Source of the DNA: Candidatus Thorarchaeota archaeon
GTDB lineage: Archaea; Asgardarchaeota; Thorarchaeia; Thorarchaeales; Thorarchaeaceae
Direction of reading: 5' to 3'
DNA: 47,261 nucleotides
NCBI GenBank assembly: GCA_046482545.1
Contig: JAWOEX010000042.1
Span: 1 to 47,261, forward strand
The position numbers and the translations under genes were made by a program. The first letter of the stretch is position 1. Every line of letters begins with the position of its first letter. This document shows positions 1 to 47,261 of this stretch, one piece after another. The notes below the pieces were generated by a model that worked only from the letters and a program-made list of their open reading frames with translations, was not told the origin of the DNA and ran no database searches.

Positions 1-1
1 A

Positions 2-574
2 GCTGTGTTCTTTGAAGGTAGACTACGACATCCATTCCGAATCTACGCAAGCAAAGAGAAGAATTTGCTCGTGGCAACTACCGAACTGCCAGTCGAGAAG
101 AGCGGATTATACGAAGTAACTTCTTGCCTATTAGACTGGGCAGCAAAGCAGGGTTCAACAGAAACAGTCGTCTTGGATGGTATTCCGGTTCAAGGAATTC
201 CTTCCGACAGAAAGGTTCTCTATGCAACAGAAGAAGAGAAAATGGCTGAATTCGAGAATGTTGAAGAACTCGAGATTCTCAAGAAAGGTGTTATTACAGG
301 AATTGCAGGTTCAGTACTCACAGAGACACTAACACGGCCGATGATTGGATTCACCTTCCTTACCCCCGCAGTCAGTATTATCCCAGATCCAAAGGGTGCT
401 ATCAAGCTGCTAAATATTGTTGATAGACTCTATGACATCGATATTGATACGTCTGAGCTCGAAGAGAGCGCTGAGCAAATCAAGCAAAAGATGCGAGAGA
501 TGGCTGAGCAGGTCGAGGGTATGCGTCAGCGGCAAGAAGGCGGAAAGACAGGCTACCAGCGGCTCTATGCCTAA
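2..574 (+). CDS. PAC2-family proteasome assembly chaperone (PbaA/PbaB-like), 5'-truncated by window edge
   Basis: PFRIY, VVLDGI, GVITGIAGSVL and PDPKGA motifs, then ID(T)SELEESAEQI coiled tail. The C-terminus RLYA is an HbYX motif. The frame is open to the window start. Confidence 0.85.
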   Translation, partial: AVFFEGRLRHPFRIYASKEKNLLVATTELPVEKSGLYEVTSCLLDWAAKQGSTETVVLDGIPVQGIPSDRKVLYATEEEKMAEFENVEELEILKKGVITGIAGSVLTETLTRPMIGFTFLTPAVSIIPDPKGAIKLLNIVDRLYDIDIDTSELEESAEQIKQKMREMAEQVEGMRQRQEGGKTGYQRLYA

Positions 575-679
575 GTGGGTATTCAACAATTCCCATCGCA
601 TCAGTTCAGCTGGTGATTCTGTCACCAGCTGGTTCTGATATTTTATCTAAGACCGACACACATCGTGAACCTGTGAGCT

Positions 680-1687
680 TTATGTTTGCACAAGTGAATA
701 GGCTTCCTCAATGATTTCCCACGCAGCTGCGTCTTTCATATGAGACACAAGTGTTCTGATATCATCGCGTACATCTCCCATCCACTGAAAGGAATCGCTC
801 ATCACCCAGTCATAACCCATCCCCCTCATGACTTGTTCATTAAGAGACCAAGAAACCAGTTCATTGGCCCGAAGATATCGTTCTAGATTCTTCTGGATCA
901 GTGGCCCTACCACAGGATGATTGATTGCAGTAGCGTTGTAGAGCAGATGGGTACAGATTTCATGTGAAACCATTGTAACAACCATTAGCGGGTCTACATG
1001 TGCATAGAACCCGTCGCGATCAGCAAGCAATGATGTTCCTTGGGTGGTTGTTGGGTCAATCAGCTCAACTATGAACCATGGATACGGAAACTCGATAGAT
1101 GTTTTATCTTCCCAGGCCGCTATCCAGTCATGTTTTCTAAACATCGGCTTCAAGTCAGTAGCTGCTGTCTCCAGTAGCTCAGAAACCTCCTTCCACTTCT
1201 CTTTGAACCAGTCCTCATAGAACTGCACTACAATCTCGCGATACTCAGTCAAAATGTCCGGCCACGGATCTGGGACAGAATCTTCGAAACCACAATACCG
1301 TTTGAATTCGTATGGGGGCATGTATCTGGAAAGCATTTCCACTTTCTTGGGAAATTCGTTGATTATTTTCAGAGGATGATTGTACCGCATATCATTTAGT
1401 ATAGATTGCAGAGAATCAATATCTTCAGCTAAATACGCAGGTATCTGATATAACATAGCAAACCAAGTTGAAGAACTGACACCTTCTAGCGCATCAAAAT
1501 GCGATTGAAAAGCCTGTATCGAATCATCTTGAAGATGTTCTTGTATCTGTGCTGCTCTGTCATTTCTTGCAATCTCATCAAATCCGCCAATTCGCAGGCC
1601 CACAAGTAACGATTGTAAGAGATTGGGAATTTCACTTACTGCAGTTTTCACAGGTTTTTCAATAGAGTTGTCGCTCAATGCCATCAT
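680..1687 (-). CDS. hypothetical protein with zincin-like HExxxH motif (possible metallopeptidase-fold protein)
   Basis: Long ORF with SHEICTHLL and a downstream ANE. Start moved to the ATG at 1687 because the 1858 extension overlaps the divergent gene. Confidence 0.6.
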   Translation of the reverse strand: MMALSDNSIEKPVKTAVSEIPNLLQSLLVGLRIGGFDEIARNDRAAQIQEHLQDDSIQAFQSHFDALEGVSSSTWFAMLYQIPAYLAEDIDSLQSILNDMRYNHPLKIINEFPKKVEMLSRYMPPYEFKRYCGFEDSVPDPWPDILTEYREIVVQFYEDWFKEKWKEVSELLETAATDLKPMFRKHDWIAAWEDKTSIEFPYPWFIVELIDPTTTQGTSLLADRDGFYAHVDPLMVVTMVSHEICTHLLYNATAINHPVVGPLIQKNLERYLRANELVSWSLNEQVMRGMGYDWVMSDSFQWMGDVRDDIRTLVSHMKDAAAWEIIEEAYSLVQT

Positions 1688-1821
1688 CCTTTTGGTTTGT
1701 GGAAAGTTGAGTTTATCACGGCTTCTTACAGCTTTCTGATAGTATTTTTCTCCATGTGAATTATAGCTATCCACGTAGCAGTGAAAATAGGTACTCGCGG
1801 TAGCTTTATGGTGCTTCGATA

Positions 1822-3039
1822 ATGAATAAGCTGGAGGACTTCCAGTTGACCCGCACAAGAATCAAACCTGATGAGCATCGAGACCGGATATCTACTCTTC
1901 AGAGCAACCTTGAAGAGAAAGATATTCGAACATTCGTGGTTCTCAATGCCAAGAACATATTCTATCTTAGTGGGTTTTCATTCATCCCCACTGAGCGACC
2001 TATTGCCCTCATCATCCATGATGGGGAAGTATATGCTTTCCTTCCTTCACTTGAGATGGATCACATCGAAGACCAAGTACCGTTTCTCGCTCAGGCATTT
2101 TCTTACTATGAATATCCAGATCTTACCCATCCAATGGAGATTTTCTCGAAAGTTCTCCATGAGGAGGTCAATGTGCAACCCAAGACAGTCGCGTCGGAAG
2201 CTCCTGGATTCTCAAGCTATTGGGGATATGAAGGTCCTAAGTTTGAGGAAGAGACAGGTCTCAAATTCGAGATTCTATCAGATATCATCATGGATATGCG
2301 GGTCGTAAAAGAACCTGCAGAAATCGAATTGATGAGGGAATCAGCCAAATGGGCCAGCAAGGCGCATCATTACCTTCAAGAGTACACAGAAGTAGGAAAG
2401 AATGAAATCGACGTGACGATTAGAGCTAGCTCAGATGCTTCAGATGACATGGTCAATGCACTCGGAGAAGACTATCATTGTACAGGCTTCAGCATATTTC
2501 CGGCTACCGCTCTCTACCGCGGACAGATTGGCCCGAACTCGTACTTCCCTCACGCTCTATCACGCGGTTTGACTTTTTCGGAAGGCGATACGCTGGTAAC
2601 TGGTGCCACGTCTGATGTCTATGGAATTCAATCAGAATTAGAGCGGACTATGTTCATGGGCGAACCTAGTTCGAAACAGAGAAAGCTGTTCGAGGCAGTA
2701 ACAGCCGCTCAGTCTGCAGCACTATCAGCTGCCGGTCCCGGCGTTGAATGTGCAGACGTTGACAAGGCCTCGCGGAAGGCCCTAGAGGAACATGGAGTGC
2801 TCGAATTAGCTCGGCACCATACAGGGCATGGACTCGGGCTAGAGGGTCATGAAAGGCCCTTTCTCGACATCGGTTCAGAAGAGGTAATGCAGCCAGGCAT
2901 GATTTTCTCATGCGAACCTGGCCTGTACGCAAGGGGAGTTGGAGGCTTTCGTCACAGTGACACTTTTGTTGTGACAGACGATGGAATTGAGGTTCTAACA
3001 GAGTACCCACGTGAGATGGAGGAGCTAATCATCCAGTAG
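1822..3039 (+). CDS. M24-family Xaa-Pro peptidase / creatinase-like protein
   Basis: Creatinase-N domain (NIFYLSGF), HHTGHGLGLEGHERP, CEPGLY and GGFRHSDT. A likely start is the TTG at 1846 after GGAGG. Confidence 0.9.
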   Translation: MNKLEDFQLTRTRIKPDEHRDRISTLQSNLEEKDIRTFVVLNAKNIFYLSGFSFIPTERPIALIIHDGEVYAFLPSLEMDHIEDQVPFLAQAFSYYEYPDLTHPMEIFSKVLHEEVNVQPKTVASEAPGFSSYWGYEGPKFEEETGLKFEILSDIIMDMRVVKEPAEIELMRESAKWASKAHHYLQEYTEVGKNEIDVTIRASSDASDDMVNALGEDYHCTGFSIFPATALYRGQIGPNSYFPHALSRGLTFSEGDTLVTGATSDVYGIQSELERTMFMGEPSSKQRKLFEAVTAAQSAALSAAGPGVECADVDKASRKALEEHGVLELARHHTGHGLGLEGHERPFLDIGSEEVMQPGMIFSCEPGLYARGVGGFRHSDTFVVTDDGIEVLTEYPREMEELIIQ

Positions 3040-3106
3040 TCCGAAAAAATGTTGAAACAAACATCCCCGTAAAGCTAAATTGAGTTCATTCCTTAAATCA
3101 TAAGAT

Positions 3107-3583
3107 ATGAGCCTCCTCCCAGACCTATCCCCCATGAACATACTCCTAGCGTGTGTATTCGGGATTGTTACTATTTGCACGTTCATTCCGACGAATTACC
3201 TGCTCCTGACGGGATTCATAATTTATCTATGGCTATTCCCGTTGGTAGATGTTCCAGTGATTGTCTTTCAATCTATCGCGATATTATTTGCCGGCATTTT
3301 TTCAATAGGATTCTCTTGGCTTGTTACCGAGGCAGTGAATCAAAGATCGTTGAGATTTGAGGGTGAAGACATTTCTATTGGGGGTCACATGCTTCGACTG
3401 GGGCTTTTCTCGATTGCAGTACTTGACGGAGCTCTCTACTTCTGGAATGTCATTGGAATTGTATGTGCCCTTCTGCTCATATGGTTTGGAAAGAATAGAT
3501 GGTGGAGGATTATGGGTGCCGTATCTTGGAGCTGGATTCTACTGGTTCAGATTTATGTTTCTGTCACTTCAGGAGCGTTATAA
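3107..3583 (+). CDS. small multi-pass membrane protein
   Basis: Several hydrophobic helices; ends 4 nt before the next ATG. Confidence 0.65.
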   Translation: MSLLPDLSPMNILLACVFGIVTICTFIPTNYLLLTGFIIYLWLFPLVDVPVIVFQSIAILFAGIFSIGFSWLVTEAVNQRSLRFEGEDISIGGHMLRLGLFSIAVLDGALYFWNVIGIVCALLLIWFGKNRWWRIMGAVSWSWILLVQIYVSVTSGAL

Positions 3584-3587
3584 AGCA

Positions 3588-5393
3588 ATGCAGAATACTA
3601 CACGGCCAAGTCCGAAGAAGCTAGCCTTAGTCGCTCTGACACTAATCCCGCTTGTCTTCTGGGGTTTTGAGAATATCCGTCCCAATCTGATGTTTCAGAA
3701 TGACCCTATACTTCTGTGGGTCCACGCCCCGTCAACATTGAATCCTGATTCGGATGGGAACCTGCTCATCGAAGCATGGGATATGTTTGAGCGGGTAAGC
3801 GGCACCTATTCTGGTGAAGTCGAATTCAACATAATTTCCTATAATGCATCGTCACTTGAAGAAATCGACCCATCAAAGGTAGAAGCGACTCTTCCCGGAA
3901 CCTACCGGTTTGAGGGATTTCCAATAGGCCAAGGCATCATACCCCCGTGGACGCTTCCTGGAGGGGACAATGGCGTACATGAGTTTTCCCTCTCTATAGG
4001 TACCTGTGGTATTCATTATGTTCAGGTTTCAGATACCCAAACAGGACACACGTACTGGAGCAATCCAATAGTTGTTCAGGAGAGCGAACACGGACTCTAC
4101 TGGGGGGATGTACACGGTCACTCTATGTTGTCTGATGGTAGCGGCCTACCCTCTGAAGCTTACTTCTTCGCACGTAACATCGCGGGCTTAGAGTTTTGCT
4201 CGATCACTGATCATGGAGAGAATCTGCATATCAAAAATTCATGGAATTCCGTTGAGCACGATACAAACCAAGCCTATGAAGAAGCGAAGTTTGTAGCACT
4301 GCAAGGTGTGGAGTGGACGAGCAGTGGAGGACCGCATACATCCCCACGCGGATACGGGCATTTCACCTGCGTACTATCCGGCAATGATCTGCCCCATATC
4401 AGTGCAGACATACAGAAGACTCCAGAGGATCTCTGGGCGTACTTGGACGAATTCACGCAAACTAGGAATGTCGGTGCGTTAGCCATTCCTCATCATACCG
4501 TTCGAGAATCTTTCATTCAGGACTGGACCCAGGTCTTGCAAATGGAAAGTGCCCACAACAAGTATGTACGGCTTGCTGAGGCCTTTTCGGTACACGGAAG
4601 CAGTTTGGTTAATCCCTATTCCACTTGGAGTGAAATGGGGAGTGTAGATGTTCCTGAAGAACGGGTAAATGGTAGCTCAATCAATGCTGCTCTTACCATG
4701 GGTTTGAAAATGGGTCTCATGGCAAACGGAGACTCGCATGATGGTTTCCCGGGGCATTCCATTACCCACACTGGTGCTTATGCCGGCCACCAGTATCCCC
4801 TTACCATGGATTACGCAAGGTCTTCGCATCCATACCCCTCAGGGATCACGGGTGTATTCTCAAACGAACTGAGTAGAGAGAGCATTTTCAGTGCGCTATA
4901 CTCGAGAAAAACAATCGCCTGCTCCGATTACGGAAGACCCTATGTGCTTTTTGATATCAATGGAGTTGAACCCGGTGAGAATGATTCAACGGTTATACTC
5001 GCAACCACTTCGGAAACAAGGACAATTTCTCTATTCGTTGCCAATGATGGAAATCCTGCAGCTGCTTTCGAGACTGCGGCGTTGCCAAGGAATGATGAGC
5101 CTGTTTGGACTGGTGAAATTCAGGTTTTCAAAAACGGCATGTTATGGAGGAACAGCTCCTTGAGTTCGAAACTATCCAGATTCCAGTGGACCGATAATCA
5201 AAACCTAACGGGCACAAGCTATACATCTACCGTATCAGGCCCAGATGGTCAGTATATCCACGAATACTCCAAGGATCCTATTGACCCGGACATCTTGAAT
5301 ACCAATGGCGCAGATTATTACTTCATTCGAATTCTGTTTGATAGCGGAAGAACCTGTGCAGTAGGCCCGATTTGGGTTGAATCGGCCACCTGA
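3588..5393 (+). CDS. membrane-anchored/secreted PHP-like metallohydrolase (DUF3604-like)
   Basis: Signal/TM segment after the ATG at 3588; YWGDVHGHSMLSDG, ITDH, GVEWT, IPHH, GDSHDG and terminal GPIWV motifs. The 3357 start overlaps the upstream gene. Confidence 0.8.
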   Translation: MQNTTRPSPKKLALVALTLIPLVFWGFENIRPNLMFQNDPILLWVHAPSTLNPDSDGNLLIEAWDMFERVSGTYSGEVEFNIISYNASSLEEIDPSKVEATLPGTYRFEGFPIGQGIIPPWTLPGGDNGVHEFSLSIGTCGIHYVQVSDTQTGHTYWSNPIVVQESEHGLYWGDVHGHSMLSDGSGLPSEAYFFARNIAGLEFCSITDHGENLHIKNSWNSVEHDTNQAYEEAKFVALQGVEWTSSGGPHTSPRGYGHFTCVLSGNDLPHISADIQKTPEDLWAYLDEFTQTRNVGALAIPHHTVRESFIQDWTQVLQMESAHNKYVRLAEAFSVHGSSLVNPYSTWSEMGSVDVPEERVNGSSINAALTMGLKMGLMANGDSHDGFPGHSITHTGAYAGHQYPLTMDYARSSHPYPSGITGVFSNELSRESIFSALYSRKTIACSDYGRPYVLFDINGVEPGENDSTVILATTSETRTISLFVANDGNPAAAFETAALPRNDEPVWTGEIQVFKNGMLWRNSSLSSKLSRFQWTDNQNLTGTSYTSTVSGPDGQYIHEYSKDPIDPDILNTNGADYYFIRILFDSGRTCAVGPIWVESAT

Positions 5394-5436
5394 ATCAGCA
5401 AACTATTGTTGACCTGATTCGACTATTCAGTCTGAT

Positions 5437-5961
5437 CTAGGCTTTGAATTCGAACAATCTCGGGTCGACACTACGCCATGAGCCGATCCTACTCGCAAAG
5501 GCTTCTTGTTCCTTTTCCGTTGTGGGAACTATGTCCATTGTGCATGATTCATCGCCGCACGCTTCACAGGAGGTGTGGATCATCTTCACATCTGGATCCA
5601 TCGCCATCATCTTGGCGGCGTCAACGTAACAATACAAGTAACCTACATCTAGCGCATCTTCTTCTTTGAAAACCTTGGCCAACACACAGCCCTTGGCGAA
5701 CGGCTTCCCTTCATCTGTTTCACCTACTTCATCGTAGAGACCAAGTGGTGTCAGGTCGGGCAGACCCCTCTGGCGTCTTTTAGTCATTCGTTCGCCATAG
5801 TCAATTACTGCCTTTGCCACCAAATCCCGGCCTTCGTCCTTTCCGAATTCCTCCACTAGAACCTTCGAAAAGGCAATATGTAGTAAGGCGATTCTCGAGA
5901 GGGCGCCTTGGGTGGTCTCTACTGCCTCCTCAATTGGAATATTCTTCTCCTCTTCGGTCAT
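5437..5961 (-). CDS. L-2-amino-thiazoline-4-carboxylic acid hydrolase (ATC_hydrolase)-like protein
   Basis: EEFGKDEG..AKAV..YG N-terminus, then CVLAKVF, GYLYCYVD and GDESC. Start at the ATG at 5961. Confidence 0.7.
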   Translation of the reverse strand: MTEEEKNIPIEEAVETTQGALSRIALLHIAFSKVLVEEFGKDEGRDLVAKAVIDYGERMTKRRQRGLPDLTPLGLYDEVGETDEGKPFAKGCVLAKVFKEEDALDVGYLYCYVDAAKMMAMDPDVKMIHTSCEACGDESCTMDIVPTTEKEQEAFASRIGSWRSVDPRLFEFKA

Positions 5962-6098
5962 AAACAAAACCCTGGAATTGATATGAAATCCATAATAAAA
6001 TGTTGTCGTCATCAAGAGGTCATTCTCTAAGTATTGGCTTTCAGCTTCTTGTATGGCATATAGTATTTCTGAGGCTCAGTATGTCCCTTTTGGTATTC

Positions 6099-7616
6099 TC
6101 ATTCGTACAATTTAGAGAATTTGTTCTCGATGTAATTGATAAAAGGATCTGATGATAATTGCGTACCCGTGACCTGCTGGAGCAATTCAGGGGCATCATA
6201 GAGACCACTTTTCTTGTGGACATTTCGATCCATCCAATCTACAACAGCTGATGCCTCACCCTGCCTGATTTCGTCCCTCCAACCAGGAATATCATTCGTC
6301 ATTGAGTCTGCAAACTGCGCAGCAACTATATTTCCAAGCGCATATGTAGGGAAGTAGCCAAACATTCCCCAGCCCCAATGAATGTCTTGCAGGGGGCCAA
6401 CAGAAACATTCTTCACTTCTATGTCGAGGTATTTCTCAAAGAGCTCATTCCAAACCGCAGGGATTTCAGAAGGTTCAATCTCTCCTTCGAAAAGGCCGAG
6501 TTCAATCTCAAACCGGATGATAATATGCATGTTGTAGGATATCTCGTCGCTAATTACCCTGATTGGCACGGGCTTAACTTGATTCACAGCACGGGCAAAT
6601 TCTAGAGGAGCAACATCTTCAAAGGTGCCATGCGTCACGTCGTTTACTAGTGGTAGATAGTACTCCATGAATTCTGGAGAGCGACCTATCAGGTTCTCAG
6701 TAAATCTCGCCTGAGATTCACTTATGATTGCACTCTGCTTACTACCTACTGGTGTATACCACCACTCTTCTTTGATATTCCGACTGTACAGTGAATGGCC
6801 AGCCTCATGGAGGAAGCTAATACACGAGCGAAAGAGATTGTCTTCCTTGTAGTAGAGCACTATTCGTATATCATCGTAGTCTCCAGTTGTTAGAGCATGG
6901 GCTCCCTCGCCTATCCGTCCAAATGCCTCGTCTGAATTCAAATCATACCCGATAAATGATGCAAGCCTCTTCACAATCTTGATATGATCTTGTTTCTTCA
7001 CATGTCTGCTGAGGAAATCAGTTCGGTTTCCAGCACTTGCTGCGCGATACTTTTCTATCTTCTGGGGAAGGTGGGATTTGAGTTCTTCAAACGTACTTGA
7101 TATGTGAGCTGTTCTCATTCCATGATCAAATGCATCGATACTCACATCATAGAGCCTGTCAGTATCTAAGATTTCAAGAAGGTGTTCTGCTAGCTCACAA
7201 TGAACTGAAAAGAGCTTCACAAATTCCGGTTCGAAAATTGCCCAGTCTTCCTTTTTCAGAGCCTTCTCTCGAGCCCTGTTTGCAATAGCTCTCTGTTTTA
7301 CCAAACGCCCTATGATGTCATCCGGGACTTTTGTTTTCTTTTCATGTTCAATTCGTATCAGGTATACATTTCGTTTCTGAACAGGGGTCAGCGACTGGTA
7401 GTTGTCATCTTTCTCCAGCTCATCCAGAAGTTTCCCTACCTCTCTGCTACTGAGTTTTCGATATGCCATTTGAGCAAGAAGTGCCTGCTGATCCCCACGC
7501 TGAGATTCAGCCCCCGATGGTAATACTGTATGCCTATCCCAAGAGAGAACCTTTCTTATTGACCGGAGCATTACTACCTCTCGATATATCTGCATAAGTC
7601 GACTGTATGAATCCAT
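6099..7616 (-). CDS. carboxypeptidase Taq family (M32)
   Basis: LSWD, HEAGHSLY, ESQ, IRV..DE, QDIHW and GYFPTYALG motifs. Confidence 0.93.
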   Translation of the reverse strand: MDSYSRLMQIYREVVMLRSIRKVLSWDRHTVLPSGAESQRGDQQALLAQMAYRKLSSREVGKLLDELEKDDNYQSLTPVQKRNVYLIRIEHEKKTKVPDDIIGRLVKQRAIANRAREKALKKEDWAIFEPEFVKLFSVHCELAEHLLEILDTDRLYDVSIDAFDHGMRTAHISSTFEELKSHLPQKIEKYRAASAGNRTDFLSRHVKKQDHIKIVKRLASFIGYDLNSDEAFGRIGEGAHALTTGDYDDIRIVLYYKEDNLFRSCISFLHEAGHSLYSRNIKEEWWYTPVGSKQSAIISESQARFTENLIGRSPEFMEYYLPLVNDVTHGTFEDVAPLEFARAVNQVKPVPIRVISDEISYNMHIIIRFEIELGLFEGEIEPSEIPAVWNELFEKYLDIEVKNVSVGPLQDIHWGWGMFGYFPTYALGNIVAAQFADSMTNDIPGWRDEIRQGEASAVVDWMDRNVHKKSGLYDAPELLQQVTGTQLSSDPFINYIENKFSKLYE

Positions 7617-7706
7617 TACATGACCCTCACTCTAATGTACGATAGTACTTCATATGTGTTCGAGAATTTATATCTTATTGCAGAATTGAAGAAAAAGATA
7701 GTTGGG

Positions 7707-8711
7707 TTAAGAGTATTTCTCTTCGAGTTGAACTAGAAAATCTATCGTGCTTTCTGAAAAAGGGCTCTCCGCGAGGATGTTCCTTGATTTGCTGTAAAGC
7801 CTGAAGAATTCAAAGGGATTACCTACCGAATCAATCATCTCTCCACCGAGTTCAGCATTGAATATTGTCTTAGCCATGAAGTAACCAATTGGATGCCCAC
7901 TAAGAGGCAAGATTTCTCGTACCTTCTTTCCGATGATTTCTCGTGATGTTCCCTTTTGATGTTCTTTTTGGATCACACTGTCAATCAGATCAAGTGTCTC
8001 TTCGGCTTTCTCTAACTCGATGCGGTATTGTTCTACGAAGCCTGAATATGCATCAACAGGATTATGGCCAAAGAACCAGTCTGGCTTATCGATTTGATCT
8101 GCAATACCCTCTGCTTGTATCTGATTGAGAGCCCACATCAAATCCTTATCCTCGTTCTGAACTTTCTCCTTATCATAGCAGAGAATGGCGTCTCTACACT
8201 GGTGATGATATTCATGTGCAATAAGACGATGAAGCAAATCACCCATTTCCATCGCCAGAAGAGCATCAACAATTATCCATTCGTATCCTCTTGCGTCCAT
8301 CTGGAAAAGCACAAATGCGACCTTCACCTCATCGAGTAGAGCACTTTCGGGAAGGTAATCCTCAACCAAATCAGCAATCATCGGACCAAGCCGGGAAGCC
8401 TTCTCCCCAAAATCATTGAGAAATGAGGTTATCTCGGTACGTTTCTTCAAACCTTCTCTGAAATGCTCGATAAAGATGCTTTGTGAAGAATCAATTTTGC
8501 TATGGTCTTTCTCCACTTCATATCGGCTAAATGCTTCACGTAACACTTCTTGAAAGAATTCCTCAGTGAACTCACTCTTGGTCAGGGCGGCGTACCCGGG
8601 GCTCTCAAAGAGATCCTCCCAAAGCGCTTCGTCTGGCTTTCTGGCAGACCTGAATTGGTCAATTATTTGCCAAAGTGTAGGTACACCCCGGGTGTCTACG
8701 ATGACTTCCAA
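7707..8711 (-). CDS. putative Zn-dependent protease (DUF5700-like gluzincin)
   Basis: IAHEYHH with downstream QAEGIAD; GHPIGYFMA; NPFEFFRLY. Confidence 0.75.
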   Translation of the reverse strand: MEVIVDTRGVPTLWQIIDQFRSARKPDEALWEDLFESPGYAALTKSEFTEEFFQEVLREAFSRYEVEKDHSKIDSSQSIFIEHFREGLKKRTEITSFLNDFGEKASRLGPMIADLVEDYLPESALLDEVKVAFVLFQMDARGYEWIIVDALLAMEMGDLLHRLIAHEYHHQCRDAILCYDKEKVQNEDKDLMWALNQIQAEGIADQIDKPDWFFGHNPVDAYSGFVEQYRIELEKAEETLDLIDSVIQKEHQKGTSREIIGKKVREILPLSGHPIGYFMAKTIFNAELGGEMIDSVGNPFEFFRLYSKSRNILAESPFSESTIDFLVQLEEKYS

Positions 8712-8925
8712 ATTAAGCCGCTCTTTCCTTCAGTCATCATCTTGCATGATATACTCATTGGTTTACTCATGGGACCAAATCGCAAGTTCTTCAGTATTTG
8801 ATAATATCGTTCATAGCCACAATGTCATGTCTTTGAAGTGGTTTCTTCTCAAGAGGATCTTACTCATCTTCAGTAGAAGACGTTATTACATTCTCAGCTG
8901 GATTGGCTCCTAGGACGGTGCAGTT

Positions 8926-9558
8926 TTGACCACAGAATCCGATGAATCAGAGAAGAATGCAAAGAACTCTGGGGTTCGAACAAGCTACAGTATTGACGAT
9001 GCAAAATGGTTCGCAACAACATCCCTAGGAACTATGTTGGTCAGCTACATCGGCATGGTGAATTCTGGAATCAGCTATTTTGGATTATCTTTTGACATAG
9101 GAAGCTTCCTCGGATTAGGTCCATTGCTACTCTCAGAATCAATGATGATGATACCAGTACATTTCATCATCTCCATGCTATTCTTCGCGGGAGGTATTGA
9201 GTGGTACGTTTTGTGTCGCCATTGCCCCTGTTACGAGCATTCTGGTGCAGAACATGGGGTTGAGGGGAAATTCTATTGTCTAGCAAATTGGGGGAGCCCT
9301 AAAATCTTCGAGTACGAGCCATCGCCCATAAGTGCCAGAGGCAAAGTGGTTTTTCTTGTCTGGGGTATCGGTTTTGCCTTTCTATTCCAAGTTCTTTATC
9401 TCTGGGACCGTATTGACTGGCTGATGGCGTATCTTGTATTGACTGTTATTTTCTTGGTAACGCTTCGCCACTGGGCTTGTTCAAACTGTCCAAATACTGA
9501 CTGTGTACTGAATTGTGTTCTTGTAGACGATATACGGGATTCTCACTCGAAGAACTAA
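8926..9558 (+). CDS. Cys-rich membrane protein
   Basis: About 4 TM helices; two related motifs LCRHCPCY..YC and ACSNCPNTDCVLN. Confidence 0.7.
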   Translation: MTTESDESEKNAKNSGVRTSYSIDDAKWFATTSLGTMLVSYIGMVNSGISYFGLSFDIGSFLGLGPLLLSESMMMIPVHFIISMLFFAGGIEWYVLCRHCPCYEHSGAEHGVEGKFYCLANWGSPKIFEYEPSPISARGKVVFLVWGIGFAFLFQVLYLWDRIDWLMAYLVLTVIFLVTLRHWACSNCPNTDCVLNCVLVDDIRDSHSKN

Positions 9559-9676
9559 TTCGGAGATATCTTTCATGAGCACCGTGAATGCATATGTATT
9601 CAATTGCTAATCTCCAAGAGCCATTATCAGTACTGAGTACACCTTTGGATATATTCAGCAGACAACCAAAAAGCGG

Positions 9677-10071
9677 TTATTCGTTAGTAAGTCGAGGCAA
9701 GCCTAGCTGTTCTGCAGCCTCCAAAAAGTGATCGTGGGCTTCTTGCACGTTGCCATATGTCCGATATTGGATTATATTTTCAGAGTTCCTTAGTTGATTC
9801 GATATATCCTCTGGTCCAACAAGCACTACTCTGCAAGTAGCCTCTTCCAGAATAGTGTCTGTCCGTTCTTGAATCTCATTATTGAATTCTTCAGGCAGGA
9901 TTACAAATCGAAAATCTGGTCTTCACCTCTGTCATCTCTTCTTGGTTGCCAATCAACGATTCGAGGGCCATGCACATTTTCCGCATTTAGCTCTCTGGAT
10001 ATGAACGGAAACCCCAGAATTGCGGCTACGGTAATGAGTTGCCTACTCGTATCATCTAAAGGATTAGACAT
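9677..10071 (-). pseudogene. frameshifted gene (about 130 aa if joined), absent from the ORF track
   Basis: Strong SD GAGGAGGT, then ATG at 10071 giving MSNPLDDTSRQLITVAAILG...QIFDL* (stop 9901-9903). An overlapping -1 frame with no start codon at its 5' end (9922-9677) reads RPDFRFVILPEEF...CRVVLVGP...AAEQLGLPRLTNE*. Confidence 0.55.
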
Positions 10072-10212
10072 TCCTACTATACCTCCTCTAATTATTCATT
10101 TGATAAACATCTAAATGGTATCGCAAACAAGGCACAAAAACACCCATAATAAATGTTATCTAGTTCTTCGGAGTACCAGTAATGATGACAACCGCAGTCT
10201 CGGGGCATAGTG

Positions 10213-10557
10213 ATGAAGCCATCTAGCAGTGAACCAATTGAAGGTAGTTGGAAAGGAGAGAATCCATCTCTTACTGTTGAGGCTGGTTCTACATTCTTTT
10301 TCAATTTTCATCGGCATGGTTCAGTTGGTGAAGATGCGAGATTTGAAATCGTGGACAGAGATATCATCAAGCACATGAAAACCGAGACTCATTACAAGTA
10401 TCCAGAGCGAATGAAACCCGGCTGGACTGGCGGAGATGCGGAAGCCGGGAAATGGTTATTCAAAGCGCTGAAGCCAGGAGAAACAAAAATCATAGTGCAG
10501 GAGCTTTTCCGCTTCGAGGTAGAAGAAACCCATGTGGTAGATGTCATCGTCATGTAA
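10213..10557 (+). CDS. chagasin/I42 protease-inhibitor-like protein
   Basis: LTVEAGSTF...GGDAEAGKWLFKALKPGETKI pattern and size typical of I42 beta-sandwiches. Confidence 0.55.
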   Translation: MKPSSSEPIEGSWKGENPSLTVEAGSTFFFNFHRHGSVGEDARFEIVDRDIIKHMKTETHYKYPERMKPGWTGGDAEAGKWLFKALKPGETKIIVQELFRFEVEETHVVDVIVM

Positions 10558-10575
10558 TAGGAAAAAGAGTAAGCA

Positions 10576-10626
10576 CCTGAGCTTTCTGATTGGCTTCCTT
10601 TGCGGCCAGATGAACGCAAGCTCAGG
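10576..10626. terminator. stem-loop between convergent genes
   Basis: CCTGAGCTT (10576-10584) pairs with AAGCTCAGG (10618-10626); inner TGGC/GCCA. Confidence 0.45.
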
Positions 10627-10641
10627 CATTCTAATCAAGGA

Positions 10642-11685
10642 CTAGGATTTTCGTACCTTCACCACAATTCCGATAATTAATACCACTCCAACTATAGCGA
10701 TGATTGCGAGAAATCCACCTAGGTCAATCATGCCTCCAGGAGTCTGAATGATATTAGCTACTCCAATCTTAGGGTCATGAACGATTCTATCCCCACGAGG
10801 ATAGTTAAGGAGCAACTCCTCCTCACTTTCCGAGGCTTCGGTCAAACTTGACTTGACTGCCATATCAACTCCGTCTACCGTAGCTGTTTCCTTCCAAGTG
10901 AAGAAACCACTGTATTCATTGTTTGTGAAGTCAATTCCTTCCTCCTCCGAGGCTCTTCCCTCTTCCTCGTCTTCCGTCTCTTCATCATATTCCTTTTCAA
11001 CTGAAGCTTCCAGCTCGACTTTCATTGCAAGCTGAGATGTGGCATTTTCGTAGTCGAAACCCTCAATGATCACATCGATTTTAATCTCATTGGGAGCCAC
11101 TGTTGTTCCGTTGATGTCAGCAAACTCCCCTGTTGCATAAACCCTGGCGGTAAAGACACCGTCCGAGGTAGCAGCTTCTAGAGTATGAACCACACCACTT
11201 GTTGTATTCTCAGTTGTATACGCAATTGGATTAAAATTTTCAATAGCATAGCTCTGAACAAAAGTGTCTATAGATTCATTGTAAAGACCATCATCATCGT
11301 TGTCAATATACTCAACAATTTCGTAGAAAGCCACTTCAAATTCAAGTTCTCGTTCTGATGTCTCATTCTCAGTTTCGTATTCAAGTTCGAATTCAACACC
11401 ATTTGACCCAGTCTTAACACTAATCTCGATGGATTCTTCCCCGCTGTCCGACTCTCTAGAGGATTCAATGGTGGCCTCGTTTTCTTGGACTTCCACCTCC
11501 ACCTCTCGTTCATTCTCTTCTTCGATTTCATCATCTACTCCGTCATCATCTTCGTCATCGAAGTCATCAGTCTCTTCAGTCTCCCCATTGTCGTCGTCTT
11601 GTGCATTCACACCAATCATAGGTGTTGCTAGGAGAAATAAAACTCCAAGCAGAAGAACCATGCGAAGCATTGTCTTTCTTTTCAA
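10642..11685 (-). CDS. highly acidic exported protein with C-terminal membrane anchor
   Basis: Signal peptide (..VNA-Q), D/E-rich segments, DxDxDG-like loops, IVHDPKIGV, and a C-terminal TM followed by KVRKS. Confidence 0.8.
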   Translation of the reverse strand: MKRKTMLRMVLLLGVLFLLATPMIGVNAQDDDNGETEETDDFDDEDDDGVDDEIEEENEREVEVEVQENEATIESSRESDSGEESIEISVKTGSNGVEFELEYETENETSERELEFEVAFYEIVEYIDNDDDGLYNESIDTFVQSYAIENFNPIAYTTENTTSGVVHTLEAATSDGVFTARVYATGEFADINGTTVAPNEIKIDVIIEGFDYENATSQLAMKVELEASVEKEYDEETEDEEEGRASEEEGIDFTNNEYSGFFTWKETATVDGVDMAVKSSLTEASESEEELLLNYPRGDRIVHDPKIGVANIIQTPGGMIDLGGFLAIIAIVGVVLIIGIVVKVRKS

Positions 11686-11765
11686 ATCTATTCACTATCT
11701 GTACTTCCTATTGTAATGTATTAACTTTATTTATAGAGAATACTGAATTGTGGACCAAATAGGGA

Positions 11766-11832
11766 CTTAAAACGTCTTAAGGCACATAATACGCTTCAAT
11801 ACAGTTCAAAATACTTCAATAAGGCACGTAAT
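11766..11832. promoter_or_regulatory. phased direct-repeat array upstream of 10642-11685
   Basis: TAAGGCAC(A/G)TAAT at 11778 and 11820; TTCAA three times and CTTAA twice at 10-bp period. Confidence 0.45.
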
Positions 11833-12138
11833 GGTCGTAAGACAACAGAAATCAAACCCCATAGGATCCTTCATTATACTTGGAGCCCTAACGATGATGG
11901 TACTCTGTTTCCCGGTTCGAAATGGAAGAAACATATCGTAGATGTCACAGTGAGGATTAAGATAACGCTCCTGTTTCTGGGCATTTGATTATATCAGTCA
12001 TTGCAGGCTTCTCAGAGGAGGGGCAATAGAAATCAAGCACTACACAGTTCAGCTTAATATTGCCAAGGTTGTTGTAGCCAATTCAACTGATTGAATCTTC
12101 GTAATCCGAAGAATTATGGCTCCCGTCTTGATGAAACC

Positions 12139-12429
12139 CTATTCTGTGTCAATGCGTTCTAGCTTGAAGATGACTGGGTTGAAACCATCCGGACACGCAT
12201 GAGTTGCTGAGCATTGATCTTCTAACCAAGGAAACCTTGCATTGTACATCATTGCGTAGACTTTGGGCATCATTGAATATAGAGCACTTATGCAAATCTT
12301 TCCTTTTACCTCTTCACCAGTGAAGATAACCTCATCCCCAACTTCGTGTCCGGCAGCACATTCACCTTCTTGAGAAACGACTGTACATCGTATGTTCCAC
12401 GTTTCGTTTCTTATGCAATCACTACTCAT
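12139..12429 (-). CDS. TIGR04076-family protein
   Basis: GECAAGHEVGD, ICISAL, CPDGFNPVIFKLER. Confidence 0.85.
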   Translation of the reverse strand: MSSDCIRNETWNIRCTVVSQEGECAAGHEVGDEVIFTGEEVKGKICISALYSMMPKVYAMMYNARFPWLEDQCSATHACPDGFNPVIFKLERIDTE

Positions 12430-12599
12430 TGAAATCAACTCTTACGGAATATTCTGTTGGCTCGATTATATTTCTTGTAGATATATAAGATCGACATCGC
12501 AATCAAGAGTCTTTCTGGTCCTCAGTGATATACCGTCTATCCCAGTTCCTCAGCAGCCCATCAATGGAGATTTGAAGGGCTCTAACTCGAGAATTCAGA

Positions 12600-12917
12600 T
12601 TAGCTCAGAAGGATTGTCTTTGAGTCATCTTTGTCAAACAGCTTCGTTTTTGCAGATGCATTTTTAACGACTTGAAACATCTTTTTGACATTTGAAGGCA
12701 TACGGATTTCAATTATTGTCTTAGAGGTTTCCGCTTTTCTGGATAAGTATTCATGAGCGAAAGAACGGGTAATCGTTCTTACATCGCTGAAATCCAAAAC
12801 AACGTCATTCTCAGGATACGACTCCAATTCTTCAATTAGTCTTTTGGCATTGTGCCTGAAGGCCAAGTCTGGAGATAGCATCTGAGCAATCATTATCTTC
12901 TTATTCGATGAAGCCAT
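12600..12917 (-). CDS. STAS-like (DUF4325-type) protein
   Basis: LAFRHNA, VVLDFSDVRTITRSFAHE; overlaps the upstream HATPase stop by 17 nt. Confidence 0.8.
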   Translation of the reverse strand: MASSNKKIMIAQMLSPDLAFRHNAKRLIEELESYPENDVVLDFSDVRTITRSFAHEYLSRKAETSKTIIEIRMPSNVKKMFQVVKNASAKTKLFDKDDSKTILLS

Positions 12918-13683
12918 ATATATCCACCACAGGCGCAGGATAAGGTACTCTGACGGTTACAAGAGTTCCTGCAAGCTCATAAGGTTTATTCAATGAGTAG
13001 AAATTCAAGTCTTCTTTCCTGTAATCAATGCCGCCTTTCCCTGATATGATGAAAATTTCACCTTCAATACCTTGAGTGAATATCTTGATTACTGTACCAA
13101 GACCGTATCCACGATCTTTGCTCTTGGTCGATATTCCATTAATGGCATCCCAAATTGCATCAACATCGTTGTTTCGTCCCATACCGTGTTTTGAGAAACA
13201 GCCGTTTATTGTAATGCCGTCGTCAAAAAAAGACACATCCATGAATTCACTTGATTCGTAGGCCTGAGCCATTACAATCGAATTGTTGAATTCTGAATGT
13301 TCATAGATATTGTCTACTATTTCACCTACAAGATACTTGAATGCATTCTCCCCGCCGCATTTTTGGCCGTCATTATGCATATCATATAGACGTTTAAGAA
13401 TTCGGTCAGTTTTAGTCTTCCCTTTTGGCAAGGATACAATAGGAAGATACGACTTATTCATCTGTTCGGCCAACTCGAAGCGAGAACCATTTGTCACAGT
13501 AGTCAGATACTTGGCCACATTTTCATTCTTAGGAGGAATCAGTGTCGGTGATTCTCTTTTGATGAAATCAAATAGCGGCAAGAGTGTAGTAGGAAATAAG
13601 AAACTCTCATCTGAGAGATCCAGTCGTCCTCGACATTCTCGTCTATATTGACAGAATTTCTTGTAGTTATCGATAAGGTTCAT
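12901..13683 (-). CDS. HATPase_c (GHKL) anti-sigma-type kinase-like protein
   Basis: N box EIVDNIYEHS, G1 DDGITI, GISTK, G2 RGYGL, GTLV. No HisKA H-box. Confidence 0.85.
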   Translation of the reverse strand: MNLIDNYKKFCQYRRECRGRLDLSDESFLFPTTLLPLFDFIKRESPTLIPPKNENVAKYLTTVTNGSRFELAEQMNKSYLPIVSLPKGKTKTDRILKRLYDMHNDGQKCGGENAFKYLVGEIVDNIYEHSEFNNSIVMAQAYESSEFMDVSFFDDGITINGCFSKHGMGRNNDVDAIWDAINGISTKSKDRGYGLGTVIKIFTQGIEGEIFIISGKGGIDYRKEDLNFYSLNKPYELAGTLVTVRVPYPAPVVDIYGFIE

Positions 13684-13792
13684 TTTCGGATGAGGATAAT
13701 GTAAAGCAGGATAAAACTCATTCGAATAACTTCCTTTCGATTAAATAATCGACCTGTGCAGAAACCGCTACGAATCGGACTCCACTATGGCC

Positions 13793-13823
13793 AAAAAAAG
13801 GTAAAGGGCTAGAAGCCCTTTAC
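13793..13823 (-). terminator. intrinsic terminator of the metacaspase gene
   Basis: Perfect 10-bp stem GTAAAGGGCT/AGCCCTTTAC (13801-13823) followed on the minus strand by a T7 run. Confidence 0.75.
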
Positions 13824-14689
13824 TTCACATAGAATGGAGTGCCAATGTTGTCCAACATTATTGGGCAGCTATCGGGCTGCTCATTAATGACAAGGGGACG
13901 CGCATACCAGAAGGCGTCTTGGGCATTGTCATAAGGCCCATTCAGAAGACCTTGGTCACCGAAATAGTAGAAGAACAGCGTATTCTGCAGTTCACCGTAG
14001 TCCCAGCCATATTGATCGGCCTCTGCTGCAGCAATATAGAGCCCTCCTGACCGAACTTCATATGTCTGGTCAAACATGCCTCCGCTGTGACAACTGCAGT
14101 AGATTGCAGCGAATCTATTAGATTCGAGCTCTGCAAATTTGCTCGTCATGTATGCATCAGTAATAGCATAGAGGTCCCACGAAACAATGCATTCATCATA
14201 GCCATCTGTTTCAGTGTCGCTATCCCAGCTTCCGTCTTGAGTTCTGGCACCGTGGCCAGAAAAGAAGAAGACTACTTCGGAATCGGGTCCTTCGTTCACT
14301 ATGAGCCAATCCATCAGTACATCGAAATTGTCGCTTGTCGCTGCTCCATCTAGAGCCAAGGCATAGTTGTATCCGTATGCCTCCAGAATATCCTTCATCT
14401 CTAAAGCGTCATTGTGGGGATTCATGAGGTCAGAAGACTGTCCGTCATAATCTGTAATCCCAATAATGACAGCCCATTTATCCTCTGGGGAATCCATGTA
14501 GTACACGATCTCTGATGCTGGAGGCTCTGGTTTGCCACCGCCGCCCCCGCCGCCACCAGGGCCGTTCCCTAGTACCATCTTGTTGTCCACTTCAATGACA
14601 AGAGAAGGCAGAAGAAGGCCCATGGCTAGGCCAAGAAGCAGAGCTAGAGCTACTGTTCTTTTCATATCATATCTCTTCATTCGTCTCAC
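13820..14689 (-). CDS. secreted caspase-family (C14 metacaspase-like) peptidase
   Basis: Signal peptide and Gly8/Pro linker; WAVIIGITDY, NDA, FFFSGHG (His), DGYDECIV and CSCHSGG (Cys). Confidence 0.9.
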   Translation of the reverse strand: MRRMKRYDMKRTVALALLLGLAMGLLLPSLVIEVDNKMVLGNGPGGGGGGGGKPEPPASEIVYYMDSPEDKWAVIIGITDYDGQSSDLMNPHNDALEMKDILEAYGYNYALALDGAATSDNFDVLMDWLIVNEGPDSEVVFFFSGHGARTQDGSWDSDTETDGYDECIVSWDLYAITDAYMTSKFAELESNRFAAIYCSCHSGGMFDQTYEVRSGGLYIAAAEADQYGWDYGELQNTLFFYYFGDQGLLNGPYDNAQDAFWYARPLVINEQPDSCPIMLDNIGTPFYVK

Positions 14690-14739
14690 CTATCTGACCC
14701 ACACTCTGAGTCATGATGCGTTACAAAATTAGGCGCAAT

Positions 14740-14748
14740 ATATAAGTG
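14740..14748 (-). promoter_or_regulatory. TATA-box-like CACTTATAT
   Basis: The identical 9-mer also lies just upstream of minus-strand genes at 37953-37961 and 44538-44546. Confidence 0.5.
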
Positions 14749-14812
14749 TACTTTATTTTCTCCACAAATACAGACTTATAAGAGTGACTCAGTTTCTAAT
14801 CAGGTATTGTAG

Positions 14813-15286
14813 GTGCGAGAGATGGGAAAGAATACAAGACTAGCTCTTGTTGTGATGATTCTCGTCGCGACCGGGATGGTTTCCTTTGTTGCTGCTCAGC
14901 CGAGGACTACCACTGGATACGATCTGCAGATAATAGACGCGTACTATGCAGACCTAGACGGAGACGGGTACGAAGACGACATCAAGATTCTGGTAGAGTT
15001 TTCATTCACCAGTAACGAGCCGTCGAAGGTTGACATGAGACTCACGATTGAATTGCCCTCAGGAACGGTCTATAGTTTCCGAGTTTCTGTGTATAGACCA
15101 CCTACCAAATCCGTTCTCAATATCGACTGTATTGATATGGCCACGGAGAGCGGCTGGTATACGGTTACTATGATAGCCTCAGTCATGGGCACAGGTAATG
15201 GCAAAATCTACGTCACTGACCAATTGAAATTCGATCCGCCGACTGAGACCGGTCCTGGTTTACCTGGAGTCGAGGCATACTTCTAA
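14813..15286 (+). CDS. secreted beta-rich protein with DxDGDG Ca-binding loop
   Basis: Signal peptide; DLDGDGYEDD; C-terminal FDPP. Confidence 0.75.
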   Translation: MREMGKNTRLALVVMILVATGMVSFVAAQPRTTTGYDLQIIDAYYADLDGDGYEDDIKILVEFSFTSNEPSKVDMRLTIELPSGTVYSFRVSVYRPPTKSVLNIDCIDMATESGWYTVTMIASVMGTGNGKIYVTDQLKFDPPTETGPGLPGVEAYF

Positions 15287-15308
15287 TACTTTAGAGGGTC
15301 GCATACGA

Positions 15309-16412
15309 GTGAAGCAGAATCGGTTCAATTTGCTCTTCAAGCTCCAAGAGATGCCGGTTGCTCCGGTGGCACAGCTTGCTAGGGAAATAGGAGTCTCAGC
15401 ACCAACTGTGCGTTCTTGGCTTGACGAATTGAGAGACCAAAGAGTTTTCGTCTCGGTCCCTGGTACCTTGAATGAGAAGAAGATAGGTCTGGAAACTCAC
15501 TCTTTCGTTGTCACCATAGATTCATATGCCTCAGTTGAGATGATTGAGGATTTTTGTGATGCCCATCCGTACACATCTTACAGAGGGAGAGTCTTTGGCG
15601 GAAACCTTCATGGAGTTTTTGTTCAGTTCCGAGAACCCAGTGCGGCAAGGATACATCTCTCGAATGCTTTGCAGATTATGAAGGAGAAAGAAATCATATC
15701 GGGAATGAGAGAACTCCCAACCCTAAGCGAACCATATACATCCACTAATACTCGTCCGAAGCTCGACGCATGGCACCCCGACAAGATGGTGTGGGAATTC
15801 GATTGGGACGGATGGTGGAACAGTGTCCCTAAGAAACGACCAGAAGGCAGTACCAAATTGGACAAGGATCAGACGCCTATTGAAATAGACAAACTGGACG
15901 TTCAACTTCTGGAAGAGCTTACGAAAGATGCGAGACGAAAAAACATTGACATGATTCAGGCGATTGGCAGAGACCCATATGAAAAAGGAGTACAACAGGA
16001 TGTTTCCAGACGACTCAGGAGACTTGAAGAAGAGGTCGTGGAAGCCTACAGAGTGTTCATCAATTGGACCCACTTCGATGTATACAACACTCCCATGGTT
16101 ATTGCAAAAGCTGAGAGAGAACTAACAGAGAAACTCGTGCATCATCTTATGAATAGTCAATTCCCCTTTGGGTCTAGTATTCGAATGATAGAGAATGGAT
16201 TTGTCTGGTCGGCTCGATTACCCAGTGCTCATCTGTCCGAGCTTGTCAGATTAGTTTGGAAAATTGCTGATACCTTCGAATTATTGATAATAGATTACAG
16301 GCACTCACAAATGTATGCTCTATGGTCAGATACATGGAATGAGAATTCACAAGATTGGAAGACTGACAGAGATTTTTGCATGCAATCCCCTTTGAAGGCC
16401 ATAGGGCTCTAG
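15309..16412 (+). CDS. tandem Lrp/AsnC-type transcriptional regulator
   Basis: N-terminal HTH (LAREIGVSAPTVR) and a second IDKLDVQLLEELTKDARR HTH. This duplicated architecture is common in Asgard archaea. Confidence 0.8.
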   Translation: MKQNRFNLLFKLQEMPVAPVAQLAREIGVSAPTVRSWLDELRDQRVFVSVPGTLNEKKIGLETHSFVVTIDSYASVEMIEDFCDAHPYTSYRGRVFGGNLHGVFVQFREPSAARIHLSNALQIMKEKEIISGMRELPTLSEPYTSTNTRPKLDAWHPDKMVWEFDWDGWWNSVPKKRPEGSTKLDKDQTPIEIDKLDVQLLEELTKDARRKNIDMIQAIGRDPYEKGVQQDVSRRLRRLEEEVVEAYRVFINWTHFDVYNTPMVIAKAERELTEKLVHHLMNSQFPFGSSIRMIENGFVWSARLPSAHLSELVRLVWKIADTFELLIIDYRHSQMYALWSDTWNENSQDWKTDRDFCMQSPLKAIGL

Positions 16413-16712
16413 TCTCCCTAAGTAGGCAACCGAACAATTGAGAGATACAATTTCTTCTCTCGCTTCGTGAAATTAAATCGGAAACCGTTTGTTAACTATT
16501 TCAGATAGTTAGATGCATCCCTATTCTGGGGAAGTGCGCTTTTGGGCTTCTTCTCAATGAAATCGAATGACGGTAGGAATGTGGTGGGAAAGAAGCACTC
16601 GCTAGAAGGATTAAGTTTTCTCTCATCGTTACAGTGCTGTCAACACTCGCAGAATTCCTCATAATGATTGATAAGATTCATGGGTGAAACGCAAGGCACT
16701 GCCATTTGGACA

Positions 16713-17369
16713 CTATTCTTTCGATTGAGGAGTATTTCCATCATTAAAAATCTCCACTGCCTTTAAACCTTCAGTCAATTCATCGATAGAAATGCCCATG
16801 TCGCTGATACACTCATTGAGTTGCTTGGCAAGTGATACTATCGAAAGAATCACATCAATCTGCTCCCATGTTTTCTCCGAGGCCCTGATGGCACTCTCGA
16901 TTACGCTGTTCGTATCTGCTTTGAGAACAAAAGCAGCTGTTCGTAAGGAAACCTCCTTGACATCTCTGCTATTACCCGCCCAAAAGGCTGCTGACAAAGG
17001 ATCTAAGAATACTTCCACACCATCATGCCGAGTCACCATGTGAACTTTCGTTACACGTCTTTGTGTATGTTCACTTGAATTTGCCTCGGAAGAGACCCTG
17101 AGAGAAGAATTCTGGTTCTTTTGGGTAAGGTTGGAGTGAACCCGTAGAGTAGGTCCTCTTGGTAAAGATATAGAAAAAGCACCAATACGGATCAATGTGT
17201 CAATCTTCTCCAGTTCCGATTCGCTTTGATTGGATTTCCATAATGATTCGATGCTAATAGAAGACCCATGTTGAAACGTAATAGTTGTCGTTATCCGTTT
17301 CATACCAGCGTCGTCTTCCTCTGATTTGGTCACAATATCCGTTTCATTATTGTTGCTCATGATGTACAT
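16713..17369 (-). CDS. hypothetical protein
   Basis: 218-aa ORF with GGAG upstream; no family recognised. Confidence 0.55.
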   Translation of the reverse strand: MYIMSNNNETDIVTKSEEDDAGMKRITTTITFQHGSSISIESLWKSNQSESELEKIDTLIRIGAFSISLPRGPTLRVHSNLTQKNQNSSLRVSSEANSSEHTQRRVTKVHMVTRHDGVEVFLDPLSAAFWAGNSRDVKEVSLRTAAFVLKADTNSVIESAIRASEKTWEQIDVILSIVSLAKQLNECISDMGISIDELTEGLKAVEIFNDGNTPQSKE

Positions 17370-17563
17370 CCGCTCCTGATTTTCCGATTGGCAGCAATAT
17401 GATGAAGACCCAAAACGCCTCTAGCTTATGTAGAGATTCTCTTGAAGTGGTATGCAAAATCTAATAACTTGGTAATCAAGTGAATGATGGTTCTTCTTTC
17501 AAGCGTTTCCTTAACGAATAACCGTTGTGTTCAAATCCTTCACATCTAATAGATATCTCTGAT

Positions 17564-17842
17564 TCACGCTGCTTCTATGCCTTGCTTTTTACTCTCCTCT
17601 AGGATGGCCTGCTCTATTCTAGCTGTAGTAGGATTACTACCGACCAGCTTGTTACCAACTATCACACCACGATAACGAATGCCATACTCCTTGGCAACCT
17701 CACTATCAGCTGAATATTCCTTGTATTCAACTATGTCTCTATGCTTTTTGACCGCCTGATAGACACGGCCAAGAAATCCGCTCTGACTGCAACCACATAC
17801 GCCTACCGCTGTGAATACCATAACTGGGATTCTCTCAGAGAT
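17564..17842 (-). CDS. small thioredoxin-fold protein with CxC motif
   Basis: VFTAVGVCGCS...AKEYGI...VIVGNKLV..PT..RIEQAI. First ATG is at 17821; a possible ATC start is at 17842. Confidence 0.65.
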   Translation of the reverse strand: MSERIPVMVFTAVGVCGCSQSGFLGRVYQAVKKHRDIVEYKEYSADSEVAKEYGIRYRGVIVGNKLVGSNPTTARIEQAILEESKKQGIEAA

Positions 17843-17846
17843 AATA

Positions 17847-18254
17847 TCACTTCCATTCGTTTCTTAGACGATCAACATGTTCTGCAATATCATCTGCAAT
17901 TCTGTCGATAAGGTCACTATTCCCATCTATAATCCCTCCTTCATCAGCTGCTGAACTCGAGTTTTCTACGTAGTCCCCCAAGTTAATTCTCACAGCTGGT
18001 TCGCTGCTGTATCTTGCCGTACCCTTTGCCGCACAGAGTTTACTACAGCCGTCAATTGTTACGGTAGGGAAGTTCTTGGCAAACTCCCGCTCTCCCTCAC
18101 CCCCAGCCAAAAAGAGGGGGAGACATATCGTCACCGTATCATCTGGTTTCAGGTGATGTAGAACCTCAAGTGTAGCAGCGCGTGAGATCTTTCCACCTTT
18201 GCATGCTTCACCACTACAGGAGATTAATCCAATCTTTGGTTTAAATGTCATCAC
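17847..18254 (-). CDS. DGC-domain (putative metal-binding) protein
   Basis: ISCSG, TICLP and IDGCSKLCA motifs. Confidence 0.88.
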   Translation of the reverse strand: MMTFKPKIGLISCSGEACKGGKISRAATLEVLHHLKPDDTVTICLPLFLAGGEGEREFAKNFPTVTIDGCSKLCAAKGTARYSSEPAVRINLGDYVENSSSAADEGGIIDGNSDLIDRIADDIAEHVDRLRNEWK

Positions 18255-18634
18255 TCAGTACCTCCATCATCAACGATTAAATCGATGATATCTTCTGCAA
18301 GAAGTCGTCCACCCTTGCCAATATCAAGCACTGTGTCAGGTTTATGTTCCCTGTTCTCTGCGAGTACTTTCGCAGCTAGTATCTGGATAACGGGCTCTCC
18401 TCCTACATGCTTGACTAAAGCCGATGCACATTTTTTCGGACAACCATCAACCGTGTATACATCTGACTCTACCACTCTTTTCTTTGCTTCTTCATCTTCA
18501 GTTAGCAGGAGTGGTAGACAGATTGTCATGTACTGGTCGTAAGCCTTGGAGTCCGCCATTTTCGAAGCGACTTCCCTTGTGACAGCTCCCAATGCTTTTC
18601 CAATTCCACTGCACGGAACTACTACGTTCTTCAT
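18251..18634 (-). CDS. DGC-domain (putative metal-binding) protein
   Basis: VPCSG, TICLP and VDGCPKKCA motifs. Confidence 0.88.
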   Translation of the reverse strand: MKNVVVPCSGIGKALGAVTREVASKMADSKAYDQYMTICLPLLLTEDEEAKKRVVESDVYTVDGCPKKCASALVKHVGGEPVIQILAAKVLAENREHKPDTVLDIGKGGRLLAEDIIDLIVDDGGTE

Positions 18635-18637
18635 TGT

Positions 18638-19474
18638 CTAATCCACCTTCGCTCCAATCTCTTCTTTTGCTTTAGCTAATGCATGTTCCATATAGTCTGC
18701 CGTGTCTCTAAGTAGTTCAAGCTCAGTAAGGTCATCAGGTCTTATGAGATACAGCCATCCCTTGTCATATGGGCTCTCATTGACGAGCTCAGGACTATCT
18801 TCAAGCAATCCATTGACCTCCACAATGGTTCCTGACAAAGGAACTATGATCTCAACCAGAATCTTTGTCGATTCCATGGCACCAGCATCATCGAATATAT
18901 CCACATGGGTGTCGGGCTTAGCCAGCTCCACGTAATAGACATCAGACATCATTTGCTGTAGAAAGTCCGAGGCGCCTATCCGAACATGTTCTCCTTCAAC
19001 GCGGGCCCAGAAATCGTTATCAGAATACTTCAGCCCCTTCGCCACTTTGAGAGTAAACTTGTCAAACTTCTCTTCCAAGTATTCTATTTCGTGCGAAGAC
19101 TCCTCGGTAACCATCTCCGACTCTGCGGATGCCTGCCCTTCAAACTGCTCTGTTACAACTTCAGTTACTGATTTGACTTTCTCTTCGAAGTCCTCGACGG
19201 AACCTACAGACTCAGGAATTGAAATGACTACAATATCCTCTCGTCCGCGTGCACGTACAAGTTCTGAAGCGCAGTTCGTTCCACAGCCATCAAGACAGAT
19301 AATGTCTGAGGTCCTATAATCACGCATCTCGCCAGGACGTTCGCTAAAGAGGGCTCCCATACTTCCGACTACTACATCATCATGATTCTTTGCCAAGCGT
19401 TCTGCAACAGCCCTCGAAATCTCTCCACCCGGTCGATCATATCCTGCACACGGAATGATGTATTTTCGCGCCAC
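18638..19474 (-). CDS. DGC domain fused to glycine-cleavage-H/lipoyl-carrier domain
   Basis: N-terminal IPCAG..LDGCGTNCA. C-terminal LKYSDNDFW, RIGASDF, MESTK (lipoyl Lys), PLSGTIVEVN and PELVNESPYDKGWL. Confidence 0.9.
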   Translation of the reverse strand: MARKYIIPCAGYDRPGGEISRAVAERLAKNHDDVVVGSMGALFSERPGEMRDYRTSDIICLDGCGTNCASELVRARGREDIVVISIPESVGSVEDFEEKVKSVTEVVTEQFEGQASAESEMVTEESSHEIEYLEEKFDKFTLKVAKGLKYSDNDFWARVEGEHVRIGASDFLQQMMSDVYYVELAKPDTHVDIFDDAGAMESTKILVEIIVPLSGTIVEVNGLLEDSPELVNESPYDKGWLYLIRPDDLTELELLRDTADYMEHALAKAKEEIGAKVD

Positions 19475-19485
19475 TCTATATCACC

Positions 19486-19794
19486 TCACTTGCTCCGTTC
19501 GGCCTTGATAATCTCGAGAATATCCGCCTTTGAAGGGAATGAAATCGCATCTTTCGGACACATCTTCTTACATGCCGTACAGAAAACCACGCAGTTGTAG
19601 CGATTCTCAATAGTGACTTGCAATGGGTCCTCATGAGATTTGTAAACCCGGTGCGGACAGAACTTCAAACAGTCGTATTCACCATCGCATCCATCGCATT
19701 TCTCGGTATCTATAGTTGGCCACCAAGGTATTTTCTTGCGGTCAACACCCATGAACGTTGTATCTGGTCCCGAATCACTCGACGTCATATCCAT
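19486..19794 (-). CDS. 2x[4Fe-4S] ferredoxin
   Basis: IPWWPTID, CDGC..CLKFCP and CVVFCTACKKMCP. Confidence 0.9.
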   Translation of the reverse strand: MDMTSSDSGPDTTFMGVDRKKIPWWPTIDTEKCDGCDGEYDCLKFCPHRVYKSHEDPLQVTIENRYNCVVFCTACKKMCPKDAISFPSKADILEIIKAERSK

Positions 19795-20176
19795 GATCTT
19801 TCAACTCCTCTGTTACCGTCTCAATAGCTTCCTCAGTAGTCATTTCACGCACGTCGATTGGTACTAGGTCCTTTTTGACATCCATCCCTCGTTTCTTGAA
19901 TGCATCTCGAAAGAGCTTGTACTGCATTATAGGCGCACAACCTGCAACGAAGACCTGCTGCCCCGGTTGTAACACGTCTTCCAGATAGCGGTCTCCATCC
20001 TTTTCACACAATTGTGGGTGGATAACGCCGTGTTCCACTGGAAGAAGCATTCGGACGGTGTTAATGAAGTCCCAGATATCCATCTTCTCAAATCCAGGAC
20101 ATTTACCCGTACACACACACATGATGAATGCAGGTTTCTCAGAGCTCAAGTCTACAGCCTCGTTCAGCCTTATCAA
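19775..20176 (-). CDS. stand-alone HdrA N-terminal-like Fe-S domain protein
   Basis: CVC..., QLCEKDG, VFVAGCAP..KLFR and IDVRE align with the HdrA N-terminus (CxC, YCSDPG, VVAACSP..FR, NLRE). The true start may be the TTG of L-S-S-E-K. Confidence 0.75.
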   Translation of the reverse strand: MIRLNEAVDLSSEKPAFIMCVCTGKCPGFEKMDIWDFINTVRMLLPVEHGVIHPQLCEKDGDRYLEDVLQPGQQVFVAGCAPIMQYKLFRDAFKKRGMDVKKDLVPIDVREMTTEEAIETVTEELKDHGYDVE

Positions 20177-20196
20177 ATATCGTTATATTTCGATAT
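20177..20196. promoter_or_regulatory. palindromic operator upstream of the HdrA-N/DGC/GcvH operon
   Basis: ATATCG-N8-CGATAT in an AT-rich promoter region. Confidence 0.5.
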
Positions 20197-20495
20197 ATCA
20201 ATGTTTCCTTCGCGCATTCTTTTCCTCGGAAGAATTTACGGCATTCTGGACGCAGTGAAAAACACCATGTTGAGTACCGATTCGGATTGTTATGGATCAT
20301 CGACCAATCCATGTCTACAGAACCGAATAAGAGCGAAACAGGTTGTGTACGGACTATCTGCTGAAAGCTATACGGCTTTGATTTCCTTGAGTGAACTGAC
20401 CCTCTATCTCACTCTAGCAAAAATTGAATGCCATTTTTATAGAGCAGATACATTAATACATCCTAGAGTACTAACACAGGAGAAGTTGGTAATCG

Positions 20496-21101
20496 ATGGC
20501 AGAGAGGTCGAACAAGGGCTACTTAATTCGATTCAACGCTGAGAAAACCATGTTTCCAGATATATGCCCAGTTTGCAACGAACCAACAACGACTGTCGGA
20601 ACGATTATCGCCTCAAAGTCAAAAGGTGGAGAGAAGTTCGACAGAGAATGGGCGGCACCAAGTAGCTTTGGCAGAGCATTGCCTTCAACACGTCATACCC
20701 GCCGTTCCGGTCCTGCATCTCTTAGGATGTTTCAGATTCCTACATGCGAAGACCATGCCTATTCTGAAGAGGAAACAGGTAGGGCCAAGGGTGTATGCGT
20801 TATTGTTAATGGCCTCTCGATTCTGGGCTTGCTATTTGTCGCCTCGCAAATAGGATTTCACCTCATTCAAGGAATTCCTGTTCCCCTCTGGTTGTATTTG
20901 CTGATGGCGTTGGTCATAGTACTGCTGATAGCCACATATAGAGGCCTTGGTTCAAGCGAGCTAGAGAAGGCGATTCGAATTGTCGATTATACTGAGGAGG
21001 GATCGACCGTTACCGTCAGGATTCGAAATGAAGTTTACGCCGAGGAATTCATTCGGTCCAACCCTCATGCCACAGTAGTCAGAACCCCCAGAAACATGTA
21101 A
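20496..21101 (+). CDS. Zn-finger-like (CPVC...PTCEDH) two-TM membrane protein
   Basis: CxxC and CxxH pairs followed by two hydrophobic helices. Confidence 0.75.
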   Translation: MAERSNKGYLIRFNAEKTMFPDICPVCNEPTTTVGTIIASKSKGGEKFDREWAAPSSFGRALPSTRHTRRSGPASLRMFQIPTCEDHAYSEEETGRAKGVCVIVNGLSILGLLFVASQIGFHLIQGIPVPLWLYLLMALVIVLLIATYRGLGSSELEKAIRIVDYTEEGSTVTVRIRNEVYAEEFIRSNPHATVVRTPRNM

Positions 21102-21314
21102 CTGTCTCTGTCAGAGTTAGCGATTTAGTCCAATCACCGGCTATTTGGACAGAAACAGTGTACTAGGGGTTAACTTGGTTACTATGGTTAACGCCCGAAA
21201 TAGAAGACGATTACAAGACGACAAACAACTGCCACCACCCCAGCTAGAACTCGCAGGTGTCGTGCCAAGTGCTAATTGATTCTAAGCCCCATATTGTTGA
21301 AGACAGGTATGCTT

Positions 21315-21928
21315 CGGCTGAAGGTCCTCGAAGAGTTACGTGATTCGTTTGAACCCTGAACAGATGAATATTACAGGAGATATCTCCAGTTTGTCAACCT
21401 TGAGGGTTTTCAGTCTATCTTCTTTCTGCGTTTGGCCCTGAATCTAGCAGCCTTTTCCAAAGCGGCGGAGTAGAATGGAATCAAGTAAATCCCTTTTGGT
21501 TCAATTTCGGTGCAGCCCCGCGACGAGTTGTTGCAGGGGCGATTTGATTACGAACCTGGGGATTCCCACTTGTGAAAAGTATGCGTATTCAACAGGGGAA
21601 ATAAGCAGTACTACATGTGTCTGTGTAACGCTCAATACGTTCTCACTTCTGTTTTCCATTTTCGATCTTATGTTTGTAGTAACTAGATCCAGCTTCCTCC
21701 ATCGGATCCAAATCCCTCTTCGGGTTCTTCTTCCCTTACATTGGTGACCATTCTAATGGTGGCATTGTACCGTTGGTTTGGTTCAAATGAGTTTCAGAAG
21801 GCATTTGAGATAGTTCATCATAGAGAAGATGGTTCCATTTTACGGTAAGAATGATCAACAAAAGCTAGGCTCAAGAGTTTTTTCTTTCTAATCCGCAGTA
21901 TCCCACACTAGTTGGTACTAGCATATGA
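21315..21928 (+). pseudogene. decayed tandem paralogue of 20496-21101
   Basis: Colinear fragments RSSKSYVIRLNPE, IPTCEKYAYSTGE..CV and LYRWFGSNEFQKAFEIV..AQEFFLSNP, broken by frameshifts and stops. Confidence 0.8.
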
Positions 21929-21964
21929 GTATGGCAATGCTTGTATGAGCAGTTCGATAAACAT

Positions 21965-23629
21965 CTAGTTGACTATATTTGCTACTGTCCCGATAGCCCT
22001 TGTATTCGCTTCTCTGAGCACAATCTTGTCACCGTCCGAAATCGCCTCCGGTCTGAACAAGAACTCAAGTTGTACACGTGCAAAGTCTCCAACAGAAAGA
22101 AATTCTGCATCATAGATCTTCTTGAGCTCAACGCTTTGTTGAATTGTGTTACACTGAAGGACTGGAGTGTAGCCTTCGGAAATTCTAGTCGGATGACGCG
22201 TTACTACAATTTCGGCTTCGAAAGTTCTACAGGGCTCATTAGAGTCACCTGGATCAGCAAGAAGCTGTCCCCTGCGAATAGCATATTTGTCCACATCTTT
22301 GATGTCAATACCAAACATATCACCGGGCTTTACGGCGTTTACTCTCTTCTTGAAAACCTCAATTGAACCTACTCTGCCTTCTAGCTTTTCCCCACCATTG
22401 TTCGGCACGACAACAAGAGGTTGACCAGCCTTGAAAACCCCTGAACGAACAGTACCAGTGACTACTACGTTGGTGCCTCTTATGCCGCGGTACACTTTGT
22501 CAACATATGCTTGAGCAGGTTGTGTCAAGTCACCCTCTTCGGAATCAAGCGGTAACGTGCTCAACAAATCGGTAAGTAAACCGATGTTTTGCATGTTCTT
22601 GCATGACACTTCGACTACTGGAACTATAACTCCATGAGCCATCTCTTTCGTTGCAGTTTCTACGTCGTCTTGTTCTTGAATGGAAACAGGGATGCCCCCT
22701 ATATCTTTGATAGTCTTTCGCACAACTCGGTTTACAAGTTCAAGCTCTTCCTTGTCGACACTATCAACTTTCGATACAACAACAATGAATGGAATCTCTT
22801 GCCCCGACATGAGTATCATGTGTTCTCTAGTTATCTTGTCCAACCGTCGTCGGCTATTTCGCATTTCCTCTGATTTTATCAAATTGGCTTCATCTTTTGC
22901 TGGAACTAGGATAATGCCATAGCTTGCATCTCCTCCGAGAATGCTTCGAATCATTGTCTTGCTATACTCTTGATGCCCCGGAGCGTCAGCGAACATCAAT
23001 ACTCTCGCTGAACGATCAAGAGCTCTTGCCCATTCTGCCTTGTTGAGTGGGTTATGTAGATGGATGGGTTCGCCGTCACGTCCAAACCCCAGAAACGCCA
23101 TGTGTATATCAGCGGTTTGGCCTCGGGTTATCTCTTGGGGATGTTTAAGAAGGAAAGACCTAGCCTTCCCACTTCCATCATCTGCCTGTCCGGTTACAAG
23201 CGTACCAATGAGTGTGGATTTTCCGGAATTAACTCGTCCAGCCACAGAGATAGCGCAACTCTCTCTTGTCTCTGTATCTGCTAGACGCTTCAGCATATAT
23301 ACGCCAACCATTCCCTCCGGCGTCTCTACTCGGGTTTCTTCGATAATCTCTACTTCTGCCTTTTCACAGATTTGTTTCAGTATTGCCTCTGAAGATTGCA
23401 GCGCTTTCTCACTGAGCCCGTAGATTTCCCAATCTTTTCCGTCGATATCTTCGATTCCCAGTAGAAAGCGCCCCTCGAATGGACTCTCGCAGGTCATGTA
23501 CCGGATTCGGGATATCAATCTCTGTAGACGTTCCTTCCTCAAATCAGATTTAGTAAGTCTGCGTTTGAACTCAGTATTGTCTGTTTCGCCCATGCGGACG
23601 ATTTTCAACATATCAGCAGGTTGGGTCAT
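21965..23629 (-). CDS. GTPBP1/2-like translational GTPase (EF-Tu/EF1A superfamily)
   Basis: N-terminal GETDNTEFK..LLGIED domain; G1 GRVNSGKST, G2 EITRGQT, G3 DAPGH, G4 SKVD; domain II/III beta-barrels. Confidence 0.88.
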   Translation of the reverse strand: MTQPADMLKIVRMGETDNTEFKRRLTKSDLRKERLQRLISRIRYMTCESPFEGRFLLGIEDIDGKDWEIYGLSEKALQSSEAILKQICEKAEVEIIEETRVETPEGMVGVYMLKRLADTETRESCAISVAGRVNSGKSTLIGTLVTGQADDGSGKARSFLLKHPQEITRGQTADIHMAFLGFGRDGEPIHLHNPLNKAEWARALDRSARVLMFADAPGHQEYSKTMIRSILGGDASYGIILVPAKDEANLIKSEEMRNSRRRLDKITREHMILMSGQEIPFIVVVSKVDSVDKEELELVNRVVRKTIKDIGGIPVSIQEQDDVETATKEMAHGVIVPVVEVSCKNMQNIGLLTDLLSTLPLDSEEGDLTQPAQAYVDKVYRGIRGTNVVVTGTVRSGVFKAGQPLVVVPNNGGEKLEGRVGSIEVFKKRVNAVKPGDMFGIDIKDVDKYAIRRGQLLADPGDSNEPCRTFEAEIVVTRHPTRISEGYTPVLQCNTIQQSVELKKIYDAEFLSVGDFARVQLEFLFRPEAISDGDKIVLREANTRAIGTVANIVN

Positions 23630-23820
23630 TTCGGGCTCTCCGGGTTTCTAACGATCTTAATTAGTTGTATGATATTTTCTTTGGTCAGTTCAATTTACTC
23701 GCCACCTAAGTGTGCTTCGGTCTTTGAACTAACGTATTCCTACAGGGGACACATGGTAATTCCATATCCATAAGAGGGTCTTTATACAGGCTATAACAGT
23801 TTACAGTTGGTACTTGTAGA

Positions 23821-24270
23821 ATGAATAAACAACTGAAAATCTATTGGGCGAACGCTCTTTTCTCTGAGGCCGACAGAAAATTCAATGAACGCTGCACAGA
23901 GAAACTACGTTCGGTTGGATATCAAGTTTTCCTACCACAAGAAACACCATTCACATTTGATGAAAATCCTAGCAATGAAGAAATCTACGAAGCAGATACA
24001 AAAGCCCTTCTAACCAGTGATGTTTTGGTTGCATGTGTTGACCAGTTTCCCACAGATGCTGGTGTAGCTTGTGAAATCGGAGTTGCTTGCAGAGCTCAAA
24101 TTCCGATAATTGCCCTTTGCACAGACATCCGTGCCAAACGTACTGGTCCAGGAAAGATGTACAAGAACCAATATGTGCTCGGGGCCATCGAAAAACATGG
24201 AATGATAGTTTATAGTGTCGATAGTCTCCTTTCCACTCTCCGCGAAATTCAGAAATCACTGACAAAGTAG
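23821..24270 (+). CDS. nucleoside 2-deoxyribosyltransferase family protein
   Basis: KIYWANALFS, VFLPQE, D..AL..SD and DAGVACEIG. Confidence 0.88.
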   Translation: MNKQLKIYWANALFSEADRKFNERCTEKLRSVGYQVFLPQETPFTFDENPSNEEIYEADTKALLTSDVLVACVDQFPTDAGVACEIGVACRAQIPIIALCTDIRAKRTGPGKMYKNQYVLGAIEKHGMIVYSVDSLLSTLREIQKSLTK

Positions 24271-24387
24271 TCATGCATTGGACATAGTCTATCAACGAAG
24301 GATATCCCTTTGCAGTTGACTGAAACCGAAGCCTGTACGAATCCTTTTTAGAAGAAATGTGTGAATGCTTGAGACAAGGGATAAACG

Positions 24388-25071
24388 TTGAAATTGATTG
24401 GGCAAGACGAATTTCTGGATATAATAAACCGTTTCATATCAGATAGGAAGGCAGTATATGCTGATATCAAGGAAGATAAGGAACTAGGTGAATACTTTAT
24501 TGCTTCATTGTTTGGGACCATCATCTTTTCAGCAATCTATGGGTTAGTCATGGGTGTGTACGCTGGTGGAATCCAAATACTCTACGACGCACTGAAAATC
24601 CCGATGCTCCTTCTCATAAGTCTCTACGTGTCCCTACCAACCTTCTACGTGTTGAATGGCATTCTCGGTGGTGACATGACCTTCCGCCAAATTGTAGTGC
24701 TGTTTATGGTGAGCGTAACCACAATGTCGACGATGCTTGTTGCGTTCATGCCCGTAACGCTATTCTTCACCATCACAACACCTGAACGCGGTTTTGCAAG
24801 CTATACGTTTACCGTTTTATTGAATGTGATGTTTTTCGCTGTTGCTGGGCTGACCGCTGTTGTCTACCTATTGAGTGGGTTTAGCCATATTCACGGTGAG
24901 AACAAGCGATGGATTTTAGCGGTTTTAATTGGTAGCTGCGTTCTGGCATTCGTTGGTACCCAGCTGGCTTGGGTTTTGAGACCTTACTTCCATATGTCTT
25001 GGAAATTCATCAGACCTCCAAGCGGGAACTTCTATGTAGCAATATTAGAACTCCTTCTACGATATCTGTAG
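24388..25071 (+). CDS. conserved multi-pass membrane protein (Yip1-like topology)
   Basis: About 5 TM helices; ALKIP..LPTFY and VGTQLAWVLRPYF. Confidence 0.75.
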   Translation: MKLIGQDEFLDIINRFISDRKAVYADIKEDKELGEYFIASLFGTIIFSAIYGLVMGVYAGGIQILYDALKIPMLLLISLYVSLPTFYVLNGILGGDMTFRQIVVLFMVSVTTMSTMLVAFMPVTLFFTITTPERGFASYTFTVLLNVMFFAVAGLTAVVYLLSGFSHIHGENKRWILAVLIGSCVLAFVGTQLAWVLRPYFHMSWKFIRPPSGNFYVAILELLLRYL

Positions 25072-25452
25072 AGTGGCTTAGGAGGGTCTTTGAGATCTAG
25101 GCATCGGGCAAGTTGAATCTGCTAAACTATTCTTAGCAGCTTGGAATCATCTATCATGTACACGTTCTCAGAGATTTAGGCCATAAAGATGGGTTTTCCC
25201 AGACCACACCAGAGGATAAATCAGTAACACCGAGTTGTTTCATGCTCATAGGAATAAGAGATATACCGCTATCAATACCGCCCCAAGAAGCTTGTGCCAC
25301 AAACCAGTGGACCTCAATCTCAGATTCTGCAATAATGTAGTATTTCCTGTAGGAGGAACGCGGTCCATAATGAGTATCATCCTTCCCATCTCTTTTGATA
25401 GGCAAAAAGCATTATTGAGTATGAAAAGTTGTGTAGTAACAGTGAATCGCTA

Positions 25453-26067
25453 ATGCGAAACGACGAGCCCACCGGTTTCTACAGAATACTGAAACAGCGA
25501 AGAAGTGTACGCAAGCTATCTGGAGAAGTCACTCAAGAACAAGTCGAAAAACTAGTTCATGCTGCTTCGATGGCTCCATCTGCGCACAATAGTCAACCTT
25601 GGCGCTTCTTCTGCATTGAAAATCAAGAAAAGAAGGAGTCAATGCTCCAGCAAATGAGCTCCGCTTGGAAAGAGGATTTGATGAGTGATGGTTTCACTGA
25701 GCATCAAGCACGTGAGACGGTGGAGAAGTCTCAGAACAATATTAGGGCAGCCCCATGTCTTATTCTAGTGTGTCTCACAATGGTGGAAATGGAATCGTAT
25801 CCGGACGCATCTCGACAGTCGGCCGAGTATGTGATGGCGGTTCAGAGTACAGCCGCGTCCATCCAGAATCTGTTGCTTGCAGCCGAGGCGGAAGGCTTGG
25901 GTGCATGTTGGCTGTGTGCACCACTTTTTTCCAAGCAAAGAGTAAAGAGAAGCCTAAATCTGCCAGATCATTTTGAGCCTCAGGCGTTCATTATCTTGGG
26001 TGAGCCCGATGCACAACCAAAAACGCCCTACCGAAAAGATATCGACGAGGTTTTACACTTCGTGTAA
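25453..26067 (+). CDS. nitroreductase family protein (FbiB C-terminal-like)
   Basis: RRSVRK, APSAHNSQPWRF, YPDASRQSAE..MAVQS and GLGACWLCAPLF; adjacent to cofD and cofC. Confidence 0.85.
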   Translation: MRNDEPTGFYRILKQRRSVRKLSGEVTQEQVEKLVHAASMAPSAHNSQPWRFFCIENQEKKESMLQQMSSAWKEDLMSDGFTEHQARETVEKSQNNIRAAPCLILVCLTMVEMESYPDASRQSAEYVMAVQSTAASIQNLLLAAEAEGLGACWLCAPLFSKQRVKRSLNLPDHFEPQAFIILGEPDAQPKTPYRKDIDEVLHFV

Positions 26068-26102
26068 CTAATATATCACCAAGTTGAGGTTCTTTTGACA
26101 CG

Positions 26103-27062
26103 GTGGAGAAGATTGTGAAGGTTGTAACCTTAAGCGGCGGAATTGGTGGTGCAAAGCTAGCACTTGGATTGTACAAGGTGCTTGAGTCAGACGAGCTTAC
26201 TGTTATCGCTAACACAGGAGACGATATTGATATTCTCGGGCTTCACGTGTCTCCTGACTTGGATATACTCATGTACACGCTTGCTGGGATAGTCGACACG
26301 GATAAAGGATGGGGAATTCAGGATGATACATTTAATTTCTTGAATACAATACACAATTACTACGGAGGGCCGCAATGGTTCAACCTAGGCGATAAGGACC
26401 TTGCAACCCATGTCCTACGTACCAAAATGCTTCACGAGGGAAAGCCGCTCAGTCAGATTACAAAAGAGCTTGCCGTCCGCATTGGTCTAGACGATATGGA
26501 CCTCTTGCCCATGACCGATGATGATGTTCAAACACACGTTCGGGTTAAGGATGGCTCATGGATTCATTTTGAAGAATATTTTGTGAAGCTGCGCTCAAAG
26601 AAGGACATACAAGAAATAGAGTATGCGGGATCACAATCAGCGAAACCTGCGGAAGGGGTATTGCGGGAAATTCGAGCCGCCGCCGCTATTATCATCTGTC
26701 CAAGCAATCCGGTGGCTTCCATAGGGCCAATTCTATCTCTGAATCATATCAGAAAGACAATATCAGAAGCTGATTGCCCGGTAGTCGGAGTGACTCCGCT
26801 TATCGGAGGAAGGGCGGTCAAAGGACCCACTCGGAAGTTCATGGAAGCAGCAGGATTTGAAGCGACTGTCGGAGGTGTAGTCGACTATTATGAAGGCCTT
26901 CTCACTCATTTTGTACTTGATTTAGTCGATGAATCATGGATCGATTTTCTCAAATCCCGTGGTCTACATGTTCTTACTACCAACACTCTAATGAAGACAA
27001 TTGATGACAAGTGCAGACTCGCCGAAGAAATCCTGGCTTTTGTGGCACAAGATTTGCCATGA
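26103..27062 (+). CDS. cofD: 2-phospho-L-lactate/PEP transferase CofD (FbiA)
   Basis: LSGGIGGAK, NTGDD, SPDLD, WFNLGDKDLATH, HFEEYFV, PSNPVASI and VKGP. Confidence 0.95.
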   Translation: MEKIVKVVTLSGGIGGAKLALGLYKVLESDELTVIANTGDDIDILGLHVSPDLDILMYTLAGIVDTDKGWGIQDDTFNFLNTIHNYYGGPQWFNLGDKDLATHVLRTKMLHEGKPLSQITKELAVRIGLDDMDLLPMTDDDVQTHVRVKDGSWIHFEEYFVKLRSKKDIQEIEYAGSQSAKPAEGVLREIRAAAAIIICPSNPVASIGPILSLNHIRKTISEADCPVVGVTPLIGGRAVKGPTRKFMEAAGFEATVGGVVDYYEGLLTHFVLDLVDESWIDFLKSRGLHVLTTNTLMKTIDDKCRLAEEILAFVAQDLP

Positions 27063-27148
27063 AGAGAAGATATCGGGTGAAGTGTTGTAGATAATTCGTC
27101 TCTTCGAAATCTTGAATAATACAGGTACAAAAGATTGGGTGGATTTCT

Positions 27149-27847
27149 ATGAAATCTCAAGGCGACGGTACGAAACTCTCTGAACAAGAAGAGGTGGTTG
27201 CGATTGTACCGTTGAAAGAGCTCCGGCAGGCCAAGTCAAGGCTTTCTCCAGTTCTGAAGGGAAAACAAAAGGAACAGTTCGTTTTGTCAATGATGACAGA
27301 TGTCCTCGCAGCACTCCGTAATTCAGAATATATAGGCAGAATTCTGCTTGTCACGAGAGAAGAAAATATCGAAATGCATCTTGATTTTCAAGGAATTGAC
27401 ATTCTAAGCGACTCTGCTGATAGAGATCTTAACAGTGCCTTGCATACTGCAACCACTCACGCGGCAAGACTCTATGGTGAAAAACCACTCATTGTCATTC
27501 CAGCAGATGTACCGCTCATTAACGAATCAGACATTGATACAATCATTTCCCGAGGAGGAGAAGGTAGCCCCTTTGTGGTTGCAGCACCTTCCCACAATTG
27601 GGGGACAAATGCTCTGCTCAGGAACCCCCCCGCCGTTATTGATGCAAAATTCGGCCCCTCGAGTTTCAAACAACACAGGAATTCAGCTCATCAAAAGGGA
27701 ATTCCTTTTCTTGAGTATCATTCGCCCAGAATAGCCCTAGATATCGATACTCCCGACGACATAAAGGCCTTTTCGCAGAAATCAGGTGATAACGCAACGA
27801 GTCGATTCCTGCAGGAATCAGGGACTATCCAATCCTATTTCAGCTAA
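27149..27847 (+). CDS. cofC: phospholactate/PEP guanylyltransferase CofC (FbiD)
   Basis: VPLK..AKSRL, DLN, ADVP, GTNAL, FGPSSF..H and DIDTPDD. Confidence 0.93.
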   Translation: MKSQGDGTKLSEQEEVVAIVPLKELRQAKSRLSPVLKGKQKEQFVLSMMTDVLAALRNSEYIGRILLVTREENIEMHLDFQGIDILSDSADRDLNSALHTATTHAARLYGEKPLIVIPADVPLINESDIDTIISRGGEGSPFVVAAPSHNWGTNALLRNPPAVIDAKFGPSSFKQHRNSAHQKGIPFLEYHSPRIALDIDTPDDIKAFSQKSGDNATSRFLQESGTIQSYFS

Positions 27848-27984
27848 GCGTAAGGTGAAACCACTTGCGTCTATCATAAACGAAATGGATTGTTTCTCTG
27901 ACTGAGTTACAAAAACTCTAAGAATACTAGGCTGAATAGCGTTGTTGCGGAAGGTTTTGATCTTCGACAGTAACTGGTGATATT

Positions 27985-28584
27985 ATGGCACTAACTGAGA
28001 AGCAGAAAAAAGACTTGGAGGAATTCGCCCTGAAGAAATATGATTCTCTTCATGATACACACGGACGACGCCACGCCTATAGAACCGCGAATATAGCAGA
28101 AGCAATCGCTCAGAAAGAAGGAGCCAACATCGAGCTTTGTCGCTACGGAGCACTTCTTCACCAATATCATCCTGAAGGTATTGATGAGATTAGGGAGCGT
28201 TTGCAATCGATATCTGTAGGAGAATCTACAGCTGAGCAGATTATCCATTGTGTTGAGTCTGTCGAACCCGAGATGATTGGCAAAGCAGAAACAATTGAGG
28301 CTAAAGTAGTATTTGATGCTGATAAGCTGCAAACGCTCGGATCATTTGGATTATTTAGGGAAGTTATCTATCGAACAGCAACCAATGATATTGAATTCTT
28401 GGATGTAGTCGAAGAATCAAGAATGCTTCAGGACCAAATGTACGAGCTGATTCAGACAGAGACCGGGAAGCAGATTGCAAAGGACCTAGTGAATCAATCC
28501 GCATGGATACTTGCTTCTTTTGACAAGTGGAAAGCATTGGGTGATGAAGACCCTGGGACTCGTCTTCGCAGCATCTTGCCCTGA
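27985..28584 (+). CDS. HD-domain protein (HD motif changed to HQ)
   Basis: HGRRHAYR, ALLHQ, EAKVVFDADKL and TETGKQIA. Confidence 0.8.
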   Translation: MALTEKQKKDLEEFALKKYDSLHDTHGRRHAYRTANIAEAIAQKEGANIELCRYGALLHQYHPEGIDEIRERLQSISVGESTAEQIIHCVESVEPEMIGKAETIEAKVVFDADKLQTLGSFGLFREVIYRTATNDIEFLDVVEESRMLQDQMYELIQTETGKQIAKDLVNQSAWILASFDKWKALGDEDPGTRLRSILP

Positions 28585-28634
28585 TTGAGCAAGAAAAGGG
28601 CAAGTGTTTTCTAGTGCTGATACTCTAGGAATAC

Positions 28635-29030
28635 TTGAGAACAATGGAAGATATCATGAGACTCTGGCTAGGCATAGTAATCATCATCATTTTCTTTGTG
28701 GGCGGGTTCATTATGATGATTACTGGGCTAGGATCTGGCGACATGGGAATCGGAATGATTCTGTTCTATATTTTTGTCATTCCATTGATTGGTGTCGTCA
28801 TCGGAGTGCCGTTGATGCTCAAGGGAATTGGTCAGGCATCCTTTGGAATGTTCAAATCACCCGCATTTGGTAATGAGAAGAAGGACTCTTCGTATATCCA
28901 TGAGCCTCCAGATTTTTGCAAAAACTGTGGAGGCACCCTGAGTGCAGGTAATGTTGAGTGGGCAGGTCCGCTCACCGTGAAATGCCCGTACTGCGGAGTG
29001 ACTATGAAGACTGTGAAGAGAGAAGTGTGA
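28635..29030 (+). CDS. two-TM membrane protein with C-terminal zinc ribbon
   Basis: Two TM helices, CKNCG and CPYCG. Confidence 0.8.
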   Translation: MRTMEDIMRLWLGIVIIIIFFVGGFIMMITGLGSGDMGIGMILFYIFVIPLIGVVIGVPLMLKGIGQASFGMFKSPAFGNEKKDSSYIHEPPDFCKNCGGTLSAGNVEWAGPLTVKCPYCGVTMKTVKREV

Positions 29031-29150
29031 ATTTTCTATCGGCCAAGTGACCCAGAAGAGGATAAGCGCGAACTATTAGGTGCGGAAAAGCCTGAATGAA
29101 AACAGTTAACGTCTGGTACGCCAACCAATAGTGTATCAAGGGAATTCCCC

Positions 29151-29987
29151 ATGGTTAATTGCCAGATTATTTACTTCTCGCAGATGGGTTCGACAGCTAA
29201 AATTGCCAATGCAATCTCTGAAAATCTAAGAGAACAAGGCTGGTCCGTAGACACGACTAACTTGGCAAGAGAATCACCATCACGGCTAGTCAAGGACTAC
29301 GACGTTCTAGGAATTGGAACACCGACTTTCTTTTTTCATGCACCGTCTCTGATGACAGAGTATGTTCAAAGCCTCCCGACACTAAATGGTATGCCATTTT
29401 TCGTATTTGCTTTGTATAGCATTCATGTTGGTGATACAGGTAATGACATTAGGAAGAAGTTGTCAGAGAAAGGCGGTCGGGATATTGGCTATTTAAAATC
29501 GCAAGGCACAAACCATTTACCCGCCTATACGAGAAAAGGTGTCCTCTTTTGCTCTCAGAATCCGAGCAGAAAAGAACTTGACAAGGCAAGAAGATTTGCT
29601 ATCGGTGTCGTTAGCAGGTATGAGATTGGCAATCCGCCAGTGAATCAATTTGATCCATCACCCCCGCTGATGTATCGTCTTGAGCGTCTCGCGTCAAAGA
29701 GATGGCTAACGAATCACATACTCAGCCGTACTTTTTCTGTTGATGAAGAAGCTTGCATTCACTGCAGAAAATGTGTTGACGCTTGTCCAACGGACAACGT
29801 ACGTGTTGATGAGCAAGGCGTTCCAGAATGGGGGCAGAACTGCATTCTTTGTTTATCATGCGAAATAGCCTGCCCAGAAGGAGCGATATCTTGCATCTTG
29901 GATTCTCAGCTATTGAGTCCAATTATCGATTACAACATAGCAAAAGGAATGGAGAATCCAGAGCCACATCATTGCTCTGGAGGATAA
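29151..29987 (+). CDS. EFR1-type flavodoxin-ferredoxin fusion
   Basis: YFSQMGST flavodoxin loop; CIHCRKCVDACP and CILCLSCEIACP. Confidence 0.88.
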   Translation: MVNCQIIYFSQMGSTAKIANAISENLREQGWSVDTTNLARESPSRLVKDYDVLGIGTPTFFFHAPSLMTEYVQSLPTLNGMPFFVFALYSIHVGDTGNDIRKKLSEKGGRDIGYLKSQGTNHLPAYTRKGVLFCSQNPSRKELDKARRFAIGVVSRYEIGNPPVNQFDPSPPLMYRLERLASKRWLTNHILSRTFSVDEEACIHCRKCVDACPTDNVRVDEQGVPEWGQNCILCLSCEIACPEGAISCILDSQLLSPIIDYNIAKGMENPEPHHCSGG

Positions 29988-30030
29988 TAATCAGAAAGCT
30001 GTTTCAACTCATCCTGATTCTATGGCAGTC

Positions 30031-31143
30031 TTAGGAGCCATCAGAAGACACAGCAAGCATATAGACATCAAATCTCGCGCCCCCCAGATTGGAGTCATGG
30101 AGCTCAATCCTGCCATCATATGACTCAACTATCCGTTTTGTTAGATATAGACCCATGCTAGGTCCTGGGTTTTCTCCGTAAGTGAAACCTTTTTCGAAAA
30201 CCTTAGACTTGAGGTCATCCGGAATGCCCTTCCCGTCGTCCTCTATCGAGATTAGAATCTCGTTATCAACTAATTTTTCAGAAACCTTGATACGATTTCC
30301 CTCTGAATGTTGAATCGCATTCACTATGAGATTCTCGAAAACCTGTGTCCAAAGGTTTCCTCCCTTAACAAGAACGTCTCGTTTGGGCAAGTTCGCTTCA
30401 ATTTTAAGGCGTGCCTTACCCTGCCTCGATTCAATCCTTTCCTGTATCACATTTTCGAGCAAACTTAGGGGAACAGCATTTGCTTCTCTCTGGCTGACAT
30501 CAGCATTTTGGAGAGCACTTACTCTATTAATCAAATCGATTCCCTCTTCCGAGGTATCTCTTGCTCTCTGCAAATATATATCAGCTTTCTCAGGTAAGTC
30601 AATGGAATCAAGTAACTCATGGTATTGATGGATAATCATCAGCACATTCGCCAGATCATGTTTCAGTAGCGACTGCAAGAACTGCTGCCTTTCTTGTAGT
30701 TCCAACTCTTTACTTATATCTCGAATGAGACCAATAAAACCCTCGACGTTCCCCTCGGTGTCTCTAAGGTAGAAAACATTAGTCTCTCCTTCGAAAACTT
30801 CACCAGATTTCTTTTGGTAAGTAATCTGTATGAAAAAATGTCGGTCACCCATGTGTTCTTTTAGTTTCTTTCCCAAAACATGAAAGTCTTCTTCATTACC
30901 ATACACAAACTTCGTTTTCTTTCCCATAATCTCTTCAAGCTGATATCCGAAGAGATCAGTAAACGCGGGATTGCAATTTATTATTCGTCTATCCGTATCC
31001 GCTACCAGTATTGCATCTCTGATACTTGTGAAAAGTGCTCTGTATCTCGCCCAGCTGTGCTTCAGCTCCTCTTTAGATAGATCCAACTGTTCTTTGAAAC
31101 TCACTCCAGAGCTTTCATGGTCTCTTCGGGGCATTGGTGCCAT
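30031..31143 (-). CDS. PAS-domain sensor histidine kinase
   Basis: PAS (NPAFTDLFGY), H-box KHDLAN, N-box ENLIVNAIQH, DDGKGI and GARF. Confidence 0.92.
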   Translation of the reverse strand: MAPMPRRDHESSGVSFKEQLDLSKEELKHSWARYRALFTSIRDAILVADTDRRIINCNPAFTDLFGYQLEEIMGKKTKFVYGNEEDFHVLGKKLKEHMGDRHFFIQITYQKKSGEVFEGETNVFYLRDTEGNVEGFIGLIRDISKELELQERQQFLQSLLKHDLANVLMIIHQYHELLDSIDLPEKADIYLQRARDTSEEGIDLINRVSALQNADVSQREANAVPLSLLENVIQERIESRQGKARLKIEANLPKRDVLVKGGNLWTQVFENLIVNAIQHSEGNRIKVSEKLVDNEILISIEDDGKGIPDDLKSKVFEKGFTYGENPGPSMGLYLTKRIVESYDGRIELHDSNLGGARFDVYMLAVSSDGS

Positions 31144-31490
31144 AAACCCAATATTTTCAGTTGCCTTATATTTCTTGACTAGGTTGGAGATCTGTGGAAA
31201 ACGGTGGCGCAGATGTTATGAGAAGACCAACTGCCTTGTCAATTTGCTGTTCAAATGCACGAATCCTAAAAATCACAAACAAAGGCCATGTATCACTCTG
31301 ATAAACCGGTATAACTCATTCAAAAAATCTCTGAATCGTACCCCTCCTGCTAATCCGCTTCATTTAATCCATTGAGTCGTCTCGACCCATACACCATTCC
31401 TAACGGAATTTCTATGAGATTCAATCAGAAGATGCTATTGATGTCTTGAAAAGATAGCACCATGTGTTTATTTACTAAGAATGATTTTGA

Positions 31491-32891
31491 TTGAGTATGA
31501 AGGAATACGATGTTCTTGTCGTTGGTGGCGGTTCTGCGAACAAGATTGCATTCTGGGCCTATGAAAATGGATGGAGAACAGCTCTTGTTGAACATGGTCC
31601 AATCGGCGGTACCTGCTTAAACCGGGGTTGCGTTCCCAGCAAAATGATGATTTACCCGGCCGATATTCAACACGAGGCGTTAATGTCATCAAATGTCAAT
31701 CTCAATTTGAAACTCGGTTCTCCAAATTTCTCGGAATTGATGGAACGAGTTCGGGCGAGAAGGCGTCATGCGACAAATTACAAAGCCAAAGTCATAGAGG
31801 AGGCTGATTCCTATCATTGGTACAGGGAAACTGGGGTCTTTGTGGATGATTACGTAGTAGAAGTTGACAATGAAGAATTGACAGCCAATTGCATTGTGAT
31901 AGCTACAGGCGCACGGCCATTAATACCACCAATCCAAGGAATCGATGAGGTTGATTATCTGACAACTCGAACCATTTTTGAATTGACAAAACAACCGGAA
32001 CAGATGACGATTATAGGGGGCGGGTATGTTGCGGCTGAGTTTGGTCATTTCTTCAGCGCGATGGGGACAGAGGTTACAATTGTCGGAAGGAACCCGTTTC
32101 TGGTGAAACATGAGGATACAGATGTATCTGAGTTGTTACGACGGGAGCTCTCAAAGAGAATGACAATCCTCACGAATCACGAGGTTACACGAGTCGAACA
32201 CGGCCGAAACCACAAGATGGCAATTGCGAAGAATCGTGACTCTGGTGAGGAGGTGGAGGTGCCTTCGGATACGTTGTTAGTGGCCACTGGAAGAAGACCA
32301 AATTCGGATATATGTAAACCAGAGAAGACAGGCGTGGAACTCGACCAACATGGTTTCATCAAAACTGATGAGTACCTGCAGACCTCTGTTGAGGGAATCT
32401 GGGCACTTGGAGATGCAACTGGGTTGCCAATGTTCAAACACGTAGCTGATAGAGAAGCTGAAATCGTATGGCACAACATGCAAGCTTCTCAATCGGGAGA
32501 TCAATCTCTCCGTTCGATAGACTATACCGCCATTCCATATGCTGTCTTTTCGTATCCTCAAATAGCAACAGTTGGGAAGACACTTTCTGAAGCTAAGGAG
32601 ACGAGTTCAAGTCTTCTAGTTGGTAGGGCAGAATACACAGATGTTGCCAAGGGTGACGCCATGGGGAAACCAAAAGGATTCTGTAGAGTAATTGTAGATG
32701 CAGAATCTGAGGCGATATTGGGTGGGAGCATAATCGGCCCATTTGCTCCCATATTGATTCAACCAATCACCCAAGCCATGTACACAAGCGACAGGCACTA
32801 TGAACACCTTCTACAACCCATCTACATTCATCCAGCTCTACCTGAAATAGTCAGAAATGCTGTGAGAAACCTAGAGCCCCTAGCGTTGTAA
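31491..32891 (+). CDS. dihydrolipoamide dehydrogenase / mycothione reductase-like flavoprotein disulfide reductase
   Basis: GGTCLNRGCVPSK, IGGGYVAAE, ATGRRPN, IWALGD and IHPALPE. Confidence 0.92.
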   Translation: MSMKEYDVLVVGGGSANKIAFWAYENGWRTALVEHGPIGGTCLNRGCVPSKMMIYPADIQHEALMSSNVNLNLKLGSPNFSELMERVRARRRHATNYKAKVIEEADSYHWYRETGVFVDDYVVEVDNEELTANCIVIATGARPLIPPIQGIDEVDYLTTRTIFELTKQPEQMTIIGGGYVAAEFGHFFSAMGTEVTIVGRNPFLVKHEDTDVSELLRRELSKRMTILTNHEVTRVEHGRNHKMAIAKNRDSGEEVEVPSDTLLVATGRRPNSDICKPEKTGVELDQHGFIKTDEYLQTSVEGIWALGDATGLPMFKHVADREAEIVWHNMQASQSGDQSLRSIDYTAIPYAVFSYPQIATVGKTLSEAKETSSSLLVGRAEYTDVAKGDAMGKPKGFCRVIVDAESEAILGGSIIGPFAPILIQPITQAMYTSDRHYEHLLQPIYIHPALPEIVRNAVRNLEPLAL

Positions 32892-33065
32892 ATGGAGAAA
32901 AAAATGCTGGCCCCATTATGAGACTACGGTGAACTTGAACTCATCAAAAGACACTGTCACCATTAGATTAAGATATGCAACACCTATGAAGATGGAGCAG
33001 TCCCTCAGATTCAATGAAGGTTTTGGTAATTTGAATTTGTCTCGAAAGACTCATTTGTAAGCACC

Positions 33066-33785
33066 TTGTCTAATCAGGAGAGTAAAATGAACGTCTTGGT
33101 TCTCAATAGTAGTCCTCATAAGAATGAACAGGGAACGGGAAATATCCTCAATCCTTTCATTAAAGGGATGAAAGCGGCAGGCGCTGACGTAGAAATCGTT
33201 TTCGTTAATGATTTAAATATCAAACCTTGTTTGGGCTGTTTTTCATGTTGGGGCTCAGAATCAGGTGAATGCGTCCACGATGATGATATGACCGAACTCC
33301 TTCCAAAGATGCAGAATGCAGATATCCAAGTACTCGCTACCCCCATTTATGTAGATGGCATGACGGGTCCCTTGAAGACAGTGCTGGACCGAAGCATTCC
33401 TCTAGTTACTGGTAAATGGATATTGCGGGATGGACATTGCAGACACCCGCTGCGGGAAGGAGAAGAAGGGAGCAAGCTAGTATTGCTTTCGGTATGTGGG
33501 TTCACAGAGCTTGACAATTTTGATCCACTCATAGCACATGTAAAGGCCCTATGCAAGAACATGAACTCTGAGTATGTCGGAGCTGTTTTGCGTCCGTATT
33601 CTTGGGCACTTCCACTCATTCAGAAAGCGGGAATCGATGTGAGCATGGTGTACGAAGCAGCCGAAGAAGCCGGGCGCCAAGTAATCGCAGAGGGCACAAT
33701 GGAAGAAGAAACGCTTGAAAAGATAGCTGCTCCCTTCGTTCCGAAGGAAGTACTCGTGGACGAGGTAAACAAGCATTTCAGCTAA
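33066..33785 (+). CDS. iron-sulfur flavoprotein / NADPH-dependent FMN reductase family
   Basis: NSSP, PCLGCFSCW..C, DDM and ATPIY. Confidence 0.88.
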   Translation: MSNQESKMNVLVLNSSPHKNEQGTGNILNPFIKGMKAAGADVEIVFVNDLNIKPCLGCFSCWGSESGECVHDDDMTELLPKMQNADIQVLATPIYVDGMTGPLKTVLDRSIPLVTGKWILRDGHCRHPLREGEEGSKLVLLSVCGFTELDNFDPLIAHVKALCKNMNSEYVGAVLRPYSWALPLIQKAGIDVSMVYEAAEEAGRQVIAEGTMEEETLEKIAAPFVPKEVLVDEVNKHFS

Positions 33786-33866
33786 AAACAGGGTCTGTCT
33801 GCCGATTCACTTCAAGATTAATCAATCAAATTTCAACATTTTCTGTCATGATAGTCTTAGAGCGAG

Positions 33867-36107
33867 TTAGCTGACTATTTCAATTCTGCCAGAACCTGAA
33901 TCGATGACATGGCCTATCTTGACAGCGTTGTCGATCCCTCGTCGGGCCAATTGTTTCATCAAATCAGGTAGTCGGTCTTCAGGTAGGCTAATCAATAGGC
34001 CACCAGATGTTTGGGCATCAGCTAACAACAACAGATCAATCTGAGTTATGCCTTCTTCAATATCGAGGTGAGGCCTTACATGACTGAGATTGTTCTTAGT
34101 GCCCCCGGGTATGACACCAGCTCCAGCAAGTTGTCGTGCGGTTTCTAGTATAGGTACTGCACTTGCCGAAATTGAGACATCAACACCACTACCTGCAGTC
34201 ATTTCCCTCAGGTGCCCCAGTAATCCGAAACCGGTGATGTCAGTACACGCGCTAACTCCGACTTCCATCATGGCCTCGGCCGCTCCCTGATTGAGGGATG
34301 CCATCAGGTCTCTAGCTATTGTAGTAGTTTCTTCATCTGCGAGCCCCCGCTTAACTGCCGTCGATATTATGCCAAGTCCAATAGGCTTAGTGAGAACGAG
34401 AACATCGCCTGGCTTGGCAGTGCTATTGCGCACCACCTCATCAGGGTGAACAACTCCAGTAACTGCCAGACCGTATTTCGGCTCGGTATCTTCAACAGTA
34501 TGTCCTCCAATTATGCTGATTCCTGCCTCAGCGGCTTTGTCCTGTGCACCTGCCAGTATCTCTTCCAGTACCGATAGAGGTAATCTGCTGGAGGGAAAAC
34601 CTACAATGTTCACGCCTAGTATGGGTCTTGCACCCATTGCATAGATATCACTCAACGAATTTGCGGCCGAGATTGCACCAAACCAGTATGGCTCATCTAC
34701 AATCGGTGTGAAGAAATCAACCGTCTGAACAATTGCCATCTCATCATTTACACGATAGACGGCGGCGTCATCTGAAGTCTCAATTCCAACCAAGATATTG
34801 GGATCTGTAGGAACAGGCAGCGTTCTTAGTACTTCCTCAAGTGCCTGTGGACGTAACTTACAGGCGCAACCGAGGCCATGAGTATAGCGAGTCAGTTTGT
34901 ATGTCTCTTTTTGTTCTGATTCACGTAGAGAAACGGCACCGGGTGCTGGCTGTAAACGTTTCACTGTTGATGATACAACATCTACTACTTTCTCTATTTC
35001 CTTCGCAGTGGTCCCTCTTCCAACCGAAAAGCGAATAGTGCCCATGGCCCAGTCAACAGGAACCCCCATGGCTTCTAGAACCGCAGACACATCGATATCT
35101 TCAGCATGACATGCTGCTCCGGCCGAAGCTGCAATTTCATCCTGAATCTCGGAGAGTAGAGTATTAGCCTCTATGCCACGGAAACTAAGACTTAGTGTAT
35201 TTGGCAATCGCAGTTCTGGATGGCCATTCAGTCTGAACCTTTCTCCACGTAGTTCGTCAAGCAAACCATCATGAAGCATATCACGCATCCTCTCGAAATG
35301 TTGCATATTCTTCTCTAAGTCACGCTGTGCGATCTCACAGGCCTTCCCAAGCCCGACTATCTCAAGTACATTTTCAGTGCCAGGGCGTCGATCCATTTCA
35401 TGATCAGCCCCGTGCAATATCTTCTCCAGCGTGGTTCCAGTGCGAATGTAAAGTGCGCCAATCCCTTTTGGAGCGTACAACTTGTGTCCTGCGAGTGAAA
35501 GCAAGTCCACACCAAGGTCATCGACACTTACAGGTATCTTCCCAATCGATTGTGCAGCGTCAGTATGCATGAGTGCCCCGTGTTCATGGGCGATTTCAGC
35601 AAGCTCAGCGATTGGTTGTATCGTCCCAACTTCATTATTCGCGTGCATAACTGTAACAAGTATAGTGCCTAGAGTAATGGTTTCTCTGAGGTCTTCCGGG
35701 TCTACTCGGCCATACTCATCGACTGGGAGAACTGAAATGGTAAAACCCTGCGTTTCGAGCCAATCGCACACTTCGAGAACAGCAGGATGCTCTATTGCTG
35801 ATGTTATGATGTGGTTCCCTTTGTCCTTGTGCTCTAGAGCCGCTCCTTTGATTGCGTAGTTGTTACTCTCGGTACCGCCGCTTGTGAAGACAATCTCTTC
35901 GGTCTTGCACTCTAAAAGGTCCGCAACCTGTTTCCGAGCAGATTCAACGGCCAGCTTAGCTTTAGCTCCGTAAGGATGGCTACTAGATGGATTTCCAAAA
36001 TGCTCGAAGATGTATGGCACCATTGCCTCTCCAACCTCAGCAGCAATGGGAGTTGTTGCATTATAATCCAGGTAAATCGGGTGTTCAGAGCCTTCGTCTC
36101 GTGGCAT
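33867..36107 (-). CDS. selD: NifS/selenocysteine-lyase-like domain fused to selenophosphate synthetase SelD
   Basis: N-terminal YLDYNATTP, GNPSS, TSGGTESNN, GHKLYAPKG, RPGTENV and GAACH. C-terminal GCACK, DDAAV, VDFFTP, SDIYAMG, DITGFGLLGH and QTSGGLL. Confidence 0.95.
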   Translation of the reverse strand: MPRDEGSEHPIYLDYNATTPIAAEVGEAMVPYIFEHFGNPSSSHPYGAKAKLAVESARKQVADLLECKTEEIVFTSGGTESNNYAIKGAALEHKDKGNHIITSAIEHPAVLEVCDWLETQGFTISVLPVDEYGRVDPEDLRETITLGTILVTVMHANNEVGTIQPIAELAEIAHEHGALMHTDAAQSIGKIPVSVDDLGVDLLSLAGHKLYAPKGIGALYIRTGTTLEKILHGADHEMDRRPGTENVLEIVGLGKACEIAQRDLEKNMQHFERMRDMLHDGLLDELRGERFRLNGHPELRLPNTLSLSFRGIEANTLLSEIQDEIAASAGAACHAEDIDVSAVLEAMGVPVDWAMGTIRFSVGRGTTAKEIEKVVDVVSSTVKRLQPAPGAVSLRESEQKETYKLTRYTHGLGCACKLRPQALEEVLRTLPVPTDPNILVGIETSDDAAVYRVNDEMAIVQTVDFFTPIVDEPYWFGAISAANSLSDIYAMGARPILGVNIVGFPSSRLPLSVLEEILAGAQDKAAEAGISIIGGHTVEDTEPKYGLAVTGVVHPDEVVRNSTAKPGDVLVLTKPIGLGIISTAVKRGLADEETTTIARDLMASLNQGAAEAMMEVGVSACTDITGFGLLGHLREMTAGSGVDVSISASAVPILETARQLAGAGVIPGGTKNNLSHVRPHLDIEEGITQIDLLLLADAQTSGGLLISLPEDRLPDLMKQLARRGIDNAVKIGHVIDSGSGRIEIVS

Positions 36108-36283
36108 AACTGAATGTCAGCTCCTTCTATCAGTTTCAGATATGCGTTCAACTATTTTTACCCTTATGTGTCTATCAGAATGGCAACTTGGTAAACAAGC
36201 CATGAGATATCCGGTGCAGTGGTGCGTGTTTGCTGCTCAACAATACGAACTAGATAAGAAAGCCAACACATAAAGGACTAGGA

Positions 36284-36304
36284 CGGGGGTATTCAGTACC
36301 CCCG
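36284..36304 (-). terminator. GC-rich hairpin just after the stop of 36313-37242
   Basis: CGGGGGTA-ttcag-TACCCCCG, a perfect 8-bp stem followed by pyrimidine-rich sequence on the minus strand. Confidence 0.6.
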
Positions 36305-36312
36305 GTTCTAAA

Positions 36313-37242
36313 TTACCACCAGTCTTCTCCTTCGGCCCTAGCTCGCGATTCGAGGTCACGATAGATTACCGTTTGGAAGATGTAGTCGAGAGAGCTGAAC
36401 AGAATGCCTACAAAGATGGTTGGCAGTATAATTGTCATTATTGAAGGATACACACCAATTGCAAGTAGAGTGAAGAGCATCTGAACAACAAGGGTAATGA
36501 TGCCTATAACAAGGCCTAGAAGGAATTGACCTCCAAGGATATGCCAAAAGTTTCCGCTGGTCATACTCCATGCTCTTTTCACAGCATCAATCGTGCCCTT
36601 ATCTTCCTCAGCTATAACAACGGCAGAAACTGGTGTCAAGCGAACTCCAACATATATACCAATTAATGTACCAACCAACGATAATATACTCAATGAAGCA
36701 ATTGCAGATAAATCACCGGTTAGAAATAAAACATTGAACGCCAAAGTTGGTATCTGCAGGACTAGAATGATAGCACCAACCACTATTTGTACACCTATTA
36801 GCGTCCACATTCGGTTGACCGAATAGGAGATCGAACTGTTTACATCTCCTGTGCCGGGATTTCCGTAGTCATCGAACGCGAGGCTGATAGCTGCACCTCC
36901 TGCAACTGCATATATCACCATGCTTACGAAAGTCATCAGAATCAGGGCCACAAAGAGGGTTGGCATTACCGATGTCAATGTGAAGAGGCTAATGATTACA
37001 TCGAAAGGACTTGTCCCAATACTTGGCAGAATACTGAGCGAGTCAAATCCAAATCGAAGTATGATGACAGCCGCATATAACGCGTACACAACAAGGCTGG
37101 TAACACCCATAATTGTAAGGTAGCCAGCTATTCTTCGTTTCCATAAAGCAAATGTTCTCGAGACCATGCCTGTCCAGCTAACTGAAAAATCTGGTTCATC
37201 AGGTGCTGACGGCTCTGGTCCAATTCCAGGATCGATTTCCAC
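36313..37242 (-). CDS. multi-pass membrane protein (glycerophosphodiesterase-membrane-domain-like)
   Basis: About 6 TM helices; DAVKRAWSMTSGNFW and IYRDL motifs. Confidence 0.75.
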   Translation of the reverse strand: MEIDPGIGPEPSAPDEPDFSVSWTGMVSRTFALWKRRIAGYLTIMGVTSLVVYALYAAVIILRFGFDSLSILPSIGTSPFDVIISLFTLTSVMPTLFVALILMTFVSMVIYAVAGGAAISLAFDDYGNPGTGDVNSSISYSVNRMWTLIGVQIVVGAIILVLQIPTLAFNVLFLTGDLSAIASLSILSLVGTLIGIYVGVRLTPVSAVVIAEEDKGTIDAVKRAWSMTSGNFWHILGGQFLLGLVIGIITLVVQMLFTLLAIGVYPSIMTIILPTIFVGILFSSLDYIFQTVIYRDLESRARAEGEDWW

Positions 37243-37448
37243 TCCATAACCTCCGTGGTATTCTCATGTCCTAGGTGGAGAAGACGCGTTATATAGTTCC
37301 CGATGATATGGTACTCATTGTTTGACTGAGAAGTCAATGAGGCTCTTGAGCACGATGGAAACATGACTAGTTGGACCAATCGATATACACTCAAGCTCAC
37401 AAGGATACAATCTTTTCAAGATTGGCCATGACGATGAGTATGGCGAGC

Positions 37449-37919
37449 TCAGCCTTTTGCCTTTCGCAGTCTTTCTAGATGAGTCTTGTAATCTTCATCA
37501 TCCGGAACAAGCTCAACAGCGTTTTCAGCAGCTGCAATGGCTTTGTCTAGGTTGCCTTGCTCCATATGAGCCCCTGAAGCAATATAGTTCAGTGCTGCTT
37601 CCGTAACCGTGTTGTCCACGTCTTGGGATAATGCTCCTTCCGCAATGGCAGCTGCATCAGACCAATTCTTGTTTCTCACATAGGCATTGGCCAAGAAATA
37701 GCTGACCGTTGGAATTGGTTGAGCATCGTGAGCCTTCTTCAGGTTCTCTATTGCTTCATCTAGTTCCCCCGTCTGTAGGTAGCAGCGACCATAATAGTAA
37801 GCGACACGCCAATCATTGGGTGCCATGCCTTTCGCTGACTTGAGGTCAAGCAGGGCGTACTCTATATTTCCTTCATTGAGGTTTTTCTGGACACTCTCTA
37901 GTAGGTTTCCAAGCGACAA
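37449..37919 (-). CDS. TPR-repeat protein
   Basis: YYYGRCYLQTGELDEAIENLKKA and related repeats. Confidence 0.88.
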   Translation of the reverse strand: MSLGNLLESVQKNLNEGNIEYALLDLKSAKGMAPNDWRVAYYYGRCYLQTGELDEAIENLKKAHDAQPIPTVSYFLANAYVRNKNWSDAAAIAEGALSQDVDNTVTEAALNYIASGAHMEQGNLDKAIAAAENAVELVPDDEDYKTHLERLRKAKG

Positions 37920-38098
37920 TTGTATACCTCATCTTCGTGGTTGCGTCATCCAATATAAGTGAATAGGGACTTGATAGATTGAGGGATGAGATAGTTCTCC
38001 GAATCCTAAAGTTGTCTGAATCTCACTTCTGCATAATTCAGTACACCATTGTCCCTAGAACCTATAAAATAGTTGATATTCATTTGATAGAATTGCAC

Positions 38099-39967
38099 CT
38101 ACGTCCTCTTGACAGAAGAGAATTTGTAAAAGTAGCAAGCTACAGCTGCAAGAACAACACCTGCTGCAACTCCGATGATAAGCAAAATCACATCTGGATT
38201 CCTTGGTCTCTCGGTGCAACTAAAAATATAGACTTCGCTCACTAGCTCGTTCTCCGCATAATCTCTGGAGATGATTTGAAACTCGATATCTCCCGCTTCA
38301 TCATGTTTCAGCTGAGTGCAGAACCTAGACTCACCACAAGTGGACATTTTAACAAGGCCTAGGGATTTCCCACTACAAGAGATGTTCAGGTAGGTTTCGA
38401 CAATCCCGCTAATTGGGTTCAGAAGTTCAGCTATAATGGAATAGGTTTCGCCAACACTCACTTCCTCAGGGTATGTAACATTGTTTAGCACAGGTGCTTG
38501 TGCGTTATCCGGGTAAACCCTCAAAGTCTCATTGCTATTGGATGGCAAGTCTAATTCAAATCTCAGAAGATAGGCATCTGAACCAGGTATTCTCCCAACT
38601 GAGGTTGCTCCCGAAACTAAGTATTCCTGATCCTCCAACGGCGGTTGTACTAGGATATCGACTACCTGATTTTCTAGCGAATAGTTCATACCGTTCCAGA
38701 GTTCGACATAACCACCAACATCTGGTTCCCGAAATAGCGTGGGAGCGCGCTTCATGGTTAGTCCATCCCAGGGGCGCGACCAGTCTTTCTGGGGTGTCCA
38801 GTTCCAGGAGAATGGCTTGTAATCCTTGAATTCAATCACTCTGAAACCATGCGCGAGATGGTCAGGTTCCGAGGGAATAGTTGAAACCGTGGCACCAATC
38901 GCAGTAGTAAGAACCCACAGGGTGCCATTGACTCTGTCTACCCGGTCATTGTGCAGATGGCCCGTAAGAACCATATCAACATCATTCTGCTCGCATATGT
39001 CAACGAGTGCCGAAGCTTCGTTTTCGTCTAAGTAGTAACTCGGGGGTTCATTCAAATCGTATAGAGGATGATGGATGCAGAGTATCTTGGTTTCCGCGTC
39101 GCTTTGGGATAAGTCTCGCTCAATCCATTGAATTTGGGTACTGTTCAGCTCCCCTCGATGAGAGTTTCCCATAACTAGCAGGATATCGGGGCCAAGCTTG
39201 GCTGTATAGTAGTCAGGCCCAAAGAATGAAGAATAAATGCTGAATCCACTGCCATCAGAGTCCAAGTCGTGGTTTCCAGGTCCTACGAAAACGGGAACTT
39301 GACTCTGCTTCACGAAGTTTACTATCCTTTGGAAGCTCTCCTCGTAGCCAGTTTCAACTAGGTCACCAGATAGTACCACAATGTCTGCTCCAGCCATACT
39401 GGCTTGATATAGAGATGAGAGAAATCTATCATCCCTCGGTGAGGAGGACAATTTGATGTGTGGGTCTGTGATGTGGAATATGGTAAAATTTTCAGGATAG
39501 CTGTACCGAATTTGAACCGCATTGAATTCGGTCAGTTCAACCGTTTGGGTACCATCAGTCGTTCTAACAACCAAGTCGAAGAGCCCTTTCACTGCGTTGG
39601 TAGGTATAGTTGCATTTACTACCCAAGAACCAGTTGTGTCATTCCATGTTGAATCTGTGACTGACAGATTGTACTGAATGTATGGACGATACAGGGTAAG
39701 ATTCCATTCAGTCAGGTTAGAGGGGCCTCTGATTTCCGCCTGCAAAACTGAACCGTTTAGAAGAATGGCAGGTGAACCTATTCGAGGCCATTTTATTCTC
39801 GCTCCGAAATCGGATGCCTGTGCGCTTTGGTTTGCACATGATATCGTTCCAGCTGTATCAAAAACATTGGTCTGGCCTTCTGGAATAGTCGGCGCCATAA
39901 GAATAATGAGGATTAAACAGGCATAGAAGGCATTTCTGGACTGGTTTTGATCTAGCCCAAACAACAA
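38099..39967 (-). CDS. exported, C-terminally anchored calcineurin-like metallophosphoesterase
   Basis: HITDPH, SGDLV, PGNHD, HHP and LTGHLH; signal peptide and C-terminal TM. Confidence 0.88.
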   Translation of the reverse strand: MLFGLDQNQSRNAFYACLILIILMAPTIPEGQTNVFDTAGTISCANQSAQASDFGARIKWPRIGSPAILLNGSVLQAEIRGPSNLTEWNLTLYRPYIQYNLSVTDSTWNDTTGSWVVNATIPTNAVKGLFDLVVRTTDGTQTVELTEFNAVQIRYSYPENFTIFHITDPHIKLSSSPRDDRFLSSLYQASMAGADIVVLSGDLVETGYEESFQRIVNFVKQSQVPVFVGPGNHDLDSDGSGFSIYSSFFGPDYYTAKLGPDILLVMGNSHRGELNSTQIQWIERDLSQSDAETKILCIHHPLYDLNEPPSYYLDENEASALVDICEQNDVDMVLTGHLHNDRVDRVNGTLWVLTTAIGATVSTIPSEPDHLAHGFRVIEFKDYKPFSWNWTPQKDWSRPWDGLTMKRAPTLFREPDVGGYVELWNGMNYSLENQVVDILVQPPLEDQEYLVSGATSVGRIPGSDAYLLRFELDLPSNSNETLRVYPDNAQAPVLNNVTYPEEVSVGETYSIIAELLNPISGIVETYLNISCSGKSLGLVKMSTCGESRFCTQLKHDEAGDIEFQIISRDYAENELVSEVYIFSCTERPRNPDVILLIIGVAAGVVLAAVACYFYKFSSVKRT

Positions 39968-40399
39968 TGGGACACATCCAACCGTAGTACCATCTTCATT
40001 CCTTATAGCGTTGCCTGAATTAGAGAGACGATTAAGCTATCTTCCTCAAAAGAATGCTATCGCAAAAAAAAATGAAACATTTCTAGAAGGCTAAATCTAA
40101 TCCCCATGCAGATGAATTACTCTCCAAAGAACAAATGAAAGAAGTGGTGTGCAGTAGGCCCTCTAGTCACAAGTTGTCAAAGTAGTTGCTTCTATTTTGA
40201 AAAACCCAAGGATAGTTGTTGAAATAATCACTTTGGCAAAGAGGATTCACTGCAATTGAAAACCATATAACTAAGAATCGCCTGCAGAAAAAGCATTCAA
40301 AGCCTTGGGGAATCAGAAGCCGCCCTCCTTGTGCTAGTGCAGGCGCGGCCTCGATTCTTTATTTGCCTTTGTGTAACCTATCCTGATACTCTAACCCAA

Positions 40400-43300
40400 T
40401 CATGACCTCTTTCTCAGATGGCTCCCGACTACAACAATAACTACAATAGCACCCACTGTTGCAATCACAAGCAATGCCAACTCCAACGGTACGGGCGGTA
40501 TGTCTGGCTCTGTGGTCGGTGAGGTAGTGGTAGTGGTTTCGGTCTCAGTTGGTGTTGTAGTAACGGATTCCACTACCGTGACAAAGACCGTATCACTGAC
40601 CCAGTTACCGGAGGTATCATACACCACGAGTGTGTAATTGTAGGTTCCCACATCTAGTCCATCAACACCAAGGGAGATAGGTGATCCATTCCACTCTCCA
40701 CTGTCTATCAGCGAACCATTCCTGTACACTTCGTACTGGTCTGGCAACTCGTCGGTTGGAGTCCACGTGATATTGTGTCCTGTGCTTCCGAATTCATACT
40801 CGATGTCTTCTGGGCTATCAATTGTTGGAGGTGTGGTGTCTACGACGGTGACAAAGACCGTATCACTGACCCAGTTACCGGAGGTATCATACACCACGAG
40901 TGTGTAATTGTAGGTTCCCACATCTAGTCCATCAACACCAAGGGAGATAGGTAATCCATTCCACTCTCCACTGTCTATCAGCGAATCATTCCTGTACACT
41001 TCGTACTGGTCTGGCAACTCGTCGGTTGGAGTCCACGTGATATTGTGTCCTGTGGTACCTGCCTCATAGTGCAAATCATCAGGACTGTCTATCATAGGAA
41101 TGCATTTGGATGGGTAGTTATCGACGCTTTCAGCAGTTCCGTTAATGGAGTAGACACCTGTTCCGTCATAGTCGCCCCAGCAGTTGCCCAAAGACACGTT
41201 GTCATCCCATGAGTTGAGGTCTCCATCATCCCATGCATTTGATTCGTTATTATAGAAGATCTGATTCTGATAGAATGCATTCTCGGTGCTCCCGGAGCTG
41301 ACATGGATTCCATACTCACAATTACTGCTGGCAGTGTTGTTTGTCATGGATCCCTCATCCGAGTACTGGATAAAGAAACCGGATTCCGAGTTGTTGCTGG
41401 CAGTATTGCCTGTCATGTCGTATTGGTTTGAGTTTTGTACATGAAATCCTTTCTTCAGATTGCTAGTAGCAGTATTATCAGAGATGGTGCTGGAACCAGA
41501 GTTGTATAAATAGAAACCATGCTCCGTACTGCTAGTGGCAGTATTATCAGAGATGGTGCTGGAACCGGAGCTGTATAGATAGAAACCATGCTGCGTACTG
41601 CTAGTGGCAGTATTATCAGAGATGGTGCTGGAACCAGAGCTGTATAGATAGAAACCATAATAGTTGTTATTGGCTGTATTGCCAGTAAGAGTGCAGCCAT
41701 CAGAGTGGCCCAACTGTATCCCAATTGATGCATTGGTGAAGAGCCCATTTCTTACAGTAACTCCTGTACAGGCAGCCAATATTACTTGACCGTATGAATC
41801 TCCATCTATTATTCCGCTTGTGAGGTTTGCGAAGTACCCCAGGGGTTTGCCATTAACTGTGTTGCCTGACATACTGTGGGACCAGTAAGACGGACTTGTT
41901 CCGTATATGACTACACCATTATACTCAAGGGTATTGTCGGTCAGAATGGAATTCGTGGACTGAGACAGGTATATTCCATAGACTGAGTTACTGGCGACCA
42001 TATTGCTTGTAAGATTGTTTCCACTCAATTGTGTGAGCATGAATCCATGATAGTTGCCAGTAGCGGTGTTTCCTTCTAGGATACAACCGGCTGCATTCTT
42101 AACGAAGAACCCGGTCTGCAAATTGTTGACGGCGGTGTTATTGGATAAAGCACAATCATCCGAGGACAGAATGCGGAATCCATTATACGAATTGCCCATA
42201 GCGGTGTTATCCGTCAGAATACTGTCGGCTGACATTGAGATCAAGAACCCATATTTTGAGTTGTCAGTAGCTATGTTATTCGTTAGAGTACTATTGCTTG
42301 AAAGCCAGAGAATGAACCCGTCTTGGAGGTTGCTTGTGGCAGTGTTGTCTGTCAGAATACCTCTATCTGACCGATAGCTGTAGAACCCATGATACGAATT
42401 ATCGGTAGATGTATTGTTCGTCAGCTCACAGTCGGATGAGAATAGCAGTGTCATGCCAATCGACGCATTGCTGAAGACCCCATTTTCTACTGTCACGTCC
42501 GAGCAGTTGGCCAAGATCACCTGACCATAAGTGGAACCCTCTATGGTTCCGGAGGTCAGATTTGCGAAATAGCCCAGGGGCTTGTCGTTAACAATGTTAC
42601 CCGACATATCATGGAAGCATTGCGAGGGGTTCAATGCTTCGAATACTATACCGTTACCGGTAAGATTGTTGTCTGTCAAGGTAGTCCCACCTGTGTGATA
42701 GAGGTATACGCCAGCAAGTGAGTTACCAATCATTGTGTTGTCTGTTAGGCTGGCCCCGGTCATCCCCTCGAATCGGAATCCATGCTCAGAGTTGCCGGCG
42801 GCAGTGTTCTTTGACACAACACAATCGGCTGAGTTTATGAGGCTGAATCCATGCCGTACATTGTTGGTGGCAATGTTCTCGCCCAGTTGTAGATTGTCAG
42901 AGAGGTATCCATAGAATCCATCGTACGAATTACCCGTGCCAGTATTGCCAAATAGAGTGGTTTTAACCGAGCTCCTGAAATGGAATCCGTTTTGCCCATT
43001 CTCACTGGCTGTGTTGGCACTTGTTTTAGAGTTATTGGAAAAGTACATGTCAAAACCATGCTTTATGTTATACAGTGCTGTGTTCTCTTCCATTTTACAC
43101 CAATCAGTCATATACAGATGAAAGCCGTGAAGCGAATTGTTTGAGGCTTTGTTGTTTATGAGAACACAATTCTCGGAGAAACCAACTTGTATTCCAATAG
43201 AAGTATGAGTGAAATCGCCATCTCTGATAGTTACATTGCTGCAGTTAGCCAAAATCACTTGTCCGTAATCCAGAGCAACGACATCATCATCCGTGAGGCC

Positions 43301-44527
43301 ATAGTAGTACTTCAAGAGTTTGCCATTGACCTCGACGTTCTCTATTGTATGGGTCCACTGTTCCAGGCTCGTTCCTTCTATAACCAGACCACTTTGAATG
43401 ATTATATTCTTCTTCACATCGCAGCTTTTCGATTCATGGAGATAGATTCCAGAGATTAAACTGCCGGTGATAGTACTTGTTTTCAGGGTGCATGAATCAG
43501 ATTCCCCGAGGTAAAAGCCATGCTTGTTATTGGTGGCATTATTGCCTTCAAGGATGCACTTCCCTGACCTCTCGAGATAAAACCCGGAATATGCATTTGA
43601 ATAGGACCTCTGGCCATCAGCTAGATTGTTCTTCATATCACAATGAGTCGAATCACCGATATAAAACCCATAATTGAAATTGCTGATAGCGACATTATTC
43701 GTTAGGTTGCTCTCTGGAGATTGCAGAAGTCTAAAGCCATCGGCGTAATTGAACGTGGCATTGTTATTCGTCAGTGTAACGTTTTCTGAGTTGTCAATGT
43801 AGAACCCCCAATTATTATAGAATGCAGTGTTGTCTGTCAGAATGGAATGTTCTGAATACGAGAGACGAAATCCGGGGTCATTGGAGCTACCGCTGACGGT
43901 ATTGTTTGTCAGAGTGGAGTATGGGGAATAATATATGTAGTATTCAGAAGAGCTAGGACTCCCAGTGATTACGTTTTCTGTCAGAGTACAATATGGGGAG
44001 TTAGAGATTGACACTCCTCTCACATTATTATTGACGAAAGTATTGTTTGTTAGGATGCAGTTATTCGAATCCTCCACAACGATTCCTTCAGAATGCCATT
44101 CAATGGTTGAATCAAATATTCTGCCATGAGTCACGTTATTTAGCACAATTCCCTCATTAGATGATGCTTCAGGAGAGCTGATCAAGCAATTCCTGATTTC
44201 AAAATGCACGCTAGTGTTTGTGATATTGATACTTACATCTATTGAGGTGATGTTCAAATCTTCTATCAGGTAAGGGTCACCCTCTCCTCCACTCCCAGGC
44301 CAGCCCTGAGTCTCGAAGTCGCCATCACCGGTTATCTCGATTGGGTCATGGGAGATGTACGACGTTGTGAGCATTTTCATTGCTGTTGGCTCTTCGCCAT
44401 TATCTCCAGTGTTTAGTGGATGATTCGTTCCAGCAATTGGTCCTGATGTAAGAATTACAGAGAGTACAATTACGCATAGTATTATTGTCGCTTTTTTGGC
44501 CATATAGTTGCACATTGTAGCACCCAA
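40400..44527 (-). CDS. large NosD/parallel beta-helix cell-surface protein with two Ig-like repeats, Thr-rich linker and TM anchor
   Basis: Many N-T-A-x-x-N..GF repeats, GSG..GDPYLIE, three NGK/YGQVILA modules, GN.WGDY and a C-terminal TM. The start is probably at 44503 or 44515. Confidence 0.9.
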   Translation of the reverse strand: MGATMCNYMAKKATIILCVIVLSVILTSGPIAGTNHPLNTGDNGEEPTAMKMLTTSYISHDPIEITGDGDFETQGWPGSGGEGDPYLIEDLNITSIDVSINITNTSVHFEIRNCLISSPEASSNEGIVLNNVTHGRIFDSTIEWHSEGIVVEDSNNCILTNNTFVNNNVRGVSISNSPYCTLTENVITGSPSSSEYYIYYSPYSTLTNNTVSGSSNDPGFRLSYSEHSILTDNTAFYNNWGFYIDNSENVTLTNNNATFNYADGFRLLQSPESNLTNNVAISNFNYGFYIGDSTHCDMKNNLADGQRSYSNAYSGFYLERSGKCILEGNNATNNKHGFYLGESDSCTLKTSTITGSLISGIYLHESKSCDVKKNIIIQSGLVIEGTSLEQWTHTIENVEVNGKLLKYYYGLTDDDVVALDYGQVILANCSNVTIRDGDFTHTSIGIQVGFSENCVLINNKASNNSLHGFHLYMTDWCKMEENTALYNIKHGFDMYFSNNSKTSANTASENGQNGFHFRSSVKTTLFGNTGTGNSYDGFYGYLSDNLQLGENIATNNVRHGFSLINSADCVVSKNTAAGNSEHGFRFEGMTGASLTDNTMIGNSLAGVYLYHTGGTTLTDNNLTGNGIVFEALNPSQCFHDMSGNIVNDKPLGYFANLTSGTIEGSTYGQVILANCSDVTVENGVFSNASIGMTLLFSSDCELTNNTSTDNSYHGFYSYRSDRGILTDNTATSNLQDGFILWLSSNSTLTNNIATDNSKYGFLISMSADSILTDNTAMGNSYNGFRILSSDDCALSNNTAVNNLQTGFFVKNAAGCILEGNTATGNYHGFMLTQLSGNNLTSNMVASNSVYGIYLSQSTNSILTDNTLEYNGVVIYGTSPSYWSHSMSGNTVNGKPLGYFANLTSGIIDGDSYGQVILAACTGVTVRNGLFTNASIGIQLGHSDGCTLTGNTANNNYYGFYLYSSGSSTISDNTATSSTQHGFYLYSSGSSTISDNTATSSTEHGFYLYNSGSSTISDNTATSNLKKGFHVQNSNQYDMTGNTASNNSESGFFIQYSDEGSMTNNTASSNCEYGIHVSSGSTENAFYQNQIFYNNESNAWDDGDLNSWDDNVSLGNCWGDYDGTGVYSINGTAESVDNYPSKCIPMIDSPDDLHYEAGTTGHNITWTPTDELPDQYEVYRNDSLIDSGEWNGLPISLGVDGLDVGTYNYTLVVYDTSGNWVSDTVFVTVVDTTPPTIDSPEDIEYEFGSTGHNITWTPTDELPDQYEVYRNGSLIDSGEWNGSPISLGVDGLDVGTYNYTLVVYDTSGNWVSDTVFVTVVESVTTTPTETETTTTTSPTTEPDIPPVPLELALLVIATVGAIVVIVVVGSHLRKRS
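40578..41054. repeat. near-identical 207-bp direct repeat (40578-40784 and 40848-41054)
   Basis: I see only two mismatches; the period is 270 bp. Confidence 0.92.
41461..41658. repeat. 69-bp tandem repeat, about 3 copies
   Basis: Units start at 41461, 41530 and 41599 and encode GFYLYSSGSSTISDNTATSST(Q/E)H. Confidence 0.92.
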
Positions 44528-44755
44528 CCCAGTCTTTATATAAGTGTATCCTTTAGTTATTTATCAAATGACAATATAGTTTATAAATTAAAAATATCCA
44601 TATACAATAATGATTATATGAACTCCAGAATGAAGCCCGACAAAGAATAGTGTGCTGGTCTTTATTTTGACGAAGTATCGTAAGGATATGCTGTTCAGTT
44701 CTGTATGGAATGTAGATAGCCATCTAATAGACGGCCGCAAACGGATTTGATTTTT

Positions 44756-45350
44756 CAGTTGATTTCTTCCACGTATAGTTACACGACTTCCTACAGCTGA
44801 AAGAAAATGGCCGCATTCTGCTGCAATACATTCATCCCCCTGTTATTGTGGACTTGGGATTTCAAACAAGCTCCAAAATGGCCTTGTTAGTTAGAAATCT
44901 GACTTTTTGAAGAACTTCCACTGGAGATATGAGCAATTGAGCTCCAGATGCAGAATCATATATTTTCCTCGAATCTTTTCACCTAGCGACTCTTATGGTA
45001 TAATCATAAACAAGATCTCTGTGACATTATAGGAATTATAGATATCAACGGTAATGACACTCTGCAATTTGGTCCACATCATGCCAAGTTTCTCCTCTCA
45101 TTCTCTCCATGAGACCTTTGAAGTCTACATCCTTCATTTCTGGTTGCAGATTGCGTCTACTGGAGTCTTCAACTTCGATGATTGTATCTGCGACATATAT
45201 TAGAATCTTGGTTGGAATGCAGCCTCTGTTCAAACATGTGTCGTCAAACCTGCCATTATCAACAATCGCCACTCTGAGTCTTTGCTTGAACGCTGGTGCG
45301 GCAACATTTGCTCCTGCACTTGAACCCAAAACTGCAACAACCGCAGTTCC
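44756..45350 (-). pseudogene. decayed 5' portion of a second Lpd/mycothione-reductase-like gene
   Basis: TCLNRGCIPTK, then across frameshifts and stops ASGAQLLISP..FLTNKAILEL and AAECGHFLSAVGSRVTIRGRN, colinear with 31491-32891. Confidence 0.85.
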
Positions 45351-45499
45351 TCTGAGGTCAATGAGCGGCGTACCGATTTCAAATGAAGGAACCCAATTGG
45401 CATATCACAGATTCTTGCTTTCATTGATATTTCACTTCTGATTGTGAACTTCCACAAGGCTTTTTGGCGAGTCTGCACTCGACAGTTGGCGGTATTGAC

Positions 45500-46702
45500 A
45501 TGAACAGCACTACTGTACAACCTACATCTGCAAGAACACTGGCTGGGTCTATGAATGAAGAATCCGGCGGCCTCTTTCGTTTCTTTCTGCTTCCATTGAT
45601 GACCACACTGCTCTTTTTGCAGGCTTTCAGGGTGTACATTGGACAAGTCTACTTCCAAAACCTCAGCGAGATGTCATTGGGTCCCTCTATTCTCTTGGTG
45701 TTCTTACTCCTGTCTCCGGCTGCAATCTTATTGGTACGGAACATACAAAATGAGACTCTGCTGATTTTGACTGCTACCGGTGTTGCAGCCTTCCGCTTTA
45801 TCATGCCCTTTGTGCAGACAGCTCTGGCAGCGTATTTGTTGGTCGCAGGCATGACTGTTGCGTTCTACGGCATGTATCTTACAGTTGCAGTATCCATGCG
45901 GTCAAAGGACAAGCAGGAATCATTACCTTCTGATACATTACTACTCAGCATAGGAATCAGCCTAGGGATTGCAGCAGATCTCACGTTTAGGAACATTGGA
46001 GTCACCTGGGATCTCACCACAGGACCACTTGGCATTTTGGTTGCTCCAGTTCTTTGTATTGTTACATTCATACTCATCTATGCGAGCTGCTCAGCATCCA
46101 AGGAAACTCCTTCAGCATCCGCACAAATGACTCGGACAGCATCAAGAATGAAGATAACTTTTGCAGGTCTCGGATTTGGAGGCGTGATGTTTGCCGTTCT
46201 CACATTTCTAGCATATCCCAATGTGCTTTCCAGGTGGACTAACAGCTACTATGAAGTTGCTTCAATCTCAGTTTTTGGTGGACTCATTGGCTACGTATTG
46301 ATTGCAACCAGTACAACCGGAAGGAACCTTCTAATGCAAAAGAAAATCATCATCCCCCTGAATCTAGTAACACTCGTAGTAGCTATTGATTTGGCTTATC
46401 TATTATCACCCTTCACAGCCGTCTTGGCCGGCGTGACAATCTTTGCATTCATGTTGAATCTACGAATACTATGGATGTTCCTCAGTTCTCACAATGCCCA
46501 TCTCTCGGACTATGTCATATTCCATTTTGCAGGGATGCTGTTGCTATTGTTTCTATTGTTGTTCTCTGTTTTAACCGTGGCTGCAGGCCAAATTCTAACA
46601 ACTCTTGAAGGGCTCACACCATATCTAATACTCATCGGTTTTGTCCTTGCTGTAGCACCCGCTCTCGTTATATCAGCAGGTAGTATGGAGGTGTTCGAAT
46701 GA
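45500..46702 (+). CDS. polytopic membrane protein (about 11-12 TM), possibly equivalent to the Cwh43 membrane region
   Basis: Many hydrophobic helices; ATGA overlap with the downstream EEP gene. The start is uncertain (45464, 45500 or 45551). Confidence 0.75.
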   Translation: MNSTTVQPTSARTLAGSMNEESGGLFRFFLLPLMTTLLFLQAFRVYIGQVYFQNLSEMSLGPSILLVFLLLSPAAILLVRNIQNETLLILTATGVAAFRFIMPFVQTALAAYLLVAGMTVAFYGMYLTVAVSMRSKDKQESLPSDTLLLSIGISLGIAADLTFRNIGVTWDLTTGPLGILVAPVLCIVTFILIYASCSASKETPSASAQMTRTASRMKITFAGLGFGGVMFAVLTFLAYPNVLSRWTNSYYEVASISVFGGLIGYVLIATSTTGRNLLMQKKIIIPLNLVTLVVAIDLAYLLSPFTAVLAGVTIFAFMLNLRILWMFLSSHNAHLSDYVIFHFAGMLLLLFLLLFSVLTVAAGQILTTLEGLTPYLILIGFVLAVAPALVISAGSMEVFE

Positions 46703-47261
46703 AGACAGATTCACTTTTCAGACTGGTCGCTGTTATGTCATTGGTAGTTCTCATCGGGTCTGCATCTGGCCTCATCATCTCGCTGTATCCAGCAACCACT
46801 CCGTCCACAACTGACACTATCACAGTCATGACCTATAACACATATCAGGGATACACCCCTGATGGACTAGTCAATCTTGAACACGTCAGAAATACCATTC
46901 GCGATTCTGATGCAGACTTGGTAGGACTGCAGGAATGTGACACAGGAAGACTCAGCTCAATGAACATAGACACGATTCTTTGGCTCTCTAGTGAGCTTGG
47001 GATGCATAGCTACTATGGTCCACCAACGAGTGAACATATCTACGGTGCGGCACTTCTCTCGAAATACCCCATAATCAATGCGAGCTATCATGTGCTGAGT
47101 CATGAGGAACTCCCCCGTGTCATGATTGAGACTATCGTTCGAATTGGTTCGGTAGAACTCACTGTGTTCGTCGTACACCTTGGGCTCTCTTATGAGGACC
47201 GCACGACTCAAGCAGATGAAGTAATGGCTGTGGTGAACGCAGCTCCTACGCCCAAAATCTT
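46699..47261 (+). CDS. membrane-anchored endonuclease/exonuclease/phosphatase (EEP) protein, Cwh43-C-like; 3'-truncated by window edge
   Basis: Not in the ORF track. GGAGGTG SD, then MKTDSLF.., a TM segment, VMTYNI, ADLVGLQECD, GAALLSKYPI and VHLG; open to the window end. Confidence 0.88.
   Translation, partial: MKTDSLFRLVAVMSLVVLIGSASGLIISLYPATTPSTTDTITVMTYNTYQGYTPDGLVNLEHVRNTIRDSDADLVGLQECDTGRLSSMNIDTILWLSSELGMHSYYGPPTSEHIYGAALLSKYPIINASYHVLSHEELPRVMIETIVRIGSVELTVFVVHLGLSYEDRTTQADEVMAVVNAAPTPKI

Follow-up and report, generated by a model that had tools for sequence, protein, structure and literature searches.

The window, which is the whole stretch of 47,261 nucleotides analysed here, is a contig (C7) of a Candidatus Thorarchaeota genome. 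On its minus strand, from 17564 to 20176, six genes (g1 to g6) run in the same direction behind a palindrome, with neighbours overlapping or lying no more than 25 nt apart (Table 1). g1 and g2 overlap by 20 nt, g2 and g3 are spaced by 11 nt, g3 and g4 by 3 nt, g4 and g5 overlap, and g5 and g6 are spaced by 25 nt. This layout had been described in a sequence-only reading of the window and was borne out. The six genes are a real operon, and the recurrence of g1 to g5 in fixed order is far beyond chance. The identities assigned in that reading were also upheld, namely an HdrA N-terminal domain, a ferredoxin, three DGC domains and an H domain with its lipoyl Lys, with g6 only probably thioredoxin-like on the evidence of Atlas structures. 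Its statement that the window lacks the P and T genes of glycine cleavage, a 2-oxoacid dehydrogenase, HdrBC and an FAD-binding HdrA core holds in part. No match to GcvP, GcvT, E2 or CCG/HdrB was found in the window, and such matches lie on C23, C28, C22 and other contigs of the genome; however, an FAD disulfide reductase is present at 31491-32891, 11 kb from the operon. This protein is E3-like and is not an HdrA core.

Table 1. Features of the operon region, in positions of the window.
Feature	Position	Strand	Basis or remark
Operator-like palindrome ATATCGAAATATAACGATAT (minus-strand reading)	20177-20196	.	core ATCG-N8-CGAT at 20179-20194
g1, stand-alone HdrA-N-terminal-domain-like Fe-S protein	19775-20176	-	profile and structural match to HdrA
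g2, 2x[4Fe-4S] ferredoxin	19486-19794	-	Fer4 match
g3, DGC-GcvH fusion, lipoyl carrier	18638-19474	-	DGC and GCV_H matches
g4, DGC protein	18251-18634	-	DGC match
g5, DGC protein	17847-18254	-	DGC match
g6, small CxC protein	17564-17821	-	invariant CxC; Atlas structure matches
dn218, Thorarchaeota-specific protein, family unassigned	16713-17369	-	accompanies the cassette

The first two genes encode a pair of Fe-S proteins. The g1 ORF has 133 aa, or 124 aa if the in-frame TTG at 20149 is used. The latter is the probable start, because the resulting N-terminus, MSSEKPAF, is that of the orthologues. g1 and g6 have no Pfam match. Nevertheless, a profile match aligns g1 with HdrA residues 8-93, the four Cys ligands being in register. 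HdrA chains fill the first seven places among the Foldseek matches of the g1 model (pLDDT 90), with E 1e-5 to 2e-4 and TMq 0.58-0.66, and MvhD chains follow at lower rank. g1 thus has the fold of the HdrA N-terminal Fe-S domain and its four cluster-ligand Cys, as seen in methanogen HdrA and MvhD (PDB 7bkb, 5odc, 8rvu). Cys20, 22, 57 and 80 never vary in the family as a whole, and a fifth, Cys26, occurs only in the subfamily of g1. Unlike HdrA and MvhD, g1 stands alone at about 125 aa and is always paired with a special ferredoxin; the possibility that it is part of an HdrA flavoprotein with FAD and ferredoxin domains was discarded, since it stands by itself, with 124-133 aa. The family is very small (125 representatives among 1.84 billion), and nearly all members found have about 120-135 aa. 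g1 is the most conserved part of the cassette, with an identity of 65-87% across Asgard loci and 55-70% between archaea and bacteria. The ferredoxin g2 matches Fer4 with 24.8 bits (cut-off 21.1) and carries the cluster motifs C-x2-C-x5-C-x3-CP and C-x3-C-x2-C-x3-CP. Its subfamily always follows g1, and it is 41-46% identical to the ferredoxin downstream of even distant g1 homologues. The pairing is kept in distant bacteria, where ArsR adjoins in three of the four contexts examined, and a natural fusion of g1 with the ferredoxin exists (P0218).

The third gene encodes the lipoyl carrier. g3 consists of a DGC domain (residues 1 to about 95; 38.5 bits, cut-off 27), a variable linker and a GcvH-like carrier at about 143-265 (GCV_H, PF01597, 103.1 bits, cut-off 22.2). 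The lipoyl Lys had been noted as intact in the motif MESTK, and this was confirmed: Lys204 (in AMESTK, codon 18863-18865) is invariant in 20 aligned orthologues. The second Cys of the DGC domain is missing only in Thorarchaeota and is retained in other lineages. Several sources label fusions of the g3 type 'glycine cleavage system H protein'. Against the gcvH equivalog TIGR00527, g3 scores 99.2 bits, under the cut-off of 115.85, whereas the canonical gcvH paralogue of the genome, beside gcvT on C28, scores 150.3 bits. gcvT on C28 and gcvP on C23 are both apart from g3. In a tree, the cassette H domains form one clade separate from canonical GcvH (support 100/99), within which bacteria and archaea are interleaved. 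Grouping with canonical glycine-cleavage H proteins would have counted against the sequence-only reading; by both the tree and the equivalog score, the H domain does not group with them.

The next two genes encode DGC proteins, with PF08859 matches of 55.6 bits for g4 and 59.0 bits for g5 (threshold 27). Each has four invariant Cys (8, 39, 65 and 69 in g4; 13, 44, 70 and 74 in g5). For g5, the ATG at 18251 is the probable start, as the 134-aa protein P0269 is 100% identical. The fold of g5 is flavodoxin-like, and its Cys sit where strands 1-3 end and where the next helix begins; fold searches with the DGC model found no specific or functional relative. The DGC family comprises more than 5,000 proteins, which NCBI labels 'putative zinc-binding'. 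A complex model of g4 with g5 gave ipSAE values of 0.78, 0.77 and 0.78 against 0.00 for the best control, thereby passing a mark that is reached by 58 of 80 solved complexes and by 2 of 110 mismatched pairs. At least 95% of the contacts agree between runs, with a partner pLDDT of at least 80, and the modelled interface is formed by the Cys-bearing loops. The modelling thus supports a DGC heterodimer joined at the Cys faces, and the heteromeric DGC unit proposed earlier finds backing here. The pass may also stem from an ancestral homodimer interface of the two paralogues.

At the downstream end, g6 has an invariant CxC motif and accompanies the cassette in 30 of 77 loci. It has no match in Pfam, PDB or profile searches, and its Atlas structure matches are Thioredoxin_3 clusters (TM 0.70-0.78), found with an Atlas model whose pLDDT is only 0.68; a thioredoxin-like fold is probable. 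Homologues of dn218 lie downstream of the cassette in L011-L013, L015, L044 and L054-L075, and searches gave no family or fold lead for this protein.

If the gene set were not conserved together in other genomes, the proposal of a dedicated system would fall; g1 to g5 proved to be collinear in more than 100 loci. Their order is identical wherever all five are called, in 30 Asgard loci and in 80 further archaeal and bacterial loci. The carriers include Asgard archaea and anaerobic bacteria such as Clostridium ljungdahlii, Moorella and Acetobacterium. These are genuine genes, inherited together as a block. Within the family, the cassette occurs in about 25 of 76 genomes and was not found in two genus-mates with a completeness of 96% and 99%. 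From the genus-mate G027 a 4.1-kb block (16.4-20.5 kb) is missing, dn218 along with g1 to g6, and the flanks are collinear, giving a clean indel. The cassette is thus an accessory trait that is gained or lost as a unit. A literature search found no paper describing it, and the five-gene cassette g1-g5 is a widespread and previously undescribed one.

The genomic surroundings of the cassette point to arsenic. ArsR is encoded nearby in 55 of 77 loci (50 within 5 kb) and the ACR3 arsenite pump in 39 (32 within 5 kb), ACR3 being the commonest non-regulatory neighbour beyond the cassette itself. Among the same 77 loci, ArsC of the LMW-PTP type occurs in 10, Thioredoxin_3 in 10, ArsA in 4, and ArsP in two clusters of 5 and 4 loci. 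The equivalog cut-off for ACR3 is 282.8 bits, and the neighbouring ACR3 proteins reach 425-445. CxC followed by D or E is present in 66 of 76 neighbouring ArsR proteins, and most of the others have CxC followed by K or N; we take this CxC to be the position of the arsenite-binding Cys in classical ArsR (R773 ArsR). Recurrence of the block beside CxC-type ArsR and ACR3 in many phyla is therefore established by computation. The sequence-only reading had named metalloids only among several options; the context is overwhelmingly that of arsenic (ArsR, ACR3, ArsC, ArsA, ArsP). With ArsC alongside it in 10 islands, the cassette cannot simply stand in for an arsenate reductase. Of the 77 loci, 14 have a lipoate ligase gene nearby; none is found in this window, and the genome has no close orthologue. 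A genuine dihydrolipoyl dehydrogenase, scoring 511.5 bits over a cut-off of 408.8, adjoins the cassette in 5 bacterial loci. Some islands instead contain TusA, DsrE/H, YeeE (L053), cysteine desulfurases, or DsbD and AhpC-like proteins, and such neighbours are compatible with a role that extends to thiols or sulfur more broadly.

In this window no ars gene adjoins the cassette, and the arsR-acr3 genes of the genome lie on C22, not on C7. The arsenic link of this genome consequently rests on its relatives and on the short palindrome. The palindrome stands some 37 nt before the start codon that g1 probably uses and overlaps an AT-rich, TATA-like stretch. Its ATCG-N8-CGAT core recurs upstream of the unlinked acr3 of this genome (C22:152593). 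In Thorarchaeota, whose loci are kin rather than independent samples, the core stands before g1 in 12 of 15 loci and before acr3 in 8 of 15, whereas it precedes none of 58 internal genes (g3, g5 or g6). It has no genome-wide enrichment (33 copies observed, 45 expected), and it was defined only after both promoters, of g1 and of acr3, had been inspected. Computation thus shows that the Thorarchaeota cassette and acr3 have an operator-like palindrome in common, which is a predicted operator.

The ars operons and regulons, in which ArsR and ACR3 or ArsB go with thiol accessory proteins, are the closest known systems by genomic home, with CxC-type ArsR, ACR3, ArsC, ArsA, ArsP and Thioredoxin_3 around the cassette, and the regulator of the cassette is probably that of ars regulons. 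In this genome, unlike in such regulons, the cassette is unlinked from arsR-acr3, and the common palindrome is the only tie. Small Cys-rich proteins occur both in ars systems (the thioredoxin-coupled ArsC, the ArsD-ArsA metallochaperone pair) and in the cassette. To our knowledge, lipoyl carriers, DGC domains and HdrA-N-like Fe-S proteins are not among the products of described ars genes.

An arsenic-related role of the cassette is quite likely in our judgement. We hold, with somewhat more reason for than against, that the cassette, which in the Thorarchaeal copy comes with g6 and dn218, belongs to an arsenic regulon of anaerobes. g2 and g1, with three [4Fe-4S] clusters together, would supply low-potential electrons to a Cys-rich DGC hetero-oligomer in which g4 and g5 join the DGC domain of g3. 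Tethered to g3, the lipoyl arm would swing into this unit and be kept or cycled as a dithiol. That electrons pass from the Fe-S proteins to this arm is what we infer, and redox cycling of the arm by the Fe-S and DGC proteins is slightly favoured. The dihydrolipoyl arm may capture As(III) and pass it to the pump. Alternatively, it may be the dithiol that reduces arsenate or organoarsenicals, directly or via ArsC or g6. A capture or chaperone role and a reductase or reductant role appear about evenly balanced. The full proposal, a new arsenic detoxifier of anaerobes in which the reduced lipoyl arm is the dithiol of a ferredoxin-dependent arsenate or organoarsenical reductase, or else an arsenite chaperone that loads ACR3, is put forward tentatively, the odds being somewhat against it in this complete form.

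A rival explanation is a sulfur or persulfide relay akin to sHdr-LbpA, a sulfur relay being among the options of the sequence-only reading. Here the lipoyl arm would carry sulfane sulfur between the DGC proteins, and the ArsR-family regulator would sense persulfide. LbpA is a GcvH-like lipoate-binding protein outside carbon metabolism that has its own LplA-like ligases (Cao et al. 2018, eLife, PMC6067878). The cassette carrier is likewise GcvH-like yet non-canonical, it is encoded with an Hdr-related Fe-S protein, and LplA-like ligases adjoin it in the loci counted above (PMC6067878 for LbpA). In L053 the cassette is adjoined by TusA, a YeeE-type transporter, two DsrE and a DsrH, a cysteine desulfurase is present in 8 loci, and the neighbouring ArsR proteins give weak secondary matches to BigR models. 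However, the cassette has the HdrA N-terminal domain only, as a free protein, with no FAD domain and no HdrB/C CCG subunit; no CCG-domain (HdrB-type) or FAD-HdrA partner was found in the window or among the annotated neighbour families, so the Hdr-like version of the reading found little to sustain it. The carrier is fused to DGC, unlike LbpA, and its context is arsenic rather than sulfur oxidation: the regulators bear the arsenite-type CxC, and ACR3 leads the non-regulatory neighbours. The organisms that carry the cassette include acetogens and fermenters, not sulfur oxidisers. A sulfur relay is therefore unlikely.

In Mycobacterium tuberculosis, Lpd-DlaT-AhpD-AhpC forms a lipoyl-dependent peroxidase relay, in which protein-bound dihydrolipoyl is the dithiol reductant for thiol proteins. 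A general thiol-disulfide or peroxide defence of this kind would have the lipoyl arm feed thioredoxin- or peroxiredoxin-like proteins, and co-location with ars genes would follow merely from the thiol stress that arsenic causes. E3 (in 5 loci) and AhpC-like genes do neighbour the cassette in some bacteria, with AhpC/ResA-like proteins in 18 loci, DsbD-type membrane proteins in 19 and Thioredoxin_3 in 10. Nevertheless, AhpC-like genes are far rarer neighbours than ArsR and ACR3, and the Thorarchaeota blocks, this window included, are without these partners yet keep the cassette and the predicted operator. The core cassette differs as well in taking its electrons from Fe-S proteins and ferredoxin instead of NADH and E3, in its DGC partners and in its regulon. 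We consider this explanation improbable.

The four-Cys sites of the DGC proteins could instead bind another soft metal or metalloid (Sb, Se/Te, Hg, Cd/Zn) that the lipoyl arm chelates. The zinc-binding label given by NCBI agrees with this, and ACR3 exports Sb(III) as well. Cation-efflux (CDF) genes are present in 5 loci, SLAC1/TehA-like and SBF_like transporters in L011, and weak links lead to the selenoprotein-rich Tso neighbourhood families (TsoR, TsoX, a GcvH-related protein, MbdU-like DUF5714). The Tso-family matches are far under their cut-offs, however, and the neighbours that define the context are arsenic-specific at the equivalog level (ACR3) or are classical ars genes (ArsC-type LMWPc, ArsA, ArsP), which leaves another metal with a small chance. 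Least credible by far is that g3 is a housekeeping form of the glycine cleavage H protein, or of a donor in a lipoyl relay, without any special system. The H-protein annotation and the strong Pfam match speak for it. Against it, a canonical gcvH beside gcvT passes the equivalog cut-off that g3 fails, the H domain is a separate clade, always DGC-fused and flanked by Fe-S genes, and the cassette is a patchily distributed accessory trait with a clean indel.

The presence of the same gene set in arsenic islands of many anaerobes suggests that lipoic acid is used against arsenic. Arsenite is toxic largely through binding to dihydrolipoyl groups. If the arsenic reading is right, the dihydrolipoyl group, the classic victim of arsenic, would have been turned into a tool, and placing a dedicated lipoyl carrier under the control of arsenic would introduce a new principle into metalloid resistance. 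Protein-bound lipoate would gain a third role, besides carbon metabolism and the oxidation of sulfur by sHdr; the DGC family would receive its first function, and the free-standing HdrA N-domain family a role. Since cultured acetogens amenable to genetics (Clostridium ljungdahlii, Acetobacterium, Moorella) carry the cassette, the question is directly testable. In the phylogeny, archaea and bacteria are interleaved, which documents that Asgard archaea and anaerobic bacteria have exchanged genes; the cassette has spread horizontally.

The six small minus-strand genes that the sequence-only reading took for an operon (g1 to g6) are borne out as ORFs that overlap or are separated by gaps of 25 nt or less within 17564-20176, and upstream of them lies the palindrome, with the core ATCG-N8-CGAT. 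Pfam assigns g2 to Fer4, g3 to DGC and GCV_H, and both g4 and g5 to DGC; no Pfam family was found for g1 and g6. The start of g1 is probably the in-frame TTG at 20149, since orthologues begin with MSSEKPAF, and that of g5 is probably the ATG at 18251. Orthologues of g6 carry about 9 more N-terminal residues (..KIPVMVF); the matching in-frame residues here (..ERIPV at 17821-17850) contain no ATG, GTG or TTG, and therefore g6 would be either slightly shortened or begun at an unusual start codon. The host genome is 3.05 Mb and 98.9% complete, and its three DGC domains are all inside the operon. The window also proved to be free of matches to glycine-cleavage P and T genes, E2 and HdrB, in line with what had been read; GcvP is on contig C23, gcvT on C28 and an E2 on C22, and no CCG (HdrB-type) match occurs on the window's contig.

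Features of the window and of related sequences
Feature	Position	Strand	Remarks
dn218, Thorarchaeota-specific protein	16713-17369		no lead in Pfam, NCBIfam or Atlas
g6, CxC protein	17564-17821	minus
g5, DGC	17847-18254	minus
g4, DGC	18251-18634	minus
g3, DGC-GcvH fusion	18638-19474	minus
g2, ferredoxin	19486-19794	minus
g1, HdrA-N-like Fe-S protein	19775-20176	minus
Palindrome	20177-20196
Translational-GTPase-like protein	21965-23629	minus	554 aa; resembles EF-1alpha, EF-Tu and SelB, far below all cut-offs; N-terminal extension ~120 aa
Class-I flavoprotein disulfide reductase	31491-32891	plus	466 aa; 11 kb from the cassette; dihydrolipoyl dehydrogenase-like (536.6 bits), below every equivalog cut-off
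NifS-type cysteine desulfurase fused to SelD	33867-36107	minus	one 746-aa ORF; selD 394 bits, cut-off 125
Third GcvH paralogue of the host	C20:48927-49289		non-canonical, 90.6 bits (cut-off 115.85); very long branch
HdrB-like CCG-domain gene (hits)	C20:45589-46182		~3 kb from the C20 GcvH paralogue
Second, partial block tail in CP070761.1	~3196-5077 (locus coordinates)		6 kb upstream of the cassette

Computation shows that the cassette (g1 to g5) is real, co-inherited and horizontally spread. The sequence-only reading had staked itself on the gene set being conserved jointly in other genomes, and this is what 30 fetched Asgard loci and 80 loci of archaea and bacteria display. The order g1-g2-g3-g4-g5 is kept in the former wherever the locus is long enough. 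The 80 loci were kept out of 127 that turned up when each species was scanned through a single genome, and the order is identical wherever all five genes were called, with the DGC pair elsewhere in a few bacterial loci. Their archaeal hosts include Thor-, Prometh-, Heimdall-, Jord- and Freyarchaeota; the bacteria include Clostridium ljungdahlii, C. ragsdalei, C. thailandense, Neomoorella, Moorella, Acetobacterium and Formimonas, as well as Eubacteriaceae, Actinomycetota, Armatimonadota, Synergistia, Vulcanimicrobiota and Deferrimicrobium. About 98 clusters, with identities of 45-100%, make up the DGC-GcvH fusion family; those of its members that bear a name are Thorarchaeota or Sifarchaeia records. 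Among 300 Asgard genomes sampled besides the host, a full-length fusion was found in about 25 of the 76 from the host's family and, at 30-36% identity, in several other Asgard families; it is absent from two genus-mates that are 99% and 96% complete. In genus-mate G027, an Lrp gene and the homologue of the gene at 20496-21101 lie about 120 bp apart, against 4.1 kb in the window (16360-20480). Its content in the window is exactly dn218, g6, g5, g4, g3, g2, g1 and the palindrome, and thus the seven genes are gained or lost as a single unit. In the complete Thorarchaeal genome CP070761.1, the partial block tail consists of an 80-aa g5 fragment, a g6 paralogue, arsR and a dn218 homologue, and adjoins acr3.

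The cassette is strongly associated with arsenic-resistance genes. All neighbours at 77 loci holding g3 were clustered and the commonest clusters annotated.

Neighbours of the cassette at 77 g3-holding loci
Neighbour	Loci	Within 5 kb
ArsR/SmtB	55	50
ACR3 (425-445 bits, cut-off 282.8)	39	32
g6	30	29
DsbD-type membrane protein	19	15
PF04060 Fe-S protein	18	15
AhpC/ResA-like protein	18	13
Lipoate ligase	14	12
DUF166	12	12
Thioredoxin_3	10	10
LMW-PTP-type ArsC	10	9
Cysteine desulfurase	8	6
Dihydrolipoyl dehydrogenase (E3)	5	5
ArsP, first cluster	5	5
ArsP, second cluster	4	3
ArsA	4	4

A CxC[D/E] motif is present in 66 of 76 neighbouring ArsR proteins, and in most of the rest K or N comes after the CxC; the arsenite-binding Cys of classical ArsR are at this position. 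Three other roles may be weighed against this context. A sulfur relay, already entertained from the sequence, can point to a few islands with sulfur-trafficking genes instead, and is unlikely beside the ArsR and ACR3 counts. Given the same counts, a general thiol or peroxide relay seems equally improbable, and we would put little weight on the handling of another metalloid. The cassette was not found in the published literature on the DGC domain (PF08859), on GcvH with ars genes, or on ars operons with lipoate or ferredoxin, and a paper on Fusibacter arsenate respiration does not mention its genes.

In Thorarchaeota, an operator-like site is common to the cassette and acr3. The arsR and acr3 genes of the host form a pair, unlinked from the cassette, on C22, where ATCGCTATTTTTCGAT stands upstream of acr3, and ATCGAAATATAACGAT stands upstream of g1. 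Among other Thorarchaeal loci, which are kin, the ATCG-N8-CGAT core lies upstream of g1 in 12 of 15 and of acr3 in 8 of 15, against 1 of 14 for arsR and 0 of 58 for g3, g5 or g6. Since the bare core is not enriched genome-wide (33 copies versus 45 expected), the argument rests on position and replication across loci; other intergenic copies, by phospholipase D-like, HMG-CoA synthase-like and fumarase-class lyase genes, were taken as chance. A BPL_LplA_LipB match near the arsR-acr3 pair was rejected as a lipoate ligase, being a biotin ligase. The host's single ArsC candidate is an LMWPc gene, ArsC-like and below cut-off; PF03960 ArsC is absent from the genome.

Five Cys of g1 are invariant in its own subfamily and four (C20, C22, C57, C80) family-wide, and a profile alignment places these four on Cys of the HdrA N-terminal domain. 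The AlphaFold model of g1 (pLDDT 90) retrieved HdrA chains of three methanogens as the top seven Foldseek matches (E 1e-5 to 2e-4, TMq 0.58-0.66), with MvhD chains lower in the list. The family is tiny (125 representatives in 1.84 billion proteins) and nearly always free-standing. A g2-type ferredoxin (41-46% identical) follows g1 homologues, distant ones included, and such pairs are preceded by an ArsR with a CxC motif in three of four contexts examined; in P0218, a g1 homologue of 437 aa, the two are fused and carry a further Cys-rich C-terminal part. Minimal bacterial ArsR-g1-g2 modules (L048-L051) have no DGC or GcvH gene.

Four Cys are invariant in each of g4 and g5. In the g5 model (pLDDT 83), a flavodoxin-like sandwich, these Cys sit where strands 1-3 end and the following helix begins. 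No specific structural relative of the DGC fold came out: Foldseek had no match at E ≤ 0.001, and the top VIA Z was 8.3, with generic flavodoxin-like domains. LMW-PTP and ArsC chains appeared at E 0.02-0.1, TM 0.34-0.38 and rmsd of about 10 A, which was not accepted as evidence of kinship with ArsC. The topology is common to g1, strands 1, 2 and 3 ending in Cys in both, and these Cys are matched to one another in a weak profile alignment (hhalign probability 23%), a hint of distant common ancestry. Complex prediction supports the binding of g4 to g5, and the heteromeric DGC unit proposed earlier thus gains model backing for this pair: ipSAE was 0.78 (runs 0.78, 0.77, 0.78) versus 0.00 for the best control, with contact agreement of at least 95% between runs and partner pLDDT of at least 80, a mark that 58 of 80 solved complexes and 2 of 110 mismatched pairs also reach. 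The modelled interface comprises the Cys-bearing loops of both chains and may be a homodimer interface inherited by the paralogues.

The CxC of g6 is invariant, and Atlas structure matches suggest that g6 probably has a thioredoxin-like fold; hhalign gave no match to the neighbouring Thioredoxin_3 family. The sole PDB profile match, a designed repeat protein, was rejected as spurious. A weak match of g6 to TsoX (E 0.01), and other matches to TsoR, to MbdU and to a GcvH-related protein, each far short of its cut-off, lead to a review of selenoprotein operons; they count as a loose parallel and not as evidence.

The lipoyl Lys of g3 is invariant across orthologues, while the second Cys of its DGC domain is missing in Thorarchaeota and kept in other lineages. 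The host has three GcvH-like genes: g3, one on C28 adjoining gcvT, and the divergent one on C20. The C28 paralogue scores 150.3 bits, over the gcvH equivalog cut-off of 115.85, and the g3 H domain 99.2, below it. In an unrooted maximum-likelihood tree with 30 top-scoring Asgard GcvH proteins and with no LbpA or bacterial canonical GcvH, the H domains of the cassette, 26 in number, fall into a single group (support 100/99), within which bacterial and archaeal members are interleaved, and do not join the glycine-cleavage H proteins. That g3 is a housekeeping H protein is accordingly most improbable. The C20 paralogue may serve an Hdr-like system as a carrier of the LbpA type, LbpA being the lipoate-binding protein of sHdr sulfur oxidation. 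Some Asgard genomes (G041, G058) contain eight or nine GcvH-like matches, far above glycine-cleavage needs.

A bona fide E3 lies directly beside the cassette in five bacterial loci, and the recurrence of E3 and lipoate ligase as neighbours speaks for a lipoyl group that is redox-cycled. For a role in arsenic resistance, g2 and g1 would pass low-potential electrons to a Cys-rich DGC hetero-oligomer, which would reduce, or cooperate with, the lipoyl arm that g3 carries on a tether. In its dihydrolipoyl form, the arm may then capture As(III) and hand it off to the pump, or may supply the dithiol for arsenate or organoarsenical reduction.

Follow-up and report, generated by a model that had tools for sequence, protein, structure and literature searches.

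The NifS-like/SelD fusion gene and its domains

The window, the whole stretch of 47,261 nucleotides analyzed here, comes from a Thorarchaeial genome and carries a single 746-aa open reading frame on the minus strand in which a NifS-like protein is joined to SelD. An initial annotation had proposed this composition from the sequence alone, and Pfam and NCBIfam matches now bear it out. The frame has no internal stops, and the main features of the locus are as follows.

33867..36107, minus strand: NifS-like/SelD fusion gene, 746 aa (ATG at 36107, TAA at 33867-33869)
36108..36312, minus strand: 5' intergenic region (sequence read)
34950..36077, minus strand: N-terminal group-I NifS-like PLP domain, residues 11-386 (Pfam, NCBIfam and PDB matches)
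35784..35786, minus strand: codon of Pro108 (EHPA), at the position of human SCLY Asp146 and of the IscS Lys (alignments)
35481..35492, minus strand: Ala206-Gly-His-Lys209 with the PLP lysine; Ala at the position of SCLY Val256 and of the desulfurase Ser
35106..35111, minus strand: catalytic Cys333 (TGT) and His334 in the mobile loop SAGAACHA (alignments)
34911..34949, minus strand: short interdomain linker, ~13 residues (387-399), from the domain limits; E. coli SelD residue 4 aligns with residue 401
33870..34910, minus strand: C-terminal SelD of bacterial type, residues 400-746 (TIGR00476 and NF002098 over their cut-offs)
34857..34868, minus strand: SelD active-site loop Cys414 (TGC)-Ala-Cys416-Lys417, aligned with E. 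coli Cys17/Cys19/Lys20

In the 5' intergenic region, a hairpin follows the upstream gene, and both a TATA-like, A/T-rich box and, ~12 nt ahead of the start codon, an AGGAG are present, so the fusion gene probably has a promoter of its own. The GC3 of the gene matches that of its neighbors, indicating an old resident. Synteny around the gene is conserved only within the genus, so gene context lends no functional support to the fusion.

Both catalytic centers are intact and are joined by the ~13-residue linker. Every motif quoted in the initial annotation is present (DYNATTP at residue 14, EHPA at 106, RPGTEN at 241, and GAACH, with Cys333, at 330), along with the PLP-lysine HK at 208-209 and GCACK at 413. 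The annotation also read the SelD catalytic residue as Cys and not Sec, correctly, as Cys414 is encoded by TGC.

The C-terminal half matches Pfam AIRS and AIRS_C at residues 446-743 and scores well over the NCBIfam SelD cut-offs (TIGR00476, 394 bits against 125; NF002098, 373 bits against 299). HMMER alignment places Cys414 and Lys417 on Cys17 and Lys20 of E. coli SelD, with HGLGCACK opposite HGAGCGCK, so that the Cys/Sec and Lys of the active-site loop are both in place. Its scores against E. coli SelD (279 bits) and human SPS1 (117 bits) mark it as a bacterial-type SelD, and the unfused SelDs nearest to it, at 64-70% identity, are those of Chloroflexota.

The N-terminal half matches Aminotran_5, the class-V aminotransferase family, over residues 11-374 (E 1.6e-79, 268 bits), and its Lys209, His107, and Cys333 align with their counterparts in IscS, NifS, and SCLY, as expected of a group-I NifS-like protein. 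Its best NCBIfam matches are NifS, DndA, and IscS, all under the equivalog cut-offs (NifS TIGR03402, 485.6 bits against 530.75; IscS TIGR02006, 393.8 against 643.2), and SclA NF040779 is more distant (119 bits against 525). Among PDB matches, IscS/NFS1 score 316-337 bits vs 240-245 bits for SCLY. The catalytic loop alone is best matched by a Helicobacter-type NifS/IscS, and the matches from an ESM Atlas look-up were all generic clusters of bacterial desulfurases, with no SCLY among them.

Three positions separate the Sec-specific SCLY from its relatives, namely Asp146, which is decisive, Val256, and His389 (Collins et al., PMC3266270). Asp146 is necessary and sufficient for the Sec specificity of human SCLY, and non-specific enzymes have Ser/Thr at the Val256 position (PMC3266270). 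The residues found at the Asp146, Val256, and His389 positions, in that order, are given below.

Mammalian SCLY: D, V, H
E. coli IscS: K, S, T
Rhizobial NifS: P, S, T
Fusion N-domain: P, A, H

The comparison motifs cited in the initial annotation also proved accurate, mammalian SCLY having EHDS, IVGHK, and GAACHS and E. coli IscS having EHKA and SSGSACTS. The fusion has Pro108 (EHPA) where five mammalian SCLYs have EHDS, and Ala206, neither Val nor Ser, at the second position. At the third, Cys333-His334 agrees with SCLY, and the whole GAACH pentapeptide is that of SCLY. With the SCLY-specificity Asp absent, the N-domain may cleave Cys as well. EHPA and RPGTEN do not discriminate, as ordinary NifS-like proteins often carry either motif and EHPA is also found in the NifS of a rhizobial nif cluster. 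Nor is the P-A-C-H signature special to the fusion: it occurs in 66 of the 181 sequences of our set, many of them stand-alone proteins of ~380 aa.

Against SCLY, the fusion N-domain scores 245 bits, above rhizobial NifS (191) and E. coli IscS (176). When mammalian SCLY was used as the query in the 181-sequence set, PACH sequences took 25 of the 30 top matches, the gap between group medians being modest (229 bits vs 218). The proposal that the N-half resembles SCLY more than IscS is therefore only partly sustained. The Cys-His loop, the SCLY score above those of IscS and NifS, and the trees described below speak for it; overall, the domain is nearer to IscS/NFS1 and does not have Asp146. We reject SCLY, SclA, IscS, and nif-cluster NifS as equivalogs of the N-domain, given the missed NifS, IscS, and SclA cut-offs and the absence of the SCLY Asp146.

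The Ala-Cys-His loop clade and eukaryotic SCLY

In maximum-likelihood (ML) trees, the fusion N-domain belongs to a large prokaryotic "Ala-Cys-His loop" (ACH) clade, with mammalian SCLY as its sister or inside it. The SCLY sample behind these trees is a single long branch of mammalian sequences, found with a 46-residue stretch of rat SCL as query (all matches were mammalian), and the reference set was picked by similarity to the fusion query. SCLY fell inside the clade under LG+C20 PMSF (SH-aLRT 81-91), grouped with it under LG+F+G4 (SH-aLRT 94.9), and was its sister in the best-scoring tree. AU tests on all columns rejected SCLY+IscS (p 0.007); placement of SCLY with the NifS/other group was not rejected (p 0.08), and the nearest non-ACH clade is less clear. 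After removal of 21 loop/signature columns, SCLY and the ACH clade were still recovered together (SH-aLRT 86), and the AU test rejected no alternative (SCLY+IscS, p 0.09). The trees come from fast searches; for the p values these were -fast runs under LG+F+G4, in which one constrained tree beat the "free" tree, hence the searches were imperfect. The N-domain phylogeny called for in the initial annotation favors it in part: N-domain and ACH clade group with SCLY and not with plain IscS at moderate support, and SCLY+IscS goes unrejected once the loop columns are removed. We regard the placement as moderate evidence of a real resemblance at the level of the clade.

The fusion partners of ACH proteins supply a second line of evidence. 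Among representatives of the 150 nearest 50%-identity clusters, ten carry a SelD domain, and all ten have the Cys-His loop, vs none of the 80 representatives with other loops; these representatives are relatives and not independent, and so the pattern is no statistical proof. In P0364 (877 aa), also of the ACH clade, the fusion partner is SelA, and further members are fused to a methyltransferase or Maf. That the clade has repeatedly joined with two different enzymes of the Sec pathway speaks for a role in selenium metabolism.

These data also bear on whether the N-domain is an ordinary cysteine desulfurase, mobilizing sulfur for Fe-S or thio-cofactors and fused by chance to a SelD that works on free selenide with no channeling. 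Its higher scores to IscS/NFS1 than to SCLY agree with such a role, as does Pro in place of Asp at the SCLY specificity position, a feature of bona fide nif NifS, and group-I desulfurases generally take both Cys and Sec (PMC3266270). However, a separate IscS/NifS-type paralogue with all its catalytic residues is already encoded in the host genome (a second is devoid of the PLP lysine, and both have the usual GSAC(S/T)S loop), SelD domains keep to Cys-His loops among the cluster representatives, and the same clade has joined a second Sec-pathway partner in SelA. We consider a chance fusion to an ordinary desulfurase unlikely.

SCLY homologues in bacteria and archaea have been described as not found or ambiguous in reviews from 2019 to 2026, and the ACH clade is a tangible candidate for such a family, SCLY-like and delivering selenium in prokaryotes. 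It could be dedicated to selenium delivery and be both the prokaryotic counterpart and the closest relative of eukaryotic SCLY, with SCLY the descendant of such a bacterial enzyme that gained Asp146 later; we put this forward tentatively, with somewhat less than even confidence.

The selenocysteine pathway of the host genome

The host genome (3.05 Mb, 98.9% complete) contains no SelD other than the fusion. Other AIRS-family matches reach at most 90 bits, and tblastn concurs. The best of them, a 371-aa ORF of the AIRS family on contig C20 that scores 90 bits against SelD, shows no Cys/Sec-Lys loop when read through TGA and was rejected as a SelD. Contig C34 holds an intact archaeal/eukaryotic Sec cluster composed of EFsec, SepSecS (440 bits), tRNA-Sec (60 bits; anticodon TCA by ARAGORN), and PSTK. 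A motif scan detected on the same contig a VhuU-type split selenoprotein gene, an ORF with RCYDC-U-LSCGAH, whose presence indicates that the Sec trait is in use. The genome thus holds all four of the Sec genes that the initial annotation had suggested looking for, with no second SelD and no SelU, and the host is, as it supposed, an Asgard archaeon, a Thorarchaeial one with the archaeal/eukaryotic Sec pathway. Neither SelU nor YqeC was found in the host genome, leaving Sec as its only detectable selenium trait. Pfam-based searches of the genome for FlpD, [NiFe]-hydrogenase large subunits, and AhpC-TSA returned Cys forms only, and a scan for Sec/Cys paralogues within the genome gave no usable match. 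Since the fusion is the sole SelD beside an intact Sec cluster and a VhuU gene, it is the expected source of selenophosphate for SepSecS.

NifS-like proteins supply selenium to SelD, and NifS-SelD fusions are predicted to be functional (PMC4561486). The Cys-S-Se- intermediate formed from Sec is established for NifS-like relatives (PMC4561486, PMC3266270), and Cys17 of SPS has been proposed to receive selenium from the mobile Cys loop that group-I enzymes carry (PMC3266270). In the fusion, L-Sec, and possibly Cys too, is most likely cleaved at the PLP site of the N-domain, and the selenium would be held on the mobile loop as a Cys333-S-Se- intermediate. From Cys333, the selenium would pass to the adjoining SelD domain, at its Gly-rich N-terminal loop (Cys414/Lys417), and this domain would carry out ATP-dependent synthesis of selenophosphate for use by SepSecS in forming Sec-tRNA(Sec) for selenoproteins such as VhuU. 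Transfer would be intramolecular or intradimer, the latter being possible because both parent enzymes are homodimers.

Activation of sulfur instead of selenium, yielding a thiophosphate-type product, has some precedent in the suggestion that SelD-like proteins of sulfur-reducing archaea perhaps act in sulfur metabolism (review PMC13188914), and the N-domain could serve as a cysteine desulfurase. Yet the C-domain exceeds the equivalog cut-offs for true SelD, and the intact Sec pathway requires a SelD of which the genome has no other copy. Sulfur activation is accordingly very improbable.

Distribution, origin, and comparison with known systems

The fusion architecture was matched by 7266 of 8000 scored candidates. 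The best 120 matches are 68-82% identical to the fusion over 98-100% of its length, and those with names come from Thorarchaeota, Anaerolineae, Latescibacteria, and Eisenbacteria. Copies from Krumholzibacteriota and Bacteroidota show 57-62% identity. Most copies are bacterial (Anaerolineae, Latescibacteria, Eisenbacteria, Bacteroidota), and the closest named relatives are Chloroflexota/Anaerolineae. The initial annotation raised the concern of an assembly artefact; this is dismissed, as 11 other Thorarchaeial genomes have the same architecture and it recurs on >100 contigs that are independent of one another.

The fusion occurs in 12 of 87 Thorarchaeia species (390-405 bits, open frames of ~745-780 aa), and 62 have a Sec(UGA)-type SelD (200-223 bits, ~350 aa, one in-frame TGA); only two have both (G008 and G009). 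Across the 331 Asgard genomes sampled, the fusion is confined to one family, and neither it nor any bacterial-type SelD was detected in the 251 other Asgard genomes. The Sec-type gene is the native SelD known from Asgard archaea (PMC11227280), and SepSecS is kept in all five further fusion-only genomes. In the full-length tree, the Thorarchaeial fusions group together, a few metagenome sequences that bear no label falling among them, and the sister group is Anaerolineae/Eisenbacteria/Latescibacteria; the fusions of Bacteroidota and Krumholzibacteriota branch outside these two groups. Fast ML searches and sparse taxon labels underlie what is said here on how many transfers took place and in which direction. 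The patchy presence of the fusion, the 62 species with native SelD, and the rarity of both together imply that a bacterial xenologue displaced the native gene. Read most simply, the gene moved from bacteria into Thorarchaeia long ago, and one SelD or the other was then lost.

The initial annotation had linked the gene to the origin of eukaryotic selenium recycling through Asgard ancestry, which would make the fusion a vertical Asgard heritage resembling the ancestor of eukaryotic SCLY and SEPHS2. The gene does reside in an Asgard genome, its GAACH loop is that of mammalian SCLY, and SCLY groups with the clade of its N-domain. But the SelD half is bacterial in type, the protein is ~70% identical to bacterial copies, and bacteria make up the deeper branches of its family. 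In Thorarchaeia, it is the separate, native Sec-type SelD that is eukaryote-like (PMC11227280), the fusion is present in few Thorarchaeia and in no other sampled Asgard genome, and the NifS-SPS fusions of protists have been attributed to bacterial transfer (PMC4561486). We reject a native Asgard origin; vertical heritage is already largely refuted and is the least credible of the alternatives considered. The fusion is a fresh case of a known, common family and not an Asgard novelty.

With its two intact centers, its standing as sole SelD beside the Sec machinery, its bacterial affinity, and its patchiness, the gene probably encodes a bifunctional selenium-activation enzyme of the NifS-SelD family, a bacterial import that replaced the native SelD and feeds SepSecS. 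The presumed benefit lies in the loss of a Sec-containing archaeal SelD: with a Cys-type enzyme in its place, selenophosphate synthesis would be independent of Sec insertion, and the circle in which making Sec itself requires a selenoprotein would be broken. A minority of Thorarchaeia have exchanged a eukaryote-like Sec SelD for the Cys-type fusion of bacteria and retain PSTK and SepSecS, a clear example of a module from bacteria built into an archaeal/eukaryotic Sec system. Surveys of Asgard archaea that use SelD as a marker or selenoprotein should reckon with the NifS-SelD fusion, which the main text of the Asgard selenoproteome paper does not mention (PMC11227280).

The architecture itself is ordinary and very common in anaerobic bacteria. 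As the initial annotation stated, such fusions are known in some bacteria and protists. Zhang et al. 2008 (PMC2398784) described a NifS-SelD fusion from Geobacter sp. FRC-32, and Mariotti et al. 2015 (PMC4561486) described NifS-SPS fusions from bacteria, Naegleria, and Acanthamoeba, the protist cases being ascribed to horizontal transfer. The few cases in these two papers have become thousands in databases now, and >100 NifS-SelD proteins match the Thorarchaeon fusion over 99% of its length at ~70% identity. They share its domain order (NifS-like N-terminal, SelD C-terminal), its Cys-type SelD (with Geobacter sp. FRC-32 the sole reported exception), its co-occurrence with Sec machinery, and its predicted function, selenophosphate synthesis with built-in selenium delivery. 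The Thorarchaeon fusion differs from those reported in having an archaeal host, replacing a Sec-type SelD, and serving PSTK/SepSecS instead of SelA.

The stand-alone relatives compare as follows. SCLY (human 3GZC, rat 3A9X) has the same group-I NifS-like fold and long mobile Cys loop, the identical GAACH with His after the catalytic Cys, no Ser at the Val256 position, and a presumably similar role in handing selenium to selenophosphate synthetase; unlike SCLY, the fusion has Pro108 for Asp146 and Ala for Val256, is covalently joined to SelD, and is prokaryotic. IscS, NFS1, and NifS share the fold, the PLP lysine, the loop catalytic Cys, and the highest pairwise scores with the N-domain, and nif-cluster NifS shares its EHPA, whereas the N-domain falls under the NifS, IscS, and DndA cut-offs and has AGAACH where these enzymes have SGSAC(T/S). 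The bacterial lyase SclA (NF040779) from Enterococcus faecalis, which prefers Sec and whose gene lies in a selD operon, is likewise a functionally SelD-tied member of the NifS superfamily, but it belongs to a different subfamily, is unfused, and serves the selenium-dependent molybdenum hydroxylase trait.

SelD types and gene neighbourhood of the fusion

Two Thorarchaeia genomes, G008 (locus L029) and G009 (locus L027), retain a Sec-type archaeal SelD alongside the NifS-SelD fusion and, because both SelD types are present, may represent intermediates of SelD replacement. In the source genome the fusion gene is adjoined by two genes, both convergent to it:

Window 31491-33785, plus strand: pyridine-nucleotide disulfide oxidoreductase (466 aa) and NADPH-dependent FMN reductase (239 aa)

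Both neighbours are kept beside the fusion in a genome of the same genus (G079), with 79-86% identity, and the pair is not conserved beside the fusion gene in other genera.

NifS-like paralogues and a selenoprotein elsewhere in the source genome

Three further features of the source genome lie outside the window, on contigs C34 and C20:

C34:107854-108972, minus strand: housekeeping NifS/IscS paralogue
C20:212634-213755, plus strand: second NifS-like paralogue
C34 near 77837, minus strand: short ORF of a split VhuU-type selenoprotein

The housekeeping paralogue is 42% identical to the N-domain of the fusion and carries the loop GSACSS together with the motif IEHDCV, which places Asp at the SCLY Asp146 position. 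Despite this Asp, it groups with ordinary archaeal and bacterial desulfurases. In the C20 paralogue, SSNDIY replaces the PLP-lysine motif S(G/A)HK, so this protein is probably unable to bind PLP covalently. The short C34 ORF, which reads MTDEIDQGLLNLLEMVVRCYDC-U-LSCGAH, was not picked up by domain searches, and every hydrogenase large subunit in the genome is a Cys form (DPCxSC).

Relatives of the N-domain in other contexts

The prokaryotic NifS-like group with an Ala-Cys-His loop, to which the N-domain belongs, also includes P0364 (877 aa), whose NifS-like domain is joined to a full SelA (Se-cys_synth_N plus SelA domain); we found no mention of this architecture in the literature searched. 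Among plasmid-borne homologues, the one nearest to the N-domain is a desulfurase with 56% identity to it, encoded at the following locus:

Methylocystis rosea plasmid pGW6_1, NZ_CP034087.1 5454-16548: locus L036

Its signature at the positions of SCLY Asp146, Val256, the catalytic Cys and His389 is P-A-C-R, and it is clustered with genes for ArsR, an MBL hydrolase, an MFS transporter, DsrE and two methyltransferases. This gene content suggests a chalcogen-handling or methylation cassette.
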